From: Brevinematia bacterium
GTDB taxonomy: Bacteria; Spirochaetota; Brevinematia; Brevinematales; JAOACQ01
Assembly (NCBI GenBank): GCA_049968515.1
Contig: JBMFQR010000005.1
Span: 11,809-75,808, forward strand
DNA: 64,000 nucleotides
Direction of reading: 5' to 3'
The first letter of the stretch is position 1. The number at the start of each line of letters is the position of its first letter. Below, one piece after another: positions 1 to 64,000 of the stretch. The translations under genes were made by a program, and so were the position numbers. The notes under the pieces are model-generated. The model had not been told where the DNA came from. It did no database searches and saw nothing but the letters and a program-made list of their open reading frames with translations.

Positions 1-41
1 CAGAGGACAGTCTGTGAGAAATAAGTTAAGATAGACTTTTA
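1..41 (+). ncRNA. Partial (window-truncated) 3' module of the same structured element found at 20530-20921; hairpin AGUCUGU(9-15)/AUAGACU(31-37) followed by UUUA
   Basis: nt 1-16 match the minus strand of 20578-20593 at 14/16. nt 17-41 match the minus strand of 20529-20553 at 23/25. Both copies are in sense orientation directly upstream of a gene. Confidence 0.4.
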
Positions 42-54
42 ACAAGGAGTTTCT

Positions 55-1461
55 ATGGAAAAAGAGAAAAAGTCTGAGTTTATTTATGAAAGAAAGAATG
101 CCTGGATTGGTCAAACAGAAAGAGAAAAAAAGGTCGTGTTCGATTTCGCAGAGAATTATAAGAATTTTCTTAATCTCTGCAAGACTGAAAGAGAGTGCGT
201 GTATTTCATAGAAAAAGAGGCAAAAAAATATGGGTTTAATTATATAGAAAAGGCAAAGGGTAAACCGGGAGAGAAAATCATTCTGAAAAACTCTGAGAAG
301 AACATAATACTTGCAGTTCTTGGGAAAGAATCAATGACTGAGGGAATAAACATTGTTGTCTCTCATATTGACGCACCGAGACTTGACTTAAAGCCTCTCC
401 CACTTGTAGAGGAAAGCGATATGGCATTGTTTAAAACACACTACTATGGGGGAATAAAGAAATATCACTGGGTGAATATGCCTCTTTCTCTTCATGGTGT
501 CGTAATAAAAAGCAATGGAGAGAAAATAAATCTTGTCATAGGTGAGGACGAAGGCGATCCAGTGTTTGTCATAAATGATATTTTACCGCATCTCTCCAAG
601 AAGATTCAGGACGAGAAGAAAATTTCTGAGGCGATAGAGGGAGAAAATCTGAGGCTTCTTGTAGGTAATATGCCTGTGGACGACAAAGAAATAGAGCAGA
701 AGGTAAAAGAATATGTATTAAGAAAATTGAATGAGCTTTACGGATTGAAGGAAGAGGATTTTATCTCTGCCGAACTTGAGGTTGTACCAGCTTTTAAGGC
801 AAAGGATGTCGGTATAGATAGAAGTATGATTGGTGCATATGGTCAGGATGACAGAATCTGCAGCTATGCAAACTTCCGTGCGATTCTTGACTTTGAAGGT
901 ATCCCGGATAAGACAATTCTGAGCGTTCATATAGAAAAGGAGGAAATTGGTTCTTATGGGGTAAGTGGCATAAGATCAAAATTCCTCTATAACTCCATTG
1001 GAAGAATCTACTGCCTTGAAAAGCCAGACTATAAGGAAAGAGAACTGAGAGAATTACTTACCAGTTCTTACTGCATTTCTGCTGATGTAGGGGCTGTTAT
1101 TAATCCAATGTTCAAGGAGGTCTTTGATCCTATCAATTCTCCTAGAATGGGCTATGGTGTTTTGCTTGAAAAATACACCGGTTCAAGAGGCAAATATGGT
1201 GCAAGTGATGCTTCTGCAGAACTGATGGGAAAGGTAAGAAAGATTTACAATGACAACAACGTTATCTGGCAACCTTCACTTCTTGGCAAGGTGGATGAAG
1301 GGGGCGGTGGCACGGTTGCACTCTTCCTTGCAGACTTAGGGATAGCTGTTGTAGACTCAGGTGTAGGACTTGACGGAATGCACTCTCCTTTTGAGGTTTC
1401 AAGTAAGGCAGATCTTTATCAAGCCTACAAAGGCTATAAGGCATTCTTCAAAAATGCATAG
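55..1461 (+). CDS. M18-family aminopeptidase (aspartyl-aminopeptidase-like)
   Basis: 468-aa ORF with AAGGAG RBS at 44-49. Motifs VVSHIDAPRLDLKP and C-terminal GGGGT...GLDGMHSPFE resemble M18 zinc aminopeptidases. Confidence 0.8.
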   Translation: MEKEKKSEFIYERKNAWIGQTEREKKVVFDFAENYKNFLNLCKTERECVYFIEKEAKKYGFNYIEKAKGKPGEKIILKNSEKNIILAVLGKESMTEGINIVVSHIDAPRLDLKPLPLVEESDMALFKTHYYGGIKKYHWVNMPLSLHGVVIKSNGEKINLVIGEDEGDPVFVINDILPHLSKKIQDEKKISEAIEGENLRLLVGNMPVDDKEIEQKVKEYVLRKLNELYGLKEEDFISAELEVVPAFKAKDVGIDRSMIGAYGQDDRICSYANFRAILDFEGIPDKTILSVHIEKEEIGSYGVSGIRSKFLYNSIGRIYCLEKPDYKERELRELLTSSYCISADVGAVINPMFKEVFDPINSPRMGYGVLLEKYTGSRGKYGASDASAELMGKVRKIYNDNNVIWQPSLLGKVDEGGGGTVALFLADLGIAVVDSGVGLDGMHSPFEVSSKADLYQAYKGYKAFFKNA

Positions 1462-1562
1462 GTTTATGCCGGCAGAGTTTCCCGACATAAATCTAATCAA
1501 ATTCAATTCTCAAGGAATTGCATAAAATTAAAGAATAATTTATAATTTGAACAGGTGTAAGT

Positions 1563-3032
1563 ATGAAAAAAGTAGTTTCTGTGCTTATAGATAATAATGA
1601 TTTTCTTAAACCTGAAGAAAAGGAATTTTTTCTCGATTTGACTCTTAATAAGATAAGATCATTAACTGACGAGGTTTATTATACCGGGCGGGAAGAACCG
1701 AATTCAGAACTCAGCTTAAAAAAGCTTGATTTCTCAACATCTTATGAATTTCTTGATTTTTTAAGAAAGGACTTAAAGGACACAAATGTTATTATTTTGA
1801 ATGCATTTTCTCCCCTTTTTGATTTAAGCCAGACTGAAGAGATGCTTTCCCAGCATGAAAAATATGTTTTTGACTATTCATATACTGAAAATTTGCCCGA
1901 AGGATTATTGCCAGAAATAATAAGCACATCATTCATTGAATACTTTATCCAGTATATTCCAGAAAATCTCCCCCTTTTCAAGAAAACATTCAGAGAACTT
2001 ATTGAGAGAGAAATAAGTTCCTATGATTGCAATATTTTCATCACAGAGAGTGAGATTTCAAAGTATCGGATTGATTTTGTGCCTTCGAATCCAAACAATC
2101 TTTATGTCATAAAAAACATTATAGAAAATTATAAAGAAAATCTTTCCATTCAACAAATCGAAAGAATAATATCTGAAAATCCAGCCATTATAAGATATAG
2201 ACCAACGTATTATGAAATAGAACTTACGACTGAAAGAGAGAAGGGACGTATGTTTGCCTCTTCCCTTTTAAAAAGGGAAGGCTTTATGAAATTAGACCAC
2301 TTTAAGAATATACTTAATGAGATAAAAAAGTTTTCATTTAATCCGGTTGTATCACTCGGGCTTTTTGGAGAGCCATTTCTTCATCCAGAGATTGATAGAA
2401 TAATAGAGATAATTTCGGCCTATCCGGAAATAAGCTTTCTTTTTGAAAGTAGAGGGATATTCTTAAATACCAACTCAATTAAAGAAGCCTTAAAGCTTAA
2501 AAATGCAAGCATAATTTTTGACATAAGTTTTGAAGATGTGGAAAAATTTAAAGCTTACAAGACTCCATTAAATCCTGTATTACCTGAAAAATCCTTTATT
2601 ACACTTGAGAATGAAATTAAAAGCCTTCCTGAAAGGGAGAAAATTTACATTCAATTCACAAGAAACATTTATAATGAAGAGGATTTAATTAAATTTTACG
2701 AAAGATGGAAGGATTTTAAAGAAAGGATTATAATAAAAAAACTTGACACATTTGGTGGAAATCTTTCCAATCTTAGAGTTGTTGATTTATCTCCAGTAAA
2801 AAGATTTTTCTGTTATCACTTGAAAAATGATATGGTTATATATTATAATGGAGATGTTCCTATTTGCCGAGAGGATATTAATGGTGAAAATTTGATGGGA
2901 AATATCTTTAAAGATGGCATCGAAAAATGTTGGAATGAGATGAAAAAATTTTATCTTTCACATTTTAAGAATGAGTTTTTACCCGAATGTCTTTGCAAAA
3001 ATTGTGATGACTGGTGGATTTTTAATTTTTAG
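1563..3032 (+). CDS. spiro-SPASM-type protein (radical-SAM-like core without CX3CX2C, C-terminal SPASM Cys cluster)
   Basis: 489 aa. Has a GEPFLHPE glycine-rich motif like radical SAM enzymes but only one Cys in the first ~400 aa. Six to seven Cys lie in the last 80 aa (FFCYH...PICRED...KCW...ECLCKNC). Confidence 0.65.
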   Translation: MKKVVSVLIDNNDFLKPEEKEFFLDLTLNKIRSLTDEVYYTGREEPNSELSLKKLDFSTSYEFLDFLRKDLKDTNVIILNAFSPLFDLSQTEEMLSQHEKYVFDYSYTENLPEGLLPEIISTSFIEYFIQYIPENLPLFKKTFRELIEREISSYDCNIFITESEISKYRIDFVPSNPNNLYVIKNIIENYKENLSIQQIERIISENPAIIRYRPTYYEIELTTEREKGRMFASSLLKREGFMKLDHFKNILNEIKKFSFNPVVSLGLFGEPFLHPEIDRIIEIISAYPEISFLFESRGIFLNTNSIKEALKLKNASIIFDISFEDVEKFKAYKTPLNPVLPEKSFITLENEIKSLPEREKIYIQFTRNIYNEEDLIKFYERWKDFKERIIIKKLDTFGGNLSNLRVVDLSPVKRFFCYHLKNDMVIYYNGDVPICREDINGENLMGNIFKDGIEKCWNEMKKFYLSHFKNEFLPECLCKNCDDWWIFNF

Positions 3033-3042
3033 GAGTTTGTCT

Positions 3043-4089
3043 ATGTATAGAGTTGCATATATGAAAACATTTTTTGACAATCTTGTCTTTCCATATATTG
3101 TCCCGGAAGAGCTTGAAGTTGAAGAGGGAAAGATGTATCTTATAAACACCAAGTTTGGTGAAGACATAGGTCTTGCAAAGTCCGGAATTAAACATATCTC
3201 CCTCGAACAGTTTCCTCTGAAGAAACCACAGAACCATCAAAATCAGGAAGAAAGCGAGGTGAATAATAACGAAACATTTCTTAAAAATGCCAACATTGAG
3301 CTATCAGAACTTGAAACCATAATCAAGGATGAACATTCATCAGACACACTTGTTATTGAGGAAGGAATAGAAAAGAAGATAGAGAGCTTCAAAGTTATCA
3401 GACCGGCAACAACTGAAGAGGTGGCTGAATGGAAAAAGCTAAATAGCGATAGGGAAAAGGCATTTAAAGACACACAGCGTATTATTGCTGAATTTAACCT
3501 GCCGATGAAACTTATAAGCGTTTATTTTCTCTATCAGAAGAAGAAGGTTATTTTTAACTTTACTGCTGAAAACAGAGTAGACTTCAGAGAACTTGTAAAG
3601 AAGCTTGCTTCTATCTATAAAACGAGGATAGAAATGCGGCAGATTGGTGTGAGAGATGCCTCAAAGATACTTCCGAATTATGGGGTATGTGGACTTCAAT
3701 CTTGCTGCACAAGATCAAATTGTCATATAACCTCCATTTATCTCAAGATGGCAAAGGATCAGGGGTTTGCTGTGAATTCAAGCAAACTTACAGGAGTATG
3801 TGGTAGACTGATGTGCTGTCTGGCATTTGAAGCTGATTTCTACTTTGAGGAAAGACAGAAATATCCACCTCTAAACTCAGTCGTAAAGGAAGGGACAAAG
3901 TCTTACAGGATAACCTCTCACAACTTAATTACCGGAGATGTTTATGGAGAGGATGAAAACCATCATATAAAAAAATTTTCTGTTAATAATTTAAAGTTTT
4001 TATCTGAGTCAGAAAATTCCGAAAAGATATATGTTCACCCGGTTGAAAACAATCAACACACAGGCGGTGGAGAGATAAATGCCGTATGA
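3043..4089 (+). CDS. PSP1 domain protein (YaaT/RicT-like)
   Basis: Internal ATG at 3043 preceded by AGGAG at 3031-3035. PSP1 C-terminal block: NFTAENRVDFRELVKKLASIYKTRIEMRQIGVRD plus a Cys-rich segment. Confidence 0.8.
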   Translation: MYRVAYMKTFFDNLVFPYIVPEELEVEEGKMYLINTKFGEDIGLAKSGIKHISLEQFPLKKPQNHQNQEESEVNNNETFLKNANIELSELETIIKDEHSSDTLVIEEGIEKKIESFKVIRPATTEEVAEWKKLNSDREKAFKDTQRIIAEFNLPMKLISVYFLYQKKKVIFNFTAENRVDFRELVKKLASIYKTRIEMRQIGVRDASKILPNYGVCGLQSCCTRSNCHITSIYLKMAKDQGFAVNSSKLTGVCGRLMCCLAFEADFYFEERQKYPPLNSVVKEGTKSYRITSHNLITGDVYGEDENHHIKKFSVNNLKFLSESENSEKIYVHPVENNQHTGGGEINAV

Positions 4090-5866
4090 TGAGTATGTGG
4101 TAAAAAAGGCAAAGGAAAAAGGGCTCTTTCAGGAAAAGGTTTTTGATCCAAATGTATTAAAGCTTTCAGAAGAAGAAAAGGAAAAAATAAAAAGAGAGGC
4201 AATTAAAACTGTACAGGAGCTTGAACAAAAACCAGAAGAGATCCCTCAGCAAAGGATAACACCGCTTGAAGAAAGGCATATTGAGGTTAAGCTTGGTTTC
4301 ATAGAGAAAATCTGGGTTTTTATCCTCTCATTCTTTGGTATAACATCTCTCGAAGAGTATAAGATAAGCAAATCAATTCACATTATAGAAAAGCAACTTG
4401 CAAAGATAAAACCATCAATATACAATAGAAACTCAAAAAAGCTAACATCATTTTTTGCATACAGAATTTACAATCTTTATACACAGCTTGGTCTGATCAG
4501 AAGGCTAATTGAAAACACATTTAATTCTCCAGAGTGGGCAAATCCCAATCAATTAAGAAAAACCGGTGTTGAATTATTCTTTGAAAAACTCTCTATGATA
4601 AATTCATCTGTCGTGGATGAAAAGTTCTCGGTTCAGAATATTCAAAGGGTTTTAAATGAGTTTGGGAGCTTAAAACTTGCATGGGAAGGAATAGAAGAAG
4701 CAATAAAAAAACATTTTGAAACCTTTACTCCTGAAAATATTAAAATGGCAAACACCCTATATACAAATTTTATGTACATAAAGAGACTTGCAGAGTACGA
4801 TTTTTCCCAGCTTTTAAAGAGATTTGACCCCGATTTTTCTTTAAAAACAACCCCAAATTTTGTTGATGTTACTGGTGAAGCACTTGTTTCATACTTAATG
4901 GAACTGGAAAGCATTTTCTTAGAGATTGATTTTTCATTAAACAATCTTGACTTAATAAAAAAGCTTGAAGATGTTGAAAAGTATCTTCTTATGTCAACCA
5001 CTGAGGCTGAAATTCCCGATGAGGAATTAACGGATGAAGAAGTAATTAACCTGTTAACAAACCTGAAAAATGTAGCATACGAAAATAGCCTCACAAATCT
5101 TATAAGAGTATTAAAGAGAGAGCCAGCATATACTCCCGTTGTTCTTCACACCAACTTTGATTTATTCAAGGTATATTGTGATATCTTCTACAGGAGAATG
5201 AAATATATAACTGAAATGACATTCAAGGAGCGTAAACTGAAAGAAATTGAGGGCTATATAAACAAGGTTTTCAGTGTGATTGAATGGGTTGGTGTTTATA
5301 ACCCTGAAGTTTCTGCAAATCTTGAAGAAAGAGGATTTGGAAGCTTTGATTATGTATATCATATTGGTACGATAAATACATTTTTGATTAACCATTTCAG
5401 AACAAGCATAAAAAACTTTTTAAGTCTTGTTCTTTTAAGTGGCTTTTTCCTTGACAAATTTTTCCAAAAGACCTTATCAGAGCTTACCTATGATCTTGAA
5501 AAGTTTGAAGAGAAGTTCAATGATTTTTATATGGATATGCAGAAAGATGGAAATTCAGCAAAGAAGGTAATGGGTTATCTCGAAAGGAGAGACATTACCG
5601 TGGACATTAAAAAAACTATTGAAAGACTTATAACAAGCATTAATACAACCGCCAGAGAATTATTCAATGAATTTTATAATATTTTCATTGTTCTTGAGGA
5701 TTGCATTGAAAAACTGAAGAAAGATATAGAACTACATCCCCCAAAATACCTGAGGAATATAAGATCAATTGGTGGTAGCAGAAATCCAAAAATACTTTCG
5801 ACACTCATATCGGATTATGAAAATTTGCATTCACTTAAAGAAGTCATTTCATTCCTAAAAGATTAA
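4079..5866 (+). CDS. Hypothetical protein, predicted helical, one hydrophobic segment near residue 75
   Basis: 595-aa uninterrupted ORF overlapping the PSP1 stop by 11 nt (operon-like). No family recognised. Confidence 0.55.
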   Translation: MPYDEYVVKKAKEKGLFQEKVFDPNVLKLSEEEKEKIKREAIKTVQELEQKPEEIPQQRITPLEERHIEVKLGFIEKIWVFILSFFGITSLEEYKISKSIHIIEKQLAKIKPSIYNRNSKKLTSFFAYRIYNLYTQLGLIRRLIENTFNSPEWANPNQLRKTGVELFFEKLSMINSSVVDEKFSVQNIQRVLNEFGSLKLAWEGIEEAIKKHFETFTPENIKMANTLYTNFMYIKRLAEYDFSQLLKRFDPDFSLKTTPNFVDVTGEALVSYLMELESIFLEIDFSLNNLDLIKKLEDVEKYLLMSTTEAEIPDEELTDEEVINLLTNLKNVAYENSLTNLIRVLKREPAYTPVVLHTNFDLFKVYCDIFYRRMKYITEMTFKERKLKEIEGYINKVFSVIEWVGVYNPEVSANLEERGFGSFDYVYHIGTINTFLINHFRTSIKNFLSLVLLSGFFLDKFFQKTLSELTYDLEKFEEKFNDFYMDMQKDGNSAKKVMGYLERRDITVDIKKTIERLITSINTTARELFNEFYNIFIVLEDCIEKLKKDIELHPPKYLRNIRSIGGSRNPKILSTLISDYENLHSLKEVISFLKD

Positions 5867-5872
5867 AAGAAA

Positions 5873-6979
5873 ATGAGAGCAATTCTTATTGCATTGAGAA
5901 ATTTATATACTGACTTTTATGAAGTCAAAGACTCTCTTCTTGAGCTTGAAAAACTTGCCAAAACACTGGACATAGAGGTGGTGGAGAAGATAATTCAGTC
6001 AAGAAAAGACCCTGACCCTAAATATTTTATAGGTGCTGGTAAGCTAAAAGAAATACAATCGAAATATAAAGAAATAGAAGAGCTTTATTTGATATTCAAC
6101 AATGAGATTTCACCTGTTCAGGCAAGAAATATAGAAAAGGAATCTGGCTTCAAGGTCAAAACAAGAACAGAGATAATTCTTGATATATTTTCACAGCATG
6201 CAAGAAGTCCTTCTTCAAAAATTCAGGTTGAGCTTGCAAAACTTGAGTATCAACTGCCGAGGATTATAGGGAGAGGTACCGAGCTTTCAAGACTCGGTGG
6301 AAGAATAGGAACAAGAGGCCCTGGAGAGCAAAAGCTTGAAATTGAAAGGAGATACATAAGAGACAGAATCCACTCACTGAAAGACAAACTTAAAGAGATT
6401 GAAAGAGAAAAAAACACTCAGAGAAAAAAAAGGCTAAAAAATAGCTTCAAGATTGCAATTGCTGGCTACACAAATTCAGGCAAATCTTCCCTGCTTAAAC
6501 TGCTTACAAAGGCAAATGTACAAATAGAAGACAGACTTTTTTCCACACTTGACACAACGACAAAGAGATTATGGCTGGGTGATGGGATAAATGTTGTTAT
6601 TACCGACACTGTTGGTTTTATAAAGGATATACCTCACTATCTCATTGAAAGTTTTAAGTCCACACTCCTTGATACAGTAAATGCAGATCTAGTTATTCAT
6701 CTTGTGGATGCTTCAGATAGCAATTTCCTTGAAAAAATAAAAGTTGTAGATAATACACTTGAGGAACTTGGTGTCTCAAACGAAAAAGTGTTAATGTGTT
6801 TCAACAAGATAGATATGTTAGATGATGGAAAAATAAATAAACTGAAGGAAACATTCAAAGAAAGCATTTTTATCTCTGCAAAAGAAAATACTGGCATTGA
6901 AAGTTTAAAGGAAAGGATAAAAAAGCATCTACTTTCTTCCAGAACCGGTACTTCCAAAGCCCCCACTTCCCCTTTCTGA
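5873..6979 (+). CDS. hflX: GTPase HflX
   Basis: N-terminal HflX domain ([27 protein letters not shown]) followed by a G domain ([20 protein letters not shown]). Confidence 0.85.
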
Positions 6980-7372
6980 TGGGGTAAGTCCATCCACTTC
7001 TAAGAATTCAATTCTCTCATACTTTGAAAGCACCATCTGTGCAATTCTATCATGATTTCTTACAACAAAGTGTTCTTTGCCGAGATTTGCAAGGATTACT
7101 TTTATTTCCCCTCTGTAGTCACTATCTATTGTTCCAGGAGCGTTCGTAAGAATTATTCCCTTTAAAGCCAACCCGCTTCTCGGTCTGATCTGAATTTCAT
7201 AGCCTTCCGGTATCTCAACGGCTATACCGGTGGGAATAAGTGAAATCTGCATTGGCATAATCACAACATCATCATTCAGACAAGCATATATATCAGCACC
7301 TGCTGCTCCAGAAGAATGATATTCTGGAATGATTGCATTCTGAGAAAGCCTTTTAATTTTTACCTTCATCAT
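6929..7372 (-). CDS. dut: dUTP diphosphatase
   Basis: MMKVKIKRL...GAAGADIYA...RSGLALK...[11 protein letters not shown]...[11 protein letters not shown]. Start moved to the ATG pair at 7372/7369 where homology begins. Confidence 0.85.
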
Positions 7373-7883
7373 TTGCTTTTTCCATATATGGCAATAAAAT
7401 TTCCTCATACTGCGAGAAATTCCTGTAACCAACTATCTTTCCTACCAGCTGTCCCTTATGATTTATAACAAATGAGGTTGGTATGGCTGAAATACCACCA
7501 TAACCTGCAATAATTTCCTCAGTTGCCATTACAACTGGATAGACAATCTGTAGCTTGTTATAAAAATCTTTCACAACATCAACTCCTTCTTGATCCACAG
7601 AAACACCAATTATTACAAGTGAGTTTGAATATTTAGTCTGAAGTTTGTTTAAGTCTGGAATTTCAGCTTTGCAGGGTGGACACCACGTAGCCCAGAAATT
7701 CAGCAAAACAACCCTTCCCCTGAATGAACTTAATTCTATATTCTTACCTGATATATCAGTTGTAGAGAAATTATATGCCAGAACAGCATCCTTTTGTGAC
7801 TTTTCAGAAGCCTGTCGGTCATTCTTTTTATTGCAGGAAAATATAAGCATGATCAGAAGAAGATTTGAAATTAAAATTCTCAT
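7353..7883 (-). CDS. TlpA/redoxin-family thiol-disulfide oxidoreductase lipoprotein
   Basis: Signal peptide with lipobox LIFSC. Thioredoxin active site [14 protein letters not shown]-like -10 and AGGAGG RBS upstream. Confidence 0.8.
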
Positions 7884-7999
7884 TATTGTTTCCTCCTGAA
7901 GGGAAATATTATAGACTAAAGATAATTATTTTGCAAAAAATGTCATTCAGGTAAAATTATCGGAAGTAACCAGAAATTCAACCATTGTAATACCTTCAA

Positions 8000-9034
8000 T
8001 TAAATTGAGCCTTTTTCTCTCTGGAGTTGAAGGGCAATTTCTTTAATCATCGAAGAAAGCTTAACCCTTGTCTGATTGTTAAGATATAAAAAAAACAAGC
8101 CATATTCCCTTCTACCTTTTGTGGTAACAAAGCTTTTTGAAATGGAACATTCAAGATTTGAAAAAGAAAAATCTCTATCTCCTATTTTATAGTCAAAGGA
8201 AAGAAGATATACCACATTTTTCTGAAGATTATGGTTCGTGCAAATTTTTGCACCCTCAAAGCTTATGTCGGCTATCTCTACATCATAAGGCTGGGAAATC
8301 TTTGGATTATAAAGGGTTCCAGTCGCATTCTGGAGATTCAATCTTGGATATCTCCTCTCATAGCTAAGGGTAAAATTCTGGGGTCTTTTTAAAACGAGAG
8401 AAACATCTTTTTTCACATTCACGATGGTAGAATACCCTCTCAAAAAATGCTTGCCGACATTGTAATTAATGTAGAGTGGCATTCCCTTGATGAGCTGAAT
8501 ATTTAAACCAGCTGGATATTCGACTTCAATATATCTATCATTTATAGCTATTACCTTTGTGGATATGAGATTATAAACCCCCTCTTTCTGCAAATCAATC
8601 TCAATATTGTATCCCTTGAGTAACGGAAAGTTTATTTTTACAAACTCTCTTGCTTCTCTATCACTGACTTTGAGCTTATTGACGTTATAGTAGAGATACT
8701 CTGCAAATTTCTCAAAGATTGAGTTTGGAACACCCTCAGCCACAAGTTCTCTTTTCTTAAAATCCGCTATCATATCGTTTAAGATTTTTCTCTGAAATGC
8801 ATTAAGAGTTGAAGCTGACCTGATTATGTCTGGCACGACTGTGGCTATTCTTTTTGCAAGACCAATACTTTTTCCCTTGATGTTTTTCCTGTAATATTCA
8901 TTGATAAGCCAGATTACTAAAACGACTGCCCCGACAACAAGCAGAAAAAGAAGGAAGTCAGCAGAGCTACCACCTCTTTTTCCTACTCCACTGGATATAC
9001 CCCTGAAAAACTCTGATGTTCTATCCATAAGCAC
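8000..9034 (-). CDS. Membrane-anchored PilZ-domain protein (putative c-di-GMP receptor)
   Basis: N-terminal TM helix. C-terminal RRYPRL...DISFEGAKI matches the PilZ RxxxR / D-x-S-x-x-G signature. Confidence 0.55.
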   Translation of the reverse strand: MLMDRTSEFFRGISSGVGKRGGSSADFLLFLLVVGAVVLVIWLINEYYRKNIKGKSIGLAKRIATVVPDIIRSASTLNAFQRKILNDMIADFKKRELVAEGVPNSIFEKFAEYLYYNVNKLKVSDREAREFVKINFPLLKGYNIEIDLQKEGVYNLISTKVIAINDRYIEVEYPAGLNIQLIKGMPLYINYNVGKHFLRGYSTIVNVKKDVSLVLKRPQNFTLSYERRYPRLNLQNATGTLYNPKISQPYDVEIADISFEGAKICTNHNLQKNVVYLLSFDYKIGDRDFSFSNLECSISKSFVTTKGRREYGLFFLYLNNQTRVKLSSMIKEIALQLQREKGSI

Positions 9035-9083
9035 CTCCTTTTTTAAGGTAAGCCCCCTTCAAGGTGCGGATAAAAACACCCCC

Positions 9084-9539
9084 TCACTCAAAGGAAATTT
9101 CATCGGGTAATTCGTTAATGTCCCCCTCTTTATAGGGAAAATACTCTTTTAATATATTTCCAATTTCATAAATGCCAGATACAATTCCTTCTCCAAATAA
9201 ATTCCTTTTGAAATAATCCTCCATCTTCTTTGCTGTTTCAAGCCAGAAATCACTTCCAGCCTTTTCGTAAATTCCCTTATCTCCAATAATTGCAAACTTT
9301 CTATCTTTTATGGAGAAAAAAAACAAAACACCTGTTCTTTCAGCTGTATTTTGCATGCCCAGTGAGTAAAAAACCTTTTCTGCTTCTTTTATTATATCAC
9401 CTTTTATTTTTTTTGCAATATGCAATCTTATTTCTGTTGTAGAAAAACTTTCCACATCTTTTATTGCCTTTACTATTGCCTCCTGTTCTTCTTTTGTGAG
9501 GAAGTATACAGGATTTTTTGACCTTTTACCAGCCTCCAC
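9084..9539 (-). CDS. TPM-domain protein (TLP18.3/Psb32/MOLO-1 phosphatase family)
   Basis: The homologous region starts near KNPVYFLTKEEQ. Likely GTG start at 9539 behind GGAGGAGG; the annotated upstream extension only shadows the Gly-rich tail of the preceding gene. Confidence 0.6.
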   Translation of the reverse strand: MEAGKRSKNPVYFLTKEEQEAIVKAIKDVESFSTTEIRLHIAKKIKGDIIKEAEKVFYSLGMQNTAERTGVLFFFSIKDRKFAIIGDKGIYEKAGSDFWLETAKKMEDYFKRNLFGEGIVSGIYEIGNILKEYFPYKEGDINELPDEISFE

Positions 9540-10290
9540 TTGCACCTCCTCCGCCAAAACTACCGCCTCCGCCAGAAAAATCCCCTCCGGAAAAGCCGCC
9601 ACCTCCTGAAAAACCACCCCACCAGAATGAACCCCTATGTCTTTTTCTTCCATCTAAGGTATAATTCATTCCAAAAATAGCAAGAATAATGCTTGTTATT
9701 GTATAGAAAAAGATTATTAAAAAAATCATAAAAATTAGCATTAGAAAAAACATTACAATTGGACTTGGTTTTTCCTCTTTTTCTTTCTCTTCAAGGTTTG
9801 AAAATTCCTGAGATGTGATTTTGATAATTTTTTCAACCCCCTCAGCTATCCCTTTTTCATAATTTCCACTTTTGAAATGTGGAGCAATATAGTTTCTGAT
9901 AATAGAAGCTGCCAGCGCATCCGTTAATTTATCCTCAAGACCATATCCAACTTCTATTCTTATTTTTCTCTCTTTCATTGCAACGAGAAGAATTATTCCA
10001 TTATCTTTTCCTTTCTGTCCTATCTTCCATTTTTCTGCAAGCTCTATAGAAAAACTCTCAAGATCCTCTCCATCGAGCGATGGTATTGTGACTATTACAA
10101 GCTGATTCTGGGTTTTCTTTTCATAATCCTCAAGTAAGTTTTCCATTTCAATTTTGAACTTATCCCCGAGGATACTGGCAAAGTCATTTACTCTGGCAAC
10201 TGGTTTTTCTGGAATTTTGAAAGAAAATCCATAGGAAAAAAGCAAAAAAATTTGAAGGAATGAAATAAACAAAAAAATTCTCTTTCTCAA
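9526..10290 (-). CDS. TPM-domain protein, YgcG-like, with TM helix and Gly-rich tail
   Basis: Signal peptide, TPM core (VNDFASIL...QLVIVTIPSL...GIILLVAMKERKIRIEVGYGLE), TM segment, GGGGFSGG tail. Confidence 0.75.
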   Translation of the reverse strand: MRKRIFLFISFLQIFLLFSYGFSFKIPEKPVARVNDFASILGDKFKIEMENLLEDYEKKTQNQLVIVTIPSLDGEDLESFSIELAEKWKIGQKGKDNGIILLVAMKERKIRIEVGYGLEDKLTDALAASIIRNYIAPHFKSGNYEKGIAEGVEKIIKITSQEFSNLEEKEKEEKPSPIVMFFLMLIFMIFLIIFFYTITSIILAIFGMNYTLDGRKRHRGSFWWGGFSGGGGFSGGDFSGGGGSFGGGGASGGW

Positions 10291-10334
10291 TTTTTTACTC
10301 CTTAATTTCTACCCACCTGCTGGTATCTAATCTT

Positions 10335-10943
10335 TCAGTCAAAGTTTACCTTTGGTGGTTTTTCTGCCCCTTCTTCTGCTTTAAAATAAGCCTTCTCTTT
10401 AAAACCAAACATATTTGCAATTATATTTGAAGGGAAGCGTCTTCTCAAAGCATTAAATTCCATCGCAACATCATTATACCTTTTTCTTTCCACAGCAATT
10501 CTATTTTCCGTTCCCTCAAGCTGGGACTGTAGAGAAAGGAAATTTTCATTTGCCTTAAGCTGGGGATAATTTTCTACAATAGCTAAAAGTCTTGATAATG
10601 CTCCTGATAACTCTCCCTGCATTTTCTGAAACTCGGCCAATCGCCTTGAATCATTTACTATAGAAGAATCGACTTTTACAGATGTAGCTTTACTTCTCGC
10701 TTCAACTATTGCCTCAAATGTCTGCCTTTCATGCTTTGCATAGCCTTTTACTGTCTCTACAAGATTAGGGATAAGGTCTGCCCTTCTCTGATAGACATTT
10801 TCAACCTGCGACCACTGAGACTTTACTGCCTCCTCAAGAGATACAAGCCTGTTGTAATTTCCTACAAAAACACTACATCCCCCGATGATAATTAGCAAAA
10901 CTATACCCAGTATGATCAATAGATTCTTTGTTGAACCCTGCAT
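10335..10943 (-). CDS. lemA: LemA family protein
   Basis: LemA core YNRLV...QWSQVENVYQRRADLIPNLVETVK...ENRIAVERKRYN. ATG at 10943 behind AAGGAG. The LemA-TPM-TPM order is a common operon. Confidence 0.85.
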   Translation of the reverse strand: MQGSTKNLLIILGIVLLIIIGGCSVFVGNYNRLVSLEEAVKSQWSQVENVYQRRADLIPNLVETVKGYAKHERQTFEAIVEARSKATSVKVDSSIVNDSRRLAEFQKMQGELSGALSRLLAIVENYPQLKANENFLSLQSQLEGTENRIAVERKRYNDVAMEFNALRRRFPSNIIANMFGFKEKAYFKAEEGAEKPPKVNFD

Positions 10944-11184
10944 ATACACTCCTTCATACAAGACAGTCTGTTTTTAAAAATAGACTAACATTTTCTTATG
11001 TTTATACATGTTAGACTATTATAATATAAATCAATATGAGATGTATAGTCAAGAGAATTAAAAAATTAAATTATTCTTCCAAAAAACACTCGATTTTTTA
11101 TTTCCTTTCGATTTAATATAATAATTTACTTTAGTAAGTAAAATTTGAATGGAAACGAAAAAGTCTCCTTTATAAATAAAAGCT

Positions 11185-11895
11185 TTACTTTAACTTTTCT
11201 TTCAGACCATTTAGTATCTTTATCTCTTTATTTTCAGAAAGTATATTATTTTCGTCAACTGGTATTGCAAGTCCCTTCTCAATGATCTCTTTGGCCTTTT
11301 CTTTCTGATTCTGCTCAATAAGCAATTCAGCATAAAATCTATATGCAGTTCTATTGTTTGGGTTTATTTTTAAGGCTTTTTCATAATCAGCTATTGCCTT
11401 CTTTACGTCACCAACACTTATAACCGCTGGAGCTTCTTGATAAACCCTGCCTCTTACCATAAAAAAGCTTCCATTTTCAAAATCCGGTGCAATCTTAATA
11501 CCTTTGTTACAGGCATCCATAATTGGCTTGACTGCAAAAAGGCTTTGCATTATACCATTCGCCTCTCCCCAGGAGCCGAGACATACCGCAAGCCAGTACC
11601 ATCCTTCAGGTCTATCTGGTTTTAGAGCAGTTGCTTTCTCTGCAGCTTTTTTTCCGGAATCCAGTATTGCCTTTTTTTCTTCATTACTTTTTATAAAGTT
11701 ATCCGCATAGAAGTGTGAGATTCTTGCAAGCTTCCAGGCAATCTCAAAATTGTCCTGATTTTTCTTAAATTCATCTTTCAAAGTCTGATAAGACTTTTTT
11801 GCCCCTTCCAGACTATTCCTTTCATTCCAGTAATCCTCAAAAGAAAAAGATAGCCCTGAAATCAAAAGAAAAAACAAAAGAAACTTAATCCTCAT
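11185..11895 (-). CDS. TPR-repeat secreted protein
   Basis: Signal peptide MRIKFLLFFLLISGLSF. TPR-like repeats (AIADYEKALKINPNNRTAYRFYAELL). GGAGG RBS before the second ATG. Confidence 0.65.
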   Translation of the reverse strand: MRIKFLLFFLLISGLSFSFEDYWNERNSLEGAKKSYQTLKDEFKKNQDNFEIAWKLARISHFYADNFIKSNEEKKAILDSGKKAAEKATALKPDRPEGWYWLAVCLGSWGEANGIMQSLFAVKPIMDACNKGIKIAPDFENGSFFMVRGRVYQEAPAVISVGDVKKAIADYEKALKINPNNRTAYRFYAELLIEQNQKEKAKEIIEKGLAIPVDENNILSENKEIKILNGLKEKLK

Positions 11896-11909
11896 AAAAA
11901 CCTCCATTT

Positions 11910-13286
11910 TTATATGGTTATCCCTACTCCAATTCCGTATGAAAAGACAAAGTTTCCAGCATCATAAGTGAGATATACAACAGGTCTTATTAGCAAGAAA
12001 AAGGTCTCAAGATTCAAAAATAATCCTCCGGAGTAAATGTACCGAGATATTGTAGAATCTCCTCCATAACTATCAAGTAATTTTATGTCTCCTCGCAATG
12101 CAATTCCTGTCCCGATTCTAAAAGGATATGCTCTGTCATTAAACAAGTAATATCCCGCTTCAATAACTGGCGTAACAAAAGCAAGCTCAACCATATCAGT
12201 CTTAAAATAACTTCCTCCGCAACCTGCACCAATCCAGAAATATCTGCCAGTGAAGAAGTCAATCGACAGAGTAGCCATATTTCTATCGAGACTGTAAAGT
12301 TTAAAATGTAGTATACCAGGGTTTTTAACAACAGGGGTAAGCAACTTCAATTCACCGTCTTTCAGATAAAATTCTTCATTTAAAACATTGTAATCCTTAT
12401 TATCCACTACTGTTAAGTTGTGTTTTATTCCAGCTTTTGCTTCAATTTCTTTATCTATCATATCTACTTCTCTGTCATCAAGAAAAACCTTATATTCTCT
12501 CCCTCTTTCCTTAAATTTCAGTTTTGAAATACTTACCTTTCCCATTGCAGAGTAGGTCACATCAATGGATGCGTATGATTCTAATCTCAGAGTTGTTTCA
12601 AACGCATTTTTTCCATCCCATTTTCTTTTTATTTCGAGAATGTTATTAACATCTGGCAGGACTTTTAGCGTGTATTGAAAATTGGAATTGGAAATTTCTT
12701 CAATCAATTTACCATTGAAAATTAGTTCATACTTTTCATCACCGATATCAAAGTTTTTAAAATTAACAGTTACTACTCTATATCCAATATTTAATATATT
12801 TTTAAGAGATACAGCTATCAATTCATCTGCAGTTTCAAAAATATCAGGTCCTGTAATACCGGTAAAGTTTTTTGAGAATATATCTGCCTTTGTACCCCTG
12901 CTCCATATATTTAATGTTACGTTAAACTTTGCATTTCTCCCTTCCCCCTTGCTCAGATAATATTCCCCATAGATTATAAAATCTATATTATTTTTAGTAG
13001 CATAAGTTTCAAAGTCATCCTTTTTCAAATTTATTCCAAGTGCTTCATTTTTACTAACTATATCAACCTGCGGAACAATGCCAATAAAGGAATACAATGA
13101 ATAAAATACTATCAAGCCATTATCCCTCGAATTCGGGAATTTTTTTTCATCTGACCTATCAGCAAAAGGAAGTATCAAAATCTTCACTCTTTCTGTTATA
13201 TTTTGAACACCAACCTCTACCTGAGAGAAGGAAACACTAAAAACAAACAAAATCATAGTAAAAACTATTGTTAATTTGAGTTTCAT
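11910..13286 (-). CDS. Hypothetical secreted protein, possibly outer-membrane associated
   Basis: 458-aa ORF with signal peptide. The C-terminal ~120 aa are rich in alternating aromatic/Gly segments and end GIGVGITI, which is beta-barrel-like. No family recognised. Confidence 0.5.
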   Translation of the reverse strand: MKLKLTIVFTMILFVFSVSFSQVEVGVQNITERVKILILPFADRSDEKKFPNSRDNGLIVFYSLYSFIGIVPQVDIVSKNEALGINLKKDDFETYATKNNIDFIIYGEYYLSKGEGRNAKFNVTLNIWSRGTKADIFSKNFTGITGPDIFETADELIAVSLKNILNIGYRVVTVNFKNFDIGDEKYELIFNGKLIEEISNSNFQYTLKVLPDVNNILEIKRKWDGKNAFETTLRLESYASIDVTYSAMGKVSISKLKFKERGREYKVFLDDREVDMIDKEIEAKAGIKHNLTVVDNKDYNVLNEEFYLKDGELKLLTPVVKNPGILHFKLYSLDRNMATLSIDFFTGRYFWIGAGCGGSYFKTDMVELAFVTPVIEAGYYLFNDRAYPFRIGTGIALRGDIKLLDSYGGDSTISRYIYSGGLFLNLETFFLLIRPVVYLTYDAGNFVFSYGIGVGITI

Positions 13287-13410
13287 AAACCTCCAAACCT
13301 ATGTTTATCATATCCTACCCTCCGATAAAAATTTAATCCATTTCCTATCGGAAGGTTAAATCTTTTTTCACTATAATATAGTAATCTATGTTAGTTATAT
13401 AAATTAGAAA

Positions 13411-13432
13411 GGACGGGGTATTACCCCGCCCC
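13411..13432 (-). terminator. GC-rich hairpin downstream of 13518..14303
   Basis: GGACGGGGUA/UACCCCGCCC-type stem in an otherwise AT-rich spacer, followed by a U-rich stretch on the minus strand. Confidence 0.45.
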
Positions 13433-13517
13433 TTCTTTGTTAACGACACCAGAAAATATTATCAAGAATCACATTTGTCAAATCACCAATATTTCCTTCT
13501 CCTGTGTTAAAGTATTT

Positions 13518-14303
13518 TTATCTTGCCCAGTATATTCTGTCAATCTTAAATTGCTTAGTTGAAGTCACAGGAATCGTTCTAATCTGTAATAAACTCGCTA
13601 CATGTGCAAGTTTATCCGGTGTGTAAGTAGAATTGAAGAAACTTGAAACTGGGATCATTACTGTGTGCCAGTTTCCGTCCTTCGCTTCTCCATAACTCCC
13701 ATTACCAATGGTGATTTCAGCAGATGTATACACTGTAGGATAAGTTCCATTTTCAATAGTTACCTTAAACACATCTCCATCAGGTGGAATATTCACATCA
13801 AGACATACATAACCATTTGTAAATCTTATCAGATTTGTTCCACCTGTATCACGTGCATTATTCGTTAACTGAAATCCACATCCACCCCATGTTACTCCAG
13901 GTGAAACAGTAACAAGAATATAGTAGGAGTGTTCGTCAGATAAATTTGGAGTTCCATCTCTGGAAGCATAAGCATTTCCACCATCCCAGGGATCAAATCT
14001 CATTTCATGGATTGTTGTTGGTTGAGGATTATTAAAGTCAATATCCATTGGAGTTCCAAGTGAAGTGTCCTCAGAAAACAATAAGATTACTTCCTGAAAT
14101 GTACTCCCACTGCTCGAAGAGCTTGCAGGTGTACTACTCGAAGAGCTTTCAGGTGTACTACTCGAAGAACTAGCTGGAACACTTGAAGAAGTAGACATCG
14201 TACTGCTTGAAGAACTTGAACTCTCTCCTGATGGTGTGGTGGTACAGGCAAATACAACCATTAAAGCTAACATCAGCAAAATTAGCCTTTGAAAATACCT
14301 CAT
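13518..14303 (-). CDS. Lipoprotein with poly-Ser linker and a carbohydrate-binding-module-like domain paralogous to the GH16 protein
   Basis: Lipobox VFAC and a ~45-aa Ser/Thr/Pro linker. The C-terminal domain aligns with GH16 residues ~300-478 (DGNWHTVMIPVSSFF vs DGQWHTVSIPMSKFF; FKIDRIYWA vs IYIDNVYWT). Confidence 0.65.
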   Translation of the reverse strand: MRYFQRLILLMLALMVVFACTTTPSGESSSSSSSTMSTSSSVPASSSSSTPESSSSSTPASSSSSGSTFQEVILLFSEDTSLGTPMDIDFNNPQPTTIHEMRFDPWDGGNAYASRDGTPNLSDEHSYYILVTVSPGVTWGGCGFQLTNNARDTGGTNLIRFTNGYVCLDVNIPPDGDVFKVTIENGTYPTVYTSAEITIGNGSYGEAKDGNWHTVMIPVSSFFNSTYTPDKLAHVASLLQIRTIPVTSTKQFKIDRIYWAR

Positions 14304-14403
14304 ATCTTTCCTCCTATACAGAATTTTTACATATTATAATGCTTATATGAAAATTTAGTTAATACTTGAGGTAATAAAAAAGTAATACCCGAAGTAGTAT
14401 TTT

Positions 14404-16677
14404 TTAGTTCTTGATTAATTGACTTAAAACTGAAAAGAGAAAAGATTCATAACCAAATCTTTTTATTTGATAGTTCTTAATAAATTCAAAAAATTCATAT
14501 TTATTTTTTACATCAAGTTTTGAATAAATTGAACCAATATGTATCTTTACAGTACTTTCTGCAATAAAGAGACTTGACGCTATTTCTTTGATTTGGTAAC
14601 CCTGACTCCATAATTTCAAGACCTCTTTTTCTCTCGAACTAAGGTTAAATTCTCTAAAGAAACTTTCATCAATTGATAAAGATTTTGAAAGAATGGGTCT
14701 TATATCAAAACCGCTTACTCTTATTCCTGAAAATTTTCCACCTTCATATATTCTAACCATATTGAAAAGAAAATGAATTATTGCCCCGCTCCTTTTAAGC
14801 ATTCTAATTTCATTAAGTTCGCCACTATCATTATACTTTGTTTCATTGAAAATCTCATAAAACCTATCTCTATCTTCCGGATAAACAAAATCCATAAAAT
14901 TCAATTTACTTTCGCTTTCCTTCACCATAAGCATTTCCTTTGCATTTTTGTTTAAAAATTCGATGGACAGATCTTTGTTTATCTCAAAAACAGCTGAAGG
15001 CAAGAATTCAAGCATTGAAAAGTATTTTTCTTTTAACTCATTTAAAATTTTTACCATTTTTTCAAGATTTTCTTCATTGATGAGATTTTTCTGAAATAAC
15101 TCTATATACTTAAGAGTACTGCTCAATTGCTCCCTTAAGATTTCATAAACTATATCATTCTTTATATAATTAATCACAATTATACCATATACCTCTTTCT
15201 TCCCTGAAAGAGGCAAAAAAATATAATTTTTCTCATCTGTGAAATTTTTAATAATATCACCCAAACTCTGATTGTTTTCCAACAAAACATTCTTATTATT
15301 CTTTATGAATAAAACACATCTCAGTTTTTCTTTCTGGGGAATGACATCTGGCTTTTCATTAACAAATAGCAGAAAATCAGAAATTCCAAGTGATGGTAGT
15401 TTCTCAATAAGGTGAGCCTTTAATTCTTCAAGACTTATATCTGAGCTAATATCTCTCGTGAGAATTCTTAACATAAAAATTTCATTGTAAAAATTATTCA
15501 GTCTGCCTTTTTCTTCCAGTTCCATCTTTGTAGATAAGTAATCAAAAAGAGAGAAAAATTCATCAAAGAACCTTCTATCACTAAATCTTTTCTCTTCCTT
15601 CAAAAAAAACTCTCTGAAAAGAGAATTAAGAGAATAATATTTACTTTCTTTTATCAAATCTAACAATTCAAGCATTATTTTTTCAGATTTTTCATTATTT
15701 GAATCATCCCCTCCTTCTAATATTGTATATATTTTTTTAGTAATTTCTGTATTTTTATACTTCTCTTTTCCGAATTCTGTCGTTTTTATATGTTTACATC
15801 CGCAGGATTCCCTTATTATTAACTCTGGTTCTATATATATCTTTTCTTTTACTTCCTTGCCATTTATCAAATCAAGAAGCAAAGTTAGAGAGAATGAAGT
15901 TACTTCTCTTATTTTTACATCAACCGTTGTTAGAGATGGTTTTGTAGAGACTGCATTTATTACATTATCAAATCCCGTCACAGGAATATAATTATTAAAA
16001 ATATCTTTATTGTTTTCAATATAGTTTAAAATCCCTATTGCCATTGTGTCATTTGATGAAACTATTGCATCAAAACTTCCAAGCTCATTCTTTAATTTTT
16101 TTAATGCCTCTATTCCGGACTCAAATCTGAAATCTCCTTCGATTATATATTTTCTCTCAACACTAAGTCCGTATTTTTCAAGACAGTTTAAAAATGCTTT
16201 AAATCTTTCCATTGCATCAACATTATTTTCGGGACCTTTTACAAATGCAAATCTTTTAAATCTGTGGAAATCTATAAGATGTGACATAAGTTTTTCCATC
16301 CCGCTAGCATTATCAATAATGATTGAAGGTATATTTTCAACCTCCGTAAAAACACTTACAGATGGGATTTCTCTGAACTTATCAATAAACTTTATTAACT
16401 CATCTTTTTTGACAAAGTTTGCTATCATACCGGAAAAAATAATAAGTCCATCTATAGAAGTAAGAGAGGAATCTATGAAATCATAAATATAGTTCTGAGG
16501 TTTTTCGGTTTCGTATGGGGAATTAAGGGACCTGCCAACAAAAAAGGTTAAATCAACATTTTGCTCTCCTGCCCTCTCTATAAGTTCTTCCCATATATCA
16601 TACTGGTATTGATGTATTATAACTCCAATTCTCTTTCTTTTATTAAAACCTTTCCATTTCATTTCACATATTCCCAT
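14404..16677 (-). CDS. Hybrid transcriptional regulator: cytoplasmic LacI-type sugar-binding (PBP type I) domain, long middle region, PAS-like domain, C-terminal LuxR-type HTH
   Basis: N-terminal IGVIIHQ...FFVGRSL...SSNDTMAIGIL...IPVTGFDN resembles the Peripla_BP_3 fold. C-terminal LSSREKEVLKLWSQGYQIKEIASSLFIAESTVKIHIGSIYSKL is a LuxR/GerE HTH. Confidence 0.65.
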   Translation of the reverse strand: MGICEMKWKGFNKRKRIGVIIHQYQYDIWEELIERAGEQNVDLTFFVGRSLNSPYETEKPQNYIYDFIDSSLTSIDGLIIFSGMIANFVKKDELIKFIDKFREIPSVSVFTEVENIPSIIIDNASGMEKLMSHLIDFHRFKRFAFVKGPENNVDAMERFKAFLNCLEKYGLSVERKYIIEGDFRFESGIEALKKLKNELGSFDAIVSSNDTMAIGILNYIENNKDIFNNYIPVTGFDNVINAVSTKPSLTTVDVKIREVTSFSLTLLLDLINGKEVKEKIYIEPELIIRESCGCKHIKTTEFGKEKYKNTEITKKIYTILEGGDDSNNEKSEKIMLELLDLIKESKYYSLNSLFREFFLKEEKRFSDRRFFDEFFSLFDYLSTKMELEEKGRLNNFYNEIFMLRILTRDISSDISLEELKAHLIEKLPSLGISDFLLFVNEKPDVIPQKEKLRCVLFIKNNKNVLLENNQSLGDIIKNFTDEKNYIFLPLSGKKEVYGIIVINYIKNDIVYEILREQLSSTLKYIELFQKNLINEENLEKMVKILNELKEKYFSMLEFLPSAVFEINKDLSIEFLNKNAKEMLMVKESESKLNFMDFVYPEDRDRFYEIFNETKYNDSGELNEIRMLKRSGAIIHFLFNMVRIYEGGKFSGIRVSGFDIRPILSKSLSIDESFFREFNLSSREKEVLKLWSQGYQIKEIASSLFIAESTVKIHIGSIYSKLDVKNKYEFFEFIKNYQIKRFGYESFLFSVLSQLIKN

Positions 16678-16825
16678 AACCCAAACCGAATGTTAAAATT
16701 TAAAGTAGAAAGATAAGCATGAAGCCTACTGTCTCCATATCTATCTTAATAAAAAATCATCCGGTTCAGGCGGTTAATATAATAGCACTATTTTAAAATT
16801 TTTTCAATATGAAGCTATATAGCAT

Positions 16826-16871
16826 AAAAAAATAAAAACAGCAGGGACAGAATATATTTCCGTCCCTACTG
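16826..16871 (-). terminator. Rho-independent terminator of 16878..18209
   Basis: Minus strand: CAGUAGGGAC-loop-GUCCCUGCUG followed by UUUUUAUUUUUUU. Confidence 0.7.
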
Positions 16872-16877
16872 TGTTGT

Positions 16878-18209
16878 TTATGGAAGTGTTATATTTGTAT
16901 ATTCCGCACTATCCAATGGAGCAATATTTGTAAGTTCTACAAGTAGTGATGGTTTTGTCCCATTTGTGTTACAGATATTTGGGTCAACAATCTGGATATT
17001 GGAATAATGCTTTTCCTCATACACCTCATATATCTGATATATATTTGTGGTTTCAGGTGTGCTAGCTACAAAAATTGTGGTAGAAGAATGGTTTGTTATC
17101 TCTACATTAAGATTTGTAATAAGAATTATGTTGGTGGTATATATAAGTTGATTTGACAGCTGAGAAATGCTGATATAATTCGTGGTAAAAATACGATTAT
17201 AAACTTTGTAGTTCCCCTCTACCCTCGCAAGATTCCACAATAGATTACCACTCGAATTGAAATATTCTTCATATGTATAGTTAGAAAATGTAAAAATGTT
17301 TGTGATGTAATATACACCCACCCCAATAATAGTAAAGTTTGTAACCTGATTAGTAATATAATTCGTGCCAGTTATAGTAAAATTAGCCCAGTTTGTTCCA
17401 TTGTTGATACTTGTTGTTCTTGCATAAACACCGCCATTTCCGTTTTCGCTTCCATATCCCACAAGATTCCATGAGCTTATAAAGCTATTGTGATTAGTTA
17501 TGACTGCAGGATTAATATCAACCTTTGACTTTGCAATTACTTCACCTTCGCCAACTCTAGTAAGAGTCACCCTGAAATTTGAAATTCCATCTGAATTGTC
17601 TTGCTTAAACATTATATAAATATCAAGATAGGGTTGTGAAACAGTATAATCATAAATTATAGTTGCCTCTTTTGTATCCGAATTTGTGTCAGAAACAAAT
17701 TTCACCCTGCCCTTGAATGCACCATTAGCCTTTTGCCAGTCAAGATAGATGTTTGTAAGATTGCCATTTGTCTTGATGAGATAAAGATAATACACCCCTT
17801 CGCTATTAGTATTAAGAATGAATTTTCCATCACCCGCTGGGATTTCTTCTCCCATATGTGCCGCCAGATATTCCCTGTTTTCATAAACATTTGATAAAAC
17901 CATATCAATGAATTTTGTAATTCCAAGCCCCCACGATACATACATCTTAATTATTCCGGCGGCTTGGCTTTGAACCTCTGTAGAACCTGCTCTGAAAAGG
18001 CCAGGGGCTTTAAGCTTGAGCTCATTTTCGTTCTTAAGGCTATTGGGTACTTCCATAGTAATCTGTTCTGGCATTTCTATTCCACTTGTTGCAGAAGAAG
18101 ACGAGCTACTGCTTGACGAAGAAGAATTCTCCTGTGGCGTTTGCGCACAGGAAAGATAAGTAATTAACCCCACAGAAATAACCAAGATCCTAAAAAAAAT
18201 TCTATTCAT
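16878..18209 (-). CDS. Lipoprotein with poly-Ser linker, Thr/Asn/Ile/Tyr-rich C-terminal half, unknown function
   Basis: Lipobox YLSC followed by S12 linker. 443-aa ORF with its own terminator. No family recognised. Confidence 0.55.
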   Translation of the reverse strand: MNRIFFRILVISVGLITYLSCAQTPQENSSSSSSSSSSSATSGIEMPEQITMEVPNSLKNENELKLKAPGLFRAGSTEVQSQAAGIIKMYVSWGLGITKFIDMVLSNVYENREYLAAHMGEEIPAGDGKFILNTNSEGVYYLYLIKTNGNLTNIYLDWQKANGAFKGRVKFVSDTNSDTKEATIIYDYTVSQPYLDIYIMFKQDNSDGISNFRVTLTRVGEGEVIAKSKVDINPAVITNHNSFISSWNLVGYGSENGNGGVYARTTSINNGTNWANFTITGTNYITNQVTNFTIIGVGVYYITNIFTFSNYTYEEYFNSSGNLLWNLARVEGNYKVYNRIFTTNYISISQLSNQLIYTTNIILITNLNVEITNHSSTTIFVASTPETTNIYQIYEVYEEKHYSNIQIVDPNICNTNGTKPSLLVELTNIAPLDSAEYTNITLP

Positions 18210-18366
18210 ATTTAACCTCCAAAAGGTTTATATTATTATATACTTAAAATTTTTGTAAAAGGGAATTTTTGAGAAAAATTTTTGTATCTACAATTTAATT
18301 AAGGGTGAGAATAAAAAAGTTTGATTAAGTGGTGGAAATTTCCTTCCACAGCTCTAGATCTCTGTG

Positions 18367-18395
18367 GTGCTGGCTTGCCAGTACATCTTTTTTTT
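18367..18395 (+). terminator. Orphan plus-strand intrinsic terminator (3' end of a candidate sRNA)
   Basis: 7-bp stem GUGCUGG/CCAGUAC with 4-nt loop, 3-nt spacer, then U8 (18388-18395). There is no plus-strand ORF upstream. Confidence 0.45.
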
Positions 18396-18632
18396 AACCC
18401 CTAAATTTTAGACAATACCCGAAAGATTGTACTACAACCACAACATAGATATTTTTTACAAAGTCTTAGTTATCTTCTTTTATCTTTTCAATCTTGAAGT
18501 AAACTGGTCTTGGCCAATCAGAACAACAGGCAATTATAAGGTTCTTATCCTCATACCATATTCCGAAATCCATCTTTTTAGAATTGTTATCTTACATTTA
18601 ATCACTATATTTCTCCTTAACTCTTTATTCTG

Positions 18633-19157
18633 TCAATATTTCCTATCAGCATACTCAACCCAGCCACCGGCTTTTACAAGTTCTGCATCAAATGGGTTAA
18701 GCTTGAAGCTTACCACATCCTTTTTTCCACCACCTTCAATAGTAAAAGTATAGCTTCTAAGATCAAAATAGAGAGTTGCATCAGTATTCTTATACTTTTC
18801 AAAGAGCATATTTATTGTTTCTTCCGGCAATTCTATTGCAAGCATTCCACCATTAAACATATTTTGTCTAAAAATTCTCGCAAAGTTCACAGCTATAACA
18901 GCCGTTATTCCATTTACCTCAAGTGCCCACGGCGCATGTTCTCTCGATGAACCACAACCGAAATTTTTCCTCGTGATGATCACAGCCTTTCCAGCTACAT
19001 CCTTCTTTGGATCAAAGCCATCAAGTTTTAAGTCCTCAAGGCAATAAGGCTTTAAAGCCTCCTTTGAAATCTCTGTCAGATATTTAGCTGGAATTATCTC
19101 ATCGGTATTTATATCGCTTCTGTCTAAAAATAAAACTTTGCCACCAAACTGTTTCAT
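18633..19157 (-). CDS. leuD: 3-isopropylmalate dehydratase small subunit (aconitase-family swivel domain)
   Basis: GCGSSREHAPWAL motif. ATG at 19157 behind GGAGG, 14 nt after the leuC stop. Confidence 0.8.
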   Translation of the reverse strand: MKQFGGKVLFLDRSDINTDEIIPAKYLTEISKEALKPYCLEDLKLDGFDPKKDVAGKAVIITRKNFGCGSSREHAPWALEVNGITAVIAVNFARIFRQNMFNGGMLAIELPEETINMLFEKYKNTDATLYFDLRSYTFTIEGGGKKDVVSFKLNPFDAELVKAGGWVEYADRKY

Positions 19158-19171
19158 AGTTTCCTCCAGAA

Positions 19172-20464
19172 TTATTTTTTCCCTTTCCACAACGGTGAAT
19201 TGGTAATCTTACCAGCAATTGCTGTAGCAGCAGCAGTAGCCGGGCTCATAAGATGTACCATTCCACCCTTACCCATTCTACCATAAAAGTTTCTGTTTGT
19301 TGTTGAGGCACAGACTTCTCCTTCCGCAAGTACACCATTACTCATACCAAGACAGGCACCGCAGGTAGGATTTGTAACGCAAAAGCCAGCTTCCATAAAG
19401 ATATCTATGATGCCTTCCTTTAAAGCCATAGAGTAAACCTTTGGTGTGGCTGGCGAGAGTATTCCTCTCACATTATCAGAAATCTTTTTCCCCTTTAAAA
19501 TTTCTGCAGCAATTCTTAAATCTTCTATCCTCCCATTTGTACAGCTACCGATATAAACCTGATCAACTGGAGTCCCCTCCATCTCTCTTACTGGCTTTAC
19601 ATTATCAGGCTTATAACCAAACGTAACCATTGGCTCAAGATCGCTTAAATCATACTCCAGAACCTTTTCATACTTCGCATCCGGATCTGAAATCCACTTT
19701 GAATATTCCTTTAAAGCCTCTTCCTTAGACGAAAACTCATTCTTTATAAATGGCCAGAGATATTCAACTGTAGTCATATCTGGATAGCATATTCCAGAAG
19801 TTCCACCGGCCTCAATTGCCATATTACAGAGAGTCATCCTCGACTCCATTGACATTTCATCAACAATCGGACCAACAAACTCCATTACATGGTCTGTGGC
19901 ACCATTCACCGTTATTTGTGAGATGATGTAGAGAATTACATCCTTGGCAAAAACACCCTCTGGAAGCTTGCCTTTTAAGACAAACTTCATTGTTTTAGGA
20001 TATTTAAAGGCACAAACTCCCTTTAAGATACCAACCTCAAGGTCTGTTGTGCCAACACCGGCAGCAAATGCACCAAATGCACCATGTGTGCAGGTGTGGG
20101 AATCCCCCATTATCACTGTATAGCCCGGTCTTACAAAGCCATGCTCGGGAAAAATAGCATGACAAACACCATTTCTTCCAATGTCAAAAAAGTCTTTTAT
20201 ATTATGGCGTCTTGCCCACTCTCTTAAAATCTTACCCTGCTCTGCAGTTTTAGAATCCTTTGCTGGAGTAACATGATCTATCACTGCCTTGATTTTAGTT
20301 GGGTCAAAAACCCTATCCTTCCCTCTCGCCATAAGATCCAATATGGCTATCGGGGTAGTGATTTCATGGCAGAATACCATATCAAGCTTTAACACAAAGG
20401 TATCCTCACTTGGCTTATCAATTAAGTGAGCGTAAAAAATCTTTTCAGCTATAGTTTTACCCAT
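19172..20464 (-). CDS. leuC: 3-isopropylmalate dehydratase large subunit (aconitase family, short archaeal/HacA-like type)
   Basis: 430 aa. Motifs DHVTP, MGDSHTCTHGAFGAFAAGVG, GSCTNGR and three cluster Cys. GGAGG RBS. Confidence 0.8.
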   Translation of the reverse strand: MGKTIAEKIFYAHLIDKPSEDTFVLKLDMVFCHEITTPIAILDLMARGKDRVFDPTKIKAVIDHVTPAKDSKTAEQGKILREWARRHNIKDFFDIGRNGVCHAIFPEHGFVRPGYTVIMGDSHTCTHGAFGAFAAGVGTTDLEVGILKGVCAFKYPKTMKFVLKGKLPEGVFAKDVILYIISQITVNGATDHVMEFVGPIVDEMSMESRMTLCNMAIEAGGTSGICYPDMTTVEYLWPFIKNEFSSKEEALKEYSKWISDPDAKYEKVLEYDLSDLEPMVTFGYKPDNVKPVREMEGTPVDQVYIGSCTNGRIEDLRIAAEILKGKKISDNVRGILSPATPKVYSMALKEGIIDIFMEAGFCVTNPTCGACLGMSNGVLAEGEVCASTTNRNFYGRMGKGGMVHLMSPATAAATAIAGKITNSPLWKGKK

Positions 20465-20529
20465 TTTTGCCTCCGAATAAATTATTTGTCAAAAGTTTTC
20501 TTATCGAAAACCTTATAACCCTTCTTAAT

Positions 20530-20921
20530 AAAAGTCTATCTTAATTTCTTTCTGAACGATCAGAAAGAAAGCCAATACACAGACTACCCTCTGGCAGTCT
20601 GTCACTACGTTATCTCGCTGCTGCTGGGCATCTTCCACCCTTAGATTTCTGGTTTTGTATGCCTGTAGCAAAATTCGGACAAAACTTCACCTCCTGTGTT
20701 CGGAAGCTGAGATCAAACGATGTCTATTTTTTCGGCCATTGCCCTCGTCAACGGTAACCAAACCGAAAAATATCCATCGTTCTCAATAGCAAAAACAATA
20801 GGTTATCCTCAACGGACACGTCCCTTCAGCAAGCTCAGGGCATAGTCTGTGTCCTTAACAAGGCAATAGCATATAAAAGCAGAAATCTATGGGCTTGTCA
20901 AAGTAGCACACCAGCAGCGGC
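20530..20921 (-). ncRNA. Unclassified structured RNA / long cis-leader upstream of leuC
   Basis: No ORF of 60 aa or more. About 45% GC by hand count over 20581-20880, versus ~20% in other spacers. GC-rich 8-bp closing helix (20911-20920 with 20616-20627). 15-bp interrupted hairpin 20718-20779 with nested CCGUUG/CAAUGG. GGACAC/GUGUCC, GUUUUGU/ACAAAAC and other stems. Several pairs are G-U only when read on the minus strand. Confidence 0.55.
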
Positions 20922-20947
20922 AGAATAAAACAACAAAAAAAAAAAAA

Positions 20948-20973
20948 ACAGAGGGTCAAACTTTTACTCCTGT
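20948..20973 (-). terminator. Weak hairpin overlapping the O-methyltransferase stop, followed by a 14-nt U tract
   Basis: Minus strand ACAGGAG-12 nt-CCUCUGU (6 of 7 positions pair) followed directly by T14 (20935-20948). Confidence 0.35.
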
Positions 20974-21984
20974 AATTATACTTCTGTTTAAAATTGTAGG
21001 CATATATCTTATCTTTTTAAAACCGGTATCGGCAAGTATCTGTTCAATTTCTTTGACTGAATAGCACTTACCCTCCGACAGCACCATTAAAAGCACAGAA
21101 TATTCTGCTACAGAGAGTGGCCCGTCTTTTTTTCTGTTTATGTGAGCATCATGAATAACAATCATGCCACCATGGCTTAAGTTTCTGTAAGAATTTTCAA
21201 TTACCACCTTTACATCATTTATATCCCAATCATGCAGTACATGGGAAATTAAATGAACATCATAACCGGTCGGCAGTTCATCCTTAAACATATCTCCAGC
21301 TATTACATCCATTCTCCCAGTAAGCCCGAGTTTTTTAATAGAGTAAGTTGCAACCTTATCCACCGGAGGCTTTTCAAAAACAGTTGCTTTAAGTCCAGGA
21401 TACTTTGATAATAATAATGCAGAGTAAATTCCAGATGCCCCGCCTATATCCAGAAGACTTTTGCGGCTTTTTAAGTTCAAAGCCTTTAATAATCCATTTG
21501 CGAGATATGCTCCACGGCTGTTCATTGCAGCAGTAAAACTCTCTGCAAATTTTTCCTCCTCCATGGCAGTTGACCATTCTTTTCCATCTTTTTTAACAGC
21601 CCAGCTCGCAGGCTTACCGGTTATCAGGACATTCTTAATAGCCTCACATATAGGCCTGTCTTTAAGAGAGATTACATATGAAGAGAGATCAAAGGAAGAC
21701 TTTTTAGTTAAAAATTGTCTTGAAGTTTCGGAGAGATAAAAGACTCCATCCATCTCATTAATGAACCCATAGGCTTTAAACAATGTAAGCATAACATCTG
21801 CCGGTCTTTTTTTGATATTAAGAGAATTACAAATCCCTTCAATATCTGACGGATTTCTATCGAGAAAGTTAAAAAAGTCAAAATGACTTACAGCAGAGAT
21901 AAAAAGATCGTTCGCAAAGGAACTCTCCCTTAGCCCAAATATCCTTTTCGGTGAAACTGGCGGGATTTTAAAAAAATCCTTCAT
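20956..21984 (-). CDS. SAM-dependent O-methyltransferase (Methyltransf_2-type with N-terminal dimerisation/wHTH domain)
   Basis: 342 aa. LLDIGGASGIYS SAM motif, and C-terminal HDWD and GGMIVIHD blocks typical of small-molecule O-methyltransferases. Confidence 0.7.
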   Translation of the reverse strand: MKDFFKIPPVSPKRIFGLRESSFANDLFISAVSHFDFFNFLDRNPSDIEGICNSLNIKKRPADVMLTLFKAYGFINEMDGVFYLSETSRQFLTKKSSFDLSSYVISLKDRPICEAIKNVLITGKPASWAVKKDGKEWSTAMEEEKFAESFTAAMNSRGAYLANGLLKALNLKSRKSLLDIGGASGIYSALLLSKYPGLKATVFEKPPVDKVATYSIKKLGLTGRMDVIAGDMFKDELPTGYDVHLISHVLHDWDINDVKVVIENSYRNLSHGGMIVIHDAHINRKKDGPLSVAEYSVLLMVLSEGKCYSVKEIEQILADTGFKKIRYMPTILNRSIITGVKV

Positions 21985-22801
21985 TACTTAACTCCTACAA
22001 GAAATATTCTTTTGAACACAAGCTCTAAATATCCATCTTTATCAGCCTGATTATAAAACTCCTCTTTTATAATGATCTTAAAACATTCAATATATTCTTT
22101 TGAGATTCTTCTATTATAATACTCCTATAATACTCCTGATTTAAATATCCAGCTATTGCTCCAGATGAAAAAATATCAAATGCCTCTTCAGGAGTATATC
22201 TTGTTTTCATTGTTTTTATTTCAGAAGAAATAACCTTAAAACCAACATTCTCAAAAACAGCATTATAATCTCTGGTATTTTCAGGCATAAAAAATGGGTT
22301 TTCCCAGTTTGAAAAAACTTCACAAGTTCTTTCATCTTTTCTTACTCTCTCAACTCCCTTAAGAAAATTTTCACAGTACCTTCCCCCGCCAGGAGCCTGA
22401 ATTCCCACCCTTCCACCTTTTTTGAGGGTAGAATGAAATGCTTTCACTGCCCGGCTGGGCTCTGTAAACCATTGAAAAGTGGAATTGCAAAAGATTACAT
22501 CGAATTCATCATGAAAATTCATTTCTTCAGCCTTCATTTTACAAAATGCAATATTGTATTTGCTATAATTCTTTTTTGCAGATTTAATCATTTCTGCAGA
22601 GTCGTCTATACCCACAATTCTTCCATTTGTTTTTTTTCTTATTTGTTTTGTAAGATTTCCTGGGCCACAACCGACATCCAGAACAGATTCATTCTCTCCA
22701 ATGTTCAGTAATGAGAATAATGTTTCAGCTGCCCCTTGTTGAACAAGGGAATTTTTCTCGTAATGTCCTGACACCAAATTAAAATCAACACCCTTTGTCA
22801 T
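21984..22801 (-). pseudogene. Tam-like class I SAM methyltransferase, frameshifted by an 11-bp tandem duplication at 22115-22136
   Basis: VLDVGCGPGNLT...VGIDDSAEMI...DVIFCNSTFQW resembles trans-aconitate methyltransferase. The current frame stops at 22067. Deleting one repeat copy extends the ORF to a TAA at 21984-21986 that overlaps the next ATG. Confidence 0.6.
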
Positions 22802-22805
22802 AAAA

Positions 22806-23372
22806 CTACCTTCCAAATATCATTTTTGGCGGTGTGACCACCCAGAATGCTCTAAGCACTTTATCACTTGTATTTCTGAGTATATGAGGTACACTTGCAG
22901 AAAAAGAAATGCTATCCCCCTCATTTAAGATATAACTTTTTTTGCCTATTGTAAATTCCCCACTGCCTTCTATAATGTAGCCGAGTTCCTTGCCCGGATG
23001 ACCATATTCAGAGCTTCCCTTCTGTGCATCTGGCTGTATCTCAAGAATGTATGCCTCAATCTCATGCTTCTCATTATCAGATATTCTTGAAAGCTGATAA
23101 TACGTAACACCATTCTGAATTGTCTTACGGATGTCATCTTTTCTCACAAGGATTACATTTCCTTCCTTTTTAAAGTCAGAGAAAATGTAATCAAGATCAA
23201 TTTCAAGAACATCAATAATCTTTAAAAGAGTGTCAATGGCGGGTGAAATTTTATCCCTCTCAATTTGAGATAGAAGACTTTCACTCACCTCAAGTTTATC
23301 AGCCACATTTTTTAGGGTAAGCCCTTTCTTTTCCCTTACCCTTCTTATTTTTGAACCAAATCTATACTTCAT
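22806..23372 (-). CDS. XRE-family HTH plus cupin-domain transcriptional regulator
   Basis: N-terminal IRRVREKKGLTLKNVADKLEVSESLLSQIERDK HTH. C-terminal cupin region (GYIIEGSGEF...EGDSISF...PH). Confidence 0.8.
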   Translation of the reverse strand: MKYRFGSKIRRVREKKGLTLKNVADKLEVSESLLSQIERDKISPAIDTLLKIIDVLEIDLDYIFSDFKKEGNVILVRKDDIRKTIQNGVTYYQLSRISDNEKHEIEAYILEIQPDAQKGSSEYGHPGKELGYIIEGSGEFTIGKKSYILNEGDSISFSASVPHILRNTSDKVLRAFWVVTPPKMIFGR

Positions 23373-23675
23373 ATACTTAAAAAATACTTATTTTTATTAA
23401 GTATAACTTAAATATAATATTTTGTCAAGATATGAAATGAATTTTTTTACACACAAAGCATAGGCAAAGATACGCTATGGTTTAGATGTATGTAAGACCA
23501 CTGTCTGTTTATCTTATAAACTTTTATAAAAAATGCATGAGGCAGGCAAGAGAGAAGTAATATTTTTTCTTTATTTTTATTGAAATTTTTACCTTTTGTG
23601 TTAATATATTAGTGGGTGGTTTTCTGTAAAGGCAGATTTTATAGTTTTTTCATTATCGTACCAATAGGAGTCTGT

Positions 23676-25166
23676 ATGAAGTTAATGAGGTTGTTTTTTT
23701 GCTTTTTTATCCTTGCCTGTTCCTCACAGAGGCCAGAAAAAATTAGACTTATTGAAACATCAAGTCAAAAGCAACCAGAATGGATACTTAAAAAGAAGCC
23801 CACGGATAATAATTACTATTTTGTCGGGATTGGAAAGAAAAATGAAGACATACAACTTGCCAGAAAATCAGCAATTGATGATGCCATATCAAGGCTTGCA
23901 GAATTTATCGGTTTTAGAGTCACAACAAAGTTTAAATCTGTAAAGGAAACCACTGATACAGGTGATTCCTCCACTTTCAAAGAGGAAATAATGCGTTCGA
24001 TTGAAGGGAAGTCAAGTGCCAGTGTCGCCACAGAAGTAGAAGATGTTTACTATGAAAGATACACTGATGGCTATCAGTTTTATATTCTTCTAAAATCACC
24101 TGTAAAATGGGTAGAAAATGAGAGAAAGAGACTAAAAAAGCTTATTGAGGATCAGAGAGAACTTGCTTTTTCTTATCTCAAGCAGGCCAGAAATCAGTTT
24201 GAAGCTGGCGAAGTTGCAAAGGCAATTGATAATACAATCGCAGCACTCTTAATATCTGAAAGAGCAGAAGAAAACTCGGATATTTATCTTGAAGCAAAGG
24301 ATTTCTTGCTAATCGTTATATCCTCTATCAGATTTTCCCTTCTGAATTCTCCAATGGCTATCTACCGGGAGGGTGGAAGTGATGAGATTCAGGTCATTGC
24401 AAAAACCACAAAAAACTATAAGCCAGTTGCAGGTCTTCTTGTTGAAGTTTCGTGTGATGATGAACATCTGACATTTCTTGCAAAAAAGGGTTTGCAAACA
24501 GACGAAAAGGGAATTGTTGCTGGAGAAGTAAACAATGAAGGTTCAACCAGAAAGGAAGCAGTTCTTTCTTTTTCTTTCTCAATGAAAAGGTTTGAAGAGA
24601 TAAAAGAAATAGATGAAGAACTTTATAAAAGCATAAAAAAGTATCAGGAAATGCTTAAGCTTTCATTAAAACTGGATATAAAAGATAGATATAAGGCTAT
24701 TCCTTCAGCTATTGTGATAATAGATTTTATAGAGGGAAGGAATAACTTTTTGGTTAAGTTTCAGGAGGAGGTGGCTGGTTCTCTTGCGAATATGGGATTT
24801 AATGTGTCAACAGTAGATCTTTCTGGGGTTTTAAAACGTGATGAATCCCCCGAAAAACTGAAAAACTCCATAATAAGTTTTATTAACAAAGAAAAACCAG
24901 AAATAAAAAATCTTATACTTATTTATAGAAACTTAAATTACCTTGGAGAACTCGGCAAGGACATAAAGTTCAGTGATTACGACCTGAACGATTCAGAAAT
25001 CAAGGTATATGAGCTCCAGACCTCCATCAATATAATTAACCTTGAAACGAAGGAAAGTGAAAAAGGGTGGAAGTTTTCAGTAAGAGGAAATGGTCTGAAT
25101 AAAACTCAGGCCATCGAGGTTTCAGAAAAAAAATTTATTGAGAAACTCAAAGAGATTTTTGATTAA
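23676..25166 (+). CDS. Lipoprotein, function unknown (N-terminal region tentatively LPP20-like)
   Basis: ATG at 23676 behind AGGAG. Lipobox ILAC. 40-nt gap to tamB with no terminator. Confidence 0.6.
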   Translation: MKLMRLFFCFFILACSSQRPEKIRLIETSSQKQPEWILKKKPTDNNYYFVGIGKKNEDIQLARKSAIDDAISRLAEFIGFRVTTKFKSVKETTDTGDSSTFKEEIMRSIEGKSSASVATEVEDVYYERYTDGYQFYILLKSPVKWVENERKRLKKLIEDQRELAFSYLKQARNQFEAGEVAKAIDNTIAALLISERAEENSDIYLEAKDFLLIVISSIRFSLLNSPMAIYREGGSDEIQVIAKTTKNYKPVAGLLVEVSCDDEHLTFLAKKGLQTDEKGIVAGEVNNEGSTRKEAVLSFSFSMKRFEEIKEIDEELYKSIKKYQEMLKLSLKLDIKDRYKAIPSAIVIIDFIEGRNNFLVKFQEEVAGSLANMGFNVSTVDLSGVLKRDESPEKLKNSIISFINKEKPEIKNLILIYRNLNYLGELGKDIKFSDYDLNDSEIKVYELQTSINIINLETKESEKGWKFSVRGNGLNKTQAIEVSEKKFIEKLKEIFD

Positions 25167-25206
25167 TCCTTCTGTTTTCTTTCAATCTTAAACAAAGTAA
25201 TAAGTT

Positions 25207-28200
25207 ATGAAGTGGTTAAGAAATATTTTATTTATTTTTTTCACCTTTGTTGTATTTTTGTATTTTCTTATTTTTATTGGTTCTATAATCTTTGTATCCA
25301 ATTATAAAAAAGAAATAGAAAATCAGATCGCGAAAGCCCTTCTCTTTGAAGATGCAGAAATCAAAGGATTTATACATATCCCATTTGTGCTTATAAGATT
25401 TAAAGAGATAAACCTATTCAATGTTGATGGAACGTATATAAAATTTAAAAATATGGATCTCTACTACGATATATTTAAGTTTTCTAAAGAAAACCCAGTT
25501 GAAATCTGCAACAAGATAAATATTGAAAATGCATCCCTTTATTTTCCCTACAATATTGCAAAGGATTACATTTTTGAATTATTAAAAAAATATTCCAATG
25601 TTTATCTCACACCCCGACAAAAGCATAAGGTTAATATTAAGGAGGCTTTTTTAAATCTTGATTTTTTCTCCGGGATTAATACGGCGACCAGCTTGAAAAA
25701 TGCAGAAATTTTCATTTCTTACAATTTATTGCAGCTTAATGGGTTATTTAATATGAAAATAGACCAGTTAAACAAGATCAATCTTTTAGATACAGAGCTG
25801 AATTACGAATTAAATTTTGGAATCAAAGATGGAAAAAACTTCATAAGTTTTTCCTCAAAATTTGATGTATCAAACTTCATTATCGGGGGATTGCCATTAT
25901 TAGAAAATGAAAATTTCGGCTTTTCAACTACAAACTTTATGAACATTAAAGAAAATATAGCCAAAAATCTCTTCGAGCTTAAATTTACAAATGACAATGT
26001 AACAATCTTTAATCTGAAAAAAGACTTTTTAATTTCTTATTCAAAAAAGCCCCGCACTTACCTTCTTGAATATCTTATGCCGGAAGGGAAATATTTCACA
26101 GAACTAAACGGAAATTTTAATGACAGAGATTTTCTTTTAGACTTAAGTATTTCAAATTACAATACTCTCGATAAACTAAATCTATCTTTTTTCAGCAAAA
26201 ATAATAAGAAAGCTGGCAAAATTAAACTTTCAAGTAGAATATTTAAAAATCTGAATGCAGATATAAACCTCAATAAAACAATAAACGGCGAGCTTTATTT
26301 TAATTTTGATTTATACAATCAACCACTAATCGGAATCTTAAAATTTGAGTATAAAGATAAACTTTTGAGGCTAAAATCAAACAAGCTTTTACTTGGTGAT
26401 ATAAATTTCGGCGGTTTTGATACATATATTACATTCTCATCAAACATATTATCAATGGAAAGCACCGAAACGTTATGGGGGATTGCCGCAAAAGGTAAGA
26501 TAGATGGGAATAAAGCAAAATTAACCCTTAAGTTCAACAACTCTTTAATAAGTTCAATTAATAGCTTTATGAATGCAAGTTTTAACATTATGGCAAAAAC
26601 AAAACCACTTACAATCGATGAACTTAAAGGGGACATCAACATAAGAAATTTCAAAACATCAGCCAGAATACTTTCGGGTGACTTTCAATACAGTAATAAA
26701 ATTCTTAATTTAAAACAATTATCCCTGTTCAATCTAATTAATCTAAGTCTTACAGATCGAATAGAAAGAGTGTTTAGAGGTTACCTTAACAATATTAATG
26801 GGGAAATAGTCATCAAAAAATCGACAAGGCTTCCACTAACAGGCAATATGCTCTTAAATCAAGACCTCTCCGTTAATAACTTCTTTTTCACAATTGATAA
26901 AGAAATTTTTGCTACCCTCACGAATATTACAAACTCTAATTACTTCTTTAAAATTACAGCTAAAAATTATGACACAGAAAGGTTTGGTCTTGATGGAAAA
27001 TTTAATCTTGACTTTACCTCTACCATTAAGGCAGGAAAACTGAATCAGCTAACAATCAACTCTGGTTACCTGTACAACAACCATCCCCTGAAATTTTATC
27101 TTAAGTCAATCAAGAACGAACTGGATAACAATATCTATGATATCCCTCTTTTTTCCCTTGAGACTGAAGACGACAAACTATTTGGCAAGGGATATGCAAC
27201 TACTGGTAAAAACAAAAGGCTATTTGTTTATTTTATAAGAGGCGGAAAGATAGATATTAACTTAAAAGATGATCTCCTTTCAGGTGAAATAAACATCAAT
27301 AAATTCATTCTCAGAAATCCTTTTGATAAAAAAGAGGAAAGCACACCTCTTTTTTTCAATCTTAATGCCACTTTTAAACAAAAAAATGACTTCGATATTT
27401 TAAACAATCTTGATGCATATGGAAACCTCTCAATATACGACATAAAAAACCAGGATTCGTTTTCGTTACAAATCCCCGCTTTTTCCTTCCAGAAAGGAGA
27501 ATTAAGACTTTCTTACTCGAAATTCAAATACTCAGGTGCAGACACTTCATTTTCAATCTACGGAAAAAATAATATATACAACCTCAACGGAAACTTCATT
27601 TTCGACAAATTGAGCTTCAATTATTATGCAAAAATCTTTAAAAATGGAGAAAACTGGACTGCCAATTACAAAATAGTAAATTTCAACATAGCAAACATTT
27701 CACAGAATTTTTATGGAAAAGTAGTAAAGGATAAACAATACCTTATCCTTTATTCAGAAGGTTCTTCTGGAATCACGGGATATGTGGGGCTTAAAAAGAA
27801 CATCGACTGGAAAATTGACTTCATAGGTAACAATATGGAAATTTACAGTGCCGGAAGCTTTATCAGTAATGAAATCTCAATGGATTTAGATTATAATATT
27901 CCTCTTTCTCTCCTTGAAGGAAAATTTTATATTAAAAAGGCAAAAGGAAACTTTAAAGGAAAGCTAAAGCTGGAAAACTCTGAAATAAATGGTTATATAA
28001 GCTTTGTAGATTGCAATGCAGGAGTGGATTATTCGAAAACATACTTATCCAATTTCAACGCCATAATGCCAGTGTCGAATAGCTCGGTACTTTTAGAAAA
28101 TCTAATAATCCCTACAACAACAGGAAACTTTTCAGTGAGTGGGTTTATTAATATAAAGGAAATTTCTACTCCTTACATTACAATAAAACTTCTACCTGTT

Positions 28201-29256
28201 TCTAAAAACAGTCATTTAAGCCTTAATTACAACAAAAGCGGAACATCCCTTCAGGGAAAGATTTTACCTACAGAAATTGAATTAACCGGTTCAAAAGATT
28301 CTCTGGGTTTAAGGGGAGATATTACAATTGAAAATTTCTCCGCTAACTTACCGCTCAATTCATTCAGCCTTAGTGAAATAAAATGGAATGAACTCAACTT
28401 ATTTGAAAGCTTAAAACTTGATGTGAATATAAATATTGGCAACAATAATAAACTCTCTACCCCACTAAACCAATTTATTTTTAGAAAAAATTCGAGAGTA
28501 AAAATATATGGCAGACCTTCTCTTGAAGAAATGAAGATCAGAGGAGATATTATTATAGATAGAGGAGATTTTACCTATTTTTCAAAGACTTTCTCAATTA
28601 AAGAAGGAAATATTAGCTTTCAGGGAGATGACATTATTCCATATGTAAAGATGTTATTATGGTATAGATACAAAGACGTCAATAAAGAAAATGTTGATAT
28701 TTACTTGACCTTTGAGGGAAAAGCTTCTAAAATTATACTGAAGGAATTTTACTCAATTCCGGAAAAGCCAAAAGATGAGCTTTCAATGATTCTGGGTATA
28801 AGCAAAGGCGATGAGGAAAGTTTGTCGAGCAGAACTCCATCAGTAGAATATATAAAAAGTGGTGTGGGTTTTGCCGAGAATGTTTTTTTCTTTACTCCTT
28901 TGTCTTTAGAGGTAAAACGAAGACTTGGACTTGACCTTTTTAGCTTCAGGTCAACAATTCTCCAGAATTATGTGGAAGCAGGACTTGAAAGGCAAACAAA
29001 TGTTGATTTCAGAAATTATCTTTCCGGAAGTGGAATAGTAATGGGCAAGTATATACTGCCAAATTTATTTTTTGAATATGAGCTATTTCTGGAAAAGGAT
29101 TCTGTTACAAGTTATGGACTTATACCTGTACATACGGTAGGACTTGAGCTTGATTTATCTTATTTTAATCTGGGCTGGAAGTATCAACCATACAATGTGG
29201 GAAAAGAAACCACATATGAACAGATGTTTGAGTTTAAATTCATTAGAAAATTTTAG
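25207..29256 (+). CDS. tamB: TamB-like translocation and assembly module protein (DUF490 C-terminus)
   Basis: 1349 aa, N-terminal TM anchor, long beta-rich body. The C-terminal block GDIIIDRGDFTYFSKTFSIKEGNISFQG is DUF490-like. Directly upstream of bamA. Confidence 0.75.
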   Translation: MKWLRNILFIFFTFVVFLYFLIFIGSIIFVSNYKKEIENQIAKALLFEDAEIKGFIHIPFVLIRFKEINLFNVDGTYIKFKNMDLYYDIFKFSKENPVEICNKINIENASLYFPYNIAKDYIFELLKKYSNVYLTPRQKHKVNIKEAFLNLDFFSGINTATSLKNAEIFISYNLLQLNGLFNMKIDQLNKINLLDTELNYELNFGIKDGKNFISFSSKFDVSNFIIGGLPLLENENFGFSTTNFMNIKENIAKNLFELKFTNDNVTIFNLKKDFLISYSKKPRTYLLEYLMPEGKYFTELNGNFNDRDFLLDLSISNYNTLDKLNLSFFSKNNKKAGKIKLSSRIFKNLNADINLNKTINGELYFNFDLYNQPLIGILKFEYKDKLLRLKSNKLLLGDINFGGFDTYITFSSNILSMESTETLWGIAAKGKIDGNKAKLTLKFNNSLISSINSFMNASFNIMAKTKPLTIDELKGDINIRNFKTSARILSGDFQYSNKILNLKQLSLFNLINLSLTDRIERVFRGYLNNINGEIVIKKSTRLPLTGNMLLNQDLSVNNFFFTIDKEIFATLTNITNSNYFFKITAKNYDTERFGLDGKFNLDFTSTIKAGKLNQLTINSGYLYNNHPLKFYLKSIKNELDNNIYDIPLFSLETEDDKLFGKGYATTGKNKRLFVYFIRGGKIDINLKDDLLSGEININKFILRNPFDKKEESTPLFFNLNATFKQKNDFDILNNLDAYGNLSIYDIKNQDSFSLQIPAFSFQKGELRLSYSKFKYSGADTSFSIYGKNNIYNLNGNFIFDKLSFNYYAKIFKNGENWTANYKIVNFNIANISQNFYGKVVKDKQYLILYSEGSSGITGYVGLKKNIDWKIDFIGNNMEIYSAGSFISNEISMDLDYNIPLSLLEGKFYIKKAKGNFKGKLKLENSEINGYISFVDCNAGVDYSKTYLSNFNAIMPVSNSSVLLENLIIPTTTGNFSVSGFINIKEISTPYITIKLLPVSKNSHLSLNYNKSGTSLQGKILPTEIELTGSKDSLGLRGDITIENFSANLPLNSFSLSEIKWNELNLFESLKLDVNINIGNNNKLSTPLNQFIFRKNSRVKIYGRPSLEEMKIRGDIIIDRGDFTYFSKTFSIKEGNISFQGDDIIPYVKMLLWYRYKDVNKENVDIYLTFEGKASKIILKEFYSIPEKPKDELSMILGISKGDEESLSSRTPSVEYIKSGVGFAENVFFFTPLSLEVKRRLGLDLFSFRSTILQNYVEAGLERQTNVDFRNYLSGSGIVMGKYILPNLFFEYELFLEKDSVTSYGLIPVHTVGLELDLSYFNLGWKYQPYNVGKETTYEQMFEFKFIRKF

Positions 29257-29271
29257 TATACAGGAGTTGCT

Positions 29272-31707
29272 ATGCTAAGGAAAAGCACTATAATTATCTT
29301 TCTTTTGTTTCTATCAGTTCTGTTATTCTCTCAGGAATCCGGTCAAAAAATAAAAATCTATAAAATTCAATTCGACGGGCTTGTAAATGCACAGAAAGAG
29401 GAATTGAAATCTACAATAAACATTAAAGAAGGACAGACAACAGACTATAAATCCTTAAATAAGGCACTAAAAAAACTATACAGCCTTGATATGTTCAAAA
29501 AGGTAGAGCTTTTTATTTCCAACACATCAGAGGGAGATATTGTAACATTTGTGGTTGAAGAAAACCCCTACCTCAAAAGCATAAAATTTGAGGGGAACAA
29601 ATCGGTTGCAAGGGATGATTTGCTAAAAGAAATAAAACTCACAGAGGAATCCTTCATTACAGAGCAAAAAATTAAAGCCTCCATAGCAGCAATACAGAAA
29701 AAATACATAAATGAGGGCTTTATTGATGCCATAGTCAGCTACAGACTTACCGTTCACGATATAAAGAAAAACTCCTTTAAAATCGTATTCACGATAAATG
29801 AATCAAAAAAAGTGGTGGTGGAAAAAATAAATATAAAAGGAAACAAGCAGATTAAGAAAGGGGAGATTATCTCTGCAATGAAAACAAAGGAAAAATTTTT
29901 AGTCTTTGTATCAGGTGTGCTTAAAGAAGATGAGTTTGAGGAAGATAAGCAGAGAGTCATAGAGTTATATAATCATAAAGGTTTTATAGATGCAGAAATC
30001 AAAAAGTTTGAATGGAAGATAGAAGAACTTGGAAAAGACAAAAACATTCATAAGGCTATAGTGGTTTACATTGAGATTGAAGAGGGAGAAAAATATAAAA
30101 CTGGAAATATAACAATAAGTGGTAATACACTTTTTACGACGAAGGAACTTTCAAATTTCATTACATTAAAAAAGGGGGAGGTATTTGATAAAGTTAAAAT
30201 TGATAAAACAAGATTTGATATTTACAACAAATACAGTGACAATGGACATCTTTACGCTAATATTTCTACAGTATTCAATAGAGATATAACAAACAGAATA
30301 GTAGATGTAGAACTTGTTATAACAGAAGGTCCAAGAGTTCATATAGAAAGCTATACAATTTCTGGAAATACAAGAACAAAAAGAAAGGTTATAGAGAGAG
30401 AGGTAGTATTTAAAGAAGGTGAAATGTATATCCAGAATAAGGTAAGAAGATCATACGAAAGACTTGCACAGCTTCAATACTTTTCTGCAATAAATTTCAC
30501 TCCACTTCCCGGAAGTGCTGAAGGACTAATATCTCTCGACATAAACGTTGAAGAACAAAGGACCGGCCTTATTTCCTTTGGCGCTGGTTATGGTACAGAA
30601 AGTGGGTTTCTCGTAAATGCAGGTATTTCTGAAAATAACCTCTTTGGTACTGGAAGAAAGGTGGCATTCAAAGCTGGATGGGCTGAAAAGTCGCAGGGAG
30701 TATCTCTAAGCTATACCGAACCATATATATTTGACGATCCAACTACTTTTGATATTTCCCTCTCATACTCGAGAAACATATATGACATTGCAGTTGATGA
30801 AAACGATGATGGAATACTTGATAAAACCTCCATTAACTATAGAGAAAATCCCTCCTCTACCATCGACAAAATTCCCCCCGATTATAATTACAAGAGACAC
30901 TCAATTTCTCTCGAACCAAACATAAGCAGAAGATTTTTTGAATACTGGTCAGCCTCTCTCGGATTTAGAACAGAATCTTATATAGAAACAGAGGCAAACT
31001 TCACCAGACCTTATATCTTTAGTTCGTCATCAAATGCATGGTTTTTTTATTCTGATCTTACAAATAGGCTTGAAAGAGGCTGGAGAATTAAAAACAGAAT
31101 AAACACAGGTGTATCATTTAATTCAACTGATCACCCGATGTCGCCAACATATGGTCAGTTGTTCTCCTTGAGTTATAGCTACATTGGAGGCATAGTCGGT
31201 GGAGAATTTGAGGCGAATAAGCTGACCTTTTCTTTCACACATTATCAGAAATTATTCTGGAAGCTTGTACTTGCCCTGCACACATCGCAGGGCTTCATAT
31301 TCAACCAATTTGACGGAAGCTTTAATGTAGACTACGTCGACCAGTATACATTTGATGGAGTTTATAACTTAAGGGGTTGGTATAATTATCCATCTGGCTA
31401 CGGAAATAGCAAATGTTATGTAAGTTCAGAGCTAAGATTTCCTATATATGATCCTATATGGGGTATAATCTACTATGATATGGGAAAACTCTGGGATGAT
31501 TATAAAAAATGGGAACCCTTTAACATGGAAAATTACAAATTCAGTTTTGGAATAGGAGTACAGATTAATATACCAATGCTACCCATAAGATTTTATCTTG
31601 CAAGAAGAGGTTTCTTTGATAGTAGAGAAGAAAGGATGAGACTTACAAAAAGTGATGGTTTATTTGATGAAATTATTCCTGTAATAAGTATACAGGGTTT
31701 ATTTTAA
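29272..31707 (+). CDS. bamA: Outer membrane protein assembly factor BamA
   Basis: 811 aa, signal peptide, POTRA-like repeats, C-terminal Omp85 barrel ending in aromatic residue F. Confidence 0.85.
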   Translation: MLRKSTIIIFLLFLSVLLFSQESGQKIKIYKIQFDGLVNAQKEELKSTINIKEGQTTDYKSLNKALKKLYSLDMFKKVELFISNTSEGDIVTFVVEENPYLKSIKFEGNKSVARDDLLKEIKLTEESFITEQKIKASIAAIQKKYINEGFIDAIVSYRLTVHDIKKNSFKIVFTINESKKVVVEKINIKGNKQIKKGEIISAMKTKEKFLVFVSGVLKEDEFEEDKQRVIELYNHKGFIDAEIKKFEWKIEELGKDKNIHKAIVVYIEIEEGEKYKTGNITISGNTLFTTKELSNFITLKKGEVFDKVKIDKTRFDIYNKYSDNGHLYANISTVFNRDITNRIVDVELVITEGPRVHIESYTISGNTRTKRKVIEREVVFKEGEMYIQNKVRRSYERLAQLQYFSAINFTPLPGSAEGLISLDINVEEQRTGLISFGAGYGTESGFLVNAGISENNLFGTGRKVAFKAGWAEKSQGVSLSYTEPYIFDDPTTFDISLSYSRNIYDIAVDENDDGILDKTSINYRENPSSTIDKIPPDYNYKRHSISLEPNISRRFFEYWSASLGFRTESYIETEANFTRPYIFSSSSNAWFFYSDLTNRLERGWRIKNRINTGVSFNSTDHPMSPTYGQLFSLSYSYIGGIVGGEFEANKLTFSFTHYQKLFWKLVLALHTSQGFIFNQFDGSFNVDYVDQYTFDGVYNLRGWYNYPSGYGNSKCYVSSELRFPIYDPIWGIIYYDMGKLWDDYKKWEPFNMENYKFSFGIGVQINIPMLPIRFYLARRGFFDSREERMRLTKSDGLFDEIIPVISIQGLF

Positions 31708-31729
31708 ATATTTTTTAAGGAGAAAAAAA

Positions 31730-32257
31730 ATGAAAAAGATTTCACTCTATATTTTTTCCCTTTTTTTAATAAGTTCTTTTTCCTTTCCAGCAATTAAGCT
31801 TGTTAAGGTTGGAGTGGTCGATCTGGAAAAGGTATTTGCTTCATATCCCGGGATTTCAGATATACAGAAAAGATTGAAGGATGAAAGAGAAAATTATGAC
31901 AGAGAAATTAACAAAAAAAATGAGGAGATTAAGATTCTTGAGGCATCTCTTACAAATGAACTTCTATCTGATAATGAAAAACAGGTAAAAATTGCAGAGA
32001 TTGAATATAAAAAACAGAAGCTAAATGATTTTATTGACGAAGCAAATGCAAAGCTTAATTCATTAAAAAATGAACTGACAAAATCAATTTACTCAAAAAT
32101 ATGGACTGTGATTCAAAGGGTCGGGGTAGAAAAAGGTTACAGTCTTATACTGAAAAAATCAGGGGAGTCTATCCTTTATATAGACAAGGAGATAGATATA
32201 ACCTCTGATGTTATAACAAAACTCAAAAAAGAGCTTGAAGTAGAAAAAAGAAATTAA
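31730..32257 (+). CDS. skp: OmpH/Skp-family periplasmic chaperone
   Basis: 175 aa, signal peptide, coiled-coil Lys/Glu-rich core, position after bamA. Confidence 0.75.
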   Translation: MKKISLYIFSLFLISSFSFPAIKLVKVGVVDLEKVFASYPGISDIQKRLKDERENYDREINKKNEEIKILEASLTNELLSDNEKQVKIAEIEYKKQKLNDFIDEANAKLNSLKNELTKSIYSKIWTVIQRVGVEKGYSLILKKSGESILYIDKEIDITSDVITKLKKELEVEKRN

Positions 32258-32260
32258 GCA

Positions 32261-32908
32261 ATGAAAAGAAAGTTGCCATATGGAATTTATGCCATAACAT
32301 GTGAAAGCCGATCGCTCGGAAGAAAAAATATTGAAGTTGTCAGAGAAATGATCAAAGGTGGCATAGAAATCCTTCAGTACAGGGAAAAGAACAATAAGAC
32401 AATGAAGGAAAAATATTTTGAATGCCTTGAAATCTCAAAGATTGCTAAGGAAAATGGTATCCTTTTTATTGTAAACGATTACATTGACATTGCAATGGCA
32501 GTTGATGCAGATGGTATCCACATCGGTCAGGATGATATACCGGTAGAAGTTGCAAGAAAGCTCTTAGGTCATAATAAAATCATTGGTGTATCAACACATT
32601 GTCCTGAACAGGCTATAAAAGCTGTGGAAGATGGAGCTGATTACATTGGTGTTGGACCTATATTTTATACCAACACAAAAGAAAATGTGGTAAGTCCAGT
32701 TGGTATAGAATATCTGGACTTCGTGGCAAAAAATTTCTCCATCCCCTTTGTTGCCATTGGAGGAATAAAAGAAACTAATATTGAAGAAGTACTAAGACAT
32801 GGAGCAAAAACAGTGGCTATGGTTACAGAAATCACCGAAGCAATCAACATTGTAGAAAAAATCCAAAGCTTGAGAAAAAAGTTAAGAGATTTTAAAATAA
32901 TACAATAA
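32261..32908 (+). CDS. thiE: Thiamine-phosphate synthase
   Basis: LQYREK, DGIHIGQDD, IGVSTH, ADYIGVGPIF and FVAIGGI motifs. Confidence 0.85.
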   Translation: MKRKLPYGIYAITCESRSLGRKNIEVVREMIKGGIEILQYREKNNKTMKEKYFECLEISKIAKENGILFIVNDYIDIAMAVDADGIHIGQDDIPVEVARKLLGHNKIIGVSTHCPEQAIKAVEDGADYIGVGPIFYTNTKENVVSPVGIEYLDFVAKNFSIPFVAIGGIKETNIEEVLRHGAKTVAMVTEITEAINIVEKIQSLRKKLRDFKIIQ

Positions 32909-32931
32909 AAGAACTAAAAGCTGGAGAATTT

Positions 32932-34845
32932 ATGGAAAATAAAGAAAAATCGATGCCTCTTAATGCTTTTCTAAAAAGCATTTCTGAACATGCGGAGGTA
33001 AGTCTTTCTACATTTATTACTTCCTTGATACTATTGTTCTTAGCTATTCTTACATTTGTTAAGAACTATAAATATAATGATAATCATCTTAACTGGCTTA
33101 ATCATGATTACTCCAAAAACCTTCTGATGTGCAGCGAGCAGGACTCTGTTTTTATGACAGAGGGGGGTGACAATCAGGTATTTGGTTCACTTTATTTCAC
33201 ATATGCAGAGAAAATAAGACCAGATATTTCTCCTTATGACCAGAAAGGGAATATTTTTAAGAGAATCTATGGGGATATGAGATATATAGACCCCCAGACA
33301 CTTCAAAGAAGAATGCAGGTAGTTGATACACATCTGTTTGCTGGAGAAGAACCCTTCTATGAAGATATAAGGGACAGGAAAGACCCTTACTTTATACCAT
33401 ACTGGCAGGGCAGAAGGCCAGTATATCTTACATGGGAGAGACCTGAACCCTGGAAACTTGATGGGACATACTTTCAGGACAATAAGAGAGCTTTGCCTCT
33501 GGAATACCAGAAACAACTCGGTCTTGGAGAATATTATTATAAACGCTACGGAATTATGTATAAGGTTCAGAATATAAAATATAAGCTTGTGGACTATCTT
33601 GAATTAAAAAAGAAAGTGTCTCTTGAAGATGTCCGGAAGCTTTTTTCTGATTGGCTTCACAGGGAAATTAACCCAGGCTTCGCAATGGAGAAGCTCAATT
33701 CCTTACAGAATGAGGGTCTGTTAAAGGTAGAAAATGGATATGTAAAGTTTGTAAAAATGTATCCAGAACCAAATAAAGATGGATATTTTGAAAACTTACT
33801 TCTTAGATGGAAAGACATTCCAAATGCAAAATATTTTGACGTTCTTTCAAGAGAGATAATTATAAATTATGGCTATCAGTTTGGTGAGATCTATCGAGAA
33901 AAAGTAAATGAATTAACTGAATTGAAAAAGAACGAAAAAGATCCTGCAGTACTTAAAGAAATTGACAATAGAATAAAAGAAAACTGGCAAAAAGCAAAAG
34001 AGTATTACGAAATTGCTATCTATTATGGCTGGGATTCATTATCAGTATTACACAATGTGAGTGTAGTTTTTCTCAGAAATGAAATAGAAGATCTATCCAG
34101 CAGGGCAAGGGAATTATTGAAGAAAGCGCTTGAATTTTATCCAAACTCTTATGGAACATACTCTGTGTATTTTGGATACTTAATACAGGATTCTTTTAAA
34201 AATCCCGCCAATGAAGAAAAAAATCTAAAAGAATTTGAGATTTATCTCAATCAACTCAAAAAGGTTCTGCAAAGGTACAGGTCATCGGGTGGTGTATACA
34301 GCAAACATCCAGTATGGAAGAATTTTGAGGGACTTGAAAGAATATATCAAAACGTTAAAGAATTTCCCACACAAAGATTACTGGCGGCAACGGCACAACT
34401 CGAAAATATGCTTGAAAAAAATCCAGTAATGGACAACAATAACACAATGATGGCACAGACTGTCATAACATTGCTCTATATTAGAGGTATTAATTTTGGT
34501 TATGATGAGTATGTAAAAAAAGCAGATAAACTTACAGATAGAATAATTAAATTAAAATTAAACGATCAGGCTTTCTTAGAATGGGCTTTTGGTCTGTATC
34601 TACAAACCCAGAAATTTGAAAAAGCCTATGAGGTTGGTAAAATTATCATTGAAAGAAAATCAGGCTTTTCAAATATAGGAAACTACTATAATTTTGGAAT
34701 ACTCGGTTTTAATCTTGGAAAAACTAATGAAGCAAAAGCTGCTTTAAAAAAATTTATTGAGCTTTCAGAACAGGACAGAAAAAACCTTATTCAGTACAGA
34801 CAGTTGATTGACAATGCAAATAAGATACTATCAATGCTAAAATAA
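32932..34845 (+). CDS. Single-pass membrane protein resembling the periplasmic part of DUF2723/TMEM260-type proteins, TPR-like C-terminus
   Basis: One TM helix. DSVFMTEGGDNQVFGSLYFTYAEKIRPDI resembles the post-membrane segment of DUF2723 proteins (from memory). Helical repeat-like C-terminus. Confidence 0.45.
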   Translation: MENKEKSMPLNAFLKSISEHAEVSLSTFITSLILLFLAILTFVKNYKYNDNHLNWLNHDYSKNLLMCSEQDSVFMTEGGDNQVFGSLYFTYAEKIRPDISPYDQKGNIFKRIYGDMRYIDPQTLQRRMQVVDTHLFAGEEPFYEDIRDRKDPYFIPYWQGRRPVYLTWERPEPWKLDGTYFQDNKRALPLEYQKQLGLGEYYYKRYGIMYKVQNIKYKLVDYLELKKKVSLEDVRKLFSDWLHREINPGFAMEKLNSLQNEGLLKVENGYVKFVKMYPEPNKDGYFENLLLRWKDIPNAKYFDVLSREIIINYGYQFGEIYREKVNELTELKKNEKDPAVLKEIDNRIKENWQKAKEYYEIAIYYGWDSLSVLHNVSVVFLRNEIEDLSSRARELLKKALEFYPNSYGTYSVYFGYLIQDSFKNPANEEKNLKEFEIYLNQLKKVLQRYRSSGGVYSKHPVWKNFEGLERIYQNVKEFPTQRLLAATAQLENMLEKNPVMDNNNTMMAQTVITLLYIRGINFGYDEYVKKADKLTDRIIKLKLNDQAFLEWAFGLYLQTQKFEKAYEVGKIIIERKSGFSNIGNYYNFGILGFNLGKTNEAKAALKKFIELSEQDRKNLIQYRQLIDNANKILSMLK

Positions 34846-34900
34846 CGCCATATCAATGTATTAAGATATTCAGATTCTACACAGGGGTTCATTTTATTCA

Positions 34901-34939
34901 CGCACAAATTTGCACTTTTTTATGTGCGAATTTGTGCAG
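34901..34939 (+). other. 14-bp stem-loop after the 32932..34845 stop (possible terminator or operator)
   Basis: GCACAAAUUUGCAC-UUUUUUAU-GUGCGAAUUUGUGC. No immediate U tract. Followed by the GTGCAGACTGCAC palindrome. Confidence 0.35.
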
Positions 34940-35250
34940 ACTGCACATCTTATCAATTTTATTAAAATTCTTATCTCTTTTTTAGAAAACAAATTACAAA
35001 AAATAAAATCATTTCTGGCATAAAAATTGCTTCTATATAGCAGTAGCTTTAGCAAAACATAAAAATTTTTTTTATTTTTTCTTTTTTTAGTGCTATATAG
35101 CGTATGAAATATATAAATATAAAGGAGATGGTATGATAATAGCGGATATCCAATAAAAAGCTCCCGCTTGCCGATAAATGGTAGCGGGAGCTTGATAGGA
35201 CAAAGACCGAATCATATTTATGGGGATAAAGCCCCGTTAAGGAGGATAAT

Positions 35251-37473
35251 ATGAGGAGTATTTTAAGTTTTTCAGGCTGTTTGATTATGACAGCCTTACT
35301 TTTTGCCTGTAGCTTTTCTCCAAATTCAGACAATTCAGTTTCATTAAGCAAAGAACATGTTGAGGAGGTTTTTGATACTAATGGATGGTATCTTGCCTGG
35401 AGTGAAGAATTTAATGGAACGAGCGTTGATACTTCAAGGTGGTCATTCGATATAGGCAATGGTGTTGGTGGCTGGGGAAATCAGGAGCTTCAGTATTACA
35501 GACAGGAGAATGCAAGGGTAAGTGGTGGCTATCTCTATATTGACATCAAAAAAGAATCCTACAATGGCTTCAGTTTTACTTCCGCAAAACTTAAATCGCA
35601 GGGGAAGATGCAGGTACACTTTGGAAAAATAGCTGCCAGAATTAAGTTGCCCTATGGCAAGGGAATGTGGCCAGCTTTCTGGATGCTCGGCAGAGACTTT
35701 GACGGAAACAACTGGCCCGCTGTAGGAGAAATTGATGTTTTAGAGATGGCTGGTGGTCAGGGAGGTGATATAGGTGATCAGATAGCTTACTGTACAATGC
35801 ACTGGGATCATAATGGTGGTTATGCTTCTTATGGCACAAGATATACAAATTCTGCAAGACTGGCTGACGATTTTCACATTTATGAAGTTGAATGGACACC
35901 GGATGGCCTCAGAGGAAGGATAGATGGAATTCAATACTACTATAATGATTTCTTCTATAATGGCAACGATGGAAAAGCAAATGATGAATTCCAGTTTCCA
36001 TTTTATTTGATTCTAAATTGTGCTGTTGGAGGTACATTTTTCGATCCAGATATTTTAGATCCGGCTCTTGTCACTGCTCCCCTACCGCAAAGCATGATAG
36101 TTGATTGGGTAAGGTATTATACAAATTCTACTTCTGTCCCAAAGACGTGGAAACCAGCAAGCGGCAACGAGCTTATTGTATTTTCAGAAACGAACACAGG
36201 AAATAATGTATTTTCATTTTATGACTCAAAAACTTCAACAACCCTTGACGCCTGGGCAAATACATGTACTGTTGTAGAGGACACAGCAAACAAATCAGAA
36301 GGAACAAAGGGATGGAAAATTACTGTTGGTAGTGTTGGATGGATGGGATTCGGCATTTCCTTTGCTGCTTATGGTGCAAATCTACTCGGTTATACTAACA
36401 GCACTTTAAAATTTGATATTAAAACAACATCTGCCGGGCCATACAAGGTTGGAATTAAAACCGGTGCAATTCTTGAAGCATGGATAACACTTGATTCTTC
36501 TGTTGGATTCGTTGCAGATGGTCAATGGCATACAGTTTCTATACCTATGTCAAAATTCTTTGCAGTTCAACCATATCTCGATTTCCAGTACGTTACATCG
36601 CCATTTATGTTTGCTTCAAGTGGTGATTCACAATCTGGTGCAGTAATATATATAGATAATGTTTATTGGACTACTGGTTCGGAAAGTTCTTCATCTTCGA
36701 CTTCCTCTTCTTCTTCAAGTATTAGCAGCAGTTCTTCTACAAGTAGTAGTTCTTCAATTATCAGTTCATCAAGCAGTTCTGTGAGTTCAAGCTCCATAAG
36801 TTCAAGTTCTTCTTCGAGTGCTTCTTCTATATTTACTCATGGTGGGGAGGTTGTAAGTAGCACTTCAGCTAAGATTTATTTTAAGCCAAATGGCTGGACA
36901 GCAGGATATGTCATTTTGTATTACAATGTAAATGGTGGAGCACAGCAGAATGTCCAAATGACATATAACAGCTCAACAGCACAATGGGAATATACAATAA
37001 TTGAGCTATCAAGTGGTGCAACTATCAATTATGGATTTACCTACCAAAAGGATGGATTACAATATGATACCGGCGGAATTGTATATAGTTATGTATTCAA
37101 TCCAAATTCATCTTCTTCAAGTGTGAGTAGTTCTACTTCTTCATCAAGCTCAAGTTCATCCTCAAACGAAGTAATAAATGTACCAGGAGTAGTTTCTAGC
37201 AATGTGGGTTCTATTGCAAATGGCTCTACAAAAAGCTGGACAGTAAATTGCACAGTAGATGGAAACTATAGGGTGTGGATAACAAGTACTTCTACGTTTA
37301 ACAGCGGATCTATCACTGTAACATTTGATGGAATAAGTGTACCAATTTCTATAGGCGCAGGCCAGACGGTAAATGTAGATTTTGGGTGGAAAACTACTGG
37401 CAACAAAAACCTCTCCATAGAAGCCAATAGTTCTGATGTTGAAATTGGCAAGGTAGAAATGGTAACATACTAA
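35251..37473 (+). CDS. GH16 beta-1,3-glucanase (laminarinase-like) lipoprotein with Ser-rich linkers and three C-terminal carbohydrate-binding-like modules
   Basis: Lipobox LFAC. GH16 catalytic motif EIDVLE (about 35725-35748). WPAFWML and poly-Ser linkers. Modules at ~300-478, ~525-620 and ~645-740 aa. Confidence 0.85.
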   Translation: MRSILSFSGCLIMTALLFACSFSPNSDNSVSLSKEHVEEVFDTNGWYLAWSEEFNGTSVDTSRWSFDIGNGVGGWGNQELQYYRQENARVSGGYLYIDIKKESYNGFSFTSAKLKSQGKMQVHFGKIAARIKLPYGKGMWPAFWMLGRDFDGNNWPAVGEIDVLEMAGGQGGDIGDQIAYCTMHWDHNGGYASYGTRYTNSARLADDFHIYEVEWTPDGLRGRIDGIQYYYNDFFYNGNDGKANDEFQFPFYLILNCAVGGTFFDPDILDPALVTAPLPQSMIVDWVRYYTNSTSVPKTWKPASGNELIVFSETNTGNNVFSFYDSKTSTTLDAWANTCTVVEDTANKSEGTKGWKITVGSVGWMGFGISFAAYGANLLGYTNSTLKFDIKTTSAGPYKVGIKTGAILEAWITLDSSVGFVADGQWHTVSIPMSKFFAVQPYLDFQYVTSPFMFASSGDSQSGAVIYIDNVYWTTGSESSSSSTSSSSSSISSSSSTSSSSSIISSSSSSVSSSSISSSSSSSASSIFTHGGEVVSSTSAKIYFKPNGWTAGYVILYYNVNGGAQQNVQMTYNSSTAQWEYTIIELSSGATINYGFTYQKDGLQYDTGGIVYSYVFNPNSSSSSVSSSTSSSSSSSSSNEVINVPGVVSSNVGSIANGSTKSWTVNCTVDGNYRVWITSTSTFNSGSITVTFDGISVPISIGAGQTVNVDFGWKTTGNKNLSIEANSSDVEIGKVEMVTY

Positions 37474-37474
37474 C

Positions 37475-37518
37475 AAAAAAGCCCTGAACGCCTTTTGCGT
37501 TCGGGGCTTTTATTTTTT
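37475..37518. terminator. Bidirectional rho-independent terminator shared by the GH16 gene and tRNA-Thr
   Basis: 11-bp stem GCCCUGAACGC/GCGUUCGGGGC with 5-nt loop, flanked by A6 and a T-rich run. Confidence 0.8.
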
Positions 37519-37591
37519 AGCCACCGAGCGGGATCGAACCGCTGACCCATTGATTACGAATCAATTGCTCTACCGACTGAGCTACGGTGGC
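37519..37591 (-). tRNA. tRNA-Thr (anticodon CGU)
   Basis: Manual cloverleaf: GCCACCG-TA-GCTC-AGTCGGTA-GAGC-A-ATTGA-TTCGTAA-TCAAT-GGGTC-AGCGG-TTCGATC-CCGCT-CGGTGGC-T. CCA is not encoded. Confidence 0.9.
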
Positions 37592-37837
37592 AGGGGGAAG
37601 TTTTTATATAGTGGTTTCACCACTATAAATATTCTTTCTCCGACTGAGCTACGGTGGCAGAAAGCTAAAGTTTATATCGATATTCACCACCATAAATCCT
37701 TTTACTAAACTACGGTAACATAAGCCTTAACTCTATAGTGAAATTCGCCACATAAGTTCTTGAGCTACGAGAGCAGAAAGTTTTTATGGTGATTTCACTA
37801 CTATAAAAACTTTTTCGGCTGAGCCACAGTGGCAAAG
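37592..37837 (-). repeat. Tandem array (4 units, 55-67 bp) of tRNA-Thr 5' fragment plus upstream spacer/hairpin
   Basis: 21-mer 37573-37593 is repeated exactly at 37640-37660. Degenerate copies lie at 37704-37720, 37761-37776 and 37816-37835. The spacers are homologous. Confidence 0.8.
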
Positions 37838-37890
37838 CTTTACATCCATATCTATAATTGTGTAACTTGCCTTTGGCAACTTACAATATA

Positions 37891-39102
37891 TTATATTTCA
37901 TCGAGCAAATAGGTTACAAGGCCATCCTTGAGCTTTGGCTCAAACCAGGTCGACTTCGGCGGCATAATCCTCCCCATATCCGAAACCTTCATCAAATCAT
38001 TGATATCAACAGGGTAAAGAAAAAAAACAGCTATGGCTTTTTTCTCCTTAACCATCTTTATAATAATCTTCTCTGAATCTTTACCCCCCATAAAGGCAAT
38101 ATCTTTTGAATTTCTCGGATCTTCAATCCCCAATATTTTACTGAAAACCTCATTTTGCAGTATACTAACATCAAGCCCATTTAAAATATCATCCGTTTTG
38201 TCTCTAAAATGTAATAGAAAACTCTTATTCCCAATAAAAATGCCTATCTCACCCTTCCTCTGGGGAATTGCATTTTTAGTTTCAACCAAATCAAAATTCT
38301 TTGAGAGCTCTTCCAGAAATCTTTTCTCACTAATTTTCATATTAAGAAGAACTCTATTATATGAAAGAATTGTTACCTCATCAGAGGGAAAAACCACAGC
38401 CATAAAATAACCGTAAGAGTTTTCTTTTCTTCCATTTTTATTCCAGACATTAACTGCTGAGGCAGCTCTATGGTGACCATCTGCAATATAAAAGGAATCA
38501 ATATTCTCAAAGTATTTTCTAATACTTAATATATCCTCCTCCATAGAAATCTTCCAGAGTTTATAATTTACCCCCTCACTATCCTCAAAGCTGTAATCAG
38601 GATAATCCTTTTGAAATTCTCCAATCAAACTTTTAAAATCTCCATTATTCCTGAAAAACAAAAAAACAGGGCCTGTGTCTGCCTTTGTCTCAAAGATATG
38701 CCTTGTCCTGTCCTCTTCTTTGTCAAAATGTGTTAACTCATGTTTTTTAATAAGCCCTCTTTCATAATCCTCACATCTTACAAGGCAATATATTCCATTT
38801 TGAACCCTTCCATTTTTATTCTGTGAGATAAGATAAAAGGATGGGGATGAATCAGGCAAAAGCACCTTTTCATCAATAAAATCAACCAACATTTCTCTGG
38901 CTTTTTTATAAACACATTCTTCATATTCCCCTACTTCATTACCAAATTCAGCATCACTTCTGGTAATTCTCAAAAATGAGAGTTTATTTTCAGCAATGAG
39001 TTTTCTTACCTCTTCCCTTGTAACGACATCATAAGGTGGAGAAACAACTTTTTCAACAATACTTCCCTCTGGAAGCAAGCCCTTAAAGGGTTTAATGTCC
39101 AA
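37891..39102 (-). CDS. DUF1015 family protein
   Basis: 403 aa. VVSPPYDV near the N-terminus and FYIADGHHR are typical of DUF1015. TTG start behind AGGAGGG. Confidence 0.75.
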   Translation of the reverse strand: MDIKPFKGLLPEGSIVEKVVSPPYDVVTREEVRKLIAENKLSFLRITRSDAEFGNEVGEYEECVYKKAREMLVDFIDEKVLLPDSSPSFYLISQNKNGRVQNGIYCLVRCEDYERGLIKKHELTHFDKEEDRTRHIFETKADTGPVFLFFRNNGDFKSLIGEFQKDYPDYSFEDSEGVNYKLWKISMEEDILSIRKYFENIDSFYIADGHHRAASAVNVWNKNGRKENSYGYFMAVVFPSDEVTILSYNRVLLNMKISEKRFLEELSKNFDLVETKNAIPQRKGEIGIFIGNKSFLLHFRDKTDDILNGLDVSILQNEVFSKILGIEDPRNSKDIAFMGGKDSEKIIIKMVKEKKAIAVFFLYPVDINDLMKVSDMGRIMPPKSTWFEPKLKDGLVTYLLDEI

Positions 39103-39199
39103 GCCAACCCTCCTGAAGAGTTATAGACGAATTATAATAACATAAAAGACAAAATTTTTCCAGAAATGGCAATTTTTACTCAGATTTGCAGGAAAGTTT

Positions 39200-40942
39200 T
39201 CATTTTTCGACAAGTCTCAAATCCAGAAAGCCCCTTTCAATCTTCACACTTAATATTTCAACTTTAACTCTGTCACCCACAGTAAAGCGTCTCTTCGTTC
39301 TTTTGCCAGTGGCACAATAGTTTGCTTCATCAAATAAATAATAATCATCCTCTATATCAGAAAATCTTATCATTCCTTCTATACCATATTTTTCTATCTG
39401 CACAAATAAACCCATATCTATAATTCCAGATATAACACCGTTGAATTTTTTGCCCTCCATACCTTTCAGAAATCTCAGGGATTTAATCTTATAAAATTCT
39501 CGCTCCATCTCCATCGCTACCCTTTCAGTATTTGAAATGTGACTTGCTATTCTGGACAATTCTTCCTTTGAGTAAGGTAATGGTTTGTCCTTCTCAAATA
39601 GAAAATGCTTTACAAGCCTGTGAACAATAAGATCAGCATATCTTCTGATTGGAGAGGTAAAATGTGTGTAAAATTCAAACCCAAGCCCATAATGACCGAA
39701 ATTCTCGGTATGATATCTTGCCTGTTGCATCGACCTGAGCAAGATATAATTTATGAGTTCTCTATGTGGTTTATCCCTTACCTCAGCAAGAATTTTCTGT
39801 ATATCAAATGGAGTGGGAATTGGTGTCCCCTCTACCTTATGACCCAGTTTAAGTGCAATCCGTAAAAACCCTCTGAGTTTTCCTTCTTCCGGCTCTTCAT
39901 GAACTCGATAAAGGGAAATGTCTTTTTCTGAGAGAAAAGTCGCAATACATTTGTTTGCAACAAGCATAAACTCTTCAATTACCCTTTCAGAATCCATTCT
40001 CTCCTTCAACCATACCCTTGTTGGCTCATCATTTTCATCAAGTTCTATTTTCTGCTCTTTGAAATCAAAGTCAATACTACCCTCTTTTATTCTCTTTCTA
40101 TAAAGTATTCTAAATAGCTTATTCATCTCATCAAGGGCATCTTTTAACTCTCTATCCTCTAATTCTGTCCTACCATCAAAATAACTCTGTACATAGTCAT
40201 AAGTAAGCCTGTATCTTGACCTGATAATGGTAGGTTTGATTACATAATTTCTTATTTCACCAGATCTATCAATATTCATAATGACAGAAAAAGTAAGCTT
40301 ATCTTCATCGGGATTCAAACTGCAAAGTTTATTTGAGAGGACAAATGGAAACATTGGTACCACTTTATTAATAAAGTAATAACTGTTTCCTCTTTTCTTT
40401 GCCTCTTTATCAAGCTTTGTGTTTTTCTTGACATAATGGGAAACATCGGCAATGTGAACACCAAGTATCCAGCCATCTCTGTCTTTTTCTATTGAAACCG
40501 CATCATCCAGATCCTTAGCGTCAGCTCCATCTATAGTAAATATCATCCTGTCTCTTAAATCAAGCCTGCCCTTTTCTCTTATTTCTAAATTAAGGCTTTC
40601 CGCTTCTTTTAATACACTCTCAGGAAACTCCCTTCTTATTTTGTATTTATCAGTTATGATATAAAAGTCATCAACAGGAAAGGTCTTCTTTTTCTCTCTT
40701 AAAGTTCTTGTTTTCTTTTTCTTTACCTCTTTTTTAGCGGAGGGCTCTTTTGCAAAAAAAAGATTGTTTTCCTTATCAAAGAAAAGCTCACGGTTCTTCA
40801 AAAGACTTGATAAAAGCCTGTTTGCTCTCTTTTTTTCAGACTCACTTTTCAGGTTTAAAATCTGAAAGATACTCTCAACACTTATAGGTGAATATTTTTT
40901 TACAAGTTTTATGATATCTTTTCTTTTCACGTCTAATCTCAA
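39200..40942 (-). CDS. rnr: RNase II/R family 3'-5' exoribonuclease (wHTH-RNB-S1, no cold-shock domains evident)
   Basis: RNB motifs IDGADAKDLDDAV, HIADVS, YHTENFGHYGLG and YTHFTSPIRRYADL. C-terminal S1-like domain. Confidence 0.8.
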   Translation of the reverse strand: MRLDVKRKDIIKLVKKYSPISVESIFQILNLKSESEKKRANRLLSSLLKNRELFFDKENNLFFAKEPSAKKEVKKKKTRTLREKKKTFPVDDFYIITDKYKIRREFPESVLKEAESLNLEIREKGRLDLRDRMIFTIDGADAKDLDDAVSIEKDRDGWILGVHIADVSHYVKKNTKLDKEAKKRGNSYYFINKVVPMFPFVLSNKLCSLNPDEDKLTFSVIMNIDRSGEIRNYVIKPTIIRSRYRLTYDYVQSYFDGRTELEDRELKDALDEMNKLFRILYRKRIKEGSIDFDFKEQKIELDENDEPTRVWLKERMDSERVIEEFMLVANKCIATFLSEKDISLYRVHEEPEEGKLRGFLRIALKLGHKVEGTPIPTPFDIQKILAEVRDKPHRELINYILLRSMQQARYHTENFGHYGLGFEFYTHFTSPIRRYADLIVHRLVKHFLFEKDKPLPYSKEELSRIASHISNTERVAMEMEREFYKIKSLRFLKGMEGKKFNGVISGIIDMGLFVQIEKYGIEGMIRFSDIEDDYYLFDEANYCATGKRTKRRFTVGDRVKVEILSVKIERGFLDLRLVEK

Positions 40943-40948
40943 TTATTA

Positions 40949-42703
40949 TCACGGCTTTTTAACGACAACAACCGTCATATCATCCCATTGAGGTGTATTT
41001 TTTGACCATTCCTCAACTTCTCTGAAGATTGAACTGACGATGGTATGAGCATTCGTGGCTGCATAATTCTTTAAAATCTTTTTTACCCTCTCAAGACCAA
41101 AAACCTCACCCGCTGTATTTATAGCATCTACAACTCCATCCGTAAGGCATATAATGATGTCCTGTGATTCAAGCTTTATTTCAGAATAGTCATATATTTC
41201 TTTCCTGTTAATTCCGAGAGGAATTCCCTTGGATTTTAAAGGAATTAGCTCATTCTGGCTTGTTCTGTAAATATATTGAAGATTATGTCCTGCATTTGAG
41301 TAGTATAAAACTGACTTTTCCATATCAATAATGCCATAGAAAAGAGTTACAAACATTCCTACCCTTGAGTCATCAACAAGTATCTCATTCGCTCTCTTTA
41401 ACATCTCATCAGGCCTGTCTATACTATAAGCATAGGCCTTAATCACACTTCTTGAAACTGCCATATACAGTGAGGCTGGCAACCCCTTTCCAGAGACATC
41501 TCCAATTACAATCCCAACCCTTGAAGGAGAAAGTTTGTAAATATCATAAAAATCGCCACTCACAATCTCTGCCGACTTCATTTTCGCATAGATAGATATA
41601 TTCTGATAATCCCTGAAATTGCTTATGAGTAAAGCATTCTGTATCATTTTCATTACTTCTATTTCTTTTTTTAACTTTTCATTTTCAATTCTTTCCTGAT
41701 AACTTAAAATTGCCTGATATGCCTGTCCTACCTGATTTGCAATGGTCTGAAGCAACTTTGCCATTTTATCAGTATATTTCACTCCCTTTTTGGGTTCGGA
41801 AATATTTATCACACCTATCGGAATATTCTGCACCTTTATAGGTGCAGAAATGAAGCCCCTGCTTTTGTATCTGAAACGCTTGTTTTTACTTATACCCTGT
41901 CTCTCTATGTCATTTGAAAAAATAGCCTTGCCTTCATTCAAAACAAGGTTGGAAATTTTTTCAACATAATATATTGCATTCTCAGTTTTTGAAACTATAT
42001 CTTCCGGAATCCCTGTTGCAGCTTCTATATAAAGCTTTCCAGTCTCTTCATTTATTAGCATTATAGAAATTCTTTCTGATTGAAAGATTTTTCCCAATAA
42101 ACCTATAACCTTATTAAAAAGATCTTTTTTATTGTAAATAGAGTTCGTCAAATTAGAAATCTGATAGAGACACTCCATTTCTCTTGCTCTATCACATGAC
42201 TTCTTATAAAGGAGTGCATTGGAAATAGCTAAAGCTGCTTGTTCTGCAAATTGCTTTAAGATAACAATATCATCCTCATCAAATTTCCCCTTTGCAGGAT
42301 TCATCACTTCTATTACTCCAATTGTCACACCCTTATTAATGAGTGGCATTGCAACAAGACACCTTGTTTTCAGCTTCGTGACAGCATCAACCTCTGGATA
42401 AAACCTCTCATCCTTTTCTACATTCTCAACCACCACAGGCTCTTTATTTTCCGCTGCATAACCTGCTATCCCCTTCCCCCTTGGAATTATTAAATCTCGC
42501 AGTACATCACTACTCTCACCAAATGCAACCTCAAAATGCAAATCTCCAGTCTGTGGATTTCTCAAAAGAATAGAAGCACCCTCTGCATCAAGTAAAACAC
42601 CTGCATAATGAGAAATATCCTTCAAAATACTTTTTACATCCTTTATGGAATTAATCTTCTGGTTAATATCTAAAATTGCCTGAAAGTTACTTATTTCCAA
42701 CAT
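40949..42703 (-). CDS. GAF-GAF-PP2C (SpoIIE-type) protein phosphatase
   Basis: Two GAF-like domains followed by SGDFYD...GDVSGKG...TDGV, typical of PPM/SpoIIE phosphatases. Confidence 0.75.
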   Translation of the reverse strand: MLEISNFQAILDINQKINSIKDVKSILKDISHYAGVLLDAEGASILLRNPQTGDLHFEVAFGESSDVLRDLIIPRGKGIAGYAAENKEPVVVENVEKDERFYPEVDAVTKLKTRCLVAMPLINKGVTIGVIEVMNPAKGKFDEDDIVILKQFAEQAALAISNALLYKKSCDRAREMECLYQISNLTNSIYNKKDLFNKVIGLLGKIFQSERISIMLINEETGKLYIEAATGIPEDIVSKTENAIYYVEKISNLVLNEGKAIFSNDIERQGISKNKRFRYKSRGFISAPIKVQNIPIGVINISEPKKGVKYTDKMAKLLQTIANQVGQAYQAILSYQERIENEKLKKEIEVMKMIQNALLISNFRDYQNISIYAKMKSAEIVSGDFYDIYKLSPSRVGIVIGDVSGKGLPASLYMAVSRSVIKAYAYSIDRPDEMLKRANEILVDDSRVGMFVTLFYGIIDMEKSVLYYSNAGHNLQYIYRTSQNELIPLKSKGIPLGINRKEIYDYSEIKLESQDIIICLTDGVVDAINTAGEVFGLERVKKILKNYAATNAHTIVSSIFREVEEWSKNTPQWDDMTVVVVKKP

Positions 42704-42718
42704 AGATTACCTCTAAGT

Positions 42719-43864
42719 TTACATTGCCGCAGAAAATATTTCCGAAATCTCATTTCTTCCAGCCGGTCTCGGAATATAATTCAAAAATTCATACTGAGAG
42801 GCTACTTTTGCGGCATTATCAATTTTGTCCTCTGTAACATTATATTCTGACAACCTCGGCGGAATATGTAACTCAAGCATAAGCTTTCTTATGGCCTCAA
42901 TAGCCATAATGGCTGCTTCAATGACAGTAACCTCAGCTACCTTTTCTCCAAGGGCAAGAGCTATCTGAATAAATCTGTTTGCAGCCGCTGTAAGGTTAAA
43001 CTCCATTATGTGAGGCAACATTACTGTTGTCGCTGTAGTTGAAGAAATACCAGTCACAGTCTCAAGACCCATCCCGCACGCTGCACATAATCCGCAGGAC
43101 GAAAAGCATGTTGATAAAGATGCCAGTAATGCACCTACAGAAAGGTTACCCTTCAGCTTTGTGTTGGCGGGTTCCAATGCAAGCCTTTTTAAATTCACAC
43201 TGATATATTCAATTGCCTTTAAACTAAAAGAATCTGAAATCGGATTTGCCTTTTTTGAAATATATGAATCAAAGGCATAAGCAAGTGCCTCAAGACTTGA
43301 ATATACAACGTCATTTAATGGTACATCTTCGGTAATGGATGGATCAATAATTACAACACTCGCTATGGAATCTTTATCAGAGTAAGGCTTTCTTATTTTA
43401 TCTGTTTCATCTATCACATATGTAACAGGCATTAAACCCCAGTTGATAGTCTGTACAACAGGTATTTCAATATATTTTACTTTTTTAATCGCAAGTCTTT
43501 TATAGCCCTTCAAACCTTCTTCAGTGGTTTCCTGTGTGCTGAACTGGGCAATACATTTAGCAACAGAAAGGACATTGCTACTACCTATTCCTATGACCAC
43601 ATCGGCTCTTCCGCCCTTTGTTATATTAACTCCCTCAAAAAGCTCCTTTGTGGTGGCATTTGAAGGAATTTCATAAATTATTACATCATATGCATAGCCT
43701 TCAATAAGCCTCTTTATTTTCTGTGTAATACCATATTCAGAAGCTTTCTTCTCGGCAACAATAACAACCTTTTCCTGATTTGGTGTAGCATACTCGGAAA
43801 GCCTTTGAAGGCTCTCATTACCATAAAGAATTAAAGATGGAACCTGAAAATCAAGTACCGGCAT
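42719..43864 (-). CDS. Iron-containing alcohol dehydrogenase family protein
   Basis: 381 aa with Fe-ADH-like layout. The GIGSSN stretch replaces the usual GGGS. LPHIMEFN block present. Confidence 0.6.
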   Translation of the reverse strand: MPVLDFQVPSLILYGNESLQRLSEYATPNQEKVVIVAEKKASEYGITQKIKRLIEGYAYDVIIYEIPSNATTKELFEGVNITKGGRADVVIGIGSSNVLSVAKCIAQFSTQETTEEGLKGYKRLAIKKVKYIEIPVVQTINWGLMPVTYVIDETDKIRKPYSDKDSIASVVIIDPSITEDVPLNDVVYSSLEALAYAFDSYISKKANPISDSFSLKAIEYISVNLKRLALEPANTKLKGNLSVGALLASLSTCFSSCGLCAACGMGLETVTGISSTTATTVMLPHIMEFNLTAAANRFIQIALALGEKVAEVTVIEAAIMAIEAIRKLMLELHIPPRLSEYNVTEDKIDNAAKVASQYEFLNYIPRPAGRNEISEIFSAAM

Positions 43865-43912
43865 TCATAACCTCAGAACTTTTAAATAAATTATCGGAAA
43901 CCACTATCCAAA

Positions 43913-44440
43913 TTATAAAGCCAAACTTTTATAAAATAAATTTCCCAGTACACCAACTATTATTCCAGTAATAATACCAACCATTGAAAAAAGAGAAATC
44001 AAAAAAATATTTGAGTTTGTAAATCCAAAAAATATTATTATCCAGATACTCTGACCAATAATGTGAAAGAATGCACCAATAACTGAAATTCCAATTAGAG
44101 ATGCCTTTTTAAATAAAATTCTTGCTATATACATTGCACCCCATGATGTCAAACCGCCAGAAAGACTTAACAGAAAGGCAAGCGTCAAAAGACTTCCTGT
44201 CATAAGTGACGAAATAAAAATCCTGCTCAATAATACAAAAAATGCAAGGAGAGCTCTCTTTTCATTAATTAGAATCAGCGTTATAAGATTGGCCATACCC
44301 AGCTTAATCAAAAATGGCCCTGTCAAAATAGCATCGATTACAGAAAGCAAACTTGACACAGCTGTAAGAAAAGCAATAATATTAAGTTTTTCCTCTTTAC
44401 TCAGAGTATTATAGTTCCTCACATCATTCAGTAATTGCAT
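43913..44440 (-). CDS. Gx transporter / heptaprenyl-diphosphate-synthase-component-I-like membrane protein
   Basis: 175 aa with 5-6 TM helices. Positioned after a NusG-II domain gene, a common pairing. Confidence 0.5.
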   Translation of the reverse strand: MQLLNDVRNYNTLSKEEKLNIIAFLTAVSSLLSVIDAILTGPFLIKLGMANLITLILINEKRALLAFFVLLSRIFISSLMTGSLLTLAFLLSLSGGLTSWGAMYIARILFKKASLIGISVIGAFFHIIGQSIWIIIFFGFTNSNIFLISLFSMVGIITGIIVGVLGNLFYKSLAL

Positions 44441-44792
44441 CTATTCCATCCCTTTCACTTCCTTCTATCTTTATGTTAATCATGTTTGGCATACAGGTTA
44501 TGCTATCATTCACCCTTGAAATCTTAAATCTCTTACAAATTTTCTTAGGACAATTAGTCTCGGTAACCTTCACGGTACCGTTCTTGATTTCAACTTCAAA
44601 ATTCCCAAGTAAACCTTTTACCCTGACAATTCTGTCCCTGTCGAGAGAGTAACTATAATTACCATAAGGAGTTGAAATTAACACTCTCTTTCCCTGCTCT
44701 CCCTTTGAGGCATAAAAAAAACCAGCAAAACAACATAGAAGAAGAAAAATAATTATGAGTAAATCTGATATATTAAGCTTATTTTCTGACAT
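44424..44792 (-). CDS. NusG domain II-containing protein (DUF1312)
   Basis: TM anchor plus beta domain with TNCPKKIC...ITCMPN Cys pairs. Internal ATG at 44792 chosen to avoid overlap. Confidence 0.65.
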   Translation of the reverse strand: MSENKLNISDLLIIIFLLLCCFAGFFYASKGEQGKRVLISTPYGNYSYSLDRDRIVRVKGLLGNFEVEIKNGTVKVTETNCPKKICKRFKISRVNDSITCMPNMINIKIEGSERDGIDAITE

Positions 44793-44793
44793 C

Positions 44794-45654
44794 TTACTCA
44801 AAAAGCAAAGAAACATCAAGGTATTCTATTTTTGCCTTTTCCATAAGCTCTTCAAGTATTTTCTGCCTGAGTTCAGTTTTTGCCTGATTTATAAGATACT
44901 CAGCAAGATCCTTTTTTATCTCCTCATAAGAAGGCTTTCTGCCAATTTTTCTTTCAATAATCTTGTAAATGAAATATCCAGTTTCCAGCTTTAAAGTAAA
45001 AGTGCCATCGGTTATTAAATCCTGAGCTATTGCCTCAAATAGCTCAGCAGGAAGCTTATATTCCGGAACCCCACTATGGAAAAAGTAGTCAAGATTGTCC
45101 TTTTTTAGCCTTCCATCTATTTCTTCAATCGAAGATAAACTTTTCAGGCTTTCTGAAACATCAACAGCATTATCTTCATTCTCAACGTAAATCTCGTAAA
45201 ACGTAATCATATCTGGCTCTTTTATAAACTCTTTATTGTTTTCATAAAAATCCCTCAATTCACTTTCAGTGAAGCTTATATCTCTTAAGCCGTGACTTGC
45301 AAGATATTGATTTATCATTTCTTCTTTTTTTATTTCATCAAAAAGACTTGCTTCATCAAGACCAAGTTGTTCAAGTTCATTTTTTAGTTCCTCTTCGGGA
45401 CCGGCAGATTTAATATCATTCAATTTTAAAAGCACATCTTTATCACTGATAGTAATATTCTCCTTTTTTGCCTCCTGCAAAAGAACGACTCTCTCAATAA
45501 GTGAATTCAAAACCTCTGTCTTAATAAATTTTCTGTTTTCTTCTGTTATTTCAAAATTTTCATCTTCCTGTAATTCATAAATCACCCTTTTATAAAAAGC
45601 ATTAAACATCTCGTCGGTTATAACTTCTTCATTAACCATAACTATATCAGACAT
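44794..45654 (-). CDS. SurA-N-terminal-like chaperone domain protein (no clear PPIase motif, no signal peptide from this start)
   Basis: ATG at 45654 behind GGAGGGAGG. Acidic helical protein with VVLLQEAKKENITISDKDV resembling the SurA_N/PpiD N-domain. Confidence 0.5.
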   Translation of the reverse strand: MSDIVMVNEEVITDEMFNAFYKRVIYELQEDENFEITEENRKFIKTEVLNSLIERVVLLQEAKKENITISDKDVLLKLNDIKSAGPEEELKNELEQLGLDEASLFDEIKKEEMINQYLASHGLRDISFTESELRDFYENNKEFIKEPDMITFYEIYVENEDNAVDVSESLKSLSSIEEIDGRLKKDNLDYFFHSGVPEYKLPAELFEAIAQDLITDGTFTLKLETGYFIYKIIERKIGRKPSYEEIKKDLAEYLINQAKTELRQKILEELMEKAKIEYLDVSLLFE

Positions 45655-45722
45655 TTTTATCCTCCCTCCAGAAAGATTATAATGAGGAAGGTGAAAAAGT
45701 GCAAAATAAATTACAAAAAATA

Positions 45723-45751
45723 TTGACATTTCAACCAGAAGAAATTATAAT
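45723..45751 (+). promoter_or_regulatory. Sigma70-type promoter of the Rrf2-cysK-metY operon
   Basis: Perfect TTGACA (45723-45728), 17-nt spacer, perfect TATAAT (45746-45751). Confidence 0.6.
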
Positions 45752-45754
45752 TAT

Positions 45755-45771
45755 CATACTATTTTAGTATG
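45755..45771 (+). promoter_or_regulatory. Palindromic operator candidate CATACTA-TTT-TAGTATG
   Basis: Perfect 7-bp inverted repeat starting 4 nt after the -10 box, upstream of an Rrf2 regulator gene. Confidence 0.4.
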
Positions 45772-45796
45772 AATAGTAGTAATTTTGGGAGAGACA

Positions 45797-46225
45797 ATGA
45801 AATTATCCACAAAGACAAGGTATGGTTTAAGGCTTTTAATTGGATTTGCACTCAGATACAATCATGGATTTGTCCAGTTAAACGAGGTTGCAAAGGCAGA
45901 AGGGATATCTGAAAAATATGCCGAACAGATAGTCCGATTACTTAAAGTGGGTGGAATTCTCATTTCTCAGCGAGGTGTTCAGGGTGGCTATACTCTTGCC
46001 CAACATCCCCGGGAAATTACAGTCTTTAAAATATTTGAGGCACTTGAAGGTAAATTCAACATTATTGATTGTGGAAAATGTTTAAGGAAGGTTGATTGTG
46101 TGGCAAAAAAGGTATGGGGGAAACTTACAGAAAGTATGGTAAATACGCTAAAATCCATAACACTTCAGGATCTTGTAGATGAATATAAGGCAGAAAGGTC
46201 TAAAAATGTTTACTACGAAATATAG
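45797..46225 (+). CDS. Rrf2 family transcriptional regulator (CymR/IscR-like)
   Basis: [15 protein letters not shown]-terminus and wHTH. Three Cys ([10 protein letters not shown]) resemble an Fe-S ligand motif. Confidence 0.8.
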
Positions 46226-46233
46226 GAGGATTT

Positions 46234-47157
46234 ATGAAGATAGCAAATTCAATAACTGAGCTAATAGGGAATACACCGCTTTTGAAACTGAAAAAGATTG
46301 CGGAAGGAATTGAGGCAGAGATCCTTCTCAAATGCGAATTTTTTAACCCACTTTCAAGTGTTAAAGATAGAATAGGACTTGCAATGATTGAAGATGCTGA
46401 AAAAAAAGGAAAAATAAAACCCACAACCACAATTATAGAACCCACCAGTGGAAACACTGGAATTGCACTTGCTTTTGTTTGTGCTTCTAAAGGATATAGA
46501 CTTATACTTACAATGCCAGACACAATGAGCATAGAAAGAAGAAAGCTACTGAAAATACTGGGAGCTGAACTTGTCCTTACACCGGGAGCAGAAGGAATGA
46601 CAGGTGCAGTAAAAAAGGCTGTAGAACTTGCAAAAGAAATTAAAGATTCTATAATATTACAGCAGTTTGAAAACCCAGCCAACCCTGAGATACATAGAAA
46701 AACGACTGCTGAAGAGATATGGAACGACACAGAAGGAAAGGTTGACATACTTGTGGCTGGTGTCGGAACAGGCGGCACAATCACTGGAATTGGAGAGGTA
46801 ATAAAGTCAAGAAAGCCAGACTTCAAGGTAATAGCTGTCGAGCCAGCTGATTCCCCCGTTCTATCAGGCGGAAAACCCGGAATGCATAAGATACAGGGAA
46901 TTGGTGCTGGATTTATCCCCGAGGTACTCAACAGAAAAATAATAGATGAGATAATTCAGGTCAGGCATGAAGACGCGGGTGAAACATCAAGAAGACTTGC
47001 AAAATTAGAAGGTGTTCTTGTGGGTATATCTTCCGGAGCAAATGTATGGGCAGCATTAGAGGTGGCAAAAAGGCCTGAAAATACAGGCAAAAGAATAGTT
47101 ACAATTGCCACGGACTCCGGTGAAAGATACCTTTCCACCTGGTTGTTTGAAGATTAG
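46234..47157 (+). CDS. cysK: Cysteine synthase A (O-acetylserine sulfhydrylase)
   Basis: [30 protein letters not shown] and [10 protein letters not shown] motifs. Confidence 0.9.
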
Positions 47158-47176
47158 TCTTATGGAGGATATATAA

Positions 47177-48466
47177 ATGGGCAATTTTAGACCAAAAGGT
47201 TTTGAAACACTGGCAATCCATGCAGGGATTAAACTTGATGAAACATTATCAAGAGCCACACCAATTCACAGAACCACCTCTTATGTTTTTAAATCAACCG
47301 AGCATGCTGCAAATCTTTTTGCACTTAAAGAAGCTGGAAATATATATACCAGAATGATGAACCCTACTCAGGAAGTCCTCGAAGAAAGAATGGCAGCACT
47401 CGAAAATGGCAGGGCAGCCTTAGCCGTTGCCTCAGGGACTGCCGCAATCTTTTACTCCATCATAAATATTTTAGCGAATGGGGATGAGCTTCTTTCTGCT
47501 AACAACCTTTATGGTGGCACATATACAATGTTTAATGATATACTGCCACAGTTTGGGATAAAGACCATATTTGTTGACCCAAAAGAACCTTCTAACTTCA
47601 AAAAAGCTATCACAAAAAACACGAAAGCAATATTTATTGAAACCATTGGAAATCCATCACTGGACTTTACGGATATAAAGGCTGTTGCAGATATTGCACA
47701 CGAAAATGAGCTCCCGCTCATAGTCGATTCAACCTTTACAACGCCATATCTTCTAAGACCCATAGATTACGGTGCTGACATTGTTGTCCATTCACTCACA
47801 AAGTGGATCGGAGGTCACGGTACGGCAATAGGTGGAATAGTTGTGGACTCTGGCAAATTTAACTGGAAAAACCCAAAGTTTAAACTCTTCACAGAACCTG
47901 ATCCGAGCTACCATGGTATAAAATATGCTTACGACCTTGGAGAGAATAATGATATTGCATTCGCAATGAGAATGAGGCTTGTTCCATTAAGAAATTTAGG
48001 AGCATGCATCTCTCCAGATAACGCCTGGATATTTCTGCAGGGAATTGAGACATTAGCTTTGAGAATGGAAAGGCACTGCTATAATGCCTTAAAGGTTGCA
48101 GAGTTCCTCTCAAGCCATCCAGCAGTAAACTGGGTGAGATACCCTGGATTGAAAACTGACCCTGCATATTCAATTGCTTCCAGATATCTGAAGAAAGGTT
48201 TTGGGGGAATGGTTGTCTTCGGAATAAAAGGTGGTGCAGAAGGCGGCCAGAAATTTATAGAGTCTTTAAGACTATTCTCACACCTTGCAAATGTAGGTGA
48301 TGCTAAAAGTCTTGCCATACATCCTGCTACAACAACCCATTCCCAGCTTTCCCCTGAAGATCAGCTTGCCGGCGGTATTACTCCGGATTTGATAAGGCTT
48401 TCAATTGGAATAGAAACCATCGATGATATCATTGAGGATCTAAAGCAAGCGCTGGAAAAAGCTTGA
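47177..48466 (+). CDS. metY: O-acetylhomoserine sulfhydrylase (PLP-dependent, Cys/Met metabolism family)
   Basis: YTRMMNPT, VHSLTKWIGGHG (PLP Lys), HPATTTHSQL. Confidence 0.85.
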   Translation: MGNFRPKGFETLAIHAGIKLDETLSRATPIHRTTSYVFKSTEHAANLFALKEAGNIYTRMMNPTQEVLEERMAALENGRAALAVASGTAAIFYSIINILANGDELLSANNLYGGTYTMFNDILPQFGIKTIFVDPKEPSNFKKAITKNTKAIFIETIGNPSLDFTDIKAVADIAHENELPLIVDSTFTTPYLLRPIDYGADIVVHSLTKWIGGHGTAIGGIVVDSGKFNWKNPKFKLFTEPDPSYHGIKYAYDLGENNDIAFAMRMRLVPLRNLGACISPDNAWIFLQGIETLALRMERHCYNALKVAEFLSSHPAVNWVRYPGLKTDPAYSIASRYLKKGFGGMVVFGIKGGAEGGQKFIESLRLFSHLANVGDAKSLAIHPATTTHSQLSPEDQLAGGITPDLIRLSIGIETIDDIIEDLKQALEKA

Positions 48467-48483
48467 TATTTCAGACAAACAGC

Positions 48484-48538
48484 GTGGCCGGGGCTATTCA
48501 GAAAGTCAGTTTCTGGACAACCCCGGGCACTCTCTTTT
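48484..48538 (+). terminator. Terminator of the cysK-metY operon
   Basis: GUGGCCGGGG...CCCCGGGCAC (9 of 10 pairs) enclosing an inner CAGAAA/UUUCUG stem, followed by UCUCUUUU. Confidence 0.55.
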
Positions 48539-48659
48539 CAGTATCAAAAAAATTAGAAATTAGTCAAATTTTGTGTTAAAATTTAATAACAAGCCTATAG
48601 AGATGGTGTTTTGTATTTTTTAAGTGCACTATCTTTATCTCTCAATGTGGAGGTAAAAA

Positions 48660-50234
48660 ATGAAAAAGTTTATTATCTTTTCTTTCTTCTTCTTTATCGG
48701 ACTAAGACTATTTTCTCAGGAATCAACAAATAACACAGAAACAACAGGTAAGGGTAAAATAGTTCTACCGGACAAGCCAATCATTATCGAGGACGAAAGT
48801 AAAGAAAAGATCGAAAACAAAGAGAAAAAGACAACAATCCCCCATAGCAGTATTGATTCAGATGAATTATCAAAGGTTCAGGTCAGCAAAAAGCTTAAAG
48901 AAGAAATTGATACAAAAAAGGAAGAAGAATTTAGTATATCTTCGCTTAAATTCTCATACGGAATGTATGAGAATTTTTTAGTCAATATGCAACTTGGGAA
49001 AAAAATCACAAATTTTAATTACTTTGTATCATTCTTGAGAAACACAAGGGGCAGTGTGGGTAAAGACACCAACATATACTTTAATACCGAAAGGGCAATT
49101 GATGACCTTTATCTCAATATGGGTTATGAAGTAAGCGAAAAATTTGCTTTTTCCTTTGACGGTGGATACTATAACAGGATACTCGGCCTGTTTACCAATT
49201 CTATCAATATAAGCGAATCAAAATTTTACATTCCATTGAAGATTAAAATGGATTTTGCCAGTGAAGAATTCATAAAAGCCAGTGGAGAAATAGATGGTCA
49301 GTACCTAAACTTAAAACACAAGACAATGACTGATTACAGGGCAACAAATCTTTATGAAATGCTTATCCCAATTTCTGTAGAAAAAATATGGGGCACTGAC
49401 AACTTTTTGACCGGAAATCTACTCTACAACCTTTTTTACTCTGGTGACATAGAACATTCCTTCGGTATCAGTATAAAAGATAGATTCCCGCTATTATCTT
49501 CTCTAGCATTACAGGGTGGAATATCCCTTTTTGTATACTCACATAAAAGTTTCTTCTGGGTACCTGAATTGTTGATATTTTACAGGTTTTCCGACAAATT
49601 TGAAATAAAAACTGGCCTGAGCGGAAATTCAGACTTCGAGAAAAATCAACTACTCTTGAGAGAAAATCAAATATACTTTACTAATTTTATGCCGGAAGAA
49701 AAATGGGATTATTTAGCTGGCGTCTACTACCGACCTGTTGAGAGAGTTGTTATAGCCTGTGAAGCAGAATATGACTACTTCTACTCTTACCGGAACTTTG
49801 CTTTCGATGAGAATCTACAGCTTTATTATATAAAAAACACTACAAACATAAACATCGTAACCATAAACCCCTACATAAACTTTAACTATATGGAAGATAT
49901 AAACATTTCTTTAAGTGGAAAATTGAGAGTATTTGATTATAATGAAATTTTGCGCCTAAATCAATACGAAATAACAGCAAAAGCTGGATATTTTTTAAGA
50001 AAGATTGGTTTCAATATCGAAACATTCTTAAGCTATATCGGTCCGAAAAAATTAAAAGAGGATTGGTTCTCACAGAGTTACTGGAAATGGGGTATATCTT
50101 TATCCCAGAAAGCCGGCGAGAATCTTATTTTTGAATGCAGATTTAATAACATATTAAATCAGGACATCTTCGAGGAGATCTATCTTAAGGAAAGTGGATT
50201 CTCATTTGATATCGGTCTGACATTCAGATTTTGA
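48660..50234 (+). CDS. Putative outer-membrane beta-barrel protein
   Basis: Signal peptide. Alternating-hydrophobic beta pattern. C-terminal GLTFRF signature. Confidence 0.6.
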   Translation: MKKFIIFSFFFFIGLRLFSQESTNNTETTGKGKIVLPDKPIIIEDESKEKIENKEKKTTIPHSSIDSDELSKVQVSKKLKEEIDTKKEEEFSISSLKFSYGMYENFLVNMQLGKKITNFNYFVSFLRNTRGSVGKDTNIYFNTERAIDDLYLNMGYEVSEKFAFSFDGGYYNRILGLFTNSINISESKFYIPLKIKMDFASEEFIKASGEIDGQYLNLKHKTMTDYRATNLYEMLIPISVEKIWGTDNFLTGNLLYNLFYSGDIEHSFGISIKDRFPLLSSLALQGGISLFVYSHKSFFWVPELLIFYRFSDKFEIKTGLSGNSDFEKNQLLLRENQIYFTNFMPEEKWDYLAGVYYRPVERVVIACEAEYDYFYSYRNFAFDENLQLYYIKNTTNINIVTINPYINFNYMEDINISLSGKLRVFDYNEILRLNQYEITAKAGYFLRKIGFNIETFLSYIGPKKLKEDWFSQSYWKWGISLSQKAGENLIFECRFNNILNQDIFEEIYLKESGFSFDIGLTFRF

Positions 50235-50317
50235 TTTAAATTGATGTCTTGTTTCACCCTATAAATAAGAGAAAAAAAAGCATTGTTGTATCTATGTCCT
50301 TAATTCCTGAGGTAAAA

Positions 50318-53158
50318 ATGATAGATAAAATTATTGTGAAAGGTGCAAGGGAACACAATCTCAAAAACATATCTCTCGAAATACCAAGAAATAAACTTGT
50401 TGTTTTCACTGGTGTTTCTGGATCGGGGAAATCTTCACTGGTTTTCGATACTATCTATGCTGAAGGTGAGAGAAGATATCTTGAATCTCTATCTACCTAT
50501 GCAAGGCAATTTCTTGGTGAAATGCACAAACCTGATGTAGATAGTATAGAGGGACTTTCACCATCTATATCCATCGAACAGCAGGTTGCCCATGCTAATC
50601 CGAGGTCAATTGTGGGTACAGTAACAGAAATTTATGACTATTTTAGATTACTCTGGGGTACAATCGGAAAGCCAGTATGTCCAGAATGTGGGAGAGATTT
50701 AAATGCCACTACCATTGATGAGATAGTAAACTCCGTAATGAATATAGAAAATGGTACGAAATGCATAATTCTTTCTCCCATAGCGAGGGGTAAGAAGGGA
50801 AGCTTCGCAGACGTAGTTGAAGATCTAAAAAAAGAAGGCTTCGTAAGATTAAGAGTTAATGGTGAAATTATAAACATTGACGATTTTACCCCTCTTGACA
50901 AAAATAAAAAACACGACATTGACGTTGTTATTGATAGAATTACTATTGAGGAAAAAAACAAGACAAGAATAACAGACTCAATAGAACTTGCTCTAAAAGA
51001 GGGGAAAGGTGTAATGTCCATAATGCTTCCTGAAAAAAATGAGGAGAAGATTTTTTCTGAGAAATACTTCTGTCCTATTCATCAAATAAGTTTTGATGAG
51101 ATTTCTCCAAAGATGTTTTCTTTTAATGCACCATATGGTGCATGCCCTGAATGTAGTGGGCTTGGAGAAAAAATGGAGTTTGATGAGGAATTAATAGTAG
51201 ATTTTGATAAATCAATAAATGAAGGAGCAATAAAAACACATCCACCAACACAGACCCACTGGATGTCCTTTCTTAAAGCATTATCAAAAAAGTATGATTT
51301 CTCACTGGATATTCCCTACAAAAAACTTCCTTCAAATATAAGAAAGGTAATAATGTATGGTGACAGCGAAAAACTTAACATAAACTACCAGAGCGAAAAG
51401 ATGAAATTTGAAATCAGTAGCATATATGAAGGAATTATTCCAAATCTCAAAAGAAGATATTTTGAGACTTCATCATTTGAAATGAGGGAGTGGTTTTCAC
51501 AATATATGAAAAGTATACCCTGCCCTCTTTGTAAAGGAGAGAGACTCAAAAAGAAAAGCCTTTCAGTAAAGATAAACGGCAAGAACATTATGGATGTCAC
51601 ACGAATGAATATCAGAGAATGCCTCTCATTTTTTGAAAACCTTGAGCCGGTGCTTTCAGAAAATGAAAGAAAGATAGCTGATAGAATTTTAAAAGAGATA
51701 AAGAAAAGATTAACTTTCATACTTGATGTCGGGCTTGACTATATAACCCTCGATAGAAAGGTTAGCACAATCTCTGGCGGAGAGCTACAGAGAATAAGGC
51801 TTGCAACACAGATAGGTTCAGGGCTTACAGGCGTGATCTATGTTCTGGATGAACCAACCATAGGATTACATGCAAGGGATACAGACAAATTGATAAAAAC
51901 CCTTGAGAAACTGAGAGACTCAGATAATACCGTGCTTGTTGTTGAACATGATGAGGAGGTAATACTCAGGGCAGACTATATATTTGATATTGGGCCGGGA
52001 GCAGGTATTTACGGAGGTGAAAAGGTGGCAGAAGGTACTCCTGAAGAAATAAAGGTAAATCCCAATTCACTCACAGGGCAATATATTTCAGGCAAGCTTT
52101 TCGTCCCTATGCCGGAAAAAAGAAGAGAAGGAAATGGAAAATTCATAGAAGTCATAGGTGCAGAAGAACACAATTTGAAGAAAATAAACGTAAGGTTTCC
52201 GCTGGGAAAATTCATTGCAGTAACAGGTGTCTCAGGCTCAGGAAAATCAACACTTGTTAACGACATTCTATTTAATGCCATAAGCAGAAAAATCTATAAG
52301 TCAAAGTGTGAAGCAGGTAAACACAAAGAAATAAGGGGCATTGAAAACATAGACAAGATTATAGAGATTGACCAGAGCCCCATAGGTAGAACACCACGTT
52401 CAAATCCAGCTACTTACACAGGTGTTTTCACTGAAATCAGAGGGCTCTTTGCAAGTCTACCAGAATCAAAGATTAGAGGTTATAAGGCTGGAAGATTTTC
52501 TTTCAATGTAAAGGGGGGTAGATGTGAAGCCTGTGAAGGTGATGGAGTAATAAAGGTGGAAATGCATTTTCTTCCGGATGTATATCTGACCTGTGAGGTC
52601 TGTAATGGAAAAAAGTATAACCATGAGACTCTTCAGGTGTTATACAAGGGAAAATCCATTGCCGATGTGCTTGATTTAACTGTTGATGAAGCATATGATT
52701 TCTTCTACAATATTCCTAATATCCGCAGAAGGCTTGAGGTATTGAAAAATGTTGGGCTCGGTTATATTCATCTTGGCCAGTCAGCAACAACACTTTCAGG
52801 TGGAGAGGCACAGAGAATAAAGTTAGCCAAAGAGCTATCCAAGGTAGAAACAGGAAATACCCTCTACATTCTTGATGAGCCTACTGTAGGACTGCACTTT
52901 GATGATGTAAAAAAACTTATTAACGTTTTACAAACTCTTGTGGAGAGGGGAAACACAGTCATAGTCATAGAACATAATATGGATATTATTAAAGTGGCTG
53001 ACTGGATAATAGACCTCGGTCCAGAGGGTGGAGAAAAGGGTGGCAAAGTCGTCTTTGAAGGAACACCCGACGAGCTTTTGAAGTTTGAAAAAAGCTATAC
53101 TGCCATATATTTAAGAAAATATCTTTCCTCCTTAGGAATAAGGGTGGAAAAAAGATAG
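50318..53158 (+). CDS. uvrA: Excinuclease ABC subunit A
   Basis: [18 protein letters not shown] start, two Walker A GVSGSGKS motifs, zinc-finger Cys pairs, LSGGE signatures. Confidence 0.95.
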
Positions 53159-53164
53159 AACTGA

Positions 53165-54034
53165 CTACACCTTATCAGTAGGTTCTACATGAATGGTTGC
53201 ATTTAATGATAATCTTTCCATCAGAGCTACTTCTATCTTCTGTGTCAAAGAATGGGAATCTTCAACAGTCATATCATTAGGCAATCTTATATGGAGTGTC
53301 AATTCCTTATGGTCTCCATACTGGTGCAAATGAAGGTGATGTATCATTTTTATTCTCGGAGAAGTGCTCTTAACAACCTCAATTACCTCTTTTTCAAGCT
53401 CAGGGTCAAGATCCTCACCAAGAATCATTCTTGAAGTAGAAAAGATAATGTCCTTGGCTGTCAATATTATCAGTATGGCTACCACTATTCCCAGAACCCC
53501 ATCAACCCACCATAAGAATTTAGCAGTTACAAGCCCAACTAAAATAAGGGCACTTGCTATGGCATCAGAACGGTGATGCCAGCCATCAGCCTTAAGGCTA
53601 TCAGAGTTTATCTTTTTCCCCAGATGAAAGGAAAACCGGGCAAGAGCTTCCTTTACAACAAAAGAGACCACGAAGACAATCACGACAAAAAGGTTAAATT
53701 CAAAGCCTTCTCTTTTAAGAAGTTTCTTAATCGAATCAACAACAAAGTTAAAGCCTACAATTCCAAGCATTGTAGCAATTATAATGGAGGAAATGTTCTC
53801 AATCATCCCGTGTCCGAAAGGATGATTTTTATCAGCAGGTTTTGAAGAAAATTTGAAGCCAAGTATAACCACAAGCGACGTAAGACTATCCGAAAAAGTA
53901 TGCCAAGCATCAGCAATAACGGCAATTGAATGTGATTGAATGCCAGCAAAAAGCTTAAAAACAAAAAGAACCGTATTTATGACAATTGATACCCAGCCTT
54001 CAAGGTAGCCATAGAATTTTTTTTCCTTCGCCAT
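53165..54034 (-). CDS. Cation diffusion facilitator family transporter
   Basis: Six TM helices, HxxxD-type motifs (AWHTFSD, WHHRSD), C-terminal cytoplasmic domain. Confidence 0.8.
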   Translation of the reverse strand: MAKEKKFYGYLEGWVSIVINTVLFVFKLFAGIQSHSIAVIADAWHTFSDSLTSLVVILGFKFSSKPADKNHPFGHGMIENISSIIIATMLGIVGFNFVVDSIKKLLKREGFEFNLFVVIVFVVSFVVKEALARFSFHLGKKINSDSLKADGWHHRSDAIASALILVGLVTAKFLWWVDGVLGIVVAILIILTAKDIIFSTSRMILGEDLDPELEKEVIEVVKSTSPRIKMIHHLHLHQYGDHKELTLHIRLPNDMTVEDSHSLTQKIEVALMERLSLNATIHVEPTDKV

Positions 54035-54116
54035 TTTTCACTTCCATATTAATACAACTGACCTAGACAGAGGAGCTACATTTTAAGGCAGGCTTACCGA
54101 TTAGTCAAATTATTTT

Positions 54117-54500
54117 TTAAAAAAAGCAAAAAATTTTAAAAAAAATTATCCCGAGTAAGGATAGCCATATCAGTATAAAGATAATTCCAGCGACCCAGTT
54201 TTTCCTTAAGAAGATATTTTCTCTCTCAGCTCTTGCTCTTGCTTCCTTAATAATATCTTTTGGTATCAACCTTAAAGAGAGAATTATAAGGGCCGGAATA
54301 ATAATCAGGTCATCCAGATATCCTAGAACAGGTATGAAATCCGGGATCAAATCCACTGGACTTAAAGCATATCCGAGCGTAATGACTATTATTATTTTTG
54401 GCAGGAGGTTTAAATCTGGATTCTGATAGGCAAAGTAGATAACCTTTATTTCTTTCTTTAAAGCCTTCGACCTCTCTTTCAATCTATCTATTATTTTCAT
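54117..54500 (-). CDS. DUF1232 (YkvA-like) membrane protein
   Basis: Hallmark SPVDLIPDFIPVLGYLDD. Confidence 0.75.
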   Translation of the reverse strand: MKIIDRLKERSKALKKEIKVIYFAYQNPDLNLLPKIIIVITLGYALSPVDLIPDFIPVLGYLDDLIIIPALIILSLRLIPKDIIKEARARAERENIFLRKNWVAGIIFILIWLSLLGIIFFKIFCFF

Positions 54501-56432
54501 TTAAACTATAATATTTTGTGCTGGTTTGCCTATGAAGTACCCCTGAGAGTAATCAACTCCGAGTTCTTTGGACTTTTTATATATCTCCTCAGAGTGAACA
54601 AATTCTGAAATTGTTTTCAATCCAAGTTCCTTTGCAAAATTCACTATTGTCTTTGTTATGATCTGAGCATTGTAATTTTCTGTAAGATTGCTGATTAGAC
54701 AAGAGTCAAGCTTTATATAATCAACATCAAGCTTCATAAGATGTTCAAAATTAGAATACCCGCTTCCAAAATCATCTATGGCAATCTTACAACCAATTTC
54801 CTTAACCTCTTTTATAAACTGTATCACCTCATCGTAATTTTCAATACCTTCCGATTCAAGAATCTCAAAGATAACCTTCGGAGCTACATTCTTGTTCTCC
54901 TTCAGAGTCTTTAAGATAAAATGGTTTATCTCCTCCTCAATAATGTCTTGAATGGTAAGATTAATAGAAAATTCATAATCAGTTTCCCTGAATAATGCAA
55001 TGGCCTTACTCAAAACGGTGGATGTTATTTTGCCATAAAGATGGGACTTTTTAGCTGCGTCGAGAAAGTATGAGGGGGTAACTATACCAGATTCCCTATC
55101 GGCTATTCTTATGAGCGTCTCATACTTCTCAACCTTTTCAGTAAAATTATTCATAATCGGCTGGAAAAATGGAATAAGCCTGTGGCTATCAATCGCATCT
55201 TTAAGCTTTTTCTTCCATATAAGATTTCTCTCAAACTCCTTTGAAATTTGCATTGACTCGTGAAAAATAATAAAATGCTTCTGAAGCTTTTTCGCCTTTT
55301 TCAGAGCCATATCAGCATGAGTGGCAAGACTTTTCCACTTACCTTCCTTGAGGTTCAGTGAATCTATGTCCACAGACCTTGCCGCACCGATTGTGACCTT
55401 TACAAATATTTCGTGCTCTGCAAGCTTGAAAGGTTCTTCTTCTATCTCGGTGCATATGGCTTTTATAAGAGTATACAGCTCTTCAAGCTCCATCTGTTTA
55501 TCAAACAAAAATGCAAACTCATCACCCGACATTTTGTAGAGTCTATAATAAAACTTTTTCTGAAGCTCCTTAAGCCTTTTAGCTATCGCTATAAGGGTTA
55601 AATCACCTATGCGGTTGCCATAACAGTCATTTATCTCTTTGAAAAAGTCTATATTCAACAGAATAAGAGTAGGAGTAACAGTCTGTTCTATATCGATTAA
55701 AATTTTCTGCCTGTTTGGAAGCTGAGTCAGCGAATCAGTGTAAAGATTGGTATTTCTTTCATCCTCTTCAAGTTCGAGCAATTCAAGTAAGTAATTAAAT
55801 CTCAAAAAGATACTTCTTATCTTCTGATTGGAGTGATTTACACCAAGCCTGAAAGAATAGTCTCCATTCATTGCCCTGTTTATTGCAATATTGAGGGTAT
55901 CAATTGGCTGAAGATAGCTTTTTTTAAGAAGAAAATACATTAGAAATGAAAGAATTATACTTAGACTAAAAAAGCCAGATAGATAGACAACTGCATTAAA
56001 AAGCACTTTTTGATTAAACTTTGCTTTATCCAAAAAAAGAGATATAAATCTTTGCTGTAATGGAAAAGAAATAATGTGAAAACGATTGAAATCAATTTTA
56101 TTCTTATCGAGAGAATCATCCATAAGATTGTAGTATCTTGTAACATTCTCACCTGTGATATTTACTACTTTTAAAACAAGACCTTTTGACCTCACTACTT
56201 TTTCAAGCGAACTTACAATTTCTGAATCACTCAAGCCAGAAAGCTTTCCTGTCTGATCGCCCTTAATTTTAGACTCTATTTCTTCCCTTGAGAGGTCAAC
56301 AATAGATTTGAAGTGTAACCCTACAATAAGAAAAAATGTTAATAAAACAAAGACAAATATTTTGAAATATTCTTCTACAAAATGAGGTTTTCTGTGTGCC
56401 AAACCTGATGCTATTTTGCAAGTCTGTTCCAT
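54501..56432 (-). CDS. Membrane-bound GGDEF-EAL protein (SGDEF variant; EAL domain with EIL motif)
   Basis: Two TM helices plus a HAMP-like linker, a GGDEF domain with SGDEF, and an EAL domain with FEILESE, DDFGSGYSN and QGYFIGKP. Confidence 0.8.
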   Translation of the reverse strand: MEQTCKIASGLAHRKPHFVEEYFKIFVFVLLTFFLIVGLHFKSIVDLSREEIESKIKGDQTGKLSGLSDSEIVSSLEKVVRSKGLVLKVVNITGENVTRYYNLMDDSLDKNKIDFNRFHIISFPLQQRFISLFLDKAKFNQKVLFNAVVYLSGFFSLSIILSFLMYFLLKKSYLQPIDTLNIAINRAMNGDYSFRLGVNHSNQKIRSIFLRFNYLLELLELEEDERNTNLYTDSLTQLPNRQKILIDIEQTVTPTLILLNIDFFKEINDCYGNRIGDLTLIAIAKRLKELQKKFYYRLYKMSGDEFAFLFDKQMELEELYTLIKAICTEIEEEPFKLAEHEIFVKVTIGAARSVDIDSLNLKEGKWKSLATHADMALKKAKKLQKHFIIFHESMQISKEFERNLIWKKKLKDAIDSHRLIPFFQPIMNNFTEKVEKYETLIRIADRESGIVTPSYFLDAAKKSHLYGKITSTVLSKAIALFRETDYEFSINLTIQDIIEEEINHFILKTLKENKNVAPKVIFEILESEGIENYDEVIQFIKEVKEIGCKIAIDDFGSGYSNFEHLMKLDVDYIKLDSCLISNLTENYNAQIITKTIVNFAKELGLKTISEFVHSEEIYKKSKELGVDYSQGYFIGKPAQNIIV

Positions 56433-56568
56433 TAAATAACCCTTCAGAAAATATTAGCATCCCCCAATAACCCCATTTTTTAATTTCCTCTTCAACATTA
56501 CTAACAATATTTTAACCTGAATTTAAAAATCTTTCAACAAAAATTTCTTTTATTCCACAATAAAATCT

Positions 56569-57306
56569 TTAGTAAAAAACCTGATCAAGAAACAAGCCTT
56601 CTGGAGGAGCAATTAAAATTTCCTTTTTTTCTAAAGTAATATCCTCTGGCTTTAATCTCCCATAAGTCAAGGCAACGAGGCTGGCAACCATACACCTTGC
56701 CATATTGTATAAAAAACTATCCCCGGTAATCTCAATCAATACAAGTTGTTTAATGTTGTGGATTTTTATTTTAAAAATTGTTTTTATCGTATTTTTTGAC
56801 CTATCATCCCTTGAAAAGATTTTAAAATCTCTCTTTCCTAAAAATAAAGTGCTGTACTTTCTCATTAATTTTAGATCAAGCCTTTCTTTCAGGTGCCAGC
56901 AATAAAGATGATAATCCTTTTCTATTTTTTTATCATTCCATATCTGATAAATATATCTTTTTCCGATTGAATGCATTCTCGAATGAAAAAAAATAGGAAC
57001 ATCTTCCACAGAAAGAATATAAATATTATCCAGCTTATCTCTGAGTTCAGACTTCAATTCAAAAGTTTCTATCTTTGAGGTTGTCCTGAAATTTACTATC
57101 TGCCCACAGGCATGAACTCCTTTGTCAGTACGTGAGGCAGCCACAAGAACAATCTTTTCACCAACTATCCCCTCAATTGCATTTGAAAGCACATCTTCTA
57201 CAGAACCATCACCAGAAAAATGCCTCTGCCAGCCTTTAAAAAAACCACCATTATAGGCAATCTTCATCTTTATATTTCTCAGGGAGGTGAATTCAAAACT
57301 TACCAT
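56569..57306 (-). CDS. truA: tRNA pseudouridine(38-40) synthase
   Basis: IAYNGGFFKGWQ and ASRTDKGVHA (catalytic Asp). Start uncertain: ATG at 57306 or 57267; the upstream Lys/Arg-rich extension overlaps the preceding gene. Confidence 0.8.
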   Translation of the reverse strand: MVSFEFTSLRNIKMKIAYNGGFFKGWQRHFSGDGSVEDVLSNAIEGIVGEKIVLVAASRTDKGVHACGQIVNFRTTSKIETFELKSELRDKLDNIYILSVEDVPIFFHSRMHSIGKRYIYQIWNDKKIEKDYHLYCWHLKERLDLKLMRKYSTLFLGKRDFKIFSRDDRSKNTIKTIFKIKIHNIKQLVLIEITGDSFLYNMARCMVASLVALTYGRLKPEDITLEKKEILIAPPEGLFLDQVFY

Positions 57307-57700
57307 ACTTAAACTTTGAAATCTCCCTTCTTTTCTTCTTGTTTTCCTTTGTATTTTTCCATTCCTTTTTGTTTTCTTTTTGTTGTTGATCAAAAATCTT
57401 TACAAGCTCCTTAACTTCTTCAGGCACTTCTTCTCCACTCTTAATCTCATAAAGTTCTCTGGCAAGTTTTGATGAAATGGATTTTGCCACAATGCCTTTG
57501 ATTTCTATCTCCATATAGTGTGAGCCTTTTCTTATTGTCAATAAATCCCCTGCTTTAACCACCTTTGAAGGCTTTGTCCTTTCGCCATTGAGTTTAACAA
57601 GTCCACCTTCTATCGCCTCTGTAGCTTCATTTCTGCTTTTGTATATTCTTGCTATTTTAAGCCACTTGTCGAGTCTTAAACTCTGAGTCGCTTCTGCCAT
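57293..57700 (-). CDS. S4-domain RNA-binding protein (Hsp15/RqcP-like)
   Basis: LRLDKWLKIARIYKSRNEATEAIEGGLVKLNG S4 motif and a basic C-terminal tail. Confidence 0.75.
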   Translation of the reverse strand: MAEATQSLRLDKWLKIARIYKSRNEATEAIEGGLVKLNGERTKPSKVVKAGDLLTIRKGSHYMEIEIKGIVAKSISSKLARELYEIKSGEEVPEEVKELVKIFDQQQKENKKEWKNTKENKKKRREISKFKYGKF

Positions 57701-57713
57701 AAAAAATCGCCCC

Positions 57714-57753
57714 TATAAAAAATTGGGGCTACCAAAAAATCTTTGATAGCCCC
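57714..57753 (-). terminator. Rho-independent terminator of flaA
   Basis: Minus strand GGGGCUAUC-11 nt-GGUAGCCCC (9 bp) followed by AAUUUUUUAU. Confidence 0.65.
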
Positions 57754-57774
57754 TCTGTTTATTTATTCATAAAT

Positions 57775-58692
57775 TTACTTCTGTTGTCCCTTTTCATATT
57801 GCATTCTCATTTTTTCCTGCTGATAGAGATAGATATTTTCTATCAGTCTCTTTTCTTCAATCTCCTGCTTTGTCTGCATTTTCTTTGTAATTATTCCCCA
57901 TACCTCTTCATCCTTTATGTCTTCTTCTGAATCAACAAAGTATGGTGTATACTCGATCTCAATTGAGCTAACATATGTGACAAAATCTCCCCCTACCTGA
58001 TCCCCTGGCCTGTAAATAACAATTGAGTCAAAAACATAATAAGGAATATCATAAGGATAAAGAGGTTCTCTCTTTAAAGTTTTTGCACTCACCTTTTCGG
58101 TAAAATTTGGATTAACAAAAGTCAATTTTCTCCAACCATCAAAATAGAGCCACCCCATAAAAAACTCATGGATATTTTCAAATCTGTCCCTCAATCTTAC
58201 TGCCAGTCCATAGTTATAGTTTCTCCCATTTACCATAACCGCCAGACTTTTAATTTCCGAAACATTCGGGATTACGCCATTCTCTGCATTAATAAACTGT
58301 CCATTTGTATCGTATACCTTAATTGAAAAAGCTGGCTTAATAAGAGCATATGAGTGACTGTTCCATTTTGGAAAATGTATTCTTGCACCCAATGTATTCC
58401 CAAATCTCTGGCTCTTTACAGCCTTACAATAGCTGAGAATTTTATTTTTCATTTCTGCAGAGCTTTCTCCCAGTTCAACAACCCAGTTTTCAAGCATATA
58501 TTCCTTATATCCAACTACAAGCTTGGGATAACCATCGACATTAGTAATATAGCTCTCTTCCGGTTGTGGAAATTGTGCCTTCATTTTTTCATCATATGTG
58601 TTGAAATCAATAAGTGTACGCTTTATTGTTCCGAAGCCCTGAATTACAAAAAGAGACGAAAATATCAAAGTAATCCAGAATATTTTCTTCAT
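57775..58692 (-). CDS. flaA: Flagellar filament outer layer (sheath) protein FlaA
   Basis: Signal peptide. RTLIDFNTY and LGARIHFPKWNSHSYALIKPAFSIKVYD resemble conserved blocks of spirochete FlaA (from memory). Confidence 0.7.
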   Translation of the reverse strand: MKKIFWITLIFSSLFVIQGFGTIKRTLIDFNTYDEKMKAQFPQPEESYITNVDGYPKLVVGYKEYMLENWVVELGESSAEMKNKILSYCKAVKSQRFGNTLGARIHFPKWNSHSYALIKPAFSIKVYDTNGQFINAENGVIPNVSEIKSLAVMVNGRNYNYGLAVRLRDRFENIHEFFMGWLYFDGWRKLTFVNPNFTEKVSAKTLKREPLYPYDIPYYVFDSIVIYRPGDQVGGDFVTYVSSIEIEYTPYFVDSEEDIKDEEVWGIITKKMQTKQEIEEKRLIENIYLYQQEKMRMQYEKGQQK

Positions 58693-58827
58693 ATTTTTCT
58701 CCTACTTTTTGCTTTACATTTTATTTAATCGGAAAAATTAAAAATCGGTTTATTTTTTTTCAATTTTTTTCTTGATTTAATTTATTTTTATTTTAAAATT
58801 AATTTAGCTGTAATACAGAGGTCCTTT

Positions 58828-60396
58828 ATGAAAAGTATTTTTTTAAAATCTTCCATAGGAAGGACGTTTTTAGTCCTTCCAGATTTTCCCGAAAATGAGC
58901 CCTCAAGTACTCCTTACATCATATTCTTTGACAAAGAAAATATGCTAAGGTATTTTGAACTCAAAGAATATTACCTTGAAAAGCACAAAGCCTTTTATGC
59001 TCTACCAAGACCAATCGGTATAGAAAAACTCACAGGAAGCTGGAATTACTTCTTTGTTGTTCTTCTTGACTCAGAAGAGATAAAAGAGTTTTTTGTTACA
59101 AAGATTTTCCCCAAAATGAACATTACAGAATTTCCCGACTATCTTGTACTGATAGAAGAAAGTCCAAACTCGGAAAGTCTTGTGATTGAAGCAAACAAAA
59201 GATTTTGTACTCTCTTTTATATCGAAGTGGCTGATAAACTTATACCAATTTCATATGCACCTTTCAATTACACACGTCAGGAATTTTCTTCATATAACAA
59301 CCACAAAACCATTCTTTCACTTGGCAATGCAAGAAATTTCACAATGTCATATCTGAAAAACGGAGAGCTTACAATCTCACCAAACTTCGGTGAGCTTTCA
59401 AATCTTTACGAAATTGATGCAATGGAATTTCTTGTAGCTTCGATTGTAGGTAAGGAGAAGAAAGACCTTTTTGTCCTTCAGGAAGAGGATTCTTATTCCA
59501 TCGTAAATGATTTTTCCACAAGAATCAGCAGACTTCAAAACATAAAGCATTTAAATCATATCAATTCACATTTTGCCAATCTGCTTTATGACAACAATAT
59601 TACTAAAAGTGAGATGATATGCATAGTGTATGATAATATTAGCTATAATTCAAGAGATGAGATTGTAGGCAGTGAATTTGTCTATGGTAATCTTAAAAAT
59701 ATGAAGGTTGCAGGAAAATGGAAGCCATTACCCCTACCGGGTGGAGATATTGCGAATGTAGAACCATGGAGAATAGCACTTGCTGCAATCAAAGAAGTAA
59801 TAAATGACGAACTTGATACTCTTGATCTATCAATTGTAAAAAATATAAAGGATAATCCCCATTATAGCTATATATTCAATGCAATAAACAAAAAGGTTAT
59901 ATCCTACTCTCTAACCTCAAGCATGCACCACATTATTGCTGCAATTGGAGAAATATTATTTTTTGAGGAAAATGTTAAAAATTTTGATTTCTTCGAGCTT
60001 ATGCTTGATGATACAATTAAAAACAACATTATGGAAAATTATGAAGTTAAAATCTATAAAGATGACGGAATTTATTTAATTGATACATATGAATTAATAA
60101 AGAAAATCATTCTTGATATATTTGAAGGAAAAGATAAAAGAGAGATATTTTCCAAAGCTTTGCAGTCAATTCTCTCAAATACACTGGAACTCGTAAAGAT
60201 TATTTCAAAAGAAACATCTATAAAATCAGTGGGTTTAACAGGAGAGGTATTTAAGCATCCAAATATATTAAAATCAACACTCGAAATACTCCAGAAAAAC
60301 AAGTTTGAGGTTTATCTACCACAAAAGATACCACTTGATGATTCATCGCTTTCAGTTGGTCAAATTTTATCATTTTTATTTTCTGATGAAAGCTGA
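58828..60396 (+). CDS. Hypothetical protein with a HypF/Kae1-like C-terminal tail
   Basis: 522 aa. The last ~55 aa (VGLTGEVFKHPNIL...LPQKIPLDDSSLSVGQ) resemble the LSGGVFQN...P.NDGG.SLGQ end of HypF carbamoyltransferases. No acylphosphatase, Zn-finger or YrdC parts are seen. Confidence 0.5.
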   Translation: MKSIFLKSSIGRTFLVLPDFPENEPSSTPYIIFFDKENMLRYFELKEYYLEKHKAFYALPRPIGIEKLTGSWNYFFVVLLDSEEIKEFFVTKIFPKMNITEFPDYLVLIEESPNSESLVIEANKRFCTLFYIEVADKLIPISYAPFNYTRQEFSSYNNHKTILSLGNARNFTMSYLKNGELTISPNFGELSNLYEIDAMEFLVASIVGKEKKDLFVLQEEDSYSIVNDFSTRISRLQNIKHLNHINSHFANLLYDNNITKSEMICIVYDNISYNSRDEIVGSEFVYGNLKNMKVAGKWKPLPLPGGDIANVEPWRIALAAIKEVINDELDTLDLSIVKNIKDNPHYSYIFNAINKKVISYSLTSSMHHIIAAIGEILFFEENVKNFDFFELMLDDTIKNNIMENYEVKIYKDDGIYLIDTYELIKKIILDIFEGKDKREIFSKALQSILSNTLELVKIISKETSIKSVGLTGEVFKHPNILKSTLEILQKNKFEVYLPQKIPLDDSSLSVGQILSFLFSDES

Positions 60397-60430
60397 TTGC
60401 TATTTGCATTGGAAATCAAGGGGCAACATC

Positions 60431-61558
60431 TCAATTTCTGAATGTTTGACGGCAGAGTGTCAATATTAGATTGACAAGGGCTTCAAGGTCATCTACTTCA
60501 ATATACTCATCTGTACTGTGAACATTCATCATTCCAGTAGAAATTGTCACACACTTTATGCCATTCTGATTATATATATTTGTATTGCTACCACCGCAGC
60601 TTTTTTCATATACTGGCTTTATACCCATTGATTTCAATGCCTTTCTCACAAACTTTATCACATCATCATTCCTTTCAAACTTAAAACCCTTGTAAAGTTC
60701 CCTTAGCTCAAGCTCTATACCTATAGCATATTTTTTAAAATTGTCAACAATCTGAACAACCTCACTTTTCACCTTCTCCAGATCAAAAAGATTGATAGAA
60801 CGAAATTCTCCTGTAATTTCACATTCATCGGGTACAATATTTGTAGCCTTTCCTCCTTCGATAACTCCAACATTAGCAACAGTGTTTCTGTTAACCCTGC
60901 CTTGTGGAAGCTTTGCTACAATCCTTGCCGCTATCTTTATAGCATTTATGCCCTTTTCTGGTTCTATTCCTGCGTGACTTGCTTTTCCTTTTACCCTTAT
61001 CGTATACTTATAATGATATGGGGCAGAAATCACAATCCTTCCGACCTTACCATGAGAATCAAGTACAAACCCGAAGTCTGGCTTTATGACAGAAAAATCA
61101 AAATGCTGAATACCCACAAGTCCTATTTCCTCGGCAGAGGTAAAAATAAAATATAAATCCCCATGAGGAAAATTTTCCCCAAGAATTTTATTTATAGCAA
61201 CCAGCATGGCAGCAACAGCAGCCTTATCATCAGCTGCAAGTATAGTATCTTTTGAACTTTCTATCCTTCCCTTCTCTCTGTCAATCAATGGCTTTATTTC
61301 CCTACCAGGTTCAACGGTATCAACATGAGCATCAAAAAATATTGAAGTGGCATTCTCAGTATTCGCCGGAATCTTAACAATAAGATTTGCAGATTTTTTT
61401 CCTATCTCTTCTACAGAATAGCTCTGCAAAACCTTCTTTAGATTTAAACCCTCAAGCCTTTGAAGAATATAATCAAAAACCTTCTCCTCCTCAAAGGAGA
61501 GACTATCAATTTTTACAAGATTAATAAACTCATTGATTATAGTTTCTCTTAATGACAT
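60431..61558 (-). CDS. M20-family metallopeptidase (tripeptidase/PepT-like)
   Basis: FFDAHVDTV, AADDKAAVA and SAEEIGLVG motifs, with a dimerisation-domain insert. Confidence 0.8.
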   Translation of the reverse strand: MSLRETIINEFINLVKIDSLSFEEEKVFDYILQRLEGLNLKKVLQSYSVEEIGKKSANLIVKIPANTENATSIFFDAHVDTVEPGREIKPLIDREKGRIESSKDTILAADDKAAVAAMLVAINKILGENFPHGDLYFIFTSAEEIGLVGIQHFDFSVIKPDFGFVLDSHGKVGRIVISAPYHYKYTIRVKGKASHAGIEPEKGINAIKIAARIVAKLPQGRVNRNTVANVGVIEGGKATNIVPDECEITGEFRSINLFDLEKVKSEVVQIVDNFKKYAIGIELELRELYKGFKFERNDDVIKFVRKALKSMGIKPVYEKSCGGSNTNIYNQNGIKCVTISTGMMNVHSTDEYIEVDDLEALVNLILTLCRQTFRN

Positions 61559-61595
61559 AGATTTATCCTTATACTGAATTGCTTACTTTCTATTA

Positions 61596-62276
61596 TTATA
61601 CTTTTCTTTTTTTACATAACCATTCTGCCAGTAATAAATCCTCTCTTGTTGTAATCTTTATATTTTTCTCTTCGCCCTGAATTACATAAACTTTCTCACC
61701 GGCAAATCTTATAAGTTGTGAATCGTCGGTAAAATCAATCTTTTTCTCTCTGAAAGCTCTTTCATGAGCATCAAAAATAAGTCCAAACTCAAAGACCTGT
61801 GGCGTCTGAATCAAAAAAAGCTCTTCCCTATATAAGTATCCCTCAACATTGCCATTTTTAACCCTTGCAATTGTTGAAGTTAATGGTAAAGCAGGGATTA
61901 CAGCCTTTTTTTCCAGAACATTGACAAAAAGTCTTCTCATTAAATCCTTTGAAAACAAAGGCCTTGAGCCATCATGTATTGCAACATAATCTATGCCAGC
62001 ATTTTTTAGACTTAAAAGGCCATTTCTTACAGAAAGCTGTCTTGTCTCTCCCCCATCGGTAATCATAACATCAAACTTTCCCCGAATAATCTCATTCTTT
62101 AACAATTCAATATAATCCCGATGGCAAACAACTACAACAAAATCAACTTCGTTTAAGAACTTTTCTATACTATAAGAAAGAATTGCTTTTCCGCAAAGTT
62201 TCACAAATTGCTTTGGGAGATTTCCACCAAACCTCTTACCACTACCACCAGCAAGAACTATGGCAGCAGTCTTCAT
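61596..62276 (-). CDS. ispD: 2-C-methyl-D-erythritol 4-phosphate cytidylyltransferase
   Basis: AAIVLAGGSGKRFGGNLPKQF and VAIHDGSRP. Confidence 0.85.
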   Translation of the reverse strand: MKTAAIVLAGGSGKRFGGNLPKQFVKLCGKAILSYSIEKFLNEVDFVVVVCHRDYIELLKNEIIRGKFDVMITDGGETRQLSVRNGLLSLKNAGIDYVAIHDGSRPLFSKDLMRRLFVNVLEKKAVIPALPLTSTIARVKNGNVEGYLYREELFLIQTPQVFEFGLIFDAHERAFREKKIDFTDDSQLIRFAGEKVYVIQGEEKNIKITTREDLLLAEWLCKKRKV

Positions 62277-62632
62277 TTTTGAGGCAAAGGGAGATTAAGA
62301 TTGGTATCAACCTCAGCAGAAGCAGAACTCTGAGTTTCTGCAGACTGGGACTGCTCCTTTGTTTCTTTAAGTCTTTCTGCGGCTCTTGCCCTCTCATAAA
62401 ACTTAAACTCTCTTACCTTTATATATCCAAGCAAAAATGCTAAAAAGAAAAATATACCCACAAGCCATTTGGTAATCTTTATAAGAACCTCGTTCGTCTT
62501 TGCACCAAAAACACCCATTGCAAAATCACTCCCAAACATTCCAGATTGTGCACCACTTCCAGTCTGCATAAGTATCAATGGAATAAGGAGTAAAACTACC
62601 AATATAAAGATTACAAGCAAAAATGTATACAT
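62273..62632 (-). CDS. secG: Preprotein translocase subunit SecG (with extended C-terminus)
   Basis: Two TM helices with LILMQTGSGAQSGMFG motif. 4-nt overlap with ispD. Confidence 0.75.
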   Translation of the reverse strand: MYTFLLVIFILVVLLLIPLILMQTGSGAQSGMFGSDFAMGVFGAKTNEVLIKITKWLVGIFFFLAFLLGYIKVREFKFYERARAAERLKETKEQSQSAETQSSASAEVDTNLNLPLPQK

Positions 62633-62797
62633 TTAACATCCTCCAGAAATCTTGCTACTTTAGATTTTACCACATTTAGAATTTTATGTAAAATATTTGC
62701 AAAATCACATAAAACTTTCCACAACAAACGTTTGGGATTAAGATAATAATTTGACAAACTCCAGAGAATAATATAAATTAATCGAGGAGTCATAAAT

Positions 62798-64000
62798 TTG
62801 AAGCACAAAAAAAATGGCAATGAAACTCTTGACATAATAGCGGATTTCATCTTAAGGCTTTATGAACTTTCCTACATAGAAAGGTGGAATGACTCTCCAA
62901 AGCCATTTCAGATTACAGAGCTTGATAAACAGGCACATAAAGCCATCATCGTATATCTTGTTGCTCATTTTGAGGAACAGAAAAACACAAAGATAGACTG
63001 GCTTTATTTAATTAAAGGGATTATATTTGAGGCACTTTACCGCTCTGTCCTCACAGATATAAAGCCACAGGTTTATTACAGAATAATGGCAGAGAAAAAG
63101 AATGAAATACATCGTTATGTCACAAAAAAATTAGAAAGAGAACTCTTATTATTCGATAAAAGTGAGTTTGATGACTATTTCTCTTCAGAGAATAAGCTGG
63201 AAAAAAGAATTATAAAAGCCGCACATTTTCTTTCAACATACTGGGAATTTGAAATGATATATTCGATGGGTATCAGGTTTTATGGAATAGATGAAATCAG
63301 AAAAAACATAGAGGAAACAATAGAAGACTTTTTTGACCTTATAGGTGTAGAAAGAATATATCTCAAAAAGAAAAGCTTTAATTTTGTAGACATTATAGGA
63401 CAGCTAAGATTTCAGAAAAGATGGATACAATCACCGAGAGTACCAGTAACAACTGTGCTCGGACATATGTTTGTGGTCGCCTGCCTCTCTTTCATTCTCT
63501 CATATAAAAAAGAGTTCTGTAACAAAAGAATTTACAATAATTTCTTTGCTGCACTCTTTCATGATATACCCGAGGTTGCCACAAGAGATATAGTCTCCCC
63601 GGTAAAAAAAGAGGCCGACCTCGAGAAGGTGATAAAAAATTATGAAAAAGAACAGGTTGAGGAAAGAATCATTCCTTTGCTTCCAGACTTTCTTCATCAG
63701 GAATTCAAATATCTTATGGGCATTATAGATGAAAAAACCTTTGATGAATTTTCAAACAGAATCATAAAAAATGGTAAGGCATTAAGATGTGAAGAGATCA
63801 ATCCTTCTGAAAATAGAGAAGAGTTTTCCCCTATTGATGGAGATTTAATAAAGATCTGTGATAAAATCGCTGCTTTTACTGAGGCCAGTCTTTCGATACA
63901 CCATGGTCTTAAATCCAGACATCTTGAAGAAGGAATGACATCGGTCTACAAAAAGCTTAAAGGAAGCGAATATGAACCAATGCTTTCTGCATTCTTAAAA
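62798..64000 (+). CDS. HD-domain phosphohydrolase (YfbR-like), 3'-truncated by the window; absent from the supplied ORF track
   Basis: Hand translation from TTG 62798 (GAGGAG RBS at 62784-62789) is open for 401 codons to the window end. Contains VLGHM...FHDIPE...TRDI, an HD motif. Confidence 0.65.
   Translation, partial: MKHKKNGNETLDIIADFILRLYELSYIERWNDSPKPFQITELDKQAHKAIIVYLVAHFEEQKNTKIDWLYLIKGIIFEALYRSVLTDIKPQVYYRIMAEKKNEIHRYVTKKLERELLLFDKSEFDDYFSSENKLEKRIIKAAHFLSTYWEFEMIYSMGIRFYGIDEIRKNIEETIEDFFDLIGVERIYLKKKSFNFVDIIGQLRFQKRWIQSPRVPVTTVLGHMFVVACLSFILSYKKEFCNKRIYNNFFAALFHDIPEVATRDIVSPVKKEADLEKVIKNYEKEQVEERIIPLLPDFLHQEFKYLMGIIDEKTFDEFSNRIIKNGKALRCEEINPSENREEFSPIDGDLIKICDKIAAFTEASLSIHHGLKSRHLEEGMTSVYKKLKGSEYEPMLSAFLK

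Follow-up and report, generated by a model that had tools for sequence, protein, structure and literature searches.

What is the short sequence that recurs at the edge of this stretch of Brevinematia DNA, and does it act on the genes that follow it? The 64 kb analysed here (the window) begin with 54 nucleotides in front of an M18 aminopeptidase gene, and part of these resembles sequence at a second locus, ~20 kb away, just upstream of leuC. An earlier, sequence-only reading of the window had proposed that the two are copies of one element, either a shared class of cis-regulatory RNA or a non-autonomous repeat. The explanation that we favour, at about even confidence, is a dispersed repeat peculiar to this genome, modular and with hairpins, of the MITE/BIME/BOX kind and with no dedicated regulatory role. 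The two genes concerned are:

Positions 55 to 1461, plus strand: M18 aminopeptidase gene, downstream of copy 1 (Pfam PF02127, E = 6e-85; 100% identical to MGC8764662.1).
Positions 19172 to 20464, minus strand: leuC (aconitase-family large subunit), downstream of copy 2 (Pfam PF00330, E = 1.5e-120; identical to MGC8764679.1).

The shared module

The two copies can be divided into the following parts:

Positions 1 to 16, plus strand: block A of copy 1, equivalent to the final 5'-arm base of hairpin 1 with its AGAG loop and 3' arm (14/16 match to copy 2).
Positions 17 to 41, plus strand: block B of copy 1 (23/25 match), with the identical 16-mer at 26-41.
Positions 42 to 57, plus strand: native M18 ribosome-binding site (AAGGAG, 44-49) and ATG (55-57), probably outside the repeat.
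Positions 20579 to 20602, minus strand: hairpin 1 of copy 2, ACAGACUGCC-AGAG-GGUAGUCUGU, 10 bp, whose loop and 3' arm are the counterpart of block A.
Positions 20545 to 20570, minus strand: hairpin 2 of copy 2, a perfect 11-bp stem built mostly from a 24-nt segment (20554-20577) that is absent in copy 1.
Positions 20529 to 20553, minus strand: block B of copy 2, with the identical 16-mer at 20529-20544.
Positions 20475 to 20528, minus strand: 54-nt tail of the insertion described below, not common to copy 1, with a predicted hairpin 3 (20488-20519).

The matches claimed from the letters alone were reproduced exactly. Nucleotides 1-16 of the plus strand (CAGAGGACAGTCTGTG) agree with the reverse complement of 20578-20593 (CAGAGGGTAGTCTGTG) at 14 of 16 positions and nucleotides 17-41 agree with that of 20529-20553 at 23 of 25 (92%), with the 16-mer TTAAGATAGACTTTTA identical at 26-41 and 20544-20529. 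The extra 24 nt of the leuC copy do form a hairpin, as had been suggested: the segment contributes the 5' arm and loop, plus 2 nt of the 3' arm, to the perfect 11-bp stem at 20570-20545, the rest of the 3' arm being shared sequence. Both copies also have the sense orientation relative to the gene downstream, as claimed. When aligned with gaps, positions 1-49 (+) and 20593-20521 (-) share 42 of 49 identities (86%) with a single 24-nt gap, and the score of 45.5 compares with 15.6 +/- 2.6 (maximum 28.5) in 2,000 shuffles. A MAFFT alignment of the two copies put the gap elsewhere and was poorer than the block alignment.

Could the match be accidental, the genome being AT-rich, or else an artefact of assembly? 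We regard this as a very remote prospect. It is true that 16-mers and 25-nt blocks of such quality arise by chance in the window, and the 25-nt block taken alone is just the top of the window's chance distribution (self-BLAST score 19; other pairs 17-19). However, the adjoining collinear 14/16 block is unique, the best of 2,695 such tests on the flanks of chance-level pairs being 12/16, and because of this neighbour the two-block match is not a chance one; the shuffles of the gapped alignment speak against chance as well. An artefact is opposed by the position of the repeat, which is at the edge of the window and not of the contig, since gmk lies on the same contig, and by the arms of the foldback upstream of leuC, which are roughly 75-80% alike (an estimate read from the arm alignment), unlike near-perfect artefact palindromes. 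On the alignment evidence, nucleotides 1-41 (possibly to 49) are paralogous to 20593-20529 (possibly to 20521).

Where does the shared part end? The strong similarity stops at nucleotide 41, immediately 5' of the conserved native ribosome-binding site of M18, of which AGGAGTT is kept together with the ATG in three relatives (L004, L007 and L015). Past nucleotides 41-49, into the M18 ribosome-binding site and ATG, the similarity is not significant, and generic ribosome-binding-site regions match equally well. The two copies differ by whole modules, the 24-nt hairpin-2 segment and the 54-nt hairpin-3 tail being present only in copy 2. Hairpin 1 of copy 2 has a free energy of -16.4 kcal/mol (z = -3.7), and for the visible part of copy 1 the fold is not significant (z = -0.16); the remainder of the hairpin 1 5' arm in copy 1 would lie off the window.

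Several other origins for parts of copy 2 were considered and set aside. The 54-nt tail is not significantly similar either to the 5' coding part of M18 or to the 3' part of hicA, and was not retained as a relic of either. A 48-aa ORF at 20525-20671 (-) spans the module, with the 24-nt indel in frame and coding for a hydrophobic stretch (VLAFFLIV). It was rejected as a small protein for its TTG start and lack of a usable ribosome-binding site, for the perfect palindrome that the segment forms, and for an in-frame TAA at 22-24 in copy 1.

The element had been called multi-copy on the strength of these two sites. The repeat is real and has two copies, but the 64-kb window contains no third; an apparent partial copy at 57629-57661 lies inside a coding region and was judged to be chance. 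Two other features of the window are worth recording. One is a 22-nt near-perfect palindrome, AGTCTGTTTTTAAAAATAGACT, at 10965-10986, intergenic and just upstream of an ORF starting at 10961 (-), which has AGTCTG/TAGACT hexamers in common with the module, probably by coincidence. The other lies at 37592-37840 (-), upstream of tRNA-Thr(CGU) (37519-37591), and consists of about four degenerate tandem units of 62-67 nt, each made of the first ~18 nt of the tRNA and a short hairpin (TATAGTGGTGAAACCACTATA), with an exact 21-nt copy at 37640-37660; ARAGORN and Rfam call only one real tRNA in this region.

At both loci the hairpin sits between two co-directional genes, and the module could then be a common intrinsic terminator, or a generic UTR module, of otherwise unrelated transcripts. 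This is highly improbable. No U-tract follows hairpin 1 or hairpin 2 (the stem of hairpin 1 is followed by GAGAAAUAAG in copy 1 and by GUAUUGGC in copy 2), a terminator scan gave no call at the shared hairpins, and 86% identity over 49 nt indicates homology and not convergence on a generic terminator.

A lineage-specific insertion upstream of leuC

Copy 2 forms part of a larger block of non-coding sequence, whose main features are:

Positions 20475 to 20955, minus strand: lineage-specific insertion of 481 nt, between the stop TGA of the O-methyltransferase gene (20956-20958) and the leuC ribosome-binding site GGAGGCAAAAATG.
Positions 20610 to 20929, minus strand: long imperfect foldback with self-reverse-complementary arms, making up most of the insertion (insertion positions 27-346).
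Positions 20836 to 20852, minus strand: 5' insertion segment CACAGACTATGCCCTG, 17 nt, 82% complementary to block A.

Is this block an ancestral leader of leuC? The locus was compared with relatives chosen via their LeuC proteins, which are 93-96% identical. The closest of them (L012) has the same gene order as the window, namely an HTH-cupin regulator, a methyltransferase, an O-methyltransferase and leuC, and offers an empty site: the O-methyltransferase TAA is directly followed by GGAGGCAAAAATG, where the window has TGA, 481 nt and then GGAGGCAAAAATG. The gap ahead of leuC is 10 nt in this relative, without the insertion. In L008, L010 and L011, hicB-hicA replace the methyltransferases and a 20-nt gap precedes leuC; L014 has nothing between the regulator and leuC, and in L013 another gene lies upstream of leuC, 16 nt away, all again without the insertion. 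The block is thus absent from all relatives examined (L012, L008/L009, L010/L011, L013 and L014), in which leuC is preceded by 10-20 nt, and homology to them restarts about 10 nt before the leuC ATG. The empty or short sites identify the supposed leuC-upstream RNA as a lineage-specific insertion and not a conserved leader.

The site between the HTH-cupin regulator and leuC (20475-23372 in the window) is a variable hot spot across L008, L010, L011, L012, L013 and L014. It is empty in L014, holds hicB-hicA in L008, L010 and L011 and two methyltransferases in L012, and in the window contains two methyltransferases and the 481-nt block. Farther along the operon, leuC and leuD are ~330 nt apart in L010 (11290-11623) and overlapping or ~10 nt apart in L008, L012 and L014; the gap in L010 may be another small operon-junction insertion.

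The insertion is dominated by its 320-nt foldback, the top local inverted repeat in the window, which gives a self-reverse-complement hit in nhmmer at E = 1.6e-7. Compared with shuffles, the two strands of the leuC block fold to a similar degree (z = -5.3 for sense, -4.7 for antisense), and this near-equality points to a palindrome at the DNA level rather than to an evolved RNA. The insertion has no terminal inverted repeats, its ends (CCCTCTGTTTT... and ...AATAATTTATTC) not being complementary and the arms of the foldback being internal. Comparison with the L012 empty site revealed no flanking target-site duplication, the insertion contains no convincing ORF, and the plasmid and phage databases gave no match to it. 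A terminator at its 5' end, together with a T14 tract, was considered and dropped, the fold being weak and not significant.

Extra DNA at the gmk-M18 junction

Does copy 1 also lie in additional DNA? The Gmk (MGC8764661.1) and M18 (MGC8764662.1) proteins have consecutive accessions on the same 86,698-nt Brevinematia MAG contig, with gmk immediately upstream. The Gmk C-terminus, ...VLRVIES (...SCYKRVKSEVLRVIES), is unmatched in the three frames of nucleotides 1-54 (QRTVCEK*, RGQSVRNKLR*, EDSL*) and its coding sequence was not found anywhere in the window. The gmk stop codon is therefore off the window and the gmk-M18 spacer is longer than 54 nt, so that some non-coding sequence continues upstream of position 1; for hairpin 1 to be complete, this would have to include its 5' arm as a minimum.

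In five relative contigs the gmk-M18 spacers measure 9, 17, 20, 49 and 49 nt (four distinct spacers, those of 49 nt in L004 and L005 being identical), and the order rnc-yicC-gmk-M18 is kept wherever the contig is long enough. The module is present in none of these spacers (L004-L007 and L015); the 49-nt spacer of L004 was tried as an orthologue of the module and the similarity was not significant. With a spacer longer than in relatives, all of which lack the module, copy 1 is also extra DNA compared with every one of them. Under the explanation that we favour, nucleotides 1-41 (possibly to 49) would be the 3' end of a piece of extra lineage-specific DNA between gmk and M18.

How far does the sequence extend beyond this genome? 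Exact-pattern scans were run with the two-block module, hairpin 1 and a foldback arm. Among GTDB species genomes the two-block pattern gave three hits, none of them in a related phylum, with about two expected by chance (an estimate), and the one hit that was read (L003) was without the hairpin. There were no matches to the two-block pattern in viral contigs, to the hairpin-1 pattern in JGI metagenomes and viral contigs, or to the foldback arm in JGI metagenomes, and no copies in roughly 180 kb of relatives' loci. To judge from these scans and loci the element, if it is one, appears to be restricted to this lineage.

Is the module a regulatory RNA?

The first of the two proposals in the sequence-only reading, a shared cis-regulatory RNA class, would make the module a 5' UTR stem-loop plus A/U-rich element that jointly controls leuCD and M18, responding, for instance, to the supply of leucine or amino acids. 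In its favour, both copies are in sense orientation immediately 5' of a ribosome-binding site, hairpin 1 is stable, block A can pair alternatively with the distant 5' segment at 20836-20852, at the expense of hairpin 1, and a Leu-rich mini-ORF (LLFLLL) lies inside the insertion. This proposal is nevertheless improbable and found no support. The module is missing at the orthologous leuC and M18 positions in every relative examined, neither Rfam nor T-box and leader searches gave a match, and no expression platform was seen, hairpins 1 and 2 being without terminator calls. The visible part of copy 1 lacks significant structure, and the leuC block folds about as well on one strand as on the other, as a DNA palindrome does. 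For covariation there is one full copy only, with sense and antisense folding at z = -5.3 and -4.7. At the gathering score, Rfam found only tRNA-Thr in the whole window, and at E <= 10 it returned only noise, at or above E = 1, for the regions 20400-21050 and 1-150.

The mini-ORF (MSVEDNLLFLLLRT... / MSVEDNLLFLLLRTMDIFRFGYR) is located at 20748-20819 (-), upstream of leuC, and has five Leu in six codons. It starts with GTG, only ~1-2 nt after a ribosome-binding-like tract (GAAGGGA), and a run of five Leu in six codons in such a T-rich tract is plausibly due to chance (p about 0.1-0.2, our own estimate). Leaders of leu operons, such as the T-box riboswitch (RF00230) and leucine leader-peptide attenuators, resemble the insertion in being upstream of leuC, in the Leu-rich mini-ORF and in the alternative pairings that can be drawn. 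In contrast to them, the leuC block has no covariance-model match at E <= 10, is not conserved in the relatives examined, is not followed by a terminator and is an insertion, not an ancestral leader.

A more elaborate version combines regulation with insertion. The block would then be an undescribed ~480-nt Brevinematia foldback element, with interchangeable stem-loop modules, that inserts precisely between stop codon and ribosome-binding site, serves as an operon 'insulator' and leuCD attenuator, and has rewired gmk-M18 through a second copy. The features that it would call upon are the poly-U tract at the 5' end, an internal promoter-like TTGACA and the Leu-rich leader ORF (LLFLLL) with its alternative pairings. 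We consider this version, too, quite improbable.

Dispersed repeat or one-off duplication?

Each of the two loci has lineage-specific DNA behind a stop codon and ahead of the ribosome-binding site of the next gene, which reads in the same direction, and a genome-specific dispersed repeat is the most economical explanation. Such a repeat would be co-transcribed with its neighbours, forming a sense-oriented intercistronic stem-loop. It would sense nothing and would have no dedicated part in the regulation of amino-acid genes; if it affected expression at all, this would be a side effect on the stability or processing of the mRNA, or of uncoupling the gene downstream. Its origin could be either the insertion of a MITE/BIME-like element or a single ectopic duplication. 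What the analysis shows is the homology, an insertion at leuC, additional spacer DNA between gmk and M18, the lack of counterparts in the relatives and in Rfam, and palindromes at the DNA level. We infer the insertion of one kind of element at both loci, an upstream continuation of copy 1 and functional neutrality.

Several findings are at odds with a repeat family. Only two copies have been seen, one of them cut by the edge of the window, the 481-nt insertion is without terminal inverted repeats or target-site duplication, the right ends of the copies differ, copy 2 having 54 more inserted nucleotides, and neither the pattern scans nor the loci of relatives yielded a related copy. Might the module have been copied only once? 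In this alternative, which is possible though on balance doubtful, the gmk-M18 junction was transferred by ectopic duplication or templated insertion into mosaic filler upstream of leuC, and no mobile family exists. The spacer would have been copied, perhaps with the last codons of gmk, and local inverted duplications would then have produced hairpin 2 and the large foldback. The small number of copies, the lack of terminal inverted repeats and target-site duplication and the absence of related copies in the scans are all in line with it, as is the fact that the homologous part of copy 2 is internal to the insertion and not at its end.

One argument for a single duplication would come from the 120 nt that directly precede the shared block in copy 2. 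With one frameshift they encode EFCYRHTKPEILRV, which resembles the Gmk C-terminus ESCYKRVKSEVLRV with a score of 38. In a restricted and partly post-hoc test this score was reached by none of 5,000 shuffles and none of 2,112 natural tiles, but without the restriction the match is not significant, being reached by 65 of 1,000 shuffles and 18 of 127 other window tiles. Nor is it seen at the nucleotide level against gmk of the relatives, and the divergence is the wrong way round, a neutral spacer being 86% identical and the adjacent Gmk-like coding piece only ~57% identical at the protein level. Furthermore, the short module-free spacers of the five relative contigs make copy 1 itself extra DNA and not an ancestral spacer, and in the M18 ribosome-binding site, ATG and coding region the similarity is no longer significant.

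The Gmk-like stretch corresponds to 20636-20676 (-) in the 3' arm of the foldback and is a 14-residue frameshifted match to the MAG's own Gmk. Searches for a gmk pseudogene in the leuC block with Gmk proteins or gmk DNA of the relatives gave no hit.

The sequence-only reading is thus partly supported. Its second proposal, a non-autonomous repeat element, is compatible with everything found; mobility is unproven, and a one-off duplication fits the observations about as well as a mobile repeat.

The value of the result is mainly corrective. A 'leuC leader' that looks structured, together with its 'second copy', might have entered the catalogues as a new riboswitch-like class, and both are inserted, lineage-specific DNA with palindromes at the DNA level. 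Should further copies turn up in the complete genome, Brevinematia would have its first described family of small intergenic repeats, which could mark recent genome plasticity at operon junctions. The matter is of modest interest to specialists.

Comparison with known repeat elements

Bacterial modular intergenic hairpin repeats include REP/BIME of enterobacteria, BOX of pneumococcus, ERIC and Correia/NEMIS. The module described here has no sequence relationship to any of them, and it is present in two copies (within 64 kb) where these families have tens to hundreds. The GTAG/CTAC signature of REP is found in copy 2 (GGTAG) and not in copy 1 (GACAG), and no RAYT or transposase was identified for the module within the window. 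With respect to MITEs and foldback elements, the differences are the lack of inverted repeats at the termini of the insertion and of a target-site duplication, and that no parent IS was found.

The likenesses concern architecture and distribution. As in MITEs and foldback elements, the insertion is non-coding, a few hundred nucleotides long, intergenic and extensively self-complementary (the 320-nt foldback). Its presence is polymorphic, with a clean empty site in a close relative (L012) and short gmk-M18 spacers without the module in the relatives at the other locus; such presence/absence polymorphism among close relatives is shared with REP/BIME, BOX, ERIC and Correia/NEMIS. Like these, the module involves short imperfect palindromes in an intercistronic or 3'-UTR position, in fixed orientation and probably co-transcribed, hairpin 1 being a stable short intercistronic palindrome. 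The copies also differ by the presence or absence of whole sub-modules, as in BOX: there it is the copy number of boxB that varies, and here it is hairpin 2 and the hairpin-3 tail that distinguish the leuC copy from the one upstream of M18.
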